A model generated the notes under the pieces. The model was not told the DNA's origin and made no database searches. It worked only from the letters and a program-made list of their open reading frames with translations. From Mytilus californianus (lineage: Eukaryota), in contig NW_026262679.1 of the NCBI RefSeq assembly GCF_021869535.1, positions 89,838,001 through 89,902,000 on the forward strand: a stretch of DNA of 64,000 nucleotides. Reading direction: 5' to 3'. This document shows, piece by piece, positions 1-64,000 of the stretch. The position numbers and the translations under genes were made by a program. The stretch's first letter is position 1; each line of letters begins with the position of its first letter.

Positions 1-27
1 GACTTAATGCCTAAATGTATTTCCGGT

Positions 28-840
28 CAGCGACCGGATTTTCATACGGAAATTGCAGGTAACAATAACATCATTTTTTATTGTTACCTACAAAATTTTA
101 CATAAAATTTGCAAATTATGTCTATTGTGTTTTGTATCTTGATACTTCGTACTGTCTTCGTGTTATTGCTCCGCATACGTTGTTTAACATATTTGAACAA
201 ATATATATGTATAGAAAATTATTTATTGAACATATAGCAATGATGAATTGAAAGCACATTTACACATATTTAGAATTCTTTTAGCTATTTATTTTGGTGG
301 CACTTCCTGCACATTCAGTCTGCAATCTATTGGAGCATTGTGAGGCGAAAACATTTCAGGTGATACCACTTTAGACACATGTTGCAAACTACAGATCTAT
401 TTATACAGAGACGTATGTGTACGTCTATACCACATACTAAACTGTTCCGCCCTGCTGTATTCTTCTTAGGTGATATCTTTTTTTTTACAAGAACTTCTTC
501 TGTATAATTGCACAAAGTTTGCATCTTGGAACCGTTGGAGTTTATCATTAAAATCTTGAAAGGATATGAACTATGCAATCACAAATTGGACACCTTACTC
601 ATTCGTATCTATACTTAAGAATTGAGAGTTTTTTTAATCGACCCCCTATGGAAAAAGTGGTAAATAAAACTGGAAGTATAATCATGTAATTGTTTAAATT
701 TATATCAGATTGTTCTCAAATCAAACATTAATTTAGATCAGTACCTGCTTCAATATATTTTGCGGGTAACAATAACTGGAGGTAACAATAAAAAATGATA
801 TTATTGTTACCAGCAATTCCCGCATGAAATAGGGTCCCTG
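28..840. mobile_element. Non-autonomous DNA transposon/MITE with ~60-bp imperfect terminal inverted repeats
   Basis: Left end cagcgaccggattttcatacggaaattgcaggtaacaataacatcattttttattgttacct is the imperfect reverse complement of the right end ...ggtaacaataaaaaatgatattattgttaccagcaattcccgcatgaaatagggtccctg. No clean TSD seen. Confidence 0.6.
285..578 (-). pseudogene. Decayed PHD-finger-like coding relic inside the MITE
   Basis: ORF 327-578 contains CNMCLKWYHLKC. Reading through two stops gives LQ*IAD*MCRKCHQNK*, which would complete a C4-H-C3 pattern with a W-x-C-x2-C tail if TGA derives from TGG. Confidence 0.45.
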
Positions 841-1284
841 TATGGAAATGGCTGTTTGCGATAGAGAGTAACTCATTTAAAGGAAACAAGTGCACACAAT
901 CGATTTAAAAATTAAAATATCAAGATAAAAAATATAAGCGGTCTCACGTGTTACTCAATAATATTCATGCACGTCGAGCGAATTGTTGCACATTCACTCA
1001 TTTTCTTTAGTCAATTGTACGGAAGCGTCAGACATCCTTTTTTTATATTTCTATCTGTGTTTGCGAGATAACACAAACCTTTGCGAGAAAACCCAAACTT
1101 TTTTTACGGCAATATACAATATGTTATGTTATATGTACATATACATGTTTTTTTTTTAATTTGGACGTATACGGTATAACGAGCTCTAAATGAATACACC
1201 ATTCAATGAAAATAAAAAAATACCCCAACCAGGTATTATTAACGTAAATAAATGTTGACAAAAATGAAGGAATGAACCATATAG

Positions 1285-1595
1285 ATAAGAAGATGTTTTA
1301 TGATTGCCAATGAGACAACCTTCCACAAGAGACCAAATGGCGTTGACGTAAGCAACCATGGTTAGGTAGTTGTGCGGCCTTTAACACGGAACAAACGCCC
1401 ACATTGCATATATATAGCAACCATTAACAGGCCAAATATGACAAGTGTAAAGAAAATTCAAAACGAATTTGATAATCAGACAAACGACAACTATTTAATT
1501 GCAGGATTTAAACTTTGGACAGGCATACATTATATATGTCGGGGTTAAACATGTTTTCTGGCACCAAACCCTCCCACTTACCTGTAACATTGGTG
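1285..1595 (-). mobile_element. Repeat family A: 3'-terminal fragment of a Penelope-like element
   Basis: Matches 16461-17000 by eye (tgattgccaatgagacaac...ggacaggca...ggggttaaacatgtt). Confidence 0.7.
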
Positions 1596-1803
1596 TAAAG
1601 CTTCACAAATTTTGTGTTAAACTTTTGGGCCTAGTTGGCCGAGTGACCGAAGTAGTTCACCTATAGTAATCACTAGAGAGTCAATACTGAGGTTGTTAGT
1701 TCATACTGATGTGATCGACTGTAATTATAATTTACTAGGGTTGCCAGTTTTGCTGCAGGTGGCCGATGGTTCTATCACTATATCACATATACAAATTTTT
1801 AAA

Positions 1804-2045
1804 TCGGACATAAAGCAAAATCATCGGGAAAAAAGGAAAACGGACCGAAAGCAAAAGTATCAGACGGAATGCAAAATAATCGGACATAAAGCAAAACGGA
1901 CCGAAAGCAACGGACAAAAAGCAAAATTATCGGACAAAAAGCTAAACGGACCGAAAGCAACAAACAAAAAGCAAAAGTGTCGGACAATAATCAAAACTCG
2001 GACAAAAAGCAACACCGGACAAAAAGCAAATGTCGGACAAAAAGC
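1804..2045. repeat. Minisatellite of CGGAC(A/C)(T/G/A)AAAGCAAAA-like units (~16-20 bp)
   Basis: About a dozen degenerate cggac...aaagcaa units read directly. It explains the K-rich ORF 1693-2157. Confidence 0.85.
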
Positions 2046-2137
2046 ACCGTATCATCTTTCTAATTTTAATTTCAGGATCCGCTTTCTAATTTTAACGGTC
2101 CAACATGATTGTTATTACTTAAGCAACCTCGTTAAAG

Positions 2138-2260
2138 GTGCGGATCCAGGATTTTGAAAAGGGGGGACCTAGCAAAAGTTTATGAAAAAGTCTATGCATT
2201 TATCATATATAAAATTCCAGAAGGGGGCGTGCCCCCTGTCCCTCCTAAATCTGTCTCTGC
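2138..2260. mobile_element. Short MITE of the (CAG)GGGCGGATCCAG...G-run...C-run family
   Basis: ggtgcggatccagg start, G-run, then cccctgtccctcctaaatctgtctctg end. Related copies lie near 52530-52720 and 53597-53740. Confidence 0.4.
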
Positions 2261-3174
2261 AAATTGTTTTTAAACCTATACATGTAGCCGTACAATGGAG
2301 CCTATGAGAATACAATCTAAGTATACATCTCAATAACCGAAAACCAACTTATATTTTCCAGTATACAATTATATATCAATATAAAGCTTGACACGTTTGT
2401 ATTTTTTTTAAACTTATTTGTTTTTTGTTTTTGTTCGTTTAAAAATATAGGACAACGGAGTTGGCATACGTGAGTTCGATTCCCACCCTATACATTCATT
2501 TATATTAACTGGTGCAAAGCGGGCAGTTTATCTGAGTGGCCCCGCACAGACTTTGTTGTTCCTTTGTCAACAAATTACGGCTGCCGCGGCCAGGTCAGGT
2601 CTTGCTATCTTTCTTTTTTTTTTCGAATTCCATATACAACAAAACCAAGGTATAATTGAGAAAATTATACCATAGATAATAGCTATGGTTTAGTTATCGG
2701 TTATTGATATTCATACTCTGGTTGCATTCCCTAGGTTACATTGTACAGCTATAGGTTAAACCAATTTAATACCACTAGATTCTACCAGACTCTTACGGAA
2801 TTCTTCATAGTCAGTTCAATATGACCATTAACACACCAAAAGAACTTCAACGACATGGTGGCGACAACATGTCGGTCGAAAAACCCTTTTCGGATTTTTG
2901 TTTCTTTTTTCGGATATTCCCTTAAAACATCACAAAGGAGCAGATGATTTTCTGAGAAGTATACGATTTCTCGCACATTAGTATATCTGAATTGGAAAAT
3001 AACCTTCAGGAGCTCATCAGGTAAAACCTGTTTCATACTAATTTAACGTAGTTTAACTTATTTAATATTTTCTTGCTCTTTGATATCGATATCCTTACGA
3101 CATTACAATAACAAGAATTTATAAATACTGCCTTAAATTCTTATAAAGGCAGAAAAGATTAAATTTGCATATTG

Positions 3175-3425
3175 TACAAAAAAGTAAAACAACAAAAATA
3201 CCGAATTCCGAGGAAAATTCAAAACTGAAAGTCCCTAATCAAATGGCAAAATCAAAAACTCAAACACATCAAACGAATGGATAACAACTGTCAAATTCCT
3301 GACTTAGTACAGACATTTTCTTATGTAGAAAATGGTGGATTAATCCTGGTTTTATAGCTAGCTAAATCTCTCACTTGTATGACAGTCGCATAAAATTCCA
3401 TTATATTGACAACAATGTGTGAACA
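3175..3425 (-). mobile_element. Repeat family C: 3' end of a Penelope-like element
   Basis: Near-identical to 27185-27430, which is contiguous with RT sequence on the minus strand. Confidence 0.75.
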
Positions 3426-4364
3426 ACTGATCGTCTTTTATGCGTCAAATGAATGACCATTAAACCATACAAATTGAATTAGAAAAAGTATGTACAAAAT
3501 AATAAAAAAACTGTACCTCTTCGGTTTTTTTGTTGTTGTTTGTATGTATCCAGAATTTTAAAATTTTCACTCCTTGGTAGCTTAAATTTAGTCAAACCCA
3601 TTACTTATGACAGAAGAAGGTGTCATACGCACGCGCTGAAGACTCCGAATGCAATGCATGTAATTATAAAAACCGATTGATTCGAAAGGTTTCCCGTACT
3701 TTAAAAAGAAAATTGCGCCACAACTCGGAAAACTTTCAAACTTATTGCACTTAACGATTGTATGCAGTGAATCCCTAGCCTAGAGTGTCTATACTGTCTA
3801 GAAATTTACAATGAGGGTCTGTTGACACTTTAATCATCAAAGCACTCTCTCTAAGTTTAGTTACCATTAGCATTTTTGTGTATTATGAAAAATATACTGG
3901 CACAAAATGTAACACTGAAAACTGAACCAAAAGCAACAAAGAAATTGTCTAAAACAAAACGAGACGACACTTTGGATACACCTGAAGTTGACCGCTTCTT
4001 GTTCAGAAAATGACATCCGCTGCATGTGATCCTAATGGAAAGTAAAAGTTCGTTGATAAGTCGCATTCGATGAAGTTATAATCAAGGTATTGAAAATAGA
4101 TTGTTGCTACGACAAATTGAAACACAACAGTAGTCACTTGCTACACAGATATTCCATAATAGTCAACCTAATCTTTATAGCATTCGTAAAATGTTCTTAC
4201 GGATGACCTCAACTTAACCCATTAGGAATCCCTTGTTTAGATGATTCAACAAATAAAATGTTGACGCAAATAACAACATAGTACTAGTCGGCCATATTGT
4301 CAAAAGTTGCGATCAAAGTCCGGTCATTGTTAACTTCTTTATAAGTCAACATAGCAAGAAAAAT

Positions 4365-4800
4365 CACCCCCGGTTTTTGGTAGGGTTCGTTTTGCCTAGT
4401 CTTTAGTTTTCTATACTGTGTTTTGTGGTAGATTTTTTTTTGGTCGTTTTTCGTTTTTTGCAATGGCATTGTCAGTTCATTTTCGACTTATGAGTTTGAA
4501 AATCCCTTTGGTAGGTTTCACCTCTCTTTTTATTTCATTGTGAACTTCCATTTCTATGTAGAAACATTCCAGGTGAACTTTGAATATGGAGTATATATCT
4601 CTTAACTGTTACGGTATTCCAGGGCTTGCGTTTTCTGTCATAAATTCCTTTACCGAGGGTGTCTGGTTTTCTAAAAAGCTTCTGAATGGAAAATATAAGG
4701 ACACGACGATAATTTGGTTGACCGTTATGGAATATATGTGTCGCAGACAAGCATGGATACGTTCCATAATTTCTATGTCACAGATGATCAATGATTTGTA
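4365..4800 (+). mobile_element. Decayed family B Penelope-like fragments in permuted order (3' tail, then RT C-terminus)
   Basis: 4365-4530 matches the tail at 19780-19946. 4535-4800 matches the upstream RT part (attgtgaacttccatttctatgtag...ttggttgaccgttatggaata). Confidence 0.6.
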
Positions 4801-5141
4801 CCGTCTGGCATAGCCCAAATCGCATCTTCCCGTGGAAGATATCAATAGTCCAAAAGTAAAGGTCACTTTTACAAAAAGTAGAAACTCCGAATTGGAATGC
4901 AACTTAATAGAAGATATACGGAAGAGAAAGACGCATATTGATTTTGGGTTCAACAAGTTATAGGACAAGGTCAATGTTACAAAAACAAGATTTAAAAAAA
5001 GTTAGTTTCGGAATTGTATCTCACTTTAGTTTGTAACGCACATATACAAGTGAATAATAAGCAATGCTAGTACATGTTTACATTTGTTCCGCCAAGCTGC
5101 GAGTATTTTAAACCATTGAAATGAAAAGTTTTGTATTAATA

Positions 5142-5540
5142 CAACTGATTTTTATAGTTTGTTCTTATGTTGTGCTTTTACAACACTGTCCCAGGTTAGG
5201 GGGGGGGGGGGGGTTGAGCGCTCACAAACATGTTTAACTCCGCCATATTCTTTATGTGCCTGTTTCAAGTTAAGAGCCTGTAGTTCAGTGGTTGTCTTTG
5301 GTTCATGTCTGTCATATTTGTTTTTTTGAAAATTGTGTTGCTATAAATTAGGCCGTTAGTTTTCTCAATTGAATTATTTCATATTTTTTCATTTCGGGGC
5401 CTTTTATAGCCGACTATACTGTATGGGGTTTTCTTATTGTTGAAGGACGTACGGTTGCCTATAATTGCTTACATCAACTTCATTTGAACTTTGATGGATA
5501 GTTGTCTCATTGGCAATCATACCACATCTCCTTATTTTTA
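5142..5540 (+). mobile_element. Repeat family A copy
   Basis: Reverse complement of 16461-17030 (caactgatttttatagttt...gtctcattggcaatcataccacatctcc). Confidence 0.75.
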
Positions 5541-5589
5541 CATGGAGTTCATGGAGCATCTGATGGCAGTACTAGGTTTTGACTTGTCT

Positions 5590-5900
5590 CTATCTAAACA
5601 AAGGCAGCAGTAGTATACCGCTGTTCAATAGTCATAAATCGATTAAGGGAAAACAAAACCGGGTTGCAAACCAAAACCGAGGGAAACAAATCTAATATAA
5701 GAAGAAAACAGCGGAACAACAGAAACACTGCACTGCTACAAAAACAAACGCCAACATACATAGAAACGGACTATTTGATTACAACTGCCATATTCCTGAC
5801 TTGGTACAGGACATTTTAAGAAAAATGGTGGGTTGAACCTGGTTTTATGGCTAGCCAAACCTCCCGCTCATATGGCAATGTTAAAAATAAAATTATCATT
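5590..5900. repeat. Interspersed repeat (family E), probably another retroelement 3' end
   Basis: Shares caactgccatattcctgacttggtacagg...aaatggtgggttgaacctggtttta with family C. Reverse-complement relatives lie near 18650-18790 and 38920-39090. Confidence 0.45.
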
Positions 5901-5949
5901 GACATAATTCAATATGTTTCAAAAGGTAAATCAATGTTATGCCTCATCG

Positions 5950-6250
5950 GTTGTCTCATGGTAAGGAACTCGCCTCGAATGGGGGTGTTTGTGTGTTCGA
6001 TATCCGATCTGTTGAAACTAAAGACTTGAAACATGGTTATTTTCTGCTACCTTTTTTTTTAATTTTTCACACAACAGTTAGTAGGTAGATCAAACGCTGG
6101 TCAAATCAGAATCAAAACAATGTAAACGACTGGGGTGACATGACTTTCTGTGGACTGTTATCCTGTGAAATAACATGTTAAAAATCCTGCTCAGTGTCGG
6201 TATTGTACAATCAGAAGTGGTATTCATATTACATTAACATATCCTCTTCT
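5950..6250 (+). mobile_element. Decayed tRNA-derived SINE (Meta/CORE-like central domain)
   Basis: gtgttcgatatcc B-box-like motif followed by aaactaaagactt..ggttatt..tgct..agaatca..aatgt..gactggggtgacatg. Similar to 8040-8345. Confidence 0.4.
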
Positions 6251-6404
6251 TAATATTCATCTGCTATTTACCACTTATTATACACCAATTAGACATCATA
6301 ACCCTCAATTAATATATTATAAAAGTGGAAAATTAATATAGAAAACAGGTATGTTTACTGGAAACTGAACAAACTTATTGATCGATTGTCTTTTTGTGTT
6401 TTAG

Positions 6405-6574
6405 ATAGAGGATTTACATTGCAACACTGGCATTACCATCAAAGTTCTCACGATGAACAGGTGGCAGTTTATTCATGTAAAGAATTCTTACAGGGATTCG
6501 CTTTTGTGTCGATCATAGATTTTGACGAAATCATCGTTAACGATAGATTTTCAGAATACACAAAATTACTTATG
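6405..6574 (+). CDS. Internal exon of a GT92/DUF23-like glycosyltransferase (only this exon identified)
   Basis: ttttag acceptor and atg|gtaact donor. Open frame DRGFTLQHWHYHQSSHDEQVAVYSCKEFLQGFAFVSIIDFDEIIVNDRFSEYTKLLM fits the Q-x-A-x3-C...V-x2-ID-x-DE pattern of GT92-type enzymes. Confidence 0.55.
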
Positions 6575-7134
6575 GTAACTATACTTAGACAGTAGATGTT
6601 TTGAGGATTAAAACTGTTAACCTAGAAAAGAGAAAGATAAAACAAAACAATACAAAAGGAGTTACAAAATTAGATTTTCAAATAAGAAGAAAAATGATAA
6701 AAAGAATAGTTTAAATTTACGAATGTTAGATTCTTTATTTTGCTGTAACAAAATAATGACTTTTTCGGACAGTTCCGTATACACTATTTACGACCATAAA
6801 GTGTGCTGTTGACGTCTCCGTAGGTTGAGTTCGAAATCCACTGGATAAATGATATAAATTTGCAAGTGCTAAAATGCTATTCTAACATTAAACAGCTAAC
6901 ATAAAAAAAATGTTATACACAACCCATGTAAATATACACAAGTCATGTAAATATACACAAGTCATGTAAATTGAACATTTATTTAAAATCTTTTATATAT
7001 TATATCATAAAGAAAAGCTACTGAAAAGCATATACATGAAAGAACTGTAACTGTTTATGTAGGCATTCCATATTCATGTAATGAAATATACTCTCAAGAC
7101 GAAACAACGATTAATGCAAGTCGACCATACCGTT

Positions 7135-7990
7135 GAAAAAAGAGGGACGACAGATACCAGAGGGACAGTCAAACTCAAAGATCGAAAACAAACTGACAAC
7201 GCCATGGCCAAAATTAAAAAGACAAACAGACAAATAATAGTACAGATGACACAACACAGAAAACTAAAGACTAAGCAACACGAACCCCACCAAAAACTGG
7301 GGGTGATGTCAGGTGCTCCGGAAGGGTAAGCAGATCCTGCTCCACATGTGGCACCCGTCGTGTTGCTTATGTTATTACAAATCCAGTAAATAGTCTAATG
7401 CGGTAGGTCACATTCGTGAAAAGGGAAAGGTATTGTAGTTACGACATAAGGAACATATTCGATATCATCCGTGAAACGGTTATTCCATAACGGTCAACAA
7501 ACTCGTGATGGCGTCCGTAAAATTTACGAATGGATGATTTCAACTTCACCATTTGGAACTCTTGGTTTAATAGCTTCCTTGTGAGCAGCAATCCTCTATA
7601 TTAAGGAAATCATGATAGGAATTACAAGCCCGGGAATATCGTATCAATTGGGAGATATATACTCCGTATGCAGGCGCTGCTGGAATTTTGCTACATAGAA
7701 ATGGAAAGTTCACAATTGGGAAGCTGAAATCATCTCTTTTGTCGTAAAGTTTTGTTTTCAACCGACCCTCATTGTCAATTTCTAGATGTAAGTCAAGATA
7801 TGAGGCAGACTTAACTGTATCTGTAGTATCCTTTGCCTCTAGTTCGATGGGATAGATTCGTTCAACATAGTCACCAAATTTTGTATTATTTAGTGAGAGA
7901 ACATCATTTATATAGCGGAACGTAAAGTTAAAGGTTATTGCTAACTTCTTATCTCTCTTCCTAAGAAGTTCCTGTATGAAGTCATGCTTG
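7135..7990 (-). mobile_element. 5'-truncated Penelope-like (Naiad-type) retroelement, family B, RT C-terminal half plus 3' tail
   Basis: Minus-strand translation FRYINDVLSLNN...SASYLDLHLEID...KTKLYDKRDDFSFPIVNFPFL...AYGVYISQLIRYSRAC. YxDD is degenerate (YIND) and there is a frameshift after YHDFL. Confidence 0.85.
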
Positions 7991-8039
7991 TATTTTATTC
8001 CTTTTATGCATAATTATTTGTTCTTTCTTAATAGGCTTT

Positions 8040-8345
8040 AAGCATCGGTGGTCACGTGCTAGCATGCTTGTATCGAATGCAGTAGGTCATCCGTTCGATC
8101 TACTACCAGCACAGATCAACGACTGGAAAATTGGTATTTGCTGCTTTCCGCTAAGCACGCAAAATTTACATGAAGGATTAAGAGCAAAAAAAAAATGTCA
8201 GCTTGATGTAAGAATGATGTAAATGGTTAGGATGGCATGCCATCCTGCGGGCGGTTACCTTATGAACTAACAAGCTAAAATACGATTTAACCTGTTTGTG
8301 TAGTGCATATCAACATAATAACACTAACATGTTCTTGGACTGATA
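8040..8345 (+). mobile_element. tRNA-derived SINE with Meta-type central domain
   Basis: tRNA-like head (tcggtggtcacgtgctagc...gttcgatct) followed by aaaattggtatttgctgctttccgctaagcacgca, resembling the conserved core of molluscan SINEs (recalled, not searched). Confidence 0.55.
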
Positions 8346-8350
8346 TGCAA

Positions 8351-8512
8351 TATTATACAATTATTGACTTTTGATGAAGTTGATAGAGTGATTTATCAAC
8401 CCCAGAGATATGATATTCACTGAGTCCAACGTCCGAGGTTGAATGTCATATCTCTGGCGCTGATAAATCATTTTATCAACTGAAATCAAAATTAATCAAT
8501 TGTTTTATTATA
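8351..8512. mobile_element. Fold-back (palindromic) MITE
   Basis: caattattgacttttgat..gttgata..gtgatttatca..ccagagatatga pairs imperfectly with tcatatctctgg..tgataaatca..tatcaac..atcaaaa..aatcaattg. Confidence 0.65.
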
Positions 8513-9862
8513 TGACTTTTTATCTTTCTCCAATTTTCTAGTATTTGCTCAAAATACTTTTAAAACTGCTCCCTGTTTTTATATAAAATATATCATCTGC
8601 TTTTGCAGTTGCTAATTTTCATAAGTTTAAATATTCAATAAAGTTTACTAAAAAATATACGCCAAAAAAAAAAAAGAAGAAGAGAAAAAATACACAGAAA
8701 ACAAGAAGAAAAAGAAAAAAAACGGGAATTTACTTGACGTCATAAACCTATGTCATTGGCGTTGCCTTGAAATATCTATATTTAGGTACACGGACACCAA
8801 ATCTTATATTAACCTCTCGTGATTTTTGCCGCTGTGAATATAACGTTTTATCAAAGATGATTTCCTATGCGTTTAGCCATTAGAAAACAGAAAATTTATA
8901 GTCGTATAATAATTCCCATTGGAACTTAAACACACTTCATCATCGTCAGCAGCAGCAGCAGTTGCAAAAAGCAGCAGCAGGAGCAGTCCCATCAATTGTC
9001 TTCAAGGTTTTTTTCTAGTTTTTGTGTCGCCTCGTCTCGACGAAGGCGGGTTGAGACTTTGATATGACCTTTCTAGCGTTAACATATGTGATGAGATCAC
9101 TGTCGTAAGTTATTTGTATTTGGGATAGACTTGTATTACCATTTGTACATTTCATTTCGATTTATAGTATTAGTAATTGTCCCTATGCCTCAGTCATGGT
9201 CCATTGAAACGTTTGCTTACGTGTTAAAATTTTGACATTAAATTATAAACTTTGCAATATACATGTACTATCAAAATTACATACGGGAAAAACATATATG
9301 TGCGTCAACATTTCAGTTGTTTAATTTGTTGAAGCAACTGAATATGGGTAATGATACTGTTAAAGTCATTCTGTCGAAAGTTTACGAATAATGATTTTGT
9401 TGACCATTATGGAATATATTTGACCACTGTTACGTTCAAGTTATCGTAGCCACAAACCATCTTCAAGGTGACATTTTGTATTGTTTTAGTAGAGTTCTTG
9501 GTCATTTTGATTTAGTTTTCAGTGTTGCATTTTGTGCAATTTTATTTTTCAATGTGTGTTGGGTTTTTTTTATACCGGTAACCATCTTTGGTTCTCTTTG
9601 TTCGTGAAAAATGGCGAAGTTAAAGGGTTAGATAAATGACTTGACCGATAGTCAATGAAAGGGTTACATGTGAGACATAATACAATCCACTACCAAATTT
9701 TTTATCACCGGTTATTACTCAACATATTATATGATGGATGTCACTGGTGAAGATGGAAATACCAGCCCTTTTCGGAACACCTAAGATCTCCCCTCAGTTT
9801 TCTGTTTAGTGTTTTAGGACTATTGTTATTTTTTTCGTCGTTTTTGACATTATGTATAACTT

Positions 9863-9967
9863 ATACCTTAATCATGTAAACAGAGGCGAAGATATCTAGG
9901 AGTTACTTATACAGGCTGTATAAGTAACTCCTAGATATCTTCGCCTCTGTTTACATGATTAAGGTAT
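9863..9967. repeat. Perfect palindrome: 52-bp arms, 1-nt spacer (G9915)
   Basis: ataccttaatcatgtaaacagaggcgaagatatctaggagttacttatacag-G-ctgtataagtaactcctagatatcttcgcctctgtttacatgattaaggtat, no mismatch seen. Confidence 0.95.
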
Positions 9968-11103
9968 CAACCGAATACACTCGTGTTTCTTAGTTTGTGT
10001 TGTTGTCATGTTTTTGTTTTAATTTGGTGGCTTGCGCGTTTTGTCAAAACTCGAGTCTCTGACTAGGATAAGTTGGAAATCTTCATACAATGCATACAAC
10101 TAATTTCAATATCTTGTTAATGTAAGCTTCCTCTATTCCACGATGTTATTTTAAGAAATGTAGCGAGGAATTATTTATTTAAAATTTCAATATATATTTA
10201 TGTATCTAAAAATGAACAATGCAATATAAAAAAATGTATAGAAGAAAACATAACTACCCTTAGCGGATGTAAATTGTATTTCTGGAAACAACTTTATTTG
10301 GAATGAGAGTGGACAGAATATTATCGTTATTTCCTTTTTCTTCTTTCCGCTAACGTAGAATTATAGCAATTGTCAAAAACATTTTTCAAGCAGCAACTCA
10401 TTTCGAACACAACATGCAGGAGTTAGTAAGAGGACATACAAGTTAGCAAAAAGACTAAGGTGGTGTGACATGTCTTTCTGCTTACTGTTACCATACAAAC
10501 TAGCACTCTTTAAATACGGATCAATGTTTTGTTTTTGCACACAGCATGTCCCTTTAACATAGAACTACTAGAAAATACCCGTATATTTTGTTACCCGTTT
10601 GTTTTCGCTTAATCGATTTATGTCTATTGAACAGCGGTATACTACTTACTTTCCCAATTTCAATTTTCAATTTTACTGTTGCCTTTTTTTATATATGCCA
10701 TCCTCTTCCTCCTCCTCATCAATTTGTTTACCATTTCATTTATAGTCAGAGATCTTACCGTCTTATCCAGATGCTGCTGCTTTCACCCTGAATGTTTCAT
10801 TCTTTATAACGGACTGGGGAGTGTCAGGAGTAGAACCTTTGATAACCAGTAAATACATAAGAAGAACATATCCTCTTGCTTATCGATATAAAAATATTTA
10901 TTTGCCAAACAGAACAGAAACAATTGATACTCATCGAATATGGTCAAAGGATGGCTACAGAAGGTATTTAAATAACTAGAACATGATAAAAATTGTACTC
11001 TTTGGACGGGTTGTTGTCCCTTTGATACATTCCCCGTTTCCATTCATTATTCTTTATAGAGCAAAACTTCTTGCTCATTTAACATCTTCTGTTATTTTTT
11101 TTT

Positions 11104-11396
11104 AGCTCACCTGGCCCAATGGGCCAAGTGAGCTTTTCTCATCACTTGGCGTCCGTCGTCTGTCGTCGTTGTCCGTCGTCCGTTAACTTTTACAAAAATC
11201 TTCTCCTCTGAAACTACTTGGTTAAATTTAACCAAAATTGGCCACAATCATTATTAGTGTATCTAGTTTAAAAAATGTGTTTGATGACCCCGCCTGCCAA
11301 CCAACATGGCCGACATGGCTAAAAACAGAACATTGGGGTAAAATGCAGGTTTTGGCTTATATCTCTGAAACTAAAGCATTTAGAGCAAACCTGATA
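11104..11396 (+). mobile_element. Truncated Helentron-associated interspersed element (HINE-like)
   Basis: Follows a T-run. 5' hairpin agctcac-ctggccc-aat-gggccaa-gtgagct is followed by a (CGT/GTCC)n microsatellite, the DINE-1/HINE layout. Confidence 0.65.
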
Positions 11397-11579
11397 AACA
11401 ATCAGTAAAAACCGACACTAGTTAGATTCCATAAATAAGTGCCTTGAAAATATTGAATATGGTTCCAATTATAATTTATTTACCAAATTAACAATTTAAG
11501 ATTATTTACAACAAAAAGTTCAGCTTTCTTCCCTTAACAGATGCAAATTTTGTAATTACAGTCCCTTTCGTGACGAGTA

Positions 11580-12743
11580 ACATACCTAAAAGATTAACCC
11601 ATCAGTAACCAGATTAATGAACAGTTTGTCTTTGGCACCTTTATCTGCGAAGACAGTACAACTTCCGAAATAGAGTGCGTCAGTAAACATCGAATGTCTT
11701 AGCCATGGATTCTCTTTAAACCAAAATGCATTCAGTTTTCTCTCCCGACCATAGATAACACTACAATTTAACCAAAACTTTAAATCATGGATTGTGCCAT
11801 TATATATTCCATATTTTTAAATACAAACAAAAAGAAGGCTGGAAATTGAAAGCAAACCTCAATACATGATACTCACATTCCCCATAAACCCAGACCCCTA
11901 ATAATCATGGGGGTCACTTATATATATTTGGCATACCTGAGGCTGTGTAGCTTTGAATTTCAATATAACCAACAATTCATATATTTCCAATAGAATTTTA
12001 TTGTTTTCTTGAAACTACCATCATTCAATTAATAAATATATAATGTAAAAGCACCCCCCTTTTATATTTGACAGCTCAAAAACGGACCCATTACAGTGGC
12101 ATTTCTGTTTATGGAACTTTGGAATATAAGAACCAGTGATCCCCTTTTCCCGGAATTTGAGTCTCCCCATGGGGTTTTTGATTTAATATGATAACTTAGC
12201 CTTTTTAGTGGTGATATTGCCAAAACTTGTGAAAATAAAATTAAAATTTGTACATAGATGGAACCGGGTATTTATAAGCCCAGGAATGATCGCACTCTGT
12301 CACAAATTGAGTTTTGATCAATTCGTCTTTCATGTCACAGGAAGCGATATCAGGATATGGTGGTTTATTTGGTGGTAACGTTGTTGCTTCGTCAGATGTT
12401 GAAGCCATTGCTCCGCTTGGCTCAATTTCAGACGAAATTTGTCCGCGGGTCTGCGTATCATCATCATCTGCGCTTTCAGTAGCCGATGACGTAGTCTTTT
12501 TACGAAAAAAGTCGAAACACTTTTCTGCTTTTCCATCTTGTTTACATAAACTAAATGAAGAACACATGCTTCGGAAATGATTTGGCGTTGTTCTCATATC
12601 CTTACCCCTGTAACATTCGGAGACCTACTGCTGCGAACATATGCGATTATATGCAATTATATATTTATTTTATTTTTTTATTTTTTTTGTCAAAATGATG
12701 TGGATGCTTGAGCATCTGAGCATACATGCAAGCTACGCCACTG
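11580..12743 (-). pseudogene. hAT transposon 5' relic: TIR plus N-terminal TTF-type zinc-finger region of the transposase
   Basis: CAGTGGCGTAGC hAT-like TIR ends at 12743 (minus). ATG 12536 MEKQKSVSTFF joins by a 1-nt frameshift in a T6 run to RKKTTSSATES...YPDI...WAYKYP. A second segment at ~11590-11760 reads RKLNAFWFKENPWLRHSMFTDALYFGSCTVFA. No DDE domain or opposite TIR found. Confidence 0.6.
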
Positions 12744-13916
12744 GACACTCTGAATAAGCGCCGACAAAACAAATGTAAAAACTGTCGCCTGTTTTGGTAG
12801 ATATTGAAAATGATCAACATTGAAGTTTTAAACAACAACGATGGAGTCAATTTGGACCTAAACGTTCGACGATAATCAAGGGATATCTAAATGGTCTGAC
12901 ACCATTAATTCTTTAGAGGATTTATTCATCAGTGTTTTTTGACAGATTTTGTATTTAAATCGTGCACCTTTGCTTTATAAACTTTTTTCAGCATAAATGT
13001 AATTTGAAATAAGATGGTAATATTCCAAACAATAATTGATATATCACCTAGGAGTACATAACAGCAACATGTGAGTTGCAGTTTGGAAAATCAAGGTATA
13101 TATTTTTTTTTGTAGAACAAATTGACCCTATTCATCTGCTTTTAAATACTTTGAATTTGGTTCAAGAATATCATAACAATTCTGAAAATGTATTGCGCTA
13201 TGTGTGTCAGTGAAACGAAAAATTTTGAGCCTCTAATTCTAAGATGTAATCTATAAGCTTTTGTAGGACGAACTCTGACATTTTTGAAAATCGTCTGATG
13301 ACTGAATTAATTTGTCAATGATAAAGCGACAATTTCAATATTGAATAGATCTATATATTCAAGCTTAAAAGGTAATATGTAGACGTAAACTGGGCCTGAA
13401 AATCATATCATTTAACATATATCTATATCCTCCAAGAACGATAGAAAACACCAATGCTTTTATTTTCATGTATTTTGAAAGAAAAAAAAAATACACGTAA
13501 TTCATAAGTTTTTAATCATTTAAAAATAGTGGTCCTAGGTCACCTTTGAATTTTTTATAATGTAACCGTCTGATATCGATTTTGCTGCACACAGGGCATG
13601 TTATATGAAATAGTTTTAATATGGACATTCGTAGAAACGACACAAGTTATGCACAACTAGCGTAATGTAAACCAATACATAATGCATTTTTGATAGGCGA
13701 ATGAAAATGATTCACATTTAAATTCCGCCTGTATCAGTGCAAAACTCCCTGAATATATCACCAACAACAAACAAACCAAACACACAAACAAAACTTTGAT
13801 ATAACTTTTCCATTTCTCATAATGTAAAATAACATTTATTTCGCTCCTCCAGGCTACGCCTTATGTACAATATCCCTCAGTTCGCTTCTTCCTACTACGA
13901 TAGAACAGACAATTAC

Positions 13917-14175
13917 CAATTTCTGTCCGAAGCTAATATTTTGTGTCTTTCTTAGCTTTGAATATTTTGCTTAGTGCAAATATGATTGTTAATCTTTCCA
14001 AAACAGCGAACATTCTGTACGTGATGTGAAAAACCTCCTCGATGTACGCAAACTCGTTATTTATACAACAGGCTCCACCCACCAATGACATAATACATAA
14101 GAAAAACGTAACATGAAGAATTGCGCCGAAAAGTGAAAGTATCGACGAACAGATTCGAATTTTGACAATTGCACC
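13917..14175 (-). pseudogene. Possible exon of an unidentified multi-pass membrane protein
   Basis: ttttgcag acceptor and g|gtaatt donor flank a hydrophobic frame (ILSLFGAILHVTFFLCIMSLVGGACC), with a stop shortly before the donor. Family not recognised. Confidence 0.25.
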
Positions 14176-14609
14176 TGCAAAAGAATACACAATTACAATT
14201 ACATAGCACCTCTTAATAGATTTAAGTTCAAGTAAATCACTCTTTTTCTATAAAAATATCGAACGAGGTGTATCAAGAGACTGCATGGAGAAGTGTGGAA
14301 CAGGTCTACAACTAGAAAAATACGCAATGAGCTTTTCCGAGTTTCAGTTCATAACACTACTAATGACTGAAGGGTAACAAAATTTGTAAATGCATATGAG
14401 ATCATATGAGTACCAAGCTGACGGGCGTGATGTTAAAAATTTAAAAGATTTAAATTTCTCGAAATTCACAGAATTTTGTTTCACAATGATAGAGAGCATA
14501 TTTTATTCCTGTGAACAATTCCGTTTAAGTGATTTAAAAAAATATAAAAAAGTGGTAAGGGGTCACCAGATTGGTCTGTGTAAGGTAGTACGAGTGACTG
14601 GTTAATATT

Positions 14610-15068
14610 TTAGTCTTAGATGCATGATATTTTATTAGTTGTTTTTGGCTTTGAACTAGCTGTCAGTAACTGCGAGTACTCTCAGATCTATGTCTTTTTT
14701 GTTGTGAATGATTTATAAATTCCCTGCAACGTCCGGTCTGTTTATTTTTTTGTAAGTTATTTTTCTGCTTTGTATCGACCTGATGAATTAGCCCTTTTCA
14801 ACTGATTTTTATAGTTTGTGCATATGTTGTACTGTTATACCACTGTCCCAGGTAAGGGGGAGGGTTTGGTGCCAGCAAATATGTTTAAACACGTGATATT
14901 CCTTTTGTGTCTGTCCCAAGTCAGGAGCCTTCAGTTTAGTGTTTGTCGTTGGTTCATGTCTGTCATATTTGTTTTTCGTATTGTTTTGTTATAAATTAGA
15001 CCGTAAGTTTTCTTTAAACTTTGGTGGATAGTTGTCTCGTTGGCAATCATACCACTTCTCCTTATTTT
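14610..15068 (+). mobile_element. Repeat family A copy with internal deletions
   Basis: Reverse complement of parts of 16461-17215, including ctagctgtcagtaactgcgagtactctcag. Confidence 0.7.
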
Positions 15069-16460
15069 TGTATTCGGAATGTAGGAAAACTACGAATTGG
15101 AAGCGTGGCATTATCCATTGTCCTTTTAATCCATTTCCCTGTACAATCAAAAAGTAATCGACTGATCCCCTATATATTTTACATGCAAAAATGTGCATAG
15201 CAATAACGTATTTTAAAAAGCTTTCAGTAATCAAGTTTTCTTGCAAAATTTACTTTTTACGTTTTAGAGTTTTATATTTGTCTCACACCTTGTTATCTGA
15301 ATGTATCTCTCGAAAGTTTATTGTTATATACTGAATTCAATTTTCTAATGCTATTCAACGAGTATTAAATTCAAAACACAGACTATTGTAGCATCAGATA
15401 ATTTAGAATTTTTGTATGTCGATATGTTGTTGAAGGCATTGACACTTAAAACTTAACAAAGAGAGAACCAATAACTGGCCATTTTAAAGATTAGTGTAAA
15501 ACACGTAGATACAAGTGCTACATAAGCAATAACTAGTATTATATTGTCTTTTTAGGTAACAAACTTAACAGTTGAATACCATAAACGTATCAGTCAAGCG
15601 ATAACTTGATTATTTAGGAAATTCAATCATGCCGTAATAATAATAGTAAGAACTTGATTAGAATTTTTTTTCTCTTTTTACAGAATGTCATAGTTGTCTC
15701 AATTTATTACAGAAGCTTAAGCAATAATTTAGTTTATGATTTTTTTTTTGCTACAAAAACTAAAAAAAATATATTTTAGCTCTTACCATTTTTTTTGGGC
15801 AAACGGTTTGAAACAGAAATTTATGCTTATGAGGTTGTATTGAAGTCCACTATGTTCCCTGGTGTTACTGCTGCCACATAGGCAGATGTATTTTGGTGTT
15901 ACTGCTTCCACGTAGGCAGATGTATTTAGTGCATTGTGCTCAAGTCTTATTTGGTTAGTTCTGCTATTCCTGCAAAAAAGTCCGACATTTCTTAATAAAA
16001 TGCTCATATCATACGTTCTTGTTTCTTATTCTTTCTTAAAGATTTTAATAATACGATACAAAGGCTACGAATTTTAGAAAGTATTCTTTAATACAATTTC
16101 TATTGCATACCAGCGTATTTTCTTTCTCGTTACAGGATCTCACTACGATCTCACAATGTTATCCTTCATCACTACAGAGATTGCAACAAATTAGATATGT
16201 TTCCTGGTGACTGCATGACATTTCCAAAATATAAAGATACTAAAATGATAAAAATAATGACAAAATTATATGACAGAGTAGTTGCTTCTAAAAAAAGATG
16301 CAAAATATAATTTTTCTTTATTAGTTCAAATAAATATTGAGTTCATCCGAATCGACAATTTGGTTTATGCTTTTAAAAAGTCATATGAAACGAGTTCCTT
16401 GAAATTTTAATGTTATCGAAATTATTGAACCAATGCATGCATACATACTAAACTAATATG

Positions 16461-17715
16461 AAAAAGAAGATGTGGTATGATTGCCAATGAGACAACTCTT
16501 CACAAGAGACCAAATGACACAGAAATTAACAACTATAGGTCACCATACGGCCTACAACAATGAGCAAAGCCCATACCACATAGTCAGCTATAAAAGGCCC
16601 CGAAATGACAAATGTAAATCAATTCAAACGAGAAAACTAATGGCCTAATTTATGTACAAAATATTGAACGAAAAACAAATATGTAACACAGCAACAAACG
16701 ACAACCACTGAATTACAGGCTCCGGACTTGGGACAGGCACATACATAATATGGCGGGGTTAAACATGTTAGCGGGCGCCCAACCCTCCCCCTAATCCTGG
16801 GACAGTGGTGCAACAGAACAATACAAGAACTGTACAAAACAATAAACAAATAGCGCATATGATCAACAGCAACAAACAACAACCACTCAATTACTGGCTC
16901 CTGACTTGGGACAGGCACATATAGAATGTGGCGGGGTTAAAAATGTTAGCGGGCACCCACCCTCCCCCTAACCTGGGTCAGTGGTAACAGTACAACATAA
17001 GAACACACTGTAAAAATCAGTTGAAAAAGGCTTAATTCATCAGATGGATACAAATAGAAATACATCTAACAAAAACACAGAGTGGACGTGACCGGGTACT
17101 TGTACATCCAAACAACAAAAAGACACTAAGAACAGAACTGAGAGTACTCGCAGTTACTGACAGCTAGTTCAAAGCCAAAAACAACTAAATAAAAAAAAAT
17201 CATGCATCTTAGACTAAATTATCAATCAGTACACATCCAACAACCAATGGATTTAGTGTAAAGAAGTCATGAACATTCAGAGAAAAACATGCAATGCCAA
17301 GATACAGGTATCGACAGATTGTAGAGCCATGAATATGCATATGTATATATAACAATTATATTTAGTTTGCTTTTAATTTACTGATTACAAAATCAATATT
17401 AATACCAATAAAAACAATATTCAAAGACATAATTACAGTGTTGAATTAGTAACCTTTTAGAATAAGTTTATTTAAAGGGTCGATAAGTTTACCAGGATCG
17501 TTTCTAAATTTCCGGGCACGGTAAACAACATCTCCGTAAAAATGAGGATCGATGTGCTATCCCGTTTGAAATAAGTTTTCTACAGGTACAACCAAACTTC
17601 AAAACCAAATCTGTATATCTATGGAAGAATTTAGTAAAGGTTTTTAATAATTTGTGGTAACGAAATCCCTGACTTAATAATTTACCAGTAATACATAGTC
17701 TTGCATGCACGTTGT
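16461..17715 (-). mobile_element. 5'-truncated Penelope-like element: RT C-terminus joined to the family A tail, with an internal ~177-bp duplication
   Basis: ORF 17504-17710 GKLLSQGFRYHKLLKTFTKFF parallels the family B/C RT C-terminus (RKLLSQEF..KLKSSLRKF). 16690-16830 and 16867-17005 are direct repeats. Confidence 0.75.
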
Positions 17716-19316
17716 TTTATATTTATTACACATCTTTAACTTATTATCGACAAATAATATTTCATTCAGTGGTTGTTGATCGAAAGCTAATTAACTTTCG
17801 AGTTTGTTGCCGAAGTTTACCGGATCGTGATATTGATAAACAATAAAAAAAGAGCACGCGGAAATCGTCTCAGATAAGTGAATTGAAAGAGTCATGACTT
17901 TTTTTTTTATATTTTCCAGTGTTCCCATTTGTTTATTCCTTAGCAGTTGTTAAATGATTTGTTGTATTAAATTTGTTCTTTAAGAATCTATTATTTCTAT
18001 TTACCTTCAAAAGCACGTGTGTTTCTATTCTTTCATCACGGTTTTCCCCTCGCACTTGCGTGTGCGGTGGCCGAAGTTATATCGAGAGGTCTCGTAGTTA
18101 AGGTCACTGCATACGGGAAAATATCGGCGAATAAGTGTCTGGAAAGACAATAATTCAATATCGGTACATTTATGAAGATTTTGATAATATAAAGGATTTT
18201 CTTTTAAAAAAAAGTTCAAGTTCACTTCTTTAAGAGTATAACTTAGCCGTTCAAGTATATAAAACATGTTCAACTTTTTTTTTTAAATTTGAAGTTTCAT
18301 ATGACTTTAAGTATTTTACTTATTTGCTTTAGTCTGAATAAAATGTCACTGACAAAGTTATTATTTTTTTTATGAATAATATTATTTAATAATAATAATA
18401 ATAATAATTAGGATTAGGATAATAGCAATATTTTTTTCATTTTTGTCTTATTATTTCGTTGTTATTGTCATCACCATAATGATCATTCCATACAAAAGTG
18501 GCGTATTTTTTATGACTGGAAAGCTTTGAAATTGAACAAGCATTATATCCGTTTAAACGAATGAAATTGGCATAGTTTAAAAAAAAGGAGGGTTTTTTAC
18601 GTTAACTCAGAGAGTTAATTTGTTAAGCGACAAGAAAACATCTACGTCAAAACTCGTTTCCAAGTCAGGAATATATCAGTTGTTTTTCAGTCGTTCTGTT
18701 AGTTGATATTGTCGTGGTTTTAATTTGTCATGTTTTATGGACTTCCCCCTTTCTTAATTTACCTTGGAGCGCGGTATTTTTGTAAAAACATGTTTTAAAA
18801 ACGTACAATTGACGACTTATATAAGTCAATTAGTAAATTTAACGAAAAAATAATATACATGATATATGCCGAACGAGAAATCCAATGTCGGAAATCTCGT
18901 GGCATCGAAGCGTATACAATATTTAAGAACTGATTTTTACCTTTATTCTGGATTCGTGTTCTTCATATTTTTACAATCACCTGCATATATATTAACCATA
19001 ATGTTCAATCCTTAGGTAGGTTTAAGTGAATGTAAAGCGATCTGGAATTATGATTTTTTTTACAACACGTTAATAGATGCAAACAAAATCGTGAAATATT
19101 TTGAAATAGAAAAAGCAATATCGACTTTGTTATGATGGGATATTGAATTTTTATAATAAATTAAATTAGAACAAAATAAAATTATAAGTTTTGTTTACGT
19201 GCACCATGATTATGTATTATTTGTTCCCCAAAAAAAAATTTGTTCCAAAAGATAAGGCCCGAAAAGGCCCTTGTTTTGCCCCTTGAATTCGAAATAAATA
19301 AGTATTATAGTTTAAT

Positions 19317-19946
19317 AGGGTCGGTTGAAAACAAAACTTTACGACAAAAGAGATGATTTCAGCTTCCCAATTGTGAACTTTCCATTTCTATGTAGCAACA
19401 TTCCAGCAGCGCCTGCATACGGAGTATATATCTCCCAATTGATACGATATTCCCGGGCTTGTGCTTCCTATCATGATTTCCTTGATAGAGGATTGCTGCT
19501 CACAAGGAAGCTATTAAGCCAAGAGTTCCAAATGGTGAAGTTAAAATCATCCCTTCGTAAATTTTACGGACGTCATCACGAGTTGGTTGACCGTTATGGA
19601 ATAACCGTTTCACAGATGATATCGGATATGTTCCTTATGTCGTAACTACAATACCCTTCCCGTTTCACGAATGTGACCTACCGAATTAGACTATTTACCG
19701 GATTTGTAATAAAATAAGCAACACGACGGGTGCCACATGTGGAGCAGGATCTGCTTACCCTTCCGGAGCACCTGAGATCACCCCCAGTTTTTGGTGGGGT
19801 TCGTGTTGCTTAGTCTTTAGTTTTCTTTGTTGTGTCATCTGTACTATTATTTGTCTGTTTGTCTTTTTATTTTTGGCCATGGCGTTGTCAGTTTGTTTTC
19901 GATCTACGAGTTTGACTGTCCCTCTGGTATCTTTCGTCCCTCTTTT
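19317..19946 (+). mobile_element. Young 5'-truncated family B Penelope-like copy (RT C-terminus plus tail)
   Basis: Open frame KTKLYDKRDDFSFPIVNFPFLCSNIPAAPAYGVYISQLIRYSRACASYHDFLDRGLLLTRKLL...MFLMS*. Highly similar to the reverse complement of 7135-7770. Confidence 0.9.
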
Positions 19947-20828
19947 AATAAATATCATTCTTCAAATATTCATTTTACATTAGTACTTCTGGTATTTTAA
20001 TTGTTGTTCTACATAAATGCAATAGGGCTCGAAACTTCTCCCATTTCGTTCAAAACTGTAAAGAACTACCGAAATAGCCTCAATTTGAGATGTCAGTAAC
20101 ACTGGAGAAAAGCGGATATCTGTAATTTAAGGAACCTACATCTAAACATTGAGGAATTTGACATTTCTCAGATTGAAAACGATCACATAACGTTAATAAA
20201 GCAAATATTGTAAAACAATATCGAATGTTCTTGTCTTATCAACCATTACACACAAACATATTGACCAAGAATTGAAGCAATAATTAAAACACTACACACT
20301 AGGAAAACATGCAAAGTTGCTGAACATTAACTAGTATACTTATTTCAAGAAACAAAAACATTATCACAAAATCAGTCTATCTTATGTCAGTGTGAATTGT
20401 AAATAATACATTAAAATGTTCCATCTATTATTCCCAGGTGAGATGCAGCATGGGTTGCGTACTATGTTTTACTTTCTCCATCTTACAAGGAGTTGTGATG
20501 AAGTGTTGTTTTAATTTGGCTTTACCTAATCAACCTCATTATACTTCTGTAGCATTTATCCCTGCATCAAAGCTGTCTAACAAGATTACGGTTCATATTT
20601 GTCAAGGTTTCTACAACGGTATAGCTTCACATTCTTTTATTTTATCATTACCATCATTTTTTTTTTAAATAGTACATTAATCTTTGAAGATATTTTCAAA
20701 CTTTAGATATTATCAGCGGGATCATGATGAAAAGGTTCACCTGATTACAAAGAAACATGCAAGATTTTAAAGCAGTTTATATATTTATATACTAGTAGTT
20801 GCAGTTCATTTACAGTTTACAGGAATTT

Positions 20829-21106
20829 AGTTCGAATCCCGGCGAGGGAAGAGCAAAAATTTGCCTCCGCAAATTTGCAGATTTAACATTGTTGTGCTGA
20901 TATTTAAAGTAATTATGAATACAATATGTGTTTTCAGCCGTGTATCACCTTCACTGATGATCCAATGGATGGATCTGTCGTAGAGTTATCACTTGTTTAG
21001 ACTTAATATATATATATATATATAATTACTCTAAATATCACCACAACAATGTTAAATAAATTTTGCGGAAGCAAATTTTTGTTCTTCCCTCGCCGGGATT
21101 CGAACT
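20829..21106. repeat. Inverted pair of tRNA-SINE-derived segments (~87-bp arms) around a different repeat fragment and (TA)n
   Basis: agttcgaatcccggcgagggaagagcaaaaatttgc...aacattgttgtgctgatatttaaagtaatta (20829-20915) is mirrored at 21021-21106. Confidence 0.8.
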
Positions 21107-21509
21107 CATATATATATATAAATTTATTTTGATTAATCAAAGCAGTACTCTCATCACAGCCGCCAAATATAAGTTTCGAGAATAAGGATCTACAGAAAAA
21201 ATTCATTTACCGTTGTGTATGATGTAATCTGTTTCTTGTCTCATGTCCTGTATGTACGTGCAATTATATCATGGATGTTTTCGAACATATGATATCAAAA
21301 TCATTTGTTGTCGTATGTGTTAATATGGAGAATACAACAACAAAGAATGGGGAAAATGTGTGTAATTCAATGCAGAGCTATATAAGATCGACATATAAAG
21401 ACAAACCAATCGTCAAATTTGAAGCTCTTTGGTTTGCATGTGTAACTTTCAATTTCCACAATTTTCACAAATAATCGGCAAGTTTTCGGATTGTTTAATG
21501 TTTAATTGA

Positions 21510-22466
21510 TTAAAGCCCTCTCCAATTTGAATAGAAATGATCTTTATGATTAAGTATCCGTTCAAATCGTGAACCTTTTCTGGCAGCATCCTTTAAATAC
21601 ACCACTTCTCCATTAGTTAGGTATCCAATCCACCAACCGAATGTTCCTATTGTCATAATCGTATGATCGCATTGAACTACAGTTGCCATATCCATTTCCC
21701 TTTTCCCTAAAGACACATATTCAATTGGTACATGTGTAGGCATATTATGTTTAGACCATTCCATACCGTCAGATATCACAATAAATAAAACCGATTTATA
21801 TTTTGTAACATAGTAATTAACTGCCCTGTTCAAATATTCCGGGGTTGCAATATTAAAACCGTCATTATTATCGACTTTATCACCTCTCCTTATATGAACG
21901 CCGACTAAAGTTATATCTTTACGAGATGTTATATTTCTTTTCTGCAATATTTTGTCAATTTCTTGTTTTGCAGCGTCTTTAATATGCTTTTGAAATGTCA
22001 ATTGTTTTCTTAGCTGTTTGTCATATTTATAGAAATATTTCCATGACTGGAGTCCATATCCTAATTGAATGTTACTTGATGAACTAAAATTTAAAATGTT
22101 ACGATCGTATTTTGGGGACGCTTTATCTAGCACTTTTGGTAATCCTTTACAGAATTGGCTTGTATTTGTGAATGTTACATTTATTTCGAATATTTGTCTA
22201 ATCTGGGCATCTGAAGGAATTAAAACATCCATGTCTTTAGACTTTGCTGCTGCAAAAGCTGTAGAAAACTGAAATAATCTATTTCCTAATCCGCCTTGTA
22301 AAATTGGACAAATTGAACCTTTTTTGTATGATTTGACTGTTACTATTCTATATCTGTCTGATGGTACAGCTAAAACTGTAGTTTTCGATTTTGAAACAAT
22401 TTGTCCGAATATGAAATAAATAATAAGTACGATAGGTATGCCTGGAAAAAACAACATTTCTAGCAT
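21510..22466 (-). CDS. Galactoside alpha-1,2-fucosyltransferase-like, glycosyltransferase family 11 (318 aa, single coding exon)
   Basis: N-terminal signal anchor (GIPIVLIIYFIFG) and GT11 motifs GGLGNRLFQF, VGVHIRRGD and CDHTIMTIGTFGWWIGYL. Orthology to FUT1/2 cannot be assigned. Confidence 0.93.
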   Translation of the reverse strand: MLEMLFFPGIPIVLIIYFIFGQIVSKSKTTVLAVPSDRYRIVTVKSYKKGSICPILQGGLGNRLFQFSTAFAAAKSKDMDVLIPSDAQIRQIFEINVTFTNTSQFCKGLPKVLDKASPKYDRNILNFSSSSNIQLGYGLQSWKYFYKYDKQLRKQLTFQKHIKDAAKQEIDKILQKRNITSRKDITLVGVHIRRGDKVDNNDGFNIATPEYLNRAVNYYVTKYKSVLFIVISDGMEWSKHNMPTHVPIEYVSLGKREMDMATVVQCDHTIMTIGTFGWWIGYLTNGEVVYLKDAARKGSRFERILNHKDHFYSNWRGL

Positions 22467-23197
22467 GAAAAAAACATTATCCTTTCACAAACATTATATA
22501 TAATAAGGAATACACATTATGTGTCCTCGCTAGCCCAAAATATATATATTTCTCTTATGGTTGTTGAATGTAATCTTTTTCCCGAACGAAAAGATATTTG
22601 TCGTATCACGCTCATGTGTGAAAAGAATAAATGCAACAAAAATGCGTTAATTTGATGGACCTTTCCTTTAATGTTTAACGAGATAGTGACAATTCCATTG
22701 TCTATTTATTGATTAATGAATGACTGTCAGGGGTCATAATTCTCCCTTGGCAACGAGAATTTGTGATTTCCTCAATATTATACTCACATGATTCACCTGA
22801 AATTTTTGTTTATGACAAATTTGATTCCATTCTGAATCATACTAAGCGCTTTAAAATGTACCATATTAACATTATTCTTGGGTTTTGGTACAATACTCAC
22901 AATACCACAAGTGGATTTATGTTTGAAGTAAAACTATTTTACGGAAACGAAAAGCCGAAGTGACTAGACCAAATCCGAAAATTTAGTCAGCTGTCAGATA
23001 GAGCAGTTTAAAGTGTTCAAGTTGTTTGATAAACACAACGGTTCCTCGTTAGATTCAATAATATTGAAGGAAAAACAACAAGACGAAAACGGCGTATATT
23101 GTAGATGATCAAATGTTTGAGAACATATAGGTATACGAAGGTTAAGAGACGACGGAGAGTGTAAAGAACGTTGTATATGAAACACCAAAAAAAAAAG

Positions 23198-23464
23198 CCT
23201 GTTGTCAGGTGGTTGTCGTTTGTCGGTATGGTTCATAAGTGTTTCTCGTTTTTCGTTTTTTTATATAGATTACACCGTTGGTTTTCCTGTTTGAATTGTT
23301 TTACACTCGTCATTTTAGGGCCCTTTATAGCTTGCTGTATGATGTGAGCCAAGGCTCCGTGCTCAAGGCCGTACTTTTACATATAATTGTTTATTTTTTA
23401 TACATTGTGACTTGGATGGAGAGTTGTCTCATTGGCACTCATACAACAACTTCTTATTTATATT
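23198..23464 (+). mobile_element. Repeat family A copy
   Basis: gtggttgtcgtt...gagagttgtctcattggcactcatac matches the other copies. Confidence 0.65.
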
Positions 23465-24438
23465 GGAATACATTCAAAGGCGTAGCCCTAAAGCTATGTG
23501 ATCAGGAACTCATCCAAATAGTAAGTGCATACATTTTATGATTTGCTGATATTGGGTCAAGTCCCCGGATGAGTTTGAATAAAATATCTAAGATGGAGTG
23601 ATATGTTCTATAAAAAGATGTAATATGAAGTTGATTGTATGATATGGTTTGAATTTAATGGACGTATTATGCAAGACAATTAAACTGTATATATGAGTGT
23701 TATTTGAATGCCACCTGATAGAAAAGCGTATTATAGAAAATGTAATATTACCTTATTTGATGTTTAACAAGAACTTATTGAATTAACTGCTATCTTAGAA
23801 TCTGTATCTGTCAAACCTGATTCAAATGGAAGATTTTGGAAAAATATCGGCCTTAATTGAAGAAAACACCTTAGATAGACATTGCTAGACATTATTGATT
23901 GTATAAGTTATGTTTCTGATGTAAAATAACAAATAGATTGTCCGAAATGTTTTATGCCCTAAATAGTTTTGGGTGTGGTATACTTGATATATGTAATTCT
24001 ACTGGTTTACGAATATGTTATAGCAGGTTTGGTACTGCTACCCTAGTAAATATACTTTTCAAAATAGAAATGTCTGAAGTCTAATTGATGTTGATATCAA
24101 AATATAGTATTTGTACTTTGATCAAGGAGTTAATTGTAAATTAAAAAAATAGATTGTCCGAAAATGTAAACACTCAAAAATAGTTTCGGACGAGTATATA
24201 TATATACATATTTGTTTTGCATGCACACGTATAAAAATTGCGGTTTTTATCCAACGCTATCATAGGTTTGAACGTTGTTTTCAATTTAGACTTGTTTATA
24301 TTTTTTCATTTGGGTTTGTATTATATTTGCCTTCGGGTTTATATAATCCGTTCATCCTATTTCGACTCTTCAAAATTCAAGAGTCTATCCTTAATTGAGG
24401 TAAATTATATGGCCTTCCGAATACCGTTTCGATTCCTA

Positions 24439-24482
24439 ACATCACTGAAGAGACATTAATTGTCGAAATCCGGATATGGTGT
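24439..24482 (+). ncRNA. Minimal type I hammerhead ribozyme (538-bp family, copy 1)
   Basis: acatca-CTGAAGA-gaca(ttaat)tgtc-GAAA-tccgga-T-A-tggtgt. Stem I 6 bp, stem II 4 bp, palindromic stem III ATCCGGAT. Predicted cleavage after A24476 (AUA). Confidence 0.85.
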
Positions 24483-24975
24483 ACAAATTTTTGCACCTCA
24501 TGTTTGCGGTACACCATCTTTTCTGCAAGTTTGCTGTTTTCTGTTTGGTATTAAATTAATAATAAAGATCCATTTTGTTACATCTTGTGATCCGTTTATT
24601 TGGCAATCGCCATGGCAGTCAGCAGGGTTTAAGAACATCCGTTGTTCGACCTGCTAGTCAAATGCGTTTTGTTTAAACATACCTTTTCACTTTTTTGGTC
24701 TTTTGGAAAATGTTGTTTGTGCTGTATTTAGACCCCTCTACCGATAAATTTGTTTTGCATGCACACGTATAAAAATTGCGGTTTTTATACCAACGCAATC
24801 ATAGGTTTGAACGTTGTTTCAATTTAGACTTATTTATATTTTTTCGTTTGGGCTTGTATTATATTTGCCTTCGGATTTATATGATCCGTTCATCCTATTT
24901 CGACTGATCAAAATTCAAGAGTCTACCCTAAATTGAGGTAAATTATATGGCTTCCAAATACCGTTTCGATTCCTA

Positions 24976-25019
24976 ACATCACTGAAGAGACATTAATTGT
25001 CGAAATCCGGATATGGTGT
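24976..25019 (+). ncRNA. Minimal type I hammerhead ribozyme (538-bp family, copy 2)
   Basis: Identical 44-nt sequence to 24439-24482. Confidence 0.85.
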
Positions 25020-25489
25020 ACAAATTTTTGCACCTCATGTTTGCGGTACACCATCTTTTCCGCAAGTTTATTGTTTTCTGTTTGGTATTAAATTAATAAT
25101 AAAGATCCATTTTTTTTACATCTTGTGATCCGTTTATTTGGCAATCGCCATGGCAGTCAGCAGGGTTTAAGAACATCCGTTGTTCGACCTGCTAGTCAAA
25201 TGCGTTTTGTTAAAATATACCTTTTCACTAAATTGGTCTTTTGGAAAATGTTGTTCGTGCTGTATTTAGACCCCTCTACCAAGAATTTTGTTTTGCATGC
25301 ACACGTATAAAAATTGCGGTTTTTATACCAACGCAATCATAGGTTTGAACGTTGTTTCAATTTAGACTTGTTTATATATATATATATGTATAATTTTGCT
25401 GGTTTACGAATATTGGCTATTATTTTTAAAATCTTTTTGGTCATATTGCTCTTCAACTGTTTCGGTTCTTATACGTCCTGGCTTTTAAA

Positions 25490-26112
25490 TACCGTATATC
25501 GGGGTTTTTTCGCGTCAACTTTTTTTCGCGATTTGATGACAAAATGGCAGGTTAAATTTTCACTGTGTATAATTTCCGCTGAATGGGAAAATACACGCGA
25601 AAAAAATCACCGTATCGAATTGTTAGAGATATAAACAATACAAACTAGATTGACTGACTGAGAATCGATAACAAATAAATACGAGTACTTCAAACTAAAA
25701 TACACGTAATGTTTGAGTTATGACAACACTCAATTGATCGTCGCTAATTACCTCAACGTTTTTGGACATGTCACTGATTGCTGTGTTGTCACAATGGGAT
25801 GGCATGTATGATTAGTCAATTTAATTATTATGAAAACAGATGTTTTAATTAATTATGCACACTTTTGTGATAAGCCGAAACACAAAATTCTAATTTTAAA
25901 GATATTGTAAATTCAAAATTTAGGGTGAAATGAGTCTGCATATCAATTTCGTGTAAACTCGACAATCAACAGTATAATATATGAAACGTTTAGACAGCGA
26001 TAAATCAAGGAATATGCAGGGAAATTTGCGCGGGGTAAAATGTTTGCGTTTCTTTAGGTGCCGCGAACAAAGCGAAAATTAAAAAACGCGAAAAAAAAAC
26101 CGATATAGAGTA
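25490..26112. mobile_element. MITE with TACCGTATATCGG...CGCG terminal inverted repeats
   Basis: taccgtatatcggggttttttcgcg versus cgcgaaaaaaaaaccgatatagagta. A second copy in opposite orientation lies at 61642-62359. Confidence 0.65.
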
Positions 26113-26113
26113 G

Positions 26114-26550
26114 TCGGCTTTGAATGTTCCTGATGAAGTTAAACTCCGAAAAACGCTTAAAACACATGAACTTTATAAGCGTTCCTTTTGTATTTTACAG
26201 CTCTGGTCAATACCGCGGCTGGTGGACGATCAGCCTTTAGGGGAATTATCAGCGCAGTAGTCAGTACTTCGGTACTAACTTTATTTAAAACGAACCCTTC
26301 TACGATTGTCCATTTATAACTTAAAAGATTTTAAAGAAAAAAAGGTTTCAACTCCCTAAGGCTAAATTAACCCTAGATTGATTTTGCTATTACTTTTAGG
26401 TTCTTTTGGGTTATAAACATGTAGCTCTTCAACAGTTTCAGTTCGTATACATCCTGGCTTGCTTTCAGACATTCGGCTTGAGTGTTCCCGTTGAAGGTAG
26501 ATCCAGAAAAGCGATTCGGCCGCATGACATTAATAAAGTGTCGTTTTCAT
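26114..26550 (+). mobile_element. Degenerate retrozyme-like unit (~358 bp) bounded by two decayed hammerhead motifs
   Basis: gttc-CTGATGA-agttaaactcc-GAAA-aacgct at 26130 and gtgttc-CCGTTGA-aggtagatcca-GAAA-agcgat-TC-ggccgc at 26488. The internal ggctggtggacg...cagtagtcagtacttcggt resembles the 355-bp family. Confidence 0.6.
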
Positions 26551-27169
26551 TTTGTTTAATGCATGCTCCATTATGTGTTGAATTATATAAAAATATTTAT
26601 AGAAAGATTAATGGTTAATTTTGATGTGTAAAATTTGTTTGCAAAAGAATGAGATGGGATGAAAGGTTTATGGACGGTATATTGAATGACATGCTGATGA
26701 ATGTTTAGAATTTGAACATTCAATATTTAATTCAATGGATCATGAGAGCGATTTAAATGATTTAAACAAACTGCCTTCAAAAATTTGGGAATGATACACC
26801 ATAATGGAAGTTGAAATTACAAATTATTGCAAACATTGCGTCAATACAAATACATGCAAAGGTAGAAAATTCTTTGTTGAAACTGATTTACCATGGATTT
26901 CGGAAGATTGTAAGAACCATTATAGACAGTGCAAATTGGCTTTTAATAATTTTAGTGTAAACTATTCAGATGACAACAAAATAAAACTGAACTTTACTAA
27001 GCAGAAACATGAAACATAAATTTAGGTAGATAAATAGTAACTCTAAATTTCAAATTTTGGTCATCTAAGGTTATCATTATAAGATCTGCGATCAAGGATT
27101 CATCTGGTACTGCGTCTATATCGGTGTCTAATGTGTATCATCGCACCAGAAATTATGAAGTCAATGGTT

Positions 27170-28800
27170 TATGATCAGCATACTGAGAAAAAAGTAAAAT
27201 CACAAAAATACTGAACTCCGAGGAAAATTCAAAAAGGAAAGTTCCTAATCAAATGGCAAAATCAAAAGCTCAAACATATCAAACGAATGGATAACAACTG
27301 TCATATTCCTGACTTGGTACAGGATTTTCTTATGTAGAAAATGGTGGATTGAACCTGGTTTTATAGCTAGCTACACCTCTCACTTGTATGACAGTCGCAT
27401 CAAATTCCATTATATTGACAACGATGCGTGAACAAAACAAACAGACAAAATAAGTAAAAATGTCAAAAATAGGGGTACAGCAGTCAACATTGTGTTATCA
27501 TCTTAATCACTATAAAAACAAACAAATGTAAAAAGAAGCACAAAAAGGCATACATCACATTTAACATCCTCGTTTTGCTTTTTTTATTATACGATTTTAT
27601 TTATCTATGTAAAATCCACCAATAAAGGATGGAAGGTTTTAAGTACTGGCATAGAATCGCGCGTTTGACGTCACACAGGTAGATATAAAATAATTTTGTT
27701 GTTCAAAGTATGACGGGATACATAAGTACAGAGTCACGTCAAATGGATATCACAAAAAACAGACTTAACAGTATAAGTAATATTAATAAAGACACATAAA
27801 AGAATACTATAACACGTTATTAAGATGATAACAACGTCAGTACGCAGAATCTATACTTCAAGACCATCGTGTATTATTTGTGAAGTTGATACGGTATATT
27901 TATAAACAAGGTCTTGGTACCTTCCGATGAACTTTTTTAGAAAAAGGACGAGACGTTCTTTGACATACCCCTGGTTCATCAACTTTCTGCTCAGACACTG
28001 GTGACGTTTTACAAAATCTGAGTAGGAGCTGCAAGCTCTTGAATACCGATTAAGTTGGGAAATTTATATCCCATATGCAGATGAAGTTGTTATATTGCTA
28101 CTAAGGTGGGGGAAATTTATAATTTCAAAATTAAAATCGTCTCGTTTGTCATAGATTCTGGTACTGAGATGACTGTGTATGTCAAATTCGAAGTATAAGT
28201 CTAAAAATGAGGCGGAAGAAGCCGTGTCTGTTTTTTCTTTAATTTCTAGTTCTGGGGGATATATTAATGGAACCCAATCAGAAAAGTTCGGATTGTTAAT
28301 GGAAAGAACATCATCAATATATCTGAAAGTGAAATTAATTAACCTGGCTTCTATGATCGTCTTGTTTTTGACAAGTGTCTGAAGGAACTCCGATTCATAT
28401 GAAAATAAGAAAAGGTCGGCAAGGAGAGGCGCACAGTTTGTTCCCATAGGAATGCCGACAATTTGTTGAAAAAGTCTACCTCCAAATTTCACATGGGGAA
28501 TGGTGGTATACAAGGTAGAAAAATCAAAAGTTTTGATAGAACTAATTTCAGAAAAAGACCGAGATTTGAAATTATCCAGAAGTTCTTTAGAGTTTTTAAG
28601 AATCCACATATGGTTAATACCACTATGCGAGTAAACAGTTTCACAGTATTTCTGAAGACCCTTTCACTGTTGACAGAATTTTAGTCAATCTAATGGACAA
28701 TTCTTTAGTGGAACATGCAGATGAGGCGGCAATGTACCGTTGTTTGTACGTAATTTTATGAATTTTAGGTATCCAATACAAACAAGGTAAGTAAGGTTAG
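27170..28800 (-). mobile_element. Penelope-like (Naiad-type) retroelement fragment, family C: RT with internal deletion plus 3' tail
   Basis: LYWIPKIHK..YKQRYIAASS, KTFDFSTLYTTIPH|VKFGGRLFQQIVGIPMGTNCAP, FRYIDD, IYDKRDDF. The stretch normally between TIPH and the GIPMG region is missing. Confidence 0.9.
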
Positions 28801-30099
28801 AGTATCAATAATAAGTTGTGGCATGCAGACGGTATTCAGTTTGGATTGTTATCAACCCAAAACAGTTGTTTTCATTTTAATATGGCGTCTGAAACATGTT
28901 ATATAATATGTTATTTGACAAGCAGGTCTATGCAGACTACTCGTTCTATTAGAATCAATTATTTAAATTGTAAATATCAGTTGATTAAGACAGTAGTCAT
29001 GTCTGATGAAAATTCTAAAGGAAGCCTTGCATATACTGAAAATCGTTTACGACCCATTCCATTCAATGTGTTTGTTAAAAATAGGTACATTGTATTTTAA
29101 GTGAACTAATATGCTTTATATAAAAGTGCATACGAATCTACTATACCCTTCATTTTATACATGATCATGGTTTTTAAATGCTTTTTGTTAGGTTTACGGA
29201 CTGTATAGCCTTCTTGTTATATGGTTTGTAACTTTCTTGTGGCAATGTTTTTTTCGTGTTTTGATTATTTTCCAGTGTTTTTTCTTTTTGAAAAGTCTAC
29301 ATCATGGTTCCCTTTTTCAGGTATTATATGTCAATTTTATTTCGCTATTTATCTTAGCCATGCATCTATCTTACATTTGCCTAAATTCTGTAAGACCTCT
29401 TTCAAGGAATTGTTCTGAAAAATACAAAAGCAGATACAATTTTAAATAAATATGTATATAATTAGTGGTTACTTTTAAATGCGTCAACATGTAAAATCGT
29501 ACAAAATAGTAAAATTATGGGATTCTGAGAAATCGAGGGATATTGAAAAACACAATCTGCAAATCAAGAAATTATAAGGATAGGTTCTTATACACATATA
29601 TTTGGTCGATTTGTTAGATTCTCACATGCTATGCAAATTCAAAGTAACACTTGTTTCGTTTTGGAATAAATTGCTGTCGAGGGATTTCGAGCTATGTTAG
29701 TTTTTTCAACATTGATGCATATCTTACATCGATATTTAAAAAAATAAAAACAGTTAATTTCTAAAGGTAATTGTTTTGATGATACAATTGATTTTCAACT
29801 CTAGTTATGATTTATTTCAACCCTCATAATTCTTTTATCTCACAAACTTCAATATGAAACATCAAAGTAACCTTGGACTATTGCCTAATATATGACAGCT
29901 ACAGATGACAAACTAAAAATATAAGAATGAAAGTAAATACGACCATGTCTCAAATATCCGTTGCGTCCTAAAAGTGGTCATATATTCTTAAAGGTTGCCA
30001 ATTCCACACTGTAATTGGATATTTGAATATTGTTTTTATTGGTAAATTAAAACCATACTTAATATTGATGCTATACAGATATGCAAATTCATGGTTTCC

Positions 30100-30320
30100 A
30101 TAATATGTTGTTTTTCGTAAATTGTTTTGTTATTAATTAGACCATTAGTTATTGAATTTAATTGTTTCATATATTGTTTCATTTCGGGGCCTTTTATAGC
30201 CAACTATCCGGTATGGGTTTTTTTGCATTGTTGAAGGCCTATAATTGCTTACATCCACTTCATTGTAACTTTGGTGGATAATGGTCTTACTGGCAATCAT
30301 TCAACATCTCCTTATTTTCT
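30100..30320 (+). mobile_element. Repeat family A copy (partial)
   Basis: atttcggggccttttatagcc...tggcaatcattcaacatctccttatt. Confidence 0.65.
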
Positions 30321-33300
30321 CTTATAGTTACATTAGTGGTTTTTCAATGTAAGACCTTAAAAATAGTAAAACTTTTTCTTTCATCTGTACCCGGGTCCTC
30401 TTAATACTGATCATAACATTAAAAAAAATATAACTTAGTAATTCTTAAAACTTATTTGCCCTTATTTATTTAAAGCATTAACTTATCATAAAAGAGTTTT
30501 ACGAGCTATGCTTATGGAATAACTTGAAATTATTAAATTGAATTTTTTACTTGATTTAAGTACAGATGGGTGCAATCCTAACATGTAAAGCTAGTTAACT
30601 TGATGACCAGACTTTATGACAGGATTTATGACTGACCAGACCGGTCCTACTACAGAATTCATGTTAACAAATAAGAAGACTTGGTCATAGGACTGTTTTT
30701 AAGACTGCCCGAAAAGTTAACTTTACGGCAGGTCTAACATTGAAGTTAACTCTGGACGAAGTGAAATTTGCCTAAACAAGTCCTACAGAAAAAGTTAATT
30801 TGTGACCAGTTCTGTTATTAAAAACAGTCATTGGACTGGACTGCTCTGTCCGAACCAGACCGGTTCTAATAAAAGTTAACTTATTATAATTAATATTATG
30901 TTAATATTTGAATATATTTGGAAATCATATGTTACTCTTTAATTTTATCACAAGAAATTCAGTTTAAAATTGGTATAAAATCAGTGTTTTTTAATGATGC
31001 ACAAAGTTATATTTATGAAATCTTGCCCATTGTTTCTCAAATTTTATGTCGTACCAATACTTCAATGAATACAATAGAGGAAAACGAAATTTCTGTCTGG
31101 TATTTCATAGTTGAAGCAATTAAATGTTATGCATTTATTTTTTTACAATTTTTCAAAATTCAAACACCCTGCAATTCAGGTTTCCATATCAATGTATCAA
31201 AATTATTTCAGTGCTCAATATTGTAGAAATTATGTAATGGCAATAAGTCTTTTTTTATGAATTCAGACTATTTCTGAAAAAAGCATATTTTACCATTTTG
31301 TATGGTGGTATTTTAACAAGTATTTCCGGAAAAGCAATGTGTTGCCGAGGGAACCAGTGAATATGATAAAAATTATATTGTTTTCTTGTTATAAATATCA
31401 TGCAATATATTATTTAACACCAATCTTATAAAAAATTTTTTTTTTCAACATTCCAATCGATCCTCAGTGCTTCCTGACATGGCCTTAATTGAAATAATAC
31501 ATTTTCATAGTAATGAAAATATATCAGCCATTTCAAGGACTGAATGAAAAGTGATTTTATGGATATATCAAATTACTTGAAAAATATTTCAAACTCTCAA
31601 ATTTTCAAAAGGATTCAAAATCTTTGTTGTTCCCGGTTCCCCGTCACAACACGGTTAGTGGCAGAATAAGGGGAAAGATATGGATTTCCTGGACTCCACC
31701 CTCTGTCTGTATGCCCGTAAATATGTCTTATAATCGCTCTCAAACTAATAATTCGTCCCAGGTTTTTATGGAATTATATCAAAGGTTGATGACAACAATT
31801 CCTCGAACGAGTTCGAAAAAAAAGTGCTGATGAAGTAAATCAAATGAGTTATGATCATTGGTAAAATGAATTATATGGAAAATTGCATCGTAAAGGCTCA
31901 CATGCCTACATTCCAAATCGGATTTAAATAAAATTTGTATATCAAAGGTTTTTATCAGGAAGGTCTTTGACGAGTTCGATAATCAGCACAAAAACATTTT
32001 TTTGGGTAGGAGTTATGCCATTTGGAAATATAAATTTTTTGGAAAATTGCATTGTAAACAATATCACGTCTACATTTTTTGTAGGATATTAATGAAAACG
32101 TTTAACAAAAAAAAATTGTTTTTTATATAATGGAGTTTATGTTCAAAAGGGCACATTGGTGGACTGTTCTTTACTGATATCAAAACTATAAAAATTAATA
32201 CATCTACTTCAGTGGAATATCTGAACACACTAGCATGAACAACCTGTTTGAAAAATGGGTATTTACATAGATACAAATAAATAGATACACAAGTTACCTC
32301 TTTTATTGTTTCTGTTTTCATTGCTATATTATAAGTGTATTGCCGATTCGCTTTTTCCTGTTTATGCATGCATAAAAGCGAAAAGAAAATCGTTCATCCA
32401 TAGAAATGGTTTTTAGTGACTATGATGACTATGGGTTCATGTTATTTGATAATGTTTAGGAGTAATTAAATAATGCTCAAATAAAAATTATTTTACATGT
32501 CAAACAATTAAATTGTAATTTGTCAATGAAAATGCACCGTCAGTGGATTTATTTTTGCTTGGTAGTTGTAAAGCCTGAGTAATAGCGAAGATAAAGAAGA
32601 AAAGGTAAGAACTATTATTATTGTACATTTAACTGAACCAATAATGTATTCAAGTATTTGAAATTGGATAATAATAAAGTTCAAAGTAATCCTTTCCAGC
32701 ATCTAAAGTTCGGCACTATCAAATGCATTTATAATGATAATAATATTTATTCAACTAAAAAGCAGAATGAAATATCACAAGGAACAGATATCACTGTTCT
32801 GACTCAGTAGTACTAGAGACAAAGATAACAAATCAATATCCCGTTTTACCCTTAGCATGTTGATATAGTGGAACTGTTGAGAAAGAGATACCTAATTACA
32901 ATTCAGACTGGGAAATTATCTAAACATTAAACTTAATTAAAGAAGTCTTGACATCAGCTATCCCGTCTCTTCTTTAATATACTGACGGACTTTATATACG
33001 CAACCCAAGATAACATTTTGAGTTTGATTTTCAAATATATATTACTTGTATAAAACATATGTAAACATAAATGTATTCATAACTTTATTATCTAAATAGC
33101 GTTTGCAGTTCAAAAGATGAATGATGACGTCACTTTTAATGTTCAAATAATGTTGTATGGAATGAAACCCTAGTATTCCGTTTTCTCCTTATGCATGACT
33201 GTTTGTAACCTACACCTAATGATTGACAGAAGGTCGAACAGTTCTGTGGGGGATGTTTTGATATCAGTTTTGTCCCTACTGATTATGCCTCTGTCTCGTA

Positions 33301-35575
33301 CATTACAGTCTGTTATGACAATTGTGCGGTTAAATCGGTAACCGTTTAATAATTTTCTGCCGTGGATTCTTTGGAATATAAGCTTATGGAAGAAAACAAA
33401 TTTGGCGCTAATCGGTCTGTCATAACAGCCATGACTTTGATAGCAGTCGACGTTGCAATCGTTAATTTGACTCAACTTAATAGCGTAATAGAATTTTATT
33501 GATGTAGCGTTGTAACTACGGGTTGACCTGGTCATTGATGGTCATTAATAAATCATGTTTGTTTCTACCATTGTTGTAAGGACTGAAAGGTGAATTTCTT
33601 TCGTGAAAGTGTTTAGCAACAGCACGTTGGCTGATTCTTGCATTAGCATGCTAATGACCTGATTCATGATGAAAATTACCGAACATCATATAGGACATCC
33701 CAAAAACTGTTATTTAGATTCAAGATCAAGAATGTTATAAATTGTGATCAAGGATCAAAATAATTATCATGAATTGATTAATTCGTTATCACGAATTGAA
33801 TTTGTTATCTCAAATTTTGAAATTCGTTAGCAAGAATTCGATCTGATAATCAGTGATGAACTTTTTCCAAGGGATGTCTTAAATTGGTTCCGATAGAAAA
33901 TGTCTTTAAAGATGATAAACATTCTGTTGATACTTATATTTTGGTATTTCGCAAAGTTAGAAATTTTCAAGACCTTTTCTAATTCTAATTAGAAAAAGGT
34001 AATATCGGGATAAAATGTCTAACATGCGTCTCCTGATATGTATACACTACCCGCCATACGAATCCAATCTCAGTTTGAATATCACAATCATGAATAGCAC
34101 GCAATCTATAAAAACTACAGATCGCAAAAACATGTCGCAAATGAGTTGAGATACAGACATATCATATTTGCTAACAGACCGTAATCGTGACCGTAACATT
34201 TTTGTCAATTTCCGTCGGTCCTCCTCTAACCCTATTGAAACAGTTTGGGTTTAACAACCACAACCCTGCAAATCAAGTCATGACGATGTAAACATGAATG
34301 AGCGTTATTTTTCACTTGAACTATATTTGTATGTAAACTCCATAGAATGAAAGGGTATCTTTCTGCTGAAAAATTGAAAGCTGACAATTGAAAAGTGAAA
34401 TCATCACGTTTGTTATATTGTTTTTTAGTTTGAGGTCGTCCATTGAATATCCTTAATCGCCATTTCACTGGAATATGTAAGTTGTTATTCAGAGACATCA
34501 ATATATCTTCAAGTGAAATTAACGACCTTTTATTTTTGTTGGTCTTTTAGAAGGTTTTGTATGAATTCTGCTTCACATGAATACAAAAGCTTTTGGCCAG
34601 TATTGTACAATACACTCCATAAGAAAATGATCTGTTCATCGTGTAGTCCATGTATTTTAACTACAATAAACATCCTAAAAGTGGTCATCAAACTAATCTT
34701 ATTTCATTCTGTGTAATACATTGATAAATAACAAATCTATTGATCCAAGAAATCAAACATATACCAAAAAATTGTTGTGATCGAAAATAAAACCGACGTC
34801 ATTGCAAAGTTATAGATTTTTAGTACGCTATTCATCGACTGGTCCATTAAAACATAACATACGTTCATAAAAATTTTAACACATGTATATAACGACTATG
34901 ATTTATTTAATATGTGATAACATTAGCTAAAGCTACTACCAAAAGATTTGACGCATACTCGAATCAAACCAGTTAGTACATGTATTGCTTGTATATTTTT
35001 GTATAAACCATTAACATTAAAAAAGGACCACGTATGATTTTTGTTATTTGATCTGGCAGTGAAAAATATATTTGATATTCTTGTCGTCTATGAGTTATTA
35101 CATAATGTACTCTATGCTTAAGGATTTACTCGGCTATTGAGTTACTTTAAGTTTTCAATGCGCATGCACCGTAAGTAAAACAATTCTCATAAGAGTAAAT
35201 AAAATCGAAGTCGTAGAATGTATTTCATTCTAAGGTAGGATGTAAACTGAATCTACCTTTTTCTGAAATCTCCGAAATTGTAATACTGTATTCATGTTTT
35301 GTGGAATTTTTAAAGTGGATTGATTGTTATTTGTTGAACATCACTGAATATATTTTATATCAGTTGCTGACTTTTTTCTTGATTATCTGTAAACAGGAGA
35401 TACCTATGCAACATTATATTGTAAATACAAATACCAAAATCTAATAATTTATACAAAAATGTGAAACAATTGGAATAACGCAAGGTTTCAGAAATGAATA
35501 TTTAAACACACGCCATTGATAACCACTAACCTGTATAATTCTTCTTTTGCAGGATACATATTTTACTGACGAATA

Positions 35576-36604
35576 ATGGACAAATTGAAGAACTCCTCAA
35601 AATGTGTCTTAATAATTATTGCCATTTCTGTATTCTTAATACTATTCCGTCATACGATGATAAAGGTTAGCGACGAACATGTAAAATCCAATTATACTGA
35701 GCTGACGCCTAACAAACGTGATTCATATTTTTCAACATATTTAGATGAAATTAAAAAGACAAAGTTAATATGTGGCCAACTGTGTAATACATCACGAAAC
35801 GGAACTCCAGGAGTTTTCTTCGATAGAATTACAGCCACTATACATTGTGAAGCATTATTTCAAAGCAAATATGTTGATTCATCTCATGGACTTGAGTATG
35901 CCCCAAGAAAAATACCTTCAATTCTATGGAATGATTATACCATGAATGGACAAATAAAAGTACACACGGCCTATTTTAACCAACCCTATCTTGGTAATAC
36001 TGCGAGGACACCTATTTGGACCAAATCCTTACTCGAGAAGTATATAGCGCGAGCAAAGGAAGGTAAACTGTTTGGTGTTTACGGAATATCTGAAACTAAC
36101 GCATTAAGAGACGGTCTACTACATGCACCAGGAGTGAAAGGAGGGCGTGTTCTAGTCATCGGATCCGAAAAACCATGGGTTGAAGCATGCTTGCTTGAAA
36201 TAGGTGCAAAGAGTATTGTTACACTTGAATATGGAAGGATTGAATCTGAACATGACCAAATAGCTACGATGATTCCATCTGAATATAGACGAAAATTTTT
36301 AGATAATTCATTAGGATTATTTGACGCAGTTGTATCATTCATGTCCATAGAACATTCTGGACTAGGAAGGTATGGGGATGCTTTGAATCCTTGGGGCGAT
36401 TTAATAGTAGTAGCTAGGGCTTGGTGTGTAACAAGAACAAATGGATCTCTTGTACTTGGTGTTCTATACGACATAAATAATGATTACATAACATTTAATG
36501 CACACAGGTGTTATGGTAAAAAAAGATATCCTTATCTGACAACAAATTGGATTCAACATTATTTGGGGAAAGGACTACAGCGGGTTCATGTATTCACAAA
36601 ATAA
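35576..36604 (+). CDS. DUF268-family (methyltransferase-like) type II membrane protein, 342 aa, single coding exon
   Basis: N-terminal anchor CVLIIIAISVFLILF. Motifs VLVIGSEKPWVE, TLEYG, SIEHSGLGRYGDALNPWGDL and FNAHRCYG typical of DUF268. Acceptor ttttgcag about 24 nt upstream of the ATG implies a 5'-UTR intron. Confidence 0.82.
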   Translation: MDKLKNSSKCVLIIIAISVFLILFRHTMIKVSDEHVKSNYTELTPNKRDSYFSTYLDEIKKTKLICGQLCNTSRNGTPGVFFDRITATIHCEALFQSKYVDSSHGLEYAPRKIPSILWNDYTMNGQIKVHTAYFNQPYLGNTARTPIWTKSLLEKYIARAKEGKLFGVYGISETNALRDGLLHAPGVKGGRVLVIGSEKPWVEACLLEIGAKSIVTLEYGRIESEHDQIATMIPSEYRRKFLDNSLGLFDAVVSFMSIEHSGLGRYGDALNPWGDLIVVARAWCVTRTNGSLVLGVLYDINNDYITFNAHRCYGKKRYPYLTTNWIQHYLGKGLQRVHVFTK

Positions 36605-37764
36605 AATCAGTTATCATACATCTAATATTAACTTCCCGTATCTTCATTTATCCTAAAAACGGATGTACAAATGTGATACCGATCTTTATCCGTGATAAAG
36701 CGATTTCAAAACATCTATTCGACGTCATATCGTTTAATCTTGTTAGACGCCGCGGTTAATGAGCCATTTCATGTTCAGCTCGAAGAAGATACAAACACAT
36801 TCAGATTAAAGATGCGCTCAACTTCGATATACACCAACGAATGACTGCCCGGATGACGTGACCTTCACCTCACTTTCATCTTTGATTGATTAAAAAGTTC
36901 AGTATTCATTTTATTTCAAAATATGAAAGATTGAGGTTAAACTGTATTTTGCTTTTTTATATGCTCATTGTATGTTTAGTCGACAACCTGCCTTGGTTCA
37001 TCTTACGGGTATTAAGTATGTGTGATAATGTATCTAGTAAGACCTTAATCTCAAAGACCTTCAATATAAGATTTATTCATAATTAGTTAAGAAGACCAGG
37101 CAGTCTTCTTCGCAGTTAATAACTGAAAAACCTGGTCTTTGACATAATGTATAAATCCTGGTCTTCCCTGTCATTTTTAAGCACTTTTATTCTTTCGACT
37201 TTTCGTCTGTATGTGAAACCACAAGAGTTTAGGCCTAAAAAATTTCCCCGGTGTTTAAATTATATTTCTAAAGATTTTTTTAAAAATAATTTTTATTTAT
37301 TTTCACCTAATTAATGTGTTTTTGTTCCTGATCATACGACCTTAGAATAACAGTATTTTATAAGTGCTTACCCTCTATTCCTATTTTCTCGTAAGAATAG
37401 AGGGATAGCACAAATAAGATACTGTTATTGTAAGATCATGTGAATTGGAGCAAAACCGAATTGAATAACTAAAAATAACTTAAAATATATAAGAATTTTG
37501 TTTATTCCAAAACACAAAACTAAACGCCAAAATAAACAGGAGAAAGAGGCGTTCAATGCCCAAGCTGTCTGTGAGTAAAACAAATGACTTCATGTCTATA
37601 ATGACTTACATGGAAACATGTTTTACTGTAATTTATCTAGTGAGTAAAATTCACTCTATTTCATTAACCATGTAACAATGAAATGAGCCAAAATTTCATT
37701 TTTCGAAAGTCTAAATTTATGACACGTTGAAGGGTAACTTATCAACTCTCATTGCAGTAATTAA

Positions 37765-37834
37765 CCGGACCATATGAGTATACACGCATATGGTCATGAC
37801 CATACGCGTATGGTCCAAATACTCATATGACCCG
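37765..37834. repeat. 70-bp nested palindrome
   Basis: Outer arms cggaccatatgagtat / atactcatatgacccg. Inner perfect palindromes tatggtcatgaccata and gaccatacgcgtatggtc. Confidence 0.8.
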
Positions 37835-37861
37835 TAACATGTATATGCCATTTGATGAGTT

Positions 37862-38715
37862 AATTTACATCCACAGGGTCGATGCCACTGCTGGTTGATA
37901 TTTCATCCCCGAGCGTATCACCAGCCCAGTAGTCATCACTTCTGTGTTGACATAAATTATCATTGATATGGTTATAATTGACTGTTTACAAAACGTTGAA
38001 TTTTTCGAAATACTAAGGGTTTCCTACACCAGGAATAGATTATCTTAGCCGAATTAGACAAAACCTTTCGGAATTTAGGGTCCTCACTGCTCTGCATCCT
38101 CGTACTTTATTTGGCCTTTTTAAAGTTTTTGATTTGATCGTCACTGATGAATCTTTATTTCCGCCAACTTGGCAGCAATATATATACCAACTTCATCCGC
38201 ATATGGGATATACATTTCCCAACTCATTCGGTATTCAAGAGTTTGAAGCTGCTACTCAGAATTTGTAAAACGTCACCAGTGTCTGAGCAGAAAGTTGATG
38301 AAAACTTCATCGGAAGATACCAAGTCCTTGTTGATAAATATTCCTCACAAATAATACATGATGCTCTGGAAGTATAGATTCTAGGTACTGACGTTGTCAT
38401 CTCAATTACGTGTTATAATGTTCTTTTTGTTTGTTTTTGTATATTTTTAAACTTTACTGTTTGGTAATAAGGTCATAATTATAAATTAACTGTGAACAAA
38501 ACTTTGAAATTTTGAAATGCTAAGGATTTTCTACCCCAGGAATAAATTATCTAATCTGTATTGGTAATATTTTTCGGAATTTTAGGTCCTCAGTGCTATT
38601 CAATCTCGTACTTTATTTAACCTTTTTATTATTTTTATTTTCACGTCACTGATGAGTCTTTTATAGAAAAGAACGCGCTTTTGGTGTACATAAATCTAAT
38701 CCTTGTATTTGGTAA
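37862..38715 (+). mobile_element. Chimera: 355-bp retrozyme unit / family C Penelope-like RT 3' fragment / partial retrozyme unit
   Basis: 37862-38156 matches 63145-63440 up to gtcaCTGATGA. About 38160-38460 matches the reverse complement of ~27760-28105. 38471-38712 resumes the retrozyme and ends in a decayed hammerhead (CTGATGA at 38649). Confidence 0.75.
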
Positions 38716-39689
38716 ATGTATTACTACACTAATTGTATTATCAACTTCAAAAAGTTGTTGGTTGCTGGCGTCTTTGTTTGTACGTTTGTTTGGAATTTAT
38801 AAGTCAGTTATGCTGTATAAAAATTCATAATGTGTCTATACATTGCATCATGATCCCAATTATTGTCCCGTTAACCATTTATGACTGTTTAAAATATAAA
38901 CAATTGTCATACAAGTGGTAGTTTTATCTAGCTATAAAGCCATTTTTAATCCTGCTTTTTGTTTTCTTCGAAAAAAAATGTCTTATCGAGTCAAAAACAT
39001 GACATATGTTTTCCAGTCTTTCAGTTTGTTGAAATATTTTAGCGTTTAGTTTTGTTAGGCTTTATGGACTTCACCCTTTTTGAATATACCTTGGAGTTTC
39101 GTATTTTTGTTAACACATTTTATGGAAAGCAAATAAATACGATTACGAAAATCTTTAAATGCGATGAAATTTATGTATAGATTATTTATCTTCATGCAAA
39201 CAATTAAGTAGGTGCACATGGACATCATATGACATCTATCAAAATGTTCCCTCAAATGAACTTAACTGGTGCCGTCCAGTTAATTTTGTAAGAGCTTATT
39301 ATATATTACCTTGGGGTGCATCGATTAGGTGATTTGCAACACAAAGAACGTTTCTTTGTTTTTTTTGCTTTTAACCAAAAAAGGGCATTTTTTTATGCGC
39401 TTGCTTTATAATCATAAGTGCAACATTTAACAAGAAATTGTAGTTTTCATCATTCAGACTCAATAGAGTTCTCCAAATTATAAACATACCACGGAACACT
39501 TGTCAAAGTCATTTAACATGTTTTGATATATAGATAATCGTCAGCTGAAATTATTTGATATCACTGCTGTTTTGATAAACATTGGAGTAACAAATATTTT
39601 TGGGTCGACTATTCCATTTTGAAATTCGTAAAGCCTGTAGGTGTAGGCGGAGAGAATTTGATTGATTTGCCTTCCAAGAATTAATTACT

Positions 39690-39757
39690 GTACCAACCTA
39701 GATTCGAACCCAGAACCCCTGTCACAGTAAGGCACTGCTTTGCCAACTAAGCTATAA
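39690..39757 (-). mobile_element. tRNA-like SINE head or tRNA pseudogene
   Basis: Minus strand TAGCTTAGTTGGCAAAGC (A box, D-arm) and GGGTTCGAATC (B box). Anticodon and acceptor stems do not pair, so not a functional tRNA. Confidence 0.5.
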
Positions 39758-39849
39758 GAGTGCTATAGTTTGATTTTCTACACTTTTGTACAGACAGAAG
39801 CAAACGCTGAAATGAAAAATGTATCAAAGACGACATGCTTGTTATTTGG

Positions 39850-39889
39850 TACGCCTAGGTTTCGAACACTTTAGACTCATCAGTGGCGC
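39850..39889 (-). ncRNA. Decayed hammerhead relic related to the 355-bp family
   Basis: Minus strand gcgcca-CTGATGA-gtctaaagtgttc-GAAA-cctaggcgta. Stem II and the cleavage site are broken, so predicted inactive. Confidence 0.45.
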
Positions 39890-40067
39890 TTGAATGTGAA
39901 GTCATATAGCACGTGACCTATGCCATTAATAATTTGTAATGGAGCTGTTTTGTCGATTCGATTTAGACTTATATTAATATCATTTCATATTCATTCTGGT
40001 TAACTTTATAGATAATATTGATATTTACTGGGGTTATTGATATCTAAATCTGTCCAAACGTTTTATA

Positions 40068-43000
40068 ATGAGTGGACGAAATAGTCCTGCGCGGCATTAT
40101 CCAAATGATCCTATGCATGGGAACAAAAACAATATGTCAGCCAATTGAAGAATATGAGAATTTCTGTCAAGTCTACCTTGATGCTAACTTGATGCTAATG
40201 AGAGACTTTTCGTGGTGACAAACCAACACACTAACGAGAACAGCGGACCTTCACGTACAGAAGAACTGCTGAAGGAATCTACTTCCGCTCTAAAGTCGGC
40301 AAACGAAGCAATGTCGGCGATGCCTCAGCCTATCAAGCTACGTATGGAAACACCACCCCTCTCACTTCTACAAATGTTGAACAAACTTTCCACAGACAAG
40401 TAGACACTTCAAAATGGATTGTATTGGTGGAGGATTTATCGAAATTTGACTACGTGTCGACTTCCTTGCGCAAGCAAAGTTTAGAAGGTAAGGACATAAA
40501 CTTATCTTTATTACTTTATCTAAAGAACGAGATTCACCAGACACGCTCTGTCTTTTCTGAAGGGCTAACTGTAGAGTTATCGGCTCCTAGGGATCCTCTT
40601 CTAGTGAAAAGTTTGACACTTGTTAAGTTCAACAAGGCTTTCAGGAAATTAAGGAATATCATTTGTAAAGTGTACCCACAACGGTAAAATGAACTTGATT
40701 AATACGAGGCCGATTTTAGTAATATTGCCTATAACTACCGACCAAGATTTCATCGATATCACAAACTGTTTTTGGCTAATGCCGCCAATGCTATAATAGA
40801 ACATATTAACATCGCCATTAACTGAGGAAAGGTATACGATCGTCTTTTGCATTTTGTAATAAATGGTTTGCAAAGTAGAGAATGCGAACTCTGTGGAAAT
40901 TACGACCACACAACAAAGTTCTGCAATAAACAAGCATATCAAGAAACCCCTGTATGCGCCCTAAAACACGACAAACGCTCGTGTTGTAGATAAAATAAAA
41001 GATAGGAATTGGAGGTGTTTAGTTCAAGCAGAGGGTCATGATCTTTACAATGACTTTAATTATGGAACATGCAAATGGAAAGATTATAAATTTACAAATG
41101 CGTGTCTTAAGTGTAAAAAATAGGTCATGGCTTTAATCAACAATAACAAGGATACCAGTAATCAAAACAAAACTGCTGATAAGCTGAAAGTCAAAACAGA
41201 TAGGTGACTTGTAGTGAATGATGATTTTCCATTATCTCACATCAACGTAAATAACCTTGAGAAAGAATTAACAAATATCCAGATAGGCATTTTTGTTAAA
41301 TATTTATCAGACGGTATAAAAAACGGTTTTAATACCATGGTGTCGAAAACAGAATTACCAACAGTTGAATGTAAAAATCTACAATCAGATTTCTGAAATC
41401 CATACAGCGTTAATAGTGTAATCAAACAAGAGGTTGATAAATGTTAAATCATTTAAAAGGCTCCCTTTTGATAGGTATCATGTGAGCCCAATAGGTATAG
41501 TGGACGGCAAATTTTTGGAGAAAAACAGGCTAATAGTTGATTTGTCGTCTCCACATGAAAGTCGAGATTATTCAAGTATTAACGATTTAATCGATAAAGA
41601 TCAATGCTCGCATTGCCGATGTATTCAAACAACAAGGGATCAAAAGGGAGCAGCATCATTTATGCTGCATAAAATGGAGAAATTTATATTACTATTATGT
41701 GCGTCATTGTTTTGGCTCACGATCGTCACCTAAAATATTTATCAGTCGCAATTTGCTGGATAGCCAAGAACAATTACAATATTCCAGTTATACTTCATCT
41801 ACTTGATGATTTTTTAACTATTCAAGCATCTGACACTTCAGGAGACAGAACTATGACAATTATCATCTTAATTTCTAATAGATTGAATATACCATAATCC
41901 AAGAAAAAGACTGTAGGTTCACATACCACACTAGAATATCTAGGAATAATTTTAGACACAAATAAGATGGAAGCTAGACTTCTACAAGATAAAGTGGAAC
42001 GTCTTATTTATTTCATCGGAACATTTCTACGTCGACACTCTATTAAAAATCGAGAATTTTTACAACTCTTGGGACATTTCAATATGCTGCGAGAGTCATT
42101 TTACCTGAAAGGACTTTTGTAACATATCCCATAAACCTATCTACTAAGGTTAATAATCTTTATTACTATGTTTTACTATCAGCCGAATGTCGAGCCGATT
42201 TGAAGATGTGGCATATTTTTCTGAAACAGTGGCTTTGGGTGGTTACTTCAAGGGACATCGGTTTTGTAGTTCTTGTCCATCGGAATTATAATATATACTA
42301 GATTCTGATATGTCTATGGCTTTCCGGGAATTGTACCCAACCGCAGTGGCGGCAGTACTTTGGGGGCAATGATTGGACGAGGAAACGAAAAGTTATTGAT
42401 TGTGATAGTGAATCTACTGTTAACATTATAAACAAAGGGCGATCAAGGGTGCAAGTTATTATGACACTAATGCGTAAACTCACTTGGTTAGCTGCAATTA
42501 ACAATTTCACATTTTCAAGTAAGCATATCCCGGGTGTTAAAAATATGATTGCCGATGCACTTTCTCGATTTTATTTTCAGACGTTCAGGAAAGAATCTTC
42601 GGAAGCAAATGCACAAGTCACGATTTGTCCGCACTTCTCACTCGTAATGTGGAACTGACTAATACTTTAAGTTGTTTACTTAAAACTTCAATAGCACCCA
42701 AAACACGTACACAGTATGGGGGTGGGTATTCTGCCTATGACCCCTTCTCACGAATGACTGGAGTGATTTGGAGAAATTCAGACATGCTTCCGTTAACTGA
42801 AGAATCTCTAATTCACTTCGGTACGCATTAATTCAAAAACTTGCATTTGAAATGTTCTACAATTAAAATGCATTTATGTGGACGACGATGTGAATATATA
42901 GAGTTTAGGAAGCCTTCGATATTCAGCGACGGTTCTGATAAACTTGATCAACTCGATGCCTATATACGATACTAAATGATAGTAGTCAGTTTTTGAGGAA

Positions 43001-43800
43001 AGATTATTACACGCCGTATATAGACATTCTTTTGTAGGCAGCGCGTGTCACGGCATATTTTGGATTTCTTCGATGTTGTGAATTAACAGTATTATATTCT
43101 TTTGATTCAGAATGCAAGTGTGTATCGAAGATATTTGTTTTCAAAACGATAAAGTGACCTTTCATTTGAAAGCTTCCAATACAGACCCATTTCGTGAAAG
43201 TGTTGATATTCATTTATTTGCGTCTGGAATTTCGGATTCCCAAGTCTTATCTCTGGAACGTTACGAGGAATTTCGTAATGGAAAATTTAAAGAGGGTAAC
43301 AAACACGACGTTTTCTTTGTGTTTGAGAATAGAAAAGCCTTTACACGAAACCATTTCATTTCTTCTCTGAAAAAGATACTTTCTGTACTTGGATACAATT
43401 CAAACTTGTATAATGGTCATAGCTTTCGCATTGGAGCTAGTACCACAACACGTTATACTCGATATATCAGAACATCTTTGTCAACCATCAAACAAGTTCA
43501 ACAAGCATTAGCCGAGTGAAGATTTAGTTCTTAAATATTGTACCTAGGCATATATATTCGCATATGCTTGCATCGTGATTAATTATTGCGTTGGAGTGTT
43601 GGGGAATAATACATCCCGTACATGTATATAGTCTGATAATTCACACATGTCAGTTCATCGCCCTTTCGTGGTCAACGACAACATCATGTGCGTTTTTACT
43701 AAGTGTTTCAGGGGCATAATAATCCCCACTGTTAGTATCTGATATAGGTTCAAAGTGTATTTCGATAGTGTTGGGGCATAATAATCCCCATATTATGTAA
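40068..43800 (+). mobile_element. Decayed tyrosine-recombinase retrotransposon (Ngaro/DIRS-like): gag, RT, RNase H, YR
   Basis: Gag-like start MSGRNSPARH and a C-terminal Cys motif near 41045-41115. RT pieces YHVSPIGIV..RLIVDLSSPH..SINDLI and HLLDDF. RNase H HIPGVKNMIADALSRF. YR SIAPKTRTQY, FHLKASNTDPFR, YNGHSFRIGASTT. Many stops/frameshifts and an RT deletion. No methyltransferase domain seen. Confidence 0.88.
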
Positions 43801-45429
43801 AGATATGATAAATATTGAGGTATCATTGTCCTCATTGTGTCTACCTTGGTTATGTGTAAAAGTAATGGCTAAACATATATAATTTGTTAATTACCACAAT
43901 CAATGACGTAACATTTTCATTGAATGAGACGATGATTAAACATTTGAGATCATGTTATTCAGTAAACACTCAACCTGTGACTTAACATTTCAGGACATTT
44001 CAATTCGTATTGGCAGGAAGTTTCTAAGAATAGTTGAATTTACAATTGATAACTGTTTCAGTAATGAATTAAAATCAAAGTGGAGCTGCTTCTGTGATTT
44101 TTTTTAAACAGTTAGAAAGCCTTTCTTCTGTAAAATTGTGGTGAGGACGAATAATAGATATACATTCACTTCGTAAGATTAATATTCATAAACACTCAAC
44201 AAATCATTTCTTTATATATACTTTTTACAATGTCTTCTTTTTAACCAGTCCATATTTTCTAGCATGAATTAAAGTGAATGTCTGGTATACATCAGTAAGT
44301 CAATAAGCAATCGACCAGACTCCTAAAATGCTGGAATGGAGCAATTTAGAATGATTGACTCAGATTTGTGTCCCGTAAGTTTAATATATGTTTTGCGACA
44401 TCGGGGTAATTACATTGATATTATAAAATAGAAGCAAAAGATAACAAAGGAATATTCAAACTTAGAAGTCAAAACGTACTGACAATGCCATGGCAGTATA
44501 CATAACACAACATAGAAAACTATTAAAAACTTATTAGCACGATCCCCACCAATAAACCGAAGATGATCTCATATGCATGGCACCGTCGTGTTGCTCATGT
44601 AAGTTCTCTCTTTTTGTATATTTCGCCTCTCTCTTATATTTTGTGCTTTTAACATAGATTGACCAAAAATCCTGTCTGAACGTCAATAAGGTTTTTCCAT
44701 GTCGTGAGACATTTTAGAAATGTCTGGAGATTTAAAGTTGAAATCTCAATGTGTATGCAGGGAATTATATTTCTATATTTGGGTTTTGGGAGGGGGTTGT
44801 GGACTTTGATTTTAAAACTTATTGAACTGTTGATAAAATGAGTCATTAGTGTATTGTGTGATAGGGTGGCAAAAAATAAACCAGATAACGTTTCTAGCAA
44901 TCTACAAATAAGTCAAATATTGCCACAATTAATAATAGCTATATAGACTAATTATTGGAGTTATTAACCTGAAGAAACGTTATTCCTTTTTGTGTTTTGG
45001 ACACAACTACTGGAGAGAAACTGTCAACAGAAAAAAAAGGATCAGCAATACAAGATCAACAAAAGAGGATTTTGAAAAGAATGTTATTCTAGTCCACAAT
45101 GCTTGCGAGTGTTCAGTGTTGAAGATGCACAAATACCTAGGCGAACGACGCGTGTTCTTTGGTTAATTATTGCGAAAATTGGGACGGAATCCGTCAATTA
45201 AAATAAAATTTTTTTTTTTTTATAAATGTAGCATAGCCCGCACCATGTCATGAAATAGCAATAATAAATCTCGCTTTTTTGTCTATTGTTCAACTATGGC
45301 TATAATAAATGCACCCAAACATTTCTAAATGTACAGTATTCAGAAACATATTTGAATCGATAGTTTACGATGTAAAAATTTCCATACGTCTTGTCTACTT
45401 TTTATTAACCTGTATAGTATCAAGTTAAA

Positions 45430-45915
45430 TTAAGAATGAAACGGCAAATGTGTCAAAGAGACAACAACTCGACCAAAGAGCAGAAAACAGCCAAAGGCCA
45501 CTTATGGGTCTTCAACACAGAGAAAAATCTCGCACCCAGGAGCGGGTTTTCAGCTGGCCCCTAAACAAAATCTATACTAGTTCAGGGAAAATGGACGTGA
45601 CACTGAACTGCGAAACATAAATGAACAAAAATTACATACAAGACTAACAAAGGCAAGAGGTTCCTGACACGGGCAAAAAAGCGGCGGGGTTAAACAATCC
45701 TTCTCCTATACCTCTACCCAATGTAGAAACAAACACACAGCAATACGCACAGTAAAACCCAGTTTAAAAGAAGTCCGAGTCTGATGTTAGAAAAGATAAC
45801 AGAAGACACTAAGCAAAATCAAAATAATTCACATAAATTAACAAAGGACTACTAGCAGTTACTGACATGACAGCGCTAGACATCAATTACTCTGATTAAA
45901 AGATTATGTCTTCAT
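45430..45915. repeat. Interspersed repeat family D (probable retroelement 3' end)
   Basis: aaatgtgtcaaagagacaacaactcgacc...ggcggggttaaac...ctagcagttactgaca shares motifs with the family A tail. A short reverse piece lies at ~11000-11050. Confidence 0.5.
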
Positions 45916-47733
45916 CATATGAAGTGTCTTCCTGAATGTCGTTAACCACTGGTCATCTTGAAACTTCGAATAAAACCCAAAGTTTCCAAACGGTCAAACA
46001 TATTTTGCTATTTCTTAAAAATACCACTAGAATTATAACATCAGCATACATTTGTAGAGTAATTTACAAAATGCAAAATCTTAACATGTTCAGGAGAAAC
46101 TGGTGAATCGACCACATAACATTGTGGGCTACTACCAGTTATCTATTGGTTAAAAACAAAGTGCATGGGATTTTAAATTTTCATTTTGTATTGTTTCCCG
46201 GAATATCATTTGATTTTTTTTTGTTCACCTACTGTAATATATGTTATGTATATAGCATTAACATGGCAAGATTTAAAACTATTGTTCATCGGCTTCAGCA
46301 TTCATCTTTTTTTTCTTCTTACAGGAATAAGAAATAAATAATTTTGTCTATTGTTCTGCACTGTATCTGAGCATTGGTTTCACTTAAAATTCATAACTTA
46401 GTATACATTGAACAGTAAAACTCCTATGAGATCCTTAAAACTAGTTAAATCAATGGGTAACATGATACTATTGGCGTAAGGAATTTTCGTATCGTGTATG
46501 CTTATGTCCTTTCAAAACAGGTTTTTTTTTAATAATGCACAGCGAATATGGCACAGAAATTCTACTCAATATCAATAATATCAGGCTGCATGATATAAAA
46601 GACAGAACATGATATATCTGATTTGGTTGCGTTTACTTTATTTTACCTGGACATGCTGCAATTTAAGTTAATACATTAAAATAAGTCTTGTTCATTATTC
46701 TCAAGAATTCGTTGTATAAACAGATTGGGACACCTGTTTATTGTAAAAGCTTTTATGCTGTCATTTAGTTTTCGTTTGATTATGTTTCTTGTTCCGTTTC
46801 TGTCTCATTGATATATAAGTCACTCCTCTTTTAATTTCAAGTTTAAAACTTATTAATTGACAGCGTAACTTAATTCGTAAATGGCAAAAGAAAATGAAAA
46901 TAAACGGCAAATTGTTTTAGTTCGTGGCACTAAATCACTACGTGCAATCGAATAAAAAAGGAATAGAACAACTGCGCCATTGTTGCTGTTATTCATCTCA
47001 AAGTCACAGTTAGGCCTTTGTAAACATGTCGTGAATCTAGAAGTAAAAATAAACAAAAATTGCGCATAATTTATGAAATTATAATCCAATAAAATAATTG
47101 AATAATTACTGAGACAAAGGTTTTGAAATACAACATTAATCATGGAGTGTTCAATGCATGTGGTAACACCAAAAACATTTTCTGATCATATTTGAGTGTG
47201 TGTAGTATTTGGTTTTAGCTTATTAAGACAAAGACCCCTTTATGGAGTTTTATTGACTTTTGCAAGGACAGAAGTAGGTCAAATATCATTAAATCAAATC
47301 TGTTCCAAAATAAAAGATTTCTGAGTGGATTTTATAGATATTAGATATTCGCTTTCCTTATTTTACGAGATAACTGAAAAATTCGGGAGCCTCCCTTGAA
47401 ATGTGAATGCAGGTACAACTGATTATCTTTTGTGTGATTGCGTCGTTTGGTTGTTGTCTTGTGAACGAATGTCGGAAGCCGTTGTTTTTTATCCATAATA
47501 TTAGTGGTTGTGGTTTAAGTAAGTCAAACACTTTTTAAGCATAGCAATCTGGGCCCGGTTGTTCAAAAGTGTCGTTAAGCTAACGCAGTCGTTAAAGTGT
47601 CGTTAGAGAGTCGTTACATTTAACAAATTTGTTAACTGTTGTTCAAAAAATTTAACGACAAAAGTAATGTTAAAGAGTCGTTAACTTTAACAACTTCTGG
47701 TAGGTCGATTAAATATCTAAGTTATTGTTAAAT

Positions 47734-50700
47734 ATGGCCGCCTTCATGCAAGTACCTGTTCCACCTCACAGAAAAGAAAGGCATTTTCGCCTCAAAGATG
47801 ACCTTTCTTTGGATTTGTCAAATGAGGAATTAAGAGAAAGGTACAGATTTGGTAGAGAAGGAATTATGTTCATTTCCAACCTAGTTAGCAATGATGTATC
47901 AAGAAAAACAAAGAGAAACCATGCCCTAACTGTGCCACAGCAAGTCATGGTAACCATGAGATTTTTAGCCACAGGCAGTTTCTTGCAAGTAGTTGGAGAC
48001 ACAATAGGTAAGATTTCATTATATATTTATCATATGTCATTTAAAATTAAGTAAACATTGCCAATGTGGTGTTAATCGACTGCTATAATTATCTTTGGCT
48101 GATGTTTGAATGATACTTTCAATTTGTTGATTTTCTAAATAATATATAATCAAACGGTGAATACACATTTTATTTTTGTACTTTATTGATCTCCAAAATT
48201 GTATGTTGTTGTTTTGGGTCTGTTTACAGGTTTGCACAAGGGAACTGTCTCACGTATTGTGTCTGATGTTTTGAATTCATTATGTGACAAACGGGATGAG
48301 TTTATCAAGTGGCCGAGAAATGTTGATGAAACAAGAGGAGATTTTTACCGTCTAAGTGGTTTCCCAAATGTGCTAGGGGCAATAGATGGGACACACGTCT
48401 GTATCCAGGCTCCATCAGAAGATGAACCATCATTCGTGAATAGGAAAGGGGTACATTCTGTCAATGTGCAGCCTGTTTGTGATGCCAGAGGTAAAACATT
48501 TCTTTCTGATCTAATAGAGATTTCCAATAAAATGACATACGTACCTAACTCGACGTACGCACGTAACGGGACCGGTTATTACTAACCTATTAATTTTGTT
48601 AAATGCGTCATTCAAGTTTTAACTCATTATTCCTAAACTACAAAACACATTCAGGATAAATTTTATCAATATCAAGTATTTCTAATATGATGAAAAACGA
48701 AAGAAATCATTATTTTTATATATCACGTGATTATTGAGATTCCCGCCAAAACTTCACTGTCATAAGACCACGTATATACACGTATCTTTACCTATCATAC
48801 GATTGACTTGAGTTGTCTTTCATGGTTTTGACCATGACTTTGGTTTTTGATATACTTTGCAAATGAACCTTTTATTATTTAATATTTGACATGCTTTTAT
48901 TTGTCGTTATCAGATTGGTGTCCTTTTTTCCTTTCGTCCCTTAATGTTTTATAATATTTAATTTCCTTGGGTATTTATTATATGACAGAGATTTTTCTAG
49001 CAATTTCAGAAATATCGAATTGAAAGTGTTAGTCAGAATTTGTCTCTGTTAAAGTTGATAACTGGGATTGAATCATACTTTATTAAGCATCATTTCAAAC
49101 GATCTCTTCTTCTGCAGTTAATCTTGTTTATTTACAATCTCCGATTTTTTTCCCAAGGGAAAACGTTCGACAAAGGGATGTGTATATTTAAAAATAATTA
49201 ATACAGGTCTTGTACTTCTTTAAATTTTAATAGTTGACATACACTTTTCTTTCAAATAAAAGTCAACTAACATAAAAAAAAAAGAATTTTGTAATTAATA
49301 ATGATATATGTAAATAAATGTGTACACCAATTCGTTATATAGATTGTAATTTGGAAGGTGTACTTGATTAGCAATTGCTGACTAATCTGCATATAAACAT
49401 TGACCGCTGTGGATAGTAAAATATCAATTAATAATTCATAGTAATTGGCTAAAAAAATGTCCTGTCCCAGGTATCTCTGATTAAAAAAGGACGAGAATGC
49501 CAATTTATACACTTTTAAGACAACTATATTGCCACTTCAGTCTTTACAGTAATTTTCTTTTTAAAATGTACTTTTAATAAGTAAGGCTTGATATTGTCAT
49601 AGTTGTTTTTGGATTAAGACAACTCTTTCTAATCCAATTAGAAGTGGATTCTAACACTATCACATATTGATTGAGTTAAGCAAAAATTTTTAGTTTCAAT
49701 TGTTGTCTCGCATTAGAGGTATATATTTATATATAAAAGTTAAACTCTACGACATATCCATGCATATGATCACCATTGAAGGTGATACACGGCTGAAAAC
49801 ACATTTTATATCAATAATTACTTTGAATATGTATATATGTGTAAACCAAGCTCTCTGAAGGAAGGTTTTTACAGGTTGTTCTTATGTCGTGCTGTTGCAC
49901 CACTGTCCCAGGCTTAGGGGGTGGGGGTTGAGCACTCATTCTTTATGGCCTGTCTCATGTCAGGAGCCTGTGGTCCACTTGTTGTCGTTGGTTCATATCT
50001 GTTATATTTGTTTTTCGTAACTTGTTTTGTTTTAAATCAGGCCGGTAGTTTTCTCAATTGAATTGTTTCATATTTTTCAAGTTGGTTCCTTTTATAGTCG
50101 ACTATACGGTATGGATTTTTCTCCTTGATGAAGGCCGTACGGTTGCCTATCATTGCTTACATCAACTTCATTTCTTATTGGCAATCATACCATATCTCCT
50201 TATTTTTTTGGGGGTTCTTTTTAACTAAATCCGTTTAATATTCTCAGGTAATTTAACATTTAAGAATCAGCTTTCAGTACCTGGGGGTACTTTAAGATCG
50301 GTACTCTGTGTCTTTCATCATAAAAATGTAATTGTTTTGGGCTTAATTCAATATTGATTAGTTGAGCTAATTCCAACTGAATTTTACAGTTTTTTTTTTC
50401 TTATATTGTGCTGTTACACCAGAGTGTTGAGCGCTGGTAAACGCGTTTAATCAGGCCAAATTCTAGATAGGCTTTCCCAAGTCAGATGCTTTCAATTCAG
50501 TGTATGTCGTTGGTTACTTTCTGTCATTTTTGTGTTAATTTTACTCTTGTAAAAATGTTTATTTTCGTTTGAAAAGTTTACATTTTCAAAGTCAATGTCA
50601 TATATACTAGTATCTGATAATACGGTATGAGTATTTGCTTATTGTTGACGACAGCACGAGCCACTGTAGTCGTAATTCACACCATTTGGACTCTGTTTGA

Positions 50701-53700
50701 TAGTTTGACCCCAGGAGTGTAAGGAATAAATCGAAAAAAGAATGCATGCTAAGCATACTAATGCTTTTGAAGAGAAAATTGAAAATATTTGTTGAACGGA
50801 CAGACTGGTGGACGGACAGACAGGGTGATTGTAATATGAGTGCGGGTACAATATTTTGTCAGTGTATGTATCTTAGATGCTAGTGGTAAGGAAGTCTGGA
50901 TCAAAACGGGGTAATCTTTACTTGCTAAAAAATATTTTTTACTATTTAGAATAATAATTGCATGCCTACTGGATATTAGTACAATAGCAAGTCACAAGGA
51001 TAAAGGAAGCTGTGAAACACCATTTTACAATAAAAACTAAGCTTTTTGATACAAAGAAACAAGGAGAAAAATCAAACAAATTATGCAACAAAAAGTGATA
51101 TCAAAACAAAACAAGTGTTGCTAGAATAATAATATATGCACTTAAAGCATAAAATATATAAACAAGTTTTTATTGAATATGGAATTGACTGGTAGCAGGC
51201 TTGCCTCGATTACGGGTTCAATTATTTTGTTGAACAATTCGATCCAGCGAATCGCTATCATTTCATCATCCTTAATATATATGTAATATTTATCGCTGGA
51301 TATAAGACATACATCAGTATCATCATCATCATAAATATTATAGCTTGAGGCTTAATCTTCGTCGTATTTATTATAGCTTGTGAGTTTTATAGCTTGAGGC
51401 TAAATTCTTATCTGATATTTTAGCCAATTTATGTCGAGAACTTATTTTATGCATGCATCTCTTTGCTACATAATTTTTATAAATGTCCAAGTTAAAGCCA
51501 ATAGAGATCATAGAAGTATGCTTATCAAATGATCATGTCTACTCATAATTATAACAGTAAGAAAGGGATTGACTCGTCCGACTAAAACGAAGCACAAAAA
51601 CAGCAATTACTAGTATTTCAAAATAAACTCCATGTACCGATCTTACAGTATTCACAGCTACTGAACACTCTTAAAAACAACTACAACTAATAAATACAGA
51701 ATAATTATCCAGTCTAGAATATTAATCAATTATTTCGTACTGTTACACCACTGTCCCAGGTAAGTGGGCCCGTTAACATGTTTAACTCTGACACATTATG
51801 TATGGCGGTGACTGTCCCAAGTAAGGAGCCTGTAATTCAGTGGTTATCATTTGTAGCTGTGCTTTCGTTCATTTTTTTGTACATTAATTAGGCCGTTAGT
51901 TTTATCGTTTTTGTTGTTTTACATTTGTCATTTTGTGACCTCTTACAGCTGAGTATTCGGTATGGGCTTTGCTCATTGTTGAAGATCGTACGGTGGCCTA
52001 TAGTTGTTAATTTCTGTGTCATTTGGTCTCTTGTGAAGAGTTGTCTCATTGGTAATCATACTACATCTTCTTTTTTGTACATATCACAAATTAAGTAAAA
52101 AAGTACATAAACACTATAGAAAAGCAAGACCTTGTGTCATGTCAAAAGCACAGAGTGTCTGTAGGACCATTAGTGTTCATAATTGTATAGCAGATTATAT
52201 GTAGTTTCTATAAAATGTAATGATAATTTATCAGTAAAAGATACCTGATTATTTGTTAGTGGGATTATATATAACTTAATAAATGAATATTTATATATTA
52301 AAAGAAACATCAGAAACAAGAATATGTGTCCATTAGATCACACGCCAGTATCACATTTCCGTGTTAAGTGAGCTCAAAATCCAGGAAAAATCCAATTCAG
52401 TATGTAGTCTTAAACTTTTAAATCTCGTGCGAGATGTCTAATGTTCAAACATTGTTGTTTTTAAAACGTATTTATCAAAGTCAAACGACAATCATTTAAT
52501 TTTTTTTTGTGCTATACAATTTGTGATTATGGCCGGATCCAAGATATTTGAAAGAGGGCGTAGTTCCCGATAATTGAATTTATACTGCCGAGCGAAGCAA
52601 CGCGAAAAAATAATGGACGATTTTATACTAAACATTTGTATAGATAACGTGGAAAATTGAGATGTTCAAAATTACTTGGCGATCGAAAGGGGGGAGTACG
52701 CCCTCTACCCCTGTATCCGCGAATGCACGTTTAGGTATACATGATCAAAATCTCGTCCCATGCATTATTATAGTTAAAGACTAAAAAGTACTTTTGATAA
52801 ATGTATCAATGATATGAATTTCTGCCGACGTCAAATTATCTTGAATCAAATTATAGTATATAATTATTCTTAAAAGTTAGTCGCGTACACCTTTTACATT
52901 CGGGTGTGTTGGAATACACTTTTTAAACGTTAAAACTTATAAAAACAAAAAAAGAGATAGCCTTCTCGCTTCGGATTTCATTATTTCAATATTTTCATGC
53001 TAAATGTTTACTTGGTAGTTTTAAAATTCATGTGTTGAGAAGAACTGAAATATGGGTCAAGTGAAAAGACAAGAAATGATGGGTGTATTTGATTATAAGT
53101 TGCTAGCTTATTTATTCCATTAAAATATTTTTGTCAATAAAATCATTAAACATTTAATAACAAAATATTTGAAGATTAAAAAAAGTAGTTGGGGTTGATT
53201 TTGACATTAAGTTTATATCAGCAAAAAATGCGTGTTCAAAGAGCAAAAAATGCATGCAGTGTATGCTCCCCTCCGTCATGCTTTGATGCAATAGGACGGT
53301 ATACGTTGATTTAGGTCGGTTATGTCGAGTAAAGTCATTTTATTGGAAATCTCTAATATGACATTGACCTTCATAACATAATAAACTGGTTTCAACTTTT
53401 TTGTATGACTGGGACCCCTATAGTCTGTTTCTCACATAGTAATTACTTTCACTTTCACTCCGGTGTAAACTTTCATCTAGGACATAAAAGTATGAGTTTA
53501 TATGGTTTACCTACTAAAGGTAAATTAAAATATTGGTAAGTCAAATATTAAAAGACGTTATTTGTCATTTTTTCTTCAATGAGAAAAAGATTCTGTTCAG
53601 GGGCCCAGCCATTTTCAAAAAAAGGGGGGGGGGGGGCAACCTAGGATAAAGGGGAGTTCCAACCATATGTACCCATTCAAATGCACTGATAGTCCTAAAA

Positions 53701-56700
53701 AGGGGGGTTTCCTGGAACCCCAACCCAGACCCGCCACTGCTGTTATAGATACATTTCTTAAATTTCCCCTTTTAATCCAAAAGAAAGAAAGATTAACCTA
53801 GGTTACCCTACAGTACAATTTATAATTTTTAATATTGCTCTCATGTGGATCAATTATAGAAAATAAAGATGCATTAGCACAATTGATTTAATTAATATTA
53901 AAATCATGTTTTCCTAGTTTGAAACAATATTATTGAGTCATAATTTGTGGGTCTATACATGCATTTTACATCAGTTATCATGGTTATTCATTGTGTTTTC
54001 TGAAATTTAAAGCAAATATACACTTGTAGTTGGAAATGTTTGGACACCCCCTTTTAAGATTACCATTACAAGACTTTTAGAAAATGGATTCAAATAAATT
54101 TTATTTTTTAGTCCACTGTTGCATGATCCCAAATAATCCTCTCTTTGAAACTCTTGCTACACCTCTTAATTAGAAAAATATAATAATTAATAAAGATAAT
54201 TTGTTACATATAAATATGTTTATGCTATTACAACATTTCTATCTTCTTTGCATTATATATAATCTTCTATTATTTGCAGGTAAATTCACAAACATAAATG
54301 CAAACTGGCCAGGTAGCAGTCATGATTCCCACATATTCAGGACTTCACAAGTATGTATTTTATTGCCATGTTGGTCATCTTTATTTAGTCATATTCCCTT
54401 TCAAGCACTATATATTAACAGTAAGATACTTCTTATTTTCTCAATACAAATTCAAAATCTCTTATCTTGGATTGGTCACCACTGCGGGAAGTCAAAATCT
54501 TCTTCTTGGACATAAACCCCCTATTTTTATTGCTTGTCATCATTAATATTTTTTCCCTTTTTGTCATTACACATAAAGGTGTAAAAATGCCAATCTGAGG
54601 ACTTTTGAATTTCATTTCCAAATAATGAATTTATCATTTGATATTTATATATAATTAATCATTTTAGCATAATAAAATTTTGATTAATGAAAGAAAGGCT
54701 AATACATTATATATTAAATTGCAATTGTATTTCCATATCATAACAGATAAGAAAAGGATTTATATGTTAAAAAAATCTATTATTCCATATATAAAGAAGT
54801 TTTAAGTGGGAGCTATGTTAAAAAAAAAATATTGAGATACAATAACTTAAAAAAGAATATAGAAATATCTTTAGTAAATGATATATATGTTAAAAAATCA
54901 ATTATTCTATATATATAAAGAAGCAAACAATTAGTTTTAAGAGGTGGCTATGTTAAAAAAATATTGATATACCATAACTGAAAAAGGAATATAGAAAAAT
55001 AGTCTTGCTCAATATTATTTAAGGTAAATAGTGTAACTCCTCCGTGAAGCTGAATATATACATTTAAATTATATAAATGGTAGTTTTAACCAAATATATG
55101 ATGTAAAAAGAAATATAAACCTTTATGTATAGGTGTGTACCTACATGGAACAAAATGGTGGATGGGCAAATGGTGTACTGCTTGGGGATAGTGGTTATCC
55201 TTGTCGTCCATTTTTGATGACCCCATACAAGAATCCTGTACAAGATCATCAGAAAAAGTACAATAGATGCCACTGTTCAACAAGAAGTGTGATTGAGAGA
55301 ACATTTGGGAGGCTGAAGAGACGGTTCCATATATTACACTCAGAGGTAAAGCATAAAAAAAAATCTTTAAACAAATGATCAGTAATAAAACTAAAAAACA
55401 CAGCTGATAAAAAATAATGTGGATATACATGTACTTTTATCAGGTGCACATTTCAACACCAAAATTCCCCACTACAAAATAAATTTCATGACCAAAAAAA
55501 AAACATTTGTGGGGGCAAAATAAGGGGTGGGCTAATGGGATATATTTGGGACAATGAATGTTGGTGTATTCATTAGAAACAAACTATTTTTTTATATGAC
55601 TACATAAACTTTGCATTCATATTTTTGACCTCAAGGTTCAATGCCACAATAGGAAGGTAGGGATAGGTAATGGGTGTTTTGGTCCCAACTGTTTAGGAAT
55701 AAGGGGCCGAAAAGGGGCCAGAACAAGCATTTTTCTAGTTTTCCAGACAATAACTTGTTTATTATTGTATGGATCTCTCTGAAGTTGTACTACAAGGTTC
55801 TATATCACAAAGGGAAGTTTGATTAAAAGAAAAAGTTGTGTAATTAAGTATATATAGTCAGAAAACTGAATAATCCAGCAATTTATTTATAAAAAACTTG
55901 CCCCCATCAGCAGGTGAATGGTCAGTGCCACTAGCACATCACTTTGACAACATAAATTTGAAACTTTCAACTAATATATCAAAGTACAACATCATTATGT
56001 AGTATTATGTTATATTACACTCTAAAGTGGGTTTTTTTGTCGAGCCTGCGACATAGGGATAGTGATCCGGCGGCGGCTACGGCGGCTTTAGGTAACTTCT
56101 TAAAAGCTTTATATTTTAGAAGGTGGAAAGCCTGGATGCTTCATACTTTTTATATAGATGCCTTATGTTACGAAGTTTCCGTCTGTCACATGTCCATTGT
56201 CCTTGACCTCATTTCCATGGTTCATTGACTACTTGAAAAAAAAAGTTGTGATTTTTTGTAATGTTAATTTCTCTCTTATTATGAGTAATAGGATAACTAT
56301 ATTTGGTATGTGCGTACAGACAGTCAGACAGTTTTCACTTGACCTCGACCTCATTTCATGGATCAGTGAACAAGGTTAAGTTTTGGTGGTCAAGTCCATA
56401 TCTCAGATACTATAAGCAATAGGTCTAGTTATTGGTGTATGGAAGGATTGTAAGGTGTACATGTCCAACTGGCAGGTGTCATCTGACTTTGACCTCATTT
56501 TCACGGTTCATTGCTCAGTGTTAAGATTATGTGTTTCAGTCTATTTTTCTTAAACTATAAGCAATAGGTCAGCTATATTTGTTGTATGGAAGGATTGTAA
56601 GCTGTTCATGTCTGCCTGGCATGGTTCATCTGACCTTGACCTCATTTTCACGATTCATTGGTCAATGTTTAGTTTTCTTGGTTAAATCTGTTTCTAATAG

Positions 56701-57355
56701 AAACTATAAGCAATAGGGCAACTATATTTAGTGTATTGAATGATTGTAAGGTGTACATGTATTTCTCGTTTGGTTTATATGACATTGACTTCATTTTCTT
56801 GGATCATGTTTATGTAATAGTTGTAGTAAAGCTTTCATTTAGGACTATCAACATAATATCAATGGTTAGTAAAGAAGGCGAGACATTTCAGCTTGTGCAC
56901 TCTTGTTAAAGCTTACTTGGTGTGAGCAAAGGCTCCCATGTTGAATGCCATACTGTAAACTATTATATTTGATTACTTTAACAACAGAGAATGGTCTCAT
57001 TGCCACTCATACCACAGCTTCTTATTTTTATACATTGTATATACATATATTCAATGTCAACTTTTGAAACTTTATAGAATACTAATTTAGCAAAATGCTG
57101 ATATGAAGACGATTATTAAGTGTAACATATTAAGTTATGATTTTTTTTAAATTTCAGATAAGAATGACACCTGGCAAGGCATGCAAAATAATAATTGCTT
57201 GTGCTATTCTCCACAATATATGCATTTTGTTGAATGAACCTGACATTGAAGATGACGGAGTAATTGTAGGCAATGATGGTGATCTTGGGGAACATTTCAA
57301 TGGTCATCAAGATGGAAGAGCTGCAACTCATACACATCATCTACAGTTCTCTTAG
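47734..57355 (+). CDS. Harbinger (HARBI1-like, DDE_Tnp_4) transposase, 5 exons, 338 aa
   Basis: Exons 47734-48007, 48230-48490, 54280-54350, 55133-55345 and 57158-57355, all GT-AG and in phase (1017 nt, no internal stop). Motifs [61 protein letters not shown] triad intact. Confidence 0.92.
49870..50208 (+). mobile_element. Family A copy nested in transposase intron 2
   Basis: caccactgtcccagg...ggcaatcataccatatctcc. Confidence 0.7.
51735..52078 (+). mobile_element. Family A copy nested in transposase intron 2
   Basis: ctgttacaccactgtcccagg...gagttgtctcattggtaatcatactacatcttc. Confidence 0.7.
53597..53740. mobile_element. Short G-run MITE nested in transposase intron 2
   Basis: caggggcccagcc...G-run...gacccgccactg; CAGGGG/CCACTG ends. 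Confidence 0.45.
56039..56907 (+). mobile_element. HINE/Helentron-like element with ~145-bp internal tandem repeats, nested in transposase intron 4
   Basis: Follows a T-run, starts gtcgagcctgcgac..(GGC)n and ends ...gtgcactcttgtt. The tgacctcattt..gg(t/a)tca motif recurs at ~56205, 56345, 56490, 56636 and 56790. Confidence 0.65.
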
Positions 57356-59457
57356 CTTTCTTCTTCTGCTTACTCTCACTGAAATATAGATTTTTTACTA
57401 TTTGGTAATTCTATTAATTTCACTTAATATTAGTAGATGTGTTAATACTATATCATTGCCAATGAGACAATTATCCAAAGAGCCCAAAGGAGGCAGATTT
57501 GATCAAATTCATATCACCGTACACAGCCTTTAACAATGAGGAAACCCCATACTGTTTAGTCTCTTATAAAAGAAATGACATGACATGACAATATGTGAAA
57601 CATTAAATAAAAAAACAACATGATTAATGACAAATAAGCTAAAAACAAATATTTAACAGACAGCAACCCAAGTCATTCTTAATTGGGACAGGCATTAACG
57701 AAATGTGGTAATAGTAAACGTGCTTGTGAGAACTCAATTGTTCTTTCCTAATCAGGGTCAATGGTGTAATATATTACAAAATAACATATCTGAGAACAAA
57801 CTTAAAATCCGTACGAAAAAGTTATTCTCATCAGACTCGCTAAACAACTAGTGTAAATACATCAAAGACAGTGCTGTATTTTTACATATGAAACATATAC
57901 CTGGGTTTTGGTGGTTGCTGAGTGCAAGTCTGTATTTGTGCAGGTACTGGTAGGCTGGCAGGAACAGTCGCACTAGGATGTGTTAACTCTTCATTTCTCT
58001 GGTGAATCTGCTCAAGTCTCCTTATCCAGATATCTTCCACAGAAGATGGTAAATCTAAAAATTGAAAATTGGTTTACATCAAGATTTTGCTCAGTTCAGT
58101 GCATGATATGTGTTTAGTATATGTTTTTGAAAATTAATTCATATTTGCATTTGAATGTGTTGGTTATGATACACAGATGCAGATATAGAGTGGTCTAGGG
58201 TCCCGCTTATGGGGCCTCATGTTTGGTTTATGCGAAGACTTTTTACAGGCCCATTTCTAACACTTCCTTTATGAAGCCCCTTTTTCAAAATCCTGAATAG
58301 GCCTCTTAATACTATTGTACAAGATTCAAAATGAATGGACAACCAAATAAATAGAACAACATAGATTGGGGAAGGGTATTGTAAAAATTAATAACTGAAT
58401 ATAAGTTATAATTCTATCAATAAGTGTGACAAATAGAACAATAATAGAAAATATATGAAAATCATTTGATTTAACTTATATGAAATGCAGAATTGAAAAA
58501 AAATTACTAAACCAATTTAATTATCTACGTAATAAATACCTTCAACAGTCTGGCATGTGGGAGTAGCATTCAGTGCTGGAACTGGTGAGACAGGTACTGC
58601 AGTATATATCTGGTCAGATGTTATGCTGTCTGAAATGTAAAAAGACTTAATAATTTTGTTTTGTTTGATTTAAAGAACTGAATTGATAGTTTATACTCTT
58701 CATAATAGAACCATTTCTAATGGAATATTGCACATGAATGATGGTATACAATTGTCTCTTTCTTCCCAAGTTTTCATATCAATATATAAATACATGTATA
58801 TGACAGTAGAATAGACAGATCTTGAGTACATGTAAAATCACATAGTGACTGACATGTCATGAAACATCTTATGATGTAATGAAGTTTAGAATAGTGCATA
58901 AATCACAAGTATTTTTGAATGCATGAAATAATTTATAAAGCAGTTATTATACAAATGTATTGGCTTACATAAAAAGAATTAATTTCTATGGACATATCAT
59001 CCCTTATTGATCAATTTACTGACAAAGTCATACCATATAAAATATATTTATTCCTGTTACTCTCCATTTACTGACCCATGCATGGTCACCGTAAATTATG
59101 TTATAACTGCATTTAAACATTTTATTAACAATCCTTGTTTTCTATAAACCTTCATTAAGAACTGCAATTTTAAAAACCATGCATATGAAACTGTTGTTTA
59201 TATCTTTAATACTAATAAGTTACTATTTTAAAGGTTCCAGATATAATTAAATCAGGTAACAAATTGATTGCACTTCTTTGAAGAAACTTGAATTTCATGC
59301 ATAATAATAAAGTCTCATAGGCACTAAAAACACATCTACTTATATTTATAAAATAAAATTTCTTTAGTAATTTATAGTCATGTGTATGAATTATGTACTT
59401 TATATAGATACACACCTTCTGAATGTCTGCTATTACATGTTTCTTGCTGAGAAACCC
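57297..59457 (-). CDS. Harbinger second (accessory) gene, partial: four in-phase exons; N-terminal Myb/SANT part not found
   Basis: Minus-strand exons 59416-59457 (42 nt), 58540-58629 (90), 57901-58054 (154) and 57297-57378 (82), with GT-AG and consistent phases 1-1-2. Product is S/T/P-rich and ends ...[25 protein letters not shown] candidate ATG (AAAATGG) lies at 59779 but no clean donor was found. Confidence 0.65.
57452..57770 (-). mobile_element. Decayed family A copy in an accessory-gene intron
   Basis: cattgccaatgagacaa...gggacaggca matches family A loosely. Confidence 0.55.
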
Positions 59458-60914
59458 CTGAAAAAAAAAATCAAATGATAAGTTCTAAAATAATTAGGCA
59501 CAAAGAAAGATAACTCAATTATGTTTTTATACTGCATGCTATTTTGAAAAGGACTATAAACATGTCACAATATCCGTGGCAAATGATTCATTGCAAGTGC
59601 CTTGAAGATGGTATTAACAATTTAATATTATTTTTATAATTATTATATGTTCAAGTAAATCAATTTTGTATGGAATTTTTACCAAACTTAATTTTTTTTA
59701 ATTTTTAAAAAAAAATTTTCAATGTGGCAAATGTTGATATAAGGGGCATTGCAAAATTGGAGGTTTGTTGTTCAGCCATTTTTAAACAGGAAGTGGAGGA
59801 ATTTTAGGTAAAAATTTTGGAATTATGGGAAAATGTTAAAAAAAACCAGTTACTAAATTTTTTAACAAGTAGTTAGTTAACTCAGTCGTTAAATATTTTT
59901 GAACAACATAATTTAACGCAGTAATTAGCTAACAACAATGTTAAAATTTAACGAGTCGTTAGGCTTAACTTGTCGTTAGCTTAACGACACTTTTGAACAA
60001 CCGGGCCCTGAGCTTAGAAATAATACTTTATATCATAGTCTGTAAATGTAATCAGATAAGAAAAAAAAAAGAAAGATGAAACCTTTACCCGGTAAATAAT
60101 TTGTGGGAAATTGTATTGTTAGTCAGTAAAAAAACACGTCCTCACCATAAATTATGAATACTTAGTAGTCTATCATGCATTGCAACTAATTCGCCTGATT
60201 GGTCAAGGACCCAGGTAAAATGGTATGAGTATTATGTTGACAGCTAATATATTGGCGGGAACGTCAGTAAGCTAAATTATGCATACCCGTCATAGCTAGT
60301 TTATCGCTGATCAAATGTCATAAATCGATAAAGAAAATAAAATAAGGTAAAAAAGATGATGAAATGGTGATAGATTGACAATATTATCGTTGTAAATATG
60401 CCTGTCTACTGTTATATTTCTGGTATATCATGAACGACATTTTGGTTTAAAAAGCAATGTTAATTTATTATTAATTAAGTCAGCTTTTTTATTCAAGTTC
60501 GGTCTTCAGTAGCTTATTTTATACAATACTGAGAACATCGCTGAAGAGACATACCTTATAAAATTAGTAAAACTGGTATCGTTAATGTTATGCAAGATTT
60601 ATAGATCATTGATGGTATTTCTAACGAGAGGGTGTTACTCAGTCAACGAAGGGCAATTTTTGAAGGATCAAAGGTAATTCTGTTCATTGCTATTTTAGAT
60701 TTGATGTATATATGTTATATTGAATTTGTAAAATCACTGAATTGATAAATGATTTTATAAAATCCCTGAATTTGATCAGGGATTTTACAAAATCCCTGAA
60801 ATAATTAAGACATTTTTTATTACAGATCCACTGATTCAATACAGTGATTTTGTAAAATAATCAATCTTTTGTTTAAATAATTCTTTAAGAAAAGACAAAA
60901 GACTACACCAGTAA

Positions 60915-61210
60915 CACTTAACATGTTTGTGGTAATTTTTCCTTTACCATTATTACAAAAGAGAGGCGAAAGATATCAGAGGGACATTCAAACTCATAAG
61001 TCGAAAATAAACTGACAACGCAATGGCTAAAAAAGACAAAAACAATAAACAAACAATAGTATAAAAAACACAACATAGAAAAAAAAGACTGAGCAACACG
61101 AAACCACCAAAAACTGGGGGTGATCATAGGTGCTCCGAAAGGGTAAGCAGATCCTGCTCCACATGTATCACCCATCATGTTGCTAATGTTAGTACAAACC
61201 CGGTAACAAG
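60915..61210 (-). mobile_element. Family B Penelope-like 3' tail
   Basis: aaaagagaggcgaaagatatcagagggacattcaaactc...gggtaagcagatcctgctccacatg matches 7135-7390. Confidence 0.8.
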
Positions 61211-61641
61211 GTGAGCAGTTTTTCAAGGGAACCTGAGGGAGAAATTAAAATTATATATGGAACCGGGACAAATATGAGTAAATTATGAAACATATTGCTT
61301 AAGAACTACAAAAAGACATAACAAGCAAACGTTTCTATCTTGTTCGAAAGCTTGTTAATGTTAAGTGCTTCAGTCTGTAAATGCTGAAAGTATAAAAAAA
61401 AATATCTATTTTCAAAATAAAGTATAAAGGCAGTATATTGAATTGAAAACATTGGTTAAATAAACACATTCAAGAAGTTATAAATTGATTGGTATAAGTC
61501 ATGTCTTCCAGTAGCAAGTATTAAATGCATATTAGGACGAGAATATATAATATATAAATATGATTTTACAAAATCCCTGAAACTGTTAGGGATTAACAAA
61601 TTCACTAATTATTCCTGATTTTACAAATTCACTGTAACATA

Positions 61642-62359
61642 TACCGTATATCATTTTTTTTTTGCTTATGTTTAATTTTCGCTTTGTTCGCGGCAGCTAA
61701 AGAAACACAAAAAATTGACCCCGCGTAAATTCCCTATATATTTCAAGATTTATCGTCGTCTGAAAGTTTCATACATTACACTGTTAATTATCGAGTCGTT
61801 CGTGTTGTTCAACAGATCAAAAGAATGTGCATATTTAATTAAGATCTCTATTTTCATAATAATTTATTTAAATTGGCTGATTATACATGTCACACCTTTT
61901 GACAACACAGCAATCAGTGACATGTTAAGAAATGTTAATTAGCGACGATCTACTGATTGGTGTCATAACACTAACATTTTGCCTTTAAGGTGGTATGGGA
62001 GTACAAATAAAAAATGATAGAATTTTTTCATACTTTGTCAAAACGTAGTATATATTGTGATATATTCAAAAAAATAAAAAACATGATAGGTCACCGAGCT
62101 TTTTCTCAAGCTACGATTGTGAAAAGTGACATATTTTGTTCTCTGCTAATTTGCAATCCAAGATGGCGAACGATACCCAATACTACCTTAATGTAAAAAT
62201 AAAGTGAAATTATTGTTATTAAAACAGGCATTTTTTGTAAATTTTTAATGATCCAAAACCTTCAACGTTTAGCGAAAATTAAACACAGTGAAATATAACC
62301 TGCCCATTTTGTCACCAAATCACGAAAAAAGCCGACGCGAAAAAACCCAATATACGGTA
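61642..62359. mobile_element. Second copy of the TACCGTA MITE (opposite orientation), interrupted by a nested MITE
   Basis: taccgtatatc start and aatatacggta end. Internal gacaacacagcaatcagtgacatg is the reverse complement of 25765-25790. Confidence 0.65.
61989..62187. mobile_element. 199-bp MITE with TTAA target duplication (Kolobok- or piggyBac-like)
   Basis: TTAA|GGTGGTATGGG...CCCAATACTACC|TTAA (TSDs 61985-61988 and 62188-62191). GG termini fit Kolobok better than piggyBac (CC). Confidence 0.6.
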
Positions 62360-62689
62360 TATACATCGTACTCGGACTTCATTTTAACTGAGTTTTTCTG
62401 TGTATCTTGCTGTGTGTTTATTTATTTCATATTGGCAAGAGGTATAGTAATAAACTAAATTATGGTGTTAACCAATTGTTATCTGGTTGAGAATGTCTGT
62501 TGTAAAGTTGTCACATGTTTAGACATGGTAAGTAACATTATCATCCTTTACGACAGACAAAACACAGCATATCTGAAAGTTACACCATCTACCTGCCATT
62601 ATACATCATGTACTGTGTTGCAACCCTAGATAAAGCCGACGAGGAAAAGCTTTACTCGACCAACGAATGCTATATTTTATATAGACTAG

Positions 62690-62820
62690 TTTGTCGGGTG
62701 TTCTAGGCCGCTGAACACAGTGCAGGCGGTATTGCCACGATGTCACAGAAGCAGCTTTTCGAATCCCGCTGAGGGTGGAACAAAAATTTGCTAACGCAAT
62801 TTTTTAGATCGAACATTGTT
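62690..62820 (+). mobile_element. Decayed tRNA-derived SINE, same family as the 20829-21106 arms
   Basis: ttcgaatcccgctgagggtggaacaaaaatttgc...agatcgaacattgtt. Confidence 0.55.
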
Positions 62821-63073
62821 TATTGTTATTGTTTCGTCCCCGAGGGTATCGCCAACCCAGTAGTCAGCACTTCGGTGTTGACATGAATATCAATTATATG
62901 GTCATTTTTATAAATTTCCTGTTACAAAACTTTGAATTTTTCGAAAAACTAAGGATTTTCTTATCCCAGGAATAGATTACCTTAGCCGTATTTGGCACAA
63001 CTTTTTTGGAATTTTGAGTCCTCAATGCTCTTCAACTTTGTATTTGTTTGGCTTTATAACTATTTTGATCTGA

Positions 63074-63117
63074 GCGTCACTGATGAGTCTTATGTAGACG
63101 AAACGCGCGTCTGGCGT
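63074..63117 (+). ncRNA. Minimal type I hammerhead ribozyme (355-bp family), intact
   Basis: gcgtca-CTGATGA-gtct(tatgt)agac-GAAA-cgcgcg-T-C-tggcgt. Palindromic stem III ACGCGCGT, GUC triplet, predicted cleavage after C63111. Confidence 0.92.
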
Positions 63118-63427
63118 ATTAAATTATAATCCTGGTACCTTTAATAACTATTTACACCACTGGGTCGATACCACTGCTGGTGGACGTTTCGTCCCCGAGG
63201 GTATCGCCAGCCCAGTAGTCAGCACTTCGGTGTTGACATGAATATCAATTATATGGTCATTTTTATAAATTTCCTGTTACAAAACTTTGAATTTTTCGAA
63301 AAACTAAGGATTTTCTTTTCCCAGGAATAGATTACCTTAGCCGTATTTGGCACAACTTTTTGGAATTTTGGGTCCTCAATGCTCTTCAACTTTGTACTTG
63401 TTTGGCTTTATTACTATTTTGATCTGA

Positions 63428-63462
63428 GCGTCACTGATGTAGACGAAACGCGCGTCTGGCGT
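63428..63462 (+). ncRNA. Hammerhead copy with a 9-nt deletion (predicted inactive)
   Basis: gcgtcactgatg|tagacgaaacgcgcgtctggcgt lacks agtcttatg relative to 63074-63117. Confidence 0.85.
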
Positions 63463-64000
63463 ATTAAATTATAATCCTGGTACCTTTAATAGCTATTTGA
63501 CGAATTATATATATGTATATACATATGTATACATAGGTATCTAAATATCGTTATTTGTCCGAAAAACTGTTGATGCGAAACTGCGCATTGTGCTCTTTTT
63601 TAAACAGAAACATGAACACCACTAGGTCAATCTTATTTTCACTTGGTGAGTAGTTGTTTGCAGTTATCATGTAACCTGTAACACATTACAATTCATGAAT
63701 TATTTTTTCACGGTATAGATATGAAAAACTATTCACCATCATGGCCAGATTTAGGAATAACAAAATCGTAAGTATAAAATGCTAAAATTATTCGTAGAGA
63801 TACACGATTATCTGAAAAGCCTTATCGATTACAGTATAAAAACAAAGTATATATAAAAAAAAAAGATAATGTGTATTTTTGACATGAACATACATAATAC
63901 CTTTTATTCAGTATCGGAAGATGGAATACTTATGGGTTAGTATTATTTATACCTCAGTGTATATCAAGTGCGAATCCAGTTAGTTCATTTTCACTGTCGT

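What the first reader, a model, noticed from the sequence alone, without database searches (positions are those of the whole stretch)
47552..60007. 12.5-kb Harbinger with pristine ends and transposase but introns full of old repeats
Seen: perfect 34-bp TIRs, an exact TSD and a stop-free five-exon transposase with an intact DDE triad. Yet intron 2 is 5.8 kb, and the introns hold several diverged Penelope-like tails, MITEs and a HINE-like element. Inference: either the element moved recently as a cargo-laden unit, ferrying other repeats inside its introns, or it is an old insertion kept by selection (incipient domestication).
Basis: partly seen in the sequence, partly recalled or inferred. Interest (0 to 1): 0.7.

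Follow-up and report, generated by a model that had tools for sequence, protein, structure and literature searches.

The report
Decaying, recombinant Harbinger transposon copy
This is an ordinary ageing copy of a CWG-targeting Harbinger (NuwaI-type) DNA transposon: its ends and most of its transposase reading frame survive, but it has lost its partner gene and gained two private nested repeats, so no special explanation is needed.

Summary
The ends are real. There are perfect 34-nt TIRs and a 3-bp CTG duplication, and five paralogous empty sites confirm the boundaries. The five-exon DDE_Tnp_4 transposase is open, with GT-AG at all four introns.

The element is not pristine in four respects:
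- **Intron 2 filler.** It is one 4,837-bp non-autonomous TIR element (48517-53353, TSD TAATA). All 15 relatives that cover this junction lack it. It is about 1.6-1.8% diverged from its own family.
- **Second nested repeat.** An 0.87-kb high-copy repeat (56038-56908) is absent at this site from the three closest relatives.
- **Deletion at 57323/57324.** About 300 bp is missing. This replaced the native transposase C-terminus and clipped the accessory gene's last exon.
- **Deletion at 59759/59760.** About 757 bp is missing, including the accessory gene's start codon and its Myb_DNA-bind_5 exon. All nine subfamily-A copies and six further relatives keep that exon.

The copy is also a mosaic: subfamily A-like up to exon 4 and subfamily B-like from intron 4 onwards.

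Two of nine sister copies of similar age also keep open transposase frames. The N:S ratio of 5:4 does not reject neutral evolution. One RNA run gave no reads on copy-specific parts.

One smaller intron repeat is shared with relatives, and all A copies share another repeat fragment. The family therefore does carry some cargo in its introns.

Verdict: an ordinary, non-autonomous, ageing copy of low interest. Another note of this scan (s1-335439) describes a complete two-gene Harbinger elsewhere in the same genome.

The parts
47549..47551 (.). Left target-site duplication, CTG
   Evidence: Five paralogous empty sites carry a single CTG.
47552..47585 (+). Left terminal inverted repeat, 34 nt, perfect match to the right one
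   Evidence: Sister copies have near-identical ends over the 45 nt shown.
47571..47683 (.). Left subterminal cluster of six GTCGTTA motifs. Inferred binding sites for the Myb-like protein.
   Evidence: 10 of the 14 matches in the 64-kb window lie at the two ends of the element. No shuffle reached 14 matches.
47734..48007 (+). Transposase exon 1 (ATG at 47734, ends in phase 1)
   Evidence: GT donor is conserved in the relatives.
48230..48490 (+). Transposase exon 2. First catalytic D in GAIDGTH, codon 48385-48387 (position inferred from the motif).
   Evidence: Pfam DDE_Tnp_4, E = 1.3e-6..
48512..48516 (.). Left TSD (TAATA) of the nested element. The right copy is at 53354-53358.
   Evidence: Empty site CTAATAT in L001. 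5-bp TSDs in the sibling copies.
48517..53353 (.). Private nested 4,837-bp non-autonomous TIR element. TIR is a 20-nt GAGATTTCCAATAAAATGAC. No ORF over 106 aa in any of 15 copies, and no Pfam domain.
   Evidence: Absent from all 15 Harbinger relatives that cover this junction. At least 14 full-length siblings at 94-97% identity. Terminal branch 1.6%..
54280..54350 (+). Transposase exon 3
   Evidence: Pfam DDE_Tnp_4, E = 9e-4. Identical in 7 of 9 subfamily-A copies.
55133..55345 (+). Transposase exon 4. Second D in LLGDSGYP (55187-55189) and E in VIERTFG (55295-55297); positions inferred from the motifs.
   Evidence: Pfam DDE_Tnp_4, E = 1.2e-15..
55494..55996 (.). Repeat-bearing stretch of intron 4 inherited with the element. 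Shared at the same place with relatives L012, L013 and L015, and partly with L014. Contains a unit of a tandem family with a period of about 165 bp.
   Evidence: Very high DNA and RNA depth.
56038..56908 (.). Nested copy of a very high-copy repeat with 147-bp internal tandem units, absent at this site from the closest relatives
   Evidence: 92.7% identity over 882 bp to L042. Empty site in L012 and L014. Tandem repeat finder result. Copy number.
57158..57355 (+). Transposase exon 5. Native only up to 57323. The last 10 codons and the stop (57324-57355) are read from antisense accessory-gene sequence.
57321..57326 (.). Junction of a roughly 300-bp deletion at 57323/57324, with CTG microhomology. 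It removed the convergent 3' ends of both genes.
   Evidence: compared with L012 and L001. Gaps of 286-300 bp in relatives.
57324..57389 (-). Remnant of the accessory gene's last exon (..[11 protein letters not shown]), cut off by the deletion
   Evidence: tblastx against L001, L012 and L020_21 (the coordinates printed there are 1 too low)
57885..58085 (-). Accessory-gene internal exon remnant (..SSVEDIWIRRLEQIHQRNEE..)
   Evidence: Conserved in subfamily A and in the distant copy L020_21.
58523..58654 (-). Accessory-gene internal exon remnant (..SDQIYTAVPVSSPVPA..)
   Evidence: The frame is open (accepted the translation).
59757..59762 (.). Junction of a roughly 757-bp deletion at 59759/59760. 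It removed the accessory gene's ATG, its Myb_DNA-bind_5 exon and part of intron 1.
   Evidence: Myb domain in L001 (E = 4e-12) and L012 (E = 2e-9). No hit in the element, and only chance-level hits (E = 1 or worse) elsewhere in the window.
59885..59988 (.). Right subterminal cluster of four GTCGTTA motifs
59974..60007 (-). Right terminal inverted repeat, 34 nt
60008..60010 (.). Right target-site duplication, CTG

Best explanation
Window 47552-60007 is one copy of a PIF/Harbinger-type cut-and-paste DNA transposon of the CWG-targeting NuwaI kind. The family is intron-rich. It has a five-exon DDE transposase on the + strand and a convergent multi-exon Myb-like accessory gene on the - strand.

The copy is a recombinant. 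It follows subfamily A from the 5' end through exon 4 and subfamily B from intron 4 to the 3' end.

After its lineage separated from every other copy in the assembly, four changes occurred:
- a 4.8-kb non-autonomous TIR element inserted into intron 2;
- an 0.87-kb high-copy repeat inserted into intron 4;
- a roughly 300-bp deletion fused the tails of the two genes;
- a roughly 757-bp deletion removed the accessory gene's start codon and Myb domain.

Both Harbinger proteins are needed for transposition, so this copy cannot move on its own. Its intact TIRs and subterminal GTCGTTA repeats could still let it be moved by proteins from sister copies. That step is inferred, not shown.

The open transposase frame and perfect ends are what chance allows at this age. 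This is ordinary decay, not selection.
For: **Ends and target site**
- TIRs and TSD are as described.
- Five of five paralogous empty sites show one CTG.

**Family**
- About 11 copies match the first 209 bp at 96-100% identity. Their lengths are 8.3-11.5 kb.

**Nested 4.8-kb element**
- It is missing from all 15 relatives that cover the junction, and the empty site is clean.
- It is a single collinear unit of a family with at least 14 siblings at 94-97% identity.
- Its terminal branch is 1.6%.

**Second nested repeat**
- The 0.87-kb repeat is missing at this site from L012, L013 and L014.

**Accessory gene**
- The Myb exon is found by tblastn in all nine A copies, the short A-like derivative L008 and five further relatives (L012, L013, L016, L018_19, L020_21), but not here.
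- Pfam Myb_DNA-bind_5 scores E = 4e-12 and 2e-9 in two of them.
- Both deletion junctions were read base by base.

**Mosaic structure** (sites where this copy agrees with A but not B, against B but not A)
- 47552-48516: 95 against 6.
- 53352-55383: 149 against 24.
- Exon 5: 5 against 24.

**Control for the open frame**
- Of nine A copies that are 0.9-3% from their majority, two (L003, L005) also keep all five exons and all splice sites intact.

**Expectation for the ends**
- The probability of no change in 74 nt of TIR plus TSD at 1.2-2.3% divergence is 0.18-0.42.

**Selection**
- Copy-private coding changes are 5 non-synonymous to 4 synonymous, P = 0.105 against neutrality.

**Expression**
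- The RNA run gave zero depth on the copy-specific 3' half.
- The four informative reads on exon 4 carry the subfamily-A letter at 55229.

**Background**
- Both proteins are required for Harbinger transposition (PMC13668399, citing Yang 2007, Sinzelle 2008 and Hancock 2010).
Against: - Copy-private substitutions are rarer in exons (6 of 818) than in adjacent non-coding sequence (43 of 2068), Fisher P = 0.01. This shows some purifying selection along this copy's branch. It could date from before or after the insertion at this locus.
- The time the element has spent at this locus was not measured. No read evidence across the flank junctions was obtained.
- Contigs from two other DNA runs match the copy-specific 3' half at about 98-99%. 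They stop matching at 57321, the deletion junction. An undeleted allele or sister copy may therefore exist in other individuals.
- Only one RNA run was examined, and only about 6% of it was read.
Confidence: 0.8

Rival explanations
1. The copy moved to this locus recently as a 12.5-kb cargo-laden unit, cut and pasted in trans by transposase and Myb protein from intact subfamily-A copies. It carried the 4.8-kb and 0.87-kb inserts with it. Because cut-and-paste leaves no sibling, the cargo would look private.
For: - The TIRs, the TSD and 10 subterminal GTCGTTA motifs are intact, and the terminal 45 nt are identical or nearly so in the A copies.
- Candidate autonomous A copies exist: L003 and L005.
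- The family has demonstrably moved with smaller intron cargo.
Against: - No copy or trace with the same inserts exists elsewhere in the 1.65-Gb assembly.
- Perfect ends are expected by chance at this age, so nothing positively points to a recent move.
- PMC13668399, citing Redd 2023, reports that shortening PIF/Harbinger elements raises excision and reinsertion. By inference, a 12.5-kb element should be mobilised less readily; this was not tested here.
Confidence: 0.1
2. The transposase gene of this copy is being kept by host selection (incipient domestication, HARBI1-like), while the rest of the element decays.
For: - The 338-codon frame is open, with all splice sites and the DDE motifs intact.
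- Exons have fewer private substitutions than neighbouring non-coding sequence, P = 0.01.
- Sequence of this copy's type occurs in runs under three organism labels at about 97-99% identity.
Against: - The native C-terminal tail, conserved as VRD..F in the relatives, has been replaced by a deletion.
- N:S of 5:4 is not different from neutral.
- Two of nine sister copies of similar age are equally open.
- No RNA was found on copy-specific parts.
- The exon deficit is expected from selection while the lineage was still an active transposon.
- Orthology of the sequences seen in other organisms is not shown.
Confidence: 0.05
3. The A/B mosaic and the deletions are assembly artefacts, caused by mis-joining reads from different family copies.
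For: The family has many similar copies. Contigs of other runs diverge from the window exactly at 57321.
Against: - The A-like 5' part carries its own private substitutions (about 1%). It is at most 97.7% identical to any assembled A copy over the first 965 bp, so it was not copied from one.
- The deletion junctions show microhomology typical of real deletions.
- The flanks and TSD fit one insertion event.
Confidence: 0.03

Closest known systems
NuwaI group of the PHIS (PIF/Harbinger-ISL2EU-Spy) superfamily (Han et al. 2015, Mob DNA 6:12, PMC4482050)
   Same: - 5'-CWG-3' target-site duplication.
- G-rich TIR starts, with TIR length within the 12-61 bp range.
- Two genes: a DDE transposase with no other domain, and a Myb/SANT protein.
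- Animal host, one mollusc among them.
   Different: - The family here is 8.3-9.2 kb, against an average of about 4.5 kb for autonomous NuwaI elements.
- Both genes are split by several introns that hold other repeats.
- This particular copy lacks the Myb exon.
- Its place in a transposase phylogeny was not tested.
Canonical PIF/Harbinger elements (two-protein cut-and-paste transposons, for example the reconstructed zebrafish Harbinger3_DR; recalled from Sinzelle et al. 2008 and cited through PMC13668399 and PMC9179366)
   Same: - 3-bp TSD.
- TIRs in the usual 25-50 bp range.
- DDE_Tnp_4 transposase plus a Myb-like partner that binds subterminal repeats.
- Internal-deletion derivatives that depend on proteins supplied in trans.
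   Different: - The typical TSD is TWA; here it is CWG.
- This copy is a recombinant between two sublineages. The teleost survey (PMC9179366) suggests such recombination is rare.
HARBI1 / NAIF1 and other domesticated Harbinger gene pairs (PMC9392472, PMC9710019)
   Same: An open DDE_Tnp_4 reading frame at a fixed locus.
   Different: - Domesticated genes have lost their TIRs, and their transposase- and Myb-derived proteins are often retained and work as a pair.
- Here the TIRs and TSD are intact, the Myb partner is deleted, the C-terminus is clipped, and no constraint or expression was shown.

Membership tests
PIF/Harbinger (PHIS) superfamily | Transposase with the DDE_Tnp_4 catalytic domain | tested here: met
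   Pfam PF13359 matches exons 2, 3 and 4 (E = 1.3e-6, 9e-4 and 1.2e-15) and covers profile positions 1-145 in order. The protein-atlas neighbours are HARBI1 / Plant_tran clusters.
PIF/Harbinger (PHIS) superfamily | Terminal inverted repeats and a 3-bp target-site duplication | tested here: met
   34-nt perfect TIRs. 3-bp TSD in this copy and its sisters. Confirmed by five paralogous empty sites.
PIF/Harbinger (PHIS) superfamily | [quoted passage not shown] | tested here: not met
   The family has it: Myb_DNA-bind_5 in L001 and L012, and the exon is present in 15 relatives. This copy lost that exon in a roughly 757-bp deletion. It is therefore a non-autonomous member, not an outsider.
NuwaI group | 5'-CWG-3' TSD | tested here: met
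   CTG or CAG flanks all ten copies with readable ends. Definition from PMC4482050.
NuwaI group | Transposase falls in the Nuwa clade of the DDE phylogeny | not tested
No reference NuwaI transposase sequences were at hand.
Domesticated Harbinger-derived gene (HARBI1-like) | Loss of transposon ends, orthologues under purifying selection, and expression | tested here: not met
   The ends are intact. N:S of 5:4 is not different from neutral. No copy-specific RNA reads were found in the one run laid. Orthologues were not available, so that part is untested.

The most novel reading that the evidence does not exclude
The transposase of this recombinant, Myb-less copy is kept open by host-level selection. 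It would be an early stage of Harbinger transposase domestication in a mussel lineage, caught while the TIRs are still present. The exon-specific shortage of private substitutions (P = 0.01) and the presence of this copy's sequence type under three organism labels do not exclude it.
Probability: 0.05. Interest if true: 0.6.

Novelty: new member of a known kind. Interest (0 to 1): 0.15.

Why it matters
It matters mainly as a correction. A perfect TIR, an exact 3-bp TSD and an open 1-kb frame are weak evidence of youth or of selection at 1-2% divergence. An intron that looks "full of old repeats" can be a single later insertion.

The modest positive points are these:
- This CWG-targeting Harbinger family has long introns that carry other repeats along when it moves.
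- It includes a recombinant between sublineages.
- It still has candidate autonomous copies (L003, L005) in the same genome. These would be the ones to study for activity.

Tried and rejected
- **Rfam scan of 47000-60600 at E = 0.01 or better:** no RNA family, so no ribozyme or retrozyme inside the element.
- **Pfam on the longest frames of the 4.8-kb nested element:** nothing found. None of 15 copies has an ORF over 106 aa, so its superfamily stays unassigned. A TA-only (Tc1/mariner-like) TSD reading was rejected, because the empty site shows that 5 bp were duplicated.
- **Shared origin of the 0.87-kb repeat with the similar fragment in A copies:** rejected, because the right flanks differ.
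- **C-terminal difference as a 1-nt frameshift:** this was my first reading. The junction alignment shows a roughly 300-bp deletion instead.
- **Empty-site and splice tests with reads:** the single read-laying run covered 54110-60100. It listed no piece across 60007/60008 and no exon-exon joints, so both tests remain undecided.
- The big protein-representative search and the word search were not used, because Pfam left the family in no doubt.
- **Paper not available:** Sinzelle et al. 2008 (PMC2290759) is not held in the library.
- the window coordinates printed are 1 too low. This was found and is corrected in this report.
Full report
**Observation**

Positions 47552-47585 and 59974-60007 form a perfect 34-nt inverted repeat, flanked by CTG on both sides. 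The window lies in a 1.65-Gb assembly (G000, contig C99). A search with the first 209 bp found about 11 copies at 96-100% identity and some 30 weaker matches. The last 208 bp gave the matching partners. Every fetched copy with readable ends is flanked by CTG or CAG, so the target duplication is CWG.

The flanks of the window copy belong to an old repeat family at about 70-76% identity. All five paralogues examined carry a single AAT-CTG-AG at the point where the window has CTG-element-CTG. The boundaries and the TSD are therefore confirmed independently of the element itself.

**The transposase gene**

There are five exons on the + strand: 47734-48007, 48230-48490, 54280-54350, 55133-55345 and 57158-57355. 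They give an open 338-codon frame with GT-AG at all four introns. Exons 2, 3 and 4 match Pfam DDE_Tnp_4 in order, and the motifs [15 protein letters not shown] and VIERTFG are present. The same splice sites are kept in nearly all relatives, including diverged ones, so the exon-intron structure is a trait of the family. Each exon was searched by reference.

**What fills the introns**

Thirteen complete or partial relatives were fetched and compared. There are nine subfamily-A copies (L001-L007, L009+L010 and L011; 8.3-11.5 kb) and four subfamily-B copies (L012-L015). Four more distant or partial copies (L008, L016-L021) were also fetched.

In every relative that covers the junction, window 48516 is directly followed by the homologue of 53352. 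In L001 the empty site reads CTAATAT. The window reads CTAATA, then the insert, then TAATAT.

The insert (48517-53353) has perfect 20-nt TIRs and a 5-bp TSD. It is one collinear member of a family with at least 14 other full-length copies at 94-97% identity. It has no ORF over 106 aa in any copy and no Pfam domain. Its terminal branch is 1.6%, and it differs by 1.8% from the majority of its siblings. Intron 2 is therefore an ancestral intron of about 0.95 kb plus one private nested transposon. It is not a collection of old fragments.

In intron 4, positions 56038-56908 are one copy of a very high-copy repeat with 147-bp internal tandem units. The closest relatives L012, L013 and L014 have an empty site there. 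All A copies carry a fragment of the same repeat family, but with a different right flank. That is a separate insertion, which then spread with subfamily A.

By contrast, 55494-55996 contains another repeat that sits at the same place in L012, L013 and L015. It was carried along when the B-type lineage moved. The family does ferry some repeats in its introns, but the two large inserts of this copy are private.

Subfamily A carries a convergent gene on the - strand. Its first coding exon (112 aa in L001) is a Myb_DNA-bind_5 domain, E = 4e-12, and E = 2e-9 in L012. tblastn finds this exon in all nine A copies, the short A-like derivative L008 and five further relatives. It does not find it in the element, and the rest of the 64-kb window gives only chance-level hits at E = 1 or worse.

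Base-level comparison shows a deletion of about 757 bp at 59759/59760. It removed the ATG, the Myb exon and part of the first intron.

A second deletion of about 300 bp lies at 57323/57324, with CTG microhomology. It removed the native transposase tail (VRDHISTTFF in L012) and the 3' end of the accessory gene's last exon. As a result, the transposase frame runs 10 codons into antisense accessory sequence before a chance stop. This agrees with the scan's separate note s1-307237, which guessed a deletion fusion there.

Remnants of three accessory exons survive on the - strand (the coordinates printed in that call are 1 too low).

Both Harbinger proteins are needed for transposition (PMC13668399, citing Yang 2007, Sinzelle 2008 and Hancock 2010). 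The copy is therefore non-autonomous. Its TIRs are intact, and 10 of the 14 GTCGTTA motifs in the window cluster at its two ends. Mobilisation in trans remains conceivable, but that is an inference.

**Mosaic origin**

Identity to subfamily A falls along the element:
- about 97% over 47552-48516;
- 92-93% over 53352-55383;
- about 85% in exon 5;
- 72-75%, in patches, across the 3' half.

Identity to the B copies L012 and L013 is 88-92% throughout the parts they cover.

Counts of sites where this copy agrees with A but not B, against B but not A, are 95 to 6, 149 to 24 and, in exon 5, 5 to 24. The copy is a recombinant, with the switch between exon 4 and exon 5.

No other copy of its 3' half above 92% identity exists in the assembly. 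Mis-assembly is unlikely, because the A-like part has its own private substitutions (about 1%) and is at most 97.7% identical to any assembled A copy over the first 965 bp.

**Is the preservation surprising?**

- The nine A copies are 0.9-3% from their majority. Two of them, L003 and L005, keep all five exons and splice sites intact. The other seven have frameshifts, a stop or a lost splice donor. An open frame at this age is about a one-in-four event.
- At 1.2-2.3% divergence, the chance of no change in 74 nt of TIR plus TSD is 0.18-0.42.
- Changes private to this copy in the coding sequence are 5 non-synonymous to 4 synonymous, P = 0.105 against the neutral expectation.
- Private changes are rarer in exons (6 of 818) than in neighbouring non-coding DNA (43 of 2068), P = 0.01. 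This shows some purifying selection on the branch. That branch includes the time when the lineage was an active transposon, so the result does not point to host selection.

**Reads**

- **RNA.** In the RNA run (about 6% of it read) there was no depth on the copy-specific 3' half. Depth on exons 3-5 was near zero. The four informative reads on exon 4 carry the subfamily-A letter at 55229. Only the high-copy repeats in intron 4 are strongly transcribed, presumably from elsewhere in the genome. No exon-exon joints were listed.
- **DNA.** Contigs from runs under three organism labels match the copy-specific 3' half at about 97-99% identity, so this sequence type is not confined to the assembled individual. 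Contigs of two runs stop matching exactly at 57321. Those individuals may hold an undeleted allele or a sister copy. This is unexplained and could not be followed up.
- **Flank junctions.** No piece across the flank junction was listed, so the empty-site test is undecided.

**Comparison with known elements**

The closest described kind is the NuwaI group of the PHIS superfamily (PMC4482050). It has a CWG TSD, G-rich TIR starts, a DDE transposase and a Myb/SANT gene, and it occurs mainly in animals, including a mollusc. The family here is about twice the average NuwaI length because both genes are split by long introns. Placement in the Nuwa clade by phylogeny was not tested.

I did not verify the organism.

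**Verdict**

This is an ordinary, ageing, non-autonomous and recombinant copy of a known kind of transposon. The apparent paradox of pristine ends with cluttered introns dissolves once three things are seen: the clutter is mostly one later insertion, the element has two internal deletions, and the preserved parts are within chance expectation.

Two readings remain possible at low probability: a recent move in trans with its cargo (about 0.1) and incipient domestication (about 0.05). Junction genotyping and copy-specific transcript data would settle both.

Noticed in passing
L003 (G000:C132:70407848-70417473, - strand) and L005 (G000:C92:3870506-3879393, - strand): Two subfamily-A copies keep all five transposase exons, all splice sites and the Myb exon open. 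They are about 0.9% and 1.5% from the family majority. They are candidate autonomous sources for the family.
   Followed up: partly
window 55722-55816 (intron 4): RNA reads pile up here on one strand. 187 reads show a joint that goes back 95 nt (55816 to 55722). The unit matches three tandem copies with a period of about 165 bp in L041. This fits a transcribed tandem repeat elsewhere in the genome, or possibly a circular RNA. Rfam gave no hit.
   Followed up: partly
window 57321 (runs X5 and X6): Contigs from two other DNA runs match 57321-58022 at about 98-99% identity but carry 34-38 unlike letters to the left of 57321. Those individuals may have this copy's lineage without the 300-bp deletion.
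   Followed up: no
L012 and L013 (G000:C143:26920400-26930358 and 26527000-26536999): Two near-identical 5'-truncated subfamily-B copies lie about 393 kb apart on the same contig. This looks like a segmental duplication that contains the element.
   Followed up: no
L008 (G000:C2:48100442-48110441): A short internal-deletion derivative. The first 259 bp of the element are joined almost directly to the Myb exon and a piece of the 3' region.
   Followed up: no
L009+L010 (G000:C2:27501599-27513652): This subfamily-A copy has its own private 2.8-kb insertion inside the repeat-bearing part of intron 4. It is another case of later nesting in one copy only.
   Followed up: no
window 47052-47551 and 60008-60507: The Harbinger sits inside a member of an old dispersed repeat family (about 70-76% identity, dozens of copies). 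That family supplied the paralogous empty sites.
   Followed up: partly

What the first reader, a model, noticed from the sequence alone, without database searches (positions are those of the whole stretch)
57297..57378. Transposase and accessory gene overlap tail-to-tail by 59 coding bases, probably a deletion fusion
Seen: the + strand transposase ends ...[16 protein letters not shown] (57355). The - strand last exon reads ...[18 protein letters not shown] (57297). Each protein looks family-typical up to the same point, a shared CTG at 57321-57323, and then reads a short antisense tail of the other gene. Inference: a microhomology-mediated deletion removed both native C-termini, UTRs and poly(A) signals while leaving both frames open. 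Transcripts would now overlap as natural antisense RNA, a possible self-silencing switch. A genuinely evolved overlap is the alternative.
Basis: partly seen in the sequence, partly recalled or inferred. Interest (0 to 1): 0.7.

Follow-up and report, generated by a model that had tools for sequence, protein, structure and literature searches.

The report
Deletion-fused gene tails in Harbinger transposon
One copy of a two-gene Harbinger "jumping gene" in a mussel-like genome lost about 300 bases between its two convergent genes, so their ends now overlap; this is ordinary decay of a single defective copy, not an evolved overlap or a shown regulatory switch.

Summary
The window holds a 12.5-kb PIF/Harbinger DNA transposon (47552-60007, 34-nt TIRs, CTG target duplication). 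Its spliced transposase gene lies on + and a Myb/SANT-like accessory gene on -, and the two converge.

At the CTG at 57321-57323 this copy lacks about 300 bp (304 bp in its closest relative). All 15 other copies in the same genome that retain both flanks keep that stretch, and so does the closest relative, in a Mytilus coruscus assembly. The lost piece held three things: the last 12 codons of the transposase, a 113-121-nt spacer with poly(A) signals, and the last 46-49 codons of the accessory gene. The break has exactly 3 nt of microhomology, and the junction is unique in the genome.

The short new tails (10 and 7 codons) are what chance gives in AT-rich DNA. A second private deletion (754 bp, TTG microhomology, 59757-59759) removed the accessory gene's Myb-domain exon. 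A 4.8-kb element sits in a transposase intron. So this is an internally deleted, non-autonomous copy of a familiar kind. The "self-silencing switch" idea has no support here and cannot be tested without RNA data. Interest is low.

The parts
47549..47551 (.). Left target-site duplication, CTG
   Evidence: The same CTG lies at 60008-60010. Across the other copies every element end is flanked by CTG or CAG, i.e. a CWG target.
47552..47585 (+). Left terminal inverted repeat
   Evidence: Inverted repeat I1 pairs with 59974-60007. Similarity to the other copies starts here.
47734..48007 (+). Transposase exon 1 (ATG at 47734)
   Evidence: Open frame followed by a GT donor at 48008. 96-98% DNA identity to type A copies.
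48230..48490 (+). Transposase exon 2 (start of the DDE_Tnp_4 domain, first catalytic Asp motif)
   Evidence: Pfam PF13359, profile positions 1-42. AG/GT splice borders are visible.
48517..53351 (.). Nested 4.8-kb insertion in transposase intron 2, with its own 20-25-nt TIRs and a TAATA duplication
   Evidence: Inverted repeat I3. Absent from all other copies. The empty site is seen in L021.
54280..54350 (+). Transposase exon 3
   Evidence: Pfam PF13359, profile positions 40-65. Splice borders.
55133..55345 (+). Transposase exon 4 (GDSGY and ERTFG motifs)
   Evidence: Pfam PF13359, profile positions 75-145, E 1.2e-15. Splice borders.
57158..57355 (+). Transposase exon 5. Native sequence runs to 57322/57323, then a 10-codon foreign tail and a TAG stop
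57321..57323 (.). Deletion junction 1: a single CTG where relatives have CTG + 299-301 nt + CTG
   Evidence: The junction-spanning 70-mer is unique in the genome.
57297..57378 (-). Accessory-gene last exon (E5). Native sequence runs down to 57321, then a 7-codon foreign tail and a TGA stop
   Evidence: The same exon start (..|SE.K..) is used in the predicted proteins P0001 and P0005.
57901..58054 (-). Accessory-gene exon 4
   Evidence: tblastn hits of P0005 and P0001. Splice borders.
58540..58629 (-). Accessory-gene exon 3
   Evidence: Conserved in frame in distant copies. Matches P0001 residues 126-158 in type A copies. Splice borders.
59416..59457 (-). Accessory-gene exon 2
   Evidence: P0005 residues 84-100 hit this exon. 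Splice borders.
59757..59759 (.). Deletion junction 2: a single TTG where the closest relative has TTG + 751 nt + TTG. It removes the Myb-domain exon after codon 6
   Evidence: The junction-spanning 74-mer is unique in the genome.
59760..59779 (-). Remnant of accessory exon 1 (ATG at 59779-59777, MAEQQT...)
   Evidence: Aligns to the start of the Myb exon in L027 and L052.
59974..60007 (-). Right terminal inverted repeat
60008..60010 (.). Right target-site duplication, CTG

Best explanation
The locus is one copy of a multi-copy PIF/Harbinger DNA transposon with intron-containing, convergent transposase and Myb/SANT-like genes. In this copy alone, a single deletion of about 300 bp (304 bp measured against the closest relative) joined two CTG triplets. 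It removed the transposase's last 12 codons and stop, the 113-121-nt intergenic spacer with its poly(A) signals, and the accessory gene's last 46-49 codons and stop. Each frame then runs on into the antisense of the other gene until the first chance stop, which produces the 59-base overlap. A second private deletion (754 bp, between two TTGs) took out the Myb-domain exon, and an unrelated 4.8-kb element landed in an intron. The copy is therefore an internally deleted, non-autonomous derivative. Shown: the deletions, their breakpoints, that they are private to this copy, and what they removed. Inferred: the deletions arose by end joining or abortive gap repair, as is usual for cut-and-paste elements. 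Also inferred: the transposase is impaired, because the lost tail carries a motif that is conserved across distant Harbinger transposases.
For: Extra sequence in other copies. All 15 other genomic copies that keep both flanks have 267-303 extra bases between window positions 57323 and 57321.

Closest relative. L052 lies on a contig of assembly GCA_011752425.2, an accession cited by Mytilus coruscus papers. It is about 96% identical to the window element and has CTG + 301 nt + CTG, with the 40 nt to the left identical to the window.

Uniqueness. The junction-spanning 70-mer is unique in the 1.65-Gb genome, and no undeleted copy of this lineage exists there.

Native ends in relatives. The transposase ends ...GRAVRDHISTTFFNH*. 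The accessory protein runs on from ...VYELQ for 46-49 more residues. The stop-to-stop spacer is 121 nt in type A copies, so there is no native coding overlap.

Tail motif. A G-x-a-x-(V/I)R-x-x-(L/I)-x-x-x-F motif just before the stop recurs in most of the distant intronless Harbinger transposases of the same genome that were examined.

Accessory protein. It is identified as Myb_DNA-bind_5 (PF13873) through the full-length relatives P0001 and P0009. Its Myb exon is present in type A copies and in L052 but absent from the window.

Microhomology. Both junctions have exactly 3 nt. The chance of at least 3 nt is 0.07 for one junction and 0.005 for both.

Literature. Both proteins are required for Harbinger transposition (PMC9392472, PMC9710019). 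Internal deletions at short microhomologies are the usual origin of non-autonomous DNA elements (PMC3814204).
Against: The transposase frame of this copy is otherwise remarkably clean. It has 327 open codons, canonical splice sites, only 5 private codon changes, perfect TIRs and an intact target duplication. A truncated but expressed protein therefore cannot be excluded. No expression or population data were available, so fixation, timing and any transcript overlap are unknown. Three bases of microhomology do not discriminate between end joining, replication slippage and gap repair.
Confidence: 0.9

Rival explanations
1. The tail-to-tail coding overlap is the native, evolved arrangement of this transposon family.
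For: The two genes are natively convergent and close together, with a 113-121-nt spacer.
Against: No other copy has the junction. Every other copy that retains both flanks separates the two stops by a spacer and carries longer, mutually conserved C-termini.
Confidence: 0.01
2. The missing ~300 bp is an assembly or consensus error, or one haplotype of a polymorphism, rather than a fixed deletion.
For: There is only one assembly of this locus to look at, and nothing here tests read support.
Against: The junction is clean, with flanks colinear on both sides at 95-100% identity to L052. A second deletion of the same style lies 2.4 kb away. No tandem repeat spans the break that would invite collapse: TRF finds only the 147-bp array at 56405-56798.
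Confidence: 0.05
3. The deletion created a functional element: convergent read-through transcripts form double-stranded RNA that silences this copy or, in trans, related Harbinger copies.
For: After the deletion the next + strand poly(A) signal is about 250 nt beyond the stop (57602-57611). No canonical signal lies within 600 nt on the - strand, so transcripts, if made, would overlap. The upstream region and ATG of the accessory gene are retained.
Against: There are no RNA data. The native spacer is so short that some 3' overlap is likely normal for the family. The copy has no daughters and shows no sign of selection. It is one of several lesions in a decaying copy.
Confidence: 0.03
4. The tail-swapped transposase is expressed and acts as a defective competitor, titrating the Myb-like partner or binding element ends without catalysing transposition, in the manner of deletion-derived repressors of other DNA transposons.
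For: The frame is open for 338 codons with the N-terminal region and catalytic motifs in place. The Myb-like partner is reported to bind the transposase N-terminus (PMC9392472).
Against: This is purely inferential: there is no expression evidence, it is a single copy, and intron 2 is enlarged by 4.8 kb.
Confidence: 0.02

Closest known systems
Autonomous PIF/Harbinger elements (e.g. zebrafish Harbinger3_DR, rice Ping/PIF)
   Same: A DDE_Tnp_4 transposase plus a separate Myb/SANT-like DNA-binding protein, TIRs of 25-50 bp and a 3-bp target duplication (PMC9179366).
   Different: Here both genes have introns and the target duplication is CWG. This particular copy lacks the Myb exon, both native C-termini and the intergenic spacer.
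Internally deleted non-autonomous derivatives of cut-and-paste transposons (Ac/Ds, P, Tc1, mariner-derived MITEs) formed by abortive gap repair or end joining
   Same: Intact ends, internal segments missing relative to autonomous relatives, and short microhomology at the breakpoints (PMC3814204).
   Different: The deleted copy has not amplified, since both junctions are unique. The deletions are small, so most of the element remains, including an open transposase frame.
Vertebrate HARBI1/NAIF1 and other co-domesticated Harbinger gene pairs
   Same: The same two protein families. The accessory protein has the Myb_DNA-bind_5 domain, the NAIF1-type family.
   Different: This locus keeps its TIRs and target duplication, belongs to a multi-copy family and is losing coding sequence. 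Nothing indicates domestication.

Membership tests
PIF/Harbinger DNA transposon | Transposase with a DDE_Tnp_4 (PF13359) domain | tested here: met
   Exons 2, 3 and 4 hit PF13359 at profile positions 1-42, 40-65 and 75-145. The best E-value is 1.2e-15.
PIF/Harbinger DNA transposon | Second gene encoding a Myb/SANT-like DNA-binding protein | tested here: not met
   Met for the family: P0001 (277 aa, 94% identical to the type A last exon) has PF13873 at residues 14-89. Not met for this copy: the Myb exon is deleted at 59757-59759.
PIF/Harbinger DNA transposon | Terminal inverted repeats and a 3-bp target-site duplication | tested here: met
   TIRs at 47552-47585 and 59974-60007 are 34/34 complementary and flanked by CTG on both sides. 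All copies show CWG.
PIF/Harbinger DNA transposon | Catalytic D-D-E residues present | tested here: inconclusive
   The motifs AIDGTH, LLGDSGY and SVIERTFG are present in exons 2 and 4, inside the Pfam-matched stretches. The residues were assigned by eye only, with no structural alignment. The joined protein was not folded.
Internal-deletion (non-autonomous) derivative of a DNA transposon | Same termini as full-length relatives, with an internal segment missing | tested here: met
   304 bp and 754 bp are missing relative to L052 and to all genomic copies, while the ends are intact.
Internal-deletion (non-autonomous) derivative of a DNA transposon | Short microhomology or filler at the breakpoints | tested here: met
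   Exactly 3 nt at each junction (CTG and TTG), with no filler. The chance probability for both together is 0.005.
Internal-deletion (non-autonomous) derivative of a DNA transposon | Mobilised or amplified as a deleted family | tested here: not met
   Both junction-spanning probes are unique in the genome.
Natural antisense (convergently overlapping) gene pair | Overlap conserved among relatives | tested here: not met
   Relatives have a 113-121-nt spacer between the stops.
Natural antisense (convergently overlapping) gene pair | Overlapping transcripts from both strands | not testable with these tools
   No RNA data were available. Only the positions of poly(A) signals could be read.

The most novel reading that the evidence does not exclude
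The deletion removed the terminators of both convergent genes. Read-through transcription from the two retained promoters might then make double-stranded RNA across 57297-57600. If so, this single defective copy would act as a trans-acting trigger of small-RNA silencing for the related Harbinger lineages in the genome.
Probability: 0.03. Interest if true: 0.5.

Novelty: already known. Interest (0 to 1): 0.12.

Why it matters
It matters little beyond annotation. The locus should be annotated as a defective Harbinger copy with two internal deletions, not as two overlapping genes. The work yields a clean, dated example of how a nearly intact autonomous DNA transposon becomes non-autonomous through small deletions at 3-nt microhomologies. 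It also defines the native gene models, the CWG target duplication and the conserved transposase C-terminal motif for this mussel Harbinger family. Only if the locus proved to emit junction-spanning small RNAs would it bear on how transposon silencing is triggered.

Tried and rejected
- Pfam scans of the - strand exons, both from the window and from type A copies, gave nothing. The protein was identified only after the representative search with the native last exon found full-length relatives.
- A global MAFFT alignment misplaced the window's right flank across the gap. Anchored local alignments were used instead.
- I first read the canonical donor of accessory exon 4 as mutated. Re-reading the DNA showed it is intact: CCCAG|GT at 57900-57899.
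- An apparent further indel at 57424-57427 relative to the C143 and C154 copies is not a lesion of the window, because L052 is colinear there.
- A search with L052's flank, meant to test orthology, hit only a satellite array and was uninformative.
- The key experimental paper on Harbinger3_DR (PMC2290759) is not held, so its results are cited only second-hand via PMC9392472 and PMC9710019.
- The window is not human-like: 33% G+C, with mussel-type repeats.

Full report
**What is at the coordinates**

The + strand exon 57158-57355 reads ...[17 protein letters not shown]...[16 protein letters not shown]. The - strand stretch 57378-57297 lies behind an AG at 57380-57379 and reads ...[18 protein letters not shown].

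**The element**

The window is AT-rich eukaryotic DNA (about 33% G+C) from a 1.65-Gb assembly.

- Ends. Inverted repeats at 47552-47585 and 59974-60007 are flanked by CTG on both sides. Every other copy has CTG or CAG next to each end, so the target duplication is CWG.
- Transposase gene. It lies on the + strand in five exons: 47734-48007, 48230-48490, 54280-54350, 55133-55345 and 57158-57355. All have GT-AG borders and an open frame of 338 codons. Exons 2-4 match Pfam DDE_Tnp_4.
- Nested insertion. Intron 2 holds a 4.8-kb insertion (48517-53351) with its own TIRs and a TAATA duplication. It is absent from all relatives.

**The - strand gene**

Pfam gave nothing for its exons. I therefore sent the native last exon of a type A copy (L022:7187-7381:-) to the representative search.

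- P0001 (277 aa, 94% identical over that exon) and P0009 carry an N-terminal Myb_DNA-bind_5 domain, PF13873. The accessory gene is thus the expected Harbinger Myb/SANT-like partner.
- Mapping P0001 and P0005 back with tblastn, together with the splice sites, gives the window's exons: E2 59457-59416, E3 58629-58540, E4 58054-57901 and E5 57378-57297.

**The deletion**

A search of the window's own genome with 57100-57600 shows that other copies align to 57100-57323 and then to 57321-57427 about 300 bp further on.

- Local alignments across 16 other copies confirm this. Each of the 15 that retain both flanks has 267-303 extra bases between the flanks. The C13:14.98-Mb copy (L005/L034) has no match to the right flank.
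- In the nearest genomic copies (C143) the sequence is ...GAGCTG|TTAGAG... on the left and ...GACACTG|CAACTC... on the right, with 299 nt between the two CTGs.
- The closest relative of all is L052. It lies on a contig of assembly GCA_011752425.2, found through P0005. That accession is cited by Mytilus coruscus papers.
- L052 is about 96% identical to the window element along its length, sits in unrelated flanks, and has CTG + 301 nt + CTG, so the loss is 304 bp. The 40 nt left of the break are identical to the window.
- A 70-mer across the junction occurs once in the genome. The native L052 segment has no better full-length match in this genome than 91%.
- The deletion is therefore private to this copy, and the microhomology is exactly 3 nt.

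**What was lost**

- Transposase. In relatives it ends ...GRAVRDHISTTFFNH*, which is 12 residues after the break.
- Accessory protein. It continues from ...VYELQ with a coiled-coil-like tail of 46 residues in type A copies or 49 in L052.
- Spacer. The two stops are 121 nt apart in type A copies and 113 nt apart in L052, with AATAAA signals in between.
- There is thus no native coding overlap.
- Tail motif. The lost transposase tail carries a motif, G-x-a-x-(V/I)R-x-x-(L/I)-x-x-x-F close to the stop. It recurs in most of the distant, intronless Harbinger transposases from the same genome that I examined. I infer that the tail matters for function.
- New tails. They are 10 and 7 codons long and are antisense read-on. 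With 0.078 stops per codon the expected run is 12.8 codons, so the open frames carry no signal.

**State of the copy**

- Second deletion. It joins two TTGs at 59757-59759. It removes 754 bp, measured against L052, including the whole Myb-domain exon after codon 6 and its donor site. This junction is also unique. The accessory gene of this copy therefore cannot make a DNA-binding partner.
- Transposase frame. By contrast it is nearly pristine. It has 5 private codon changes. Against two unbroken type A copies it shows 19 synonymous versus 14-15 non-synonymous codon differences. Of the changes it shares with L052 against type A, 15 are synonymous and 8 are not. In contrast, 10 of 13 other copies have exon indels.
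- Age. Private substitutions amount to about 1.5%, the same as in L052.
- Overall, the copy looks like a recently autonomous element disabled by a few lesions.

**Mechanism**

Both deletions have 3 nt of microhomology and no filler. The chance of at least 3 nt is 0.07 per junction and 0.005 for both.

This fits the usual origin of internally deleted DNA transposons, namely end joining or abortive gap repair (PMC3814204). It cannot be distinguished from replication slippage.

Both Harbinger proteins are needed for transposition, and the Myb-like protein recruits and imports the transposase (PMC9392472, PMC9710019). This copy could therefore move only with help in trans, and its own transposase lacks the conserved tail.

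**The silencing idea**

After the deletion the next + strand poly(A) signal is at 57602-57611. No canonical signal lies within 600 nt on the - strand. Transcripts, if made, would therefore overlap.

That is all that can be said. There are no RNA data. The native spacer is already short enough that some overlap is probably normal. Nothing suggests selection on this arrangement.

**Verdict**

Functional significance is unsupported. This is a known kind of object, a defective internally deleted transposon copy, and is of low interest.

Noticed in passing
window 59757-59779: A second private deletion (754 bp against L052, between two TTGs) removed the Myb-domain exon of the accessory gene. Only the ATG and six codons remain. 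The junction is unique in the genome.
   Followed up: yes
window 48517-53351: A nested 4.8-kb element sits in transposase intron 2. It has perfect 20-nt TIRs (GAGATTTCCAATAAAATGAC) and a 5-bp TAATA duplication. The empty site is seen in all other copies. Its superfamily was not determined.
   Followed up: partly
window 47552-60007 versus L021-L031, L024/L025/L033 and L052: Similarity to other copies is mosaic. The 5' kilobase is 96-98% identical to the young 'type A' copies and the middle is 92-93% identical. The 3' half is only 74-85% identical to type A but 88-92% to 'type B' and about 96% to L052 (gap-aware alignment). This suggests recombination between Harbinger lineages or very uneven constraint.
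   Followed up: partly
window 56405-56798: A 147-bp tandem repeat (2.7 copies, 79% matches) lies inside transposase intron 4. It is also present in type A copies.
   Followed up: partly
window 57451-57600: This stretch of accessory intron 4 matches dozens of places genome-wide at 74-78% identity, so it is an unrelated interspersed repeat. A piece of it is inverted at 52034-52060, inside the nested element.
   Followed up: no
L024 and L033 (G000:C143 at 26.92 Mb and 26.53 Mb): Two type B copies are 99.7% identical over 7.35 kb that reaches beyond the mapped left end of the element. This indicates a segmental or assembly duplication about 393 kb apart.
   Followed up: partly
L052:9850-10700: The closest relative's own Myb exon is frameshifted. 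This explains why its annotated protein P0005 starts at an internal Met and scores only weakly for PF13873.
   Followed up: partly
L052:8900-9620: The flank of the related element is a satellite with a period of about 536 bp. That satellite forms long arrays on several contigs of the window's genome (C2 at 67.0 and 67.8 Mb, C13 at 17.4 Mb, C154 at 50.6 Mb).
   Followed up: no
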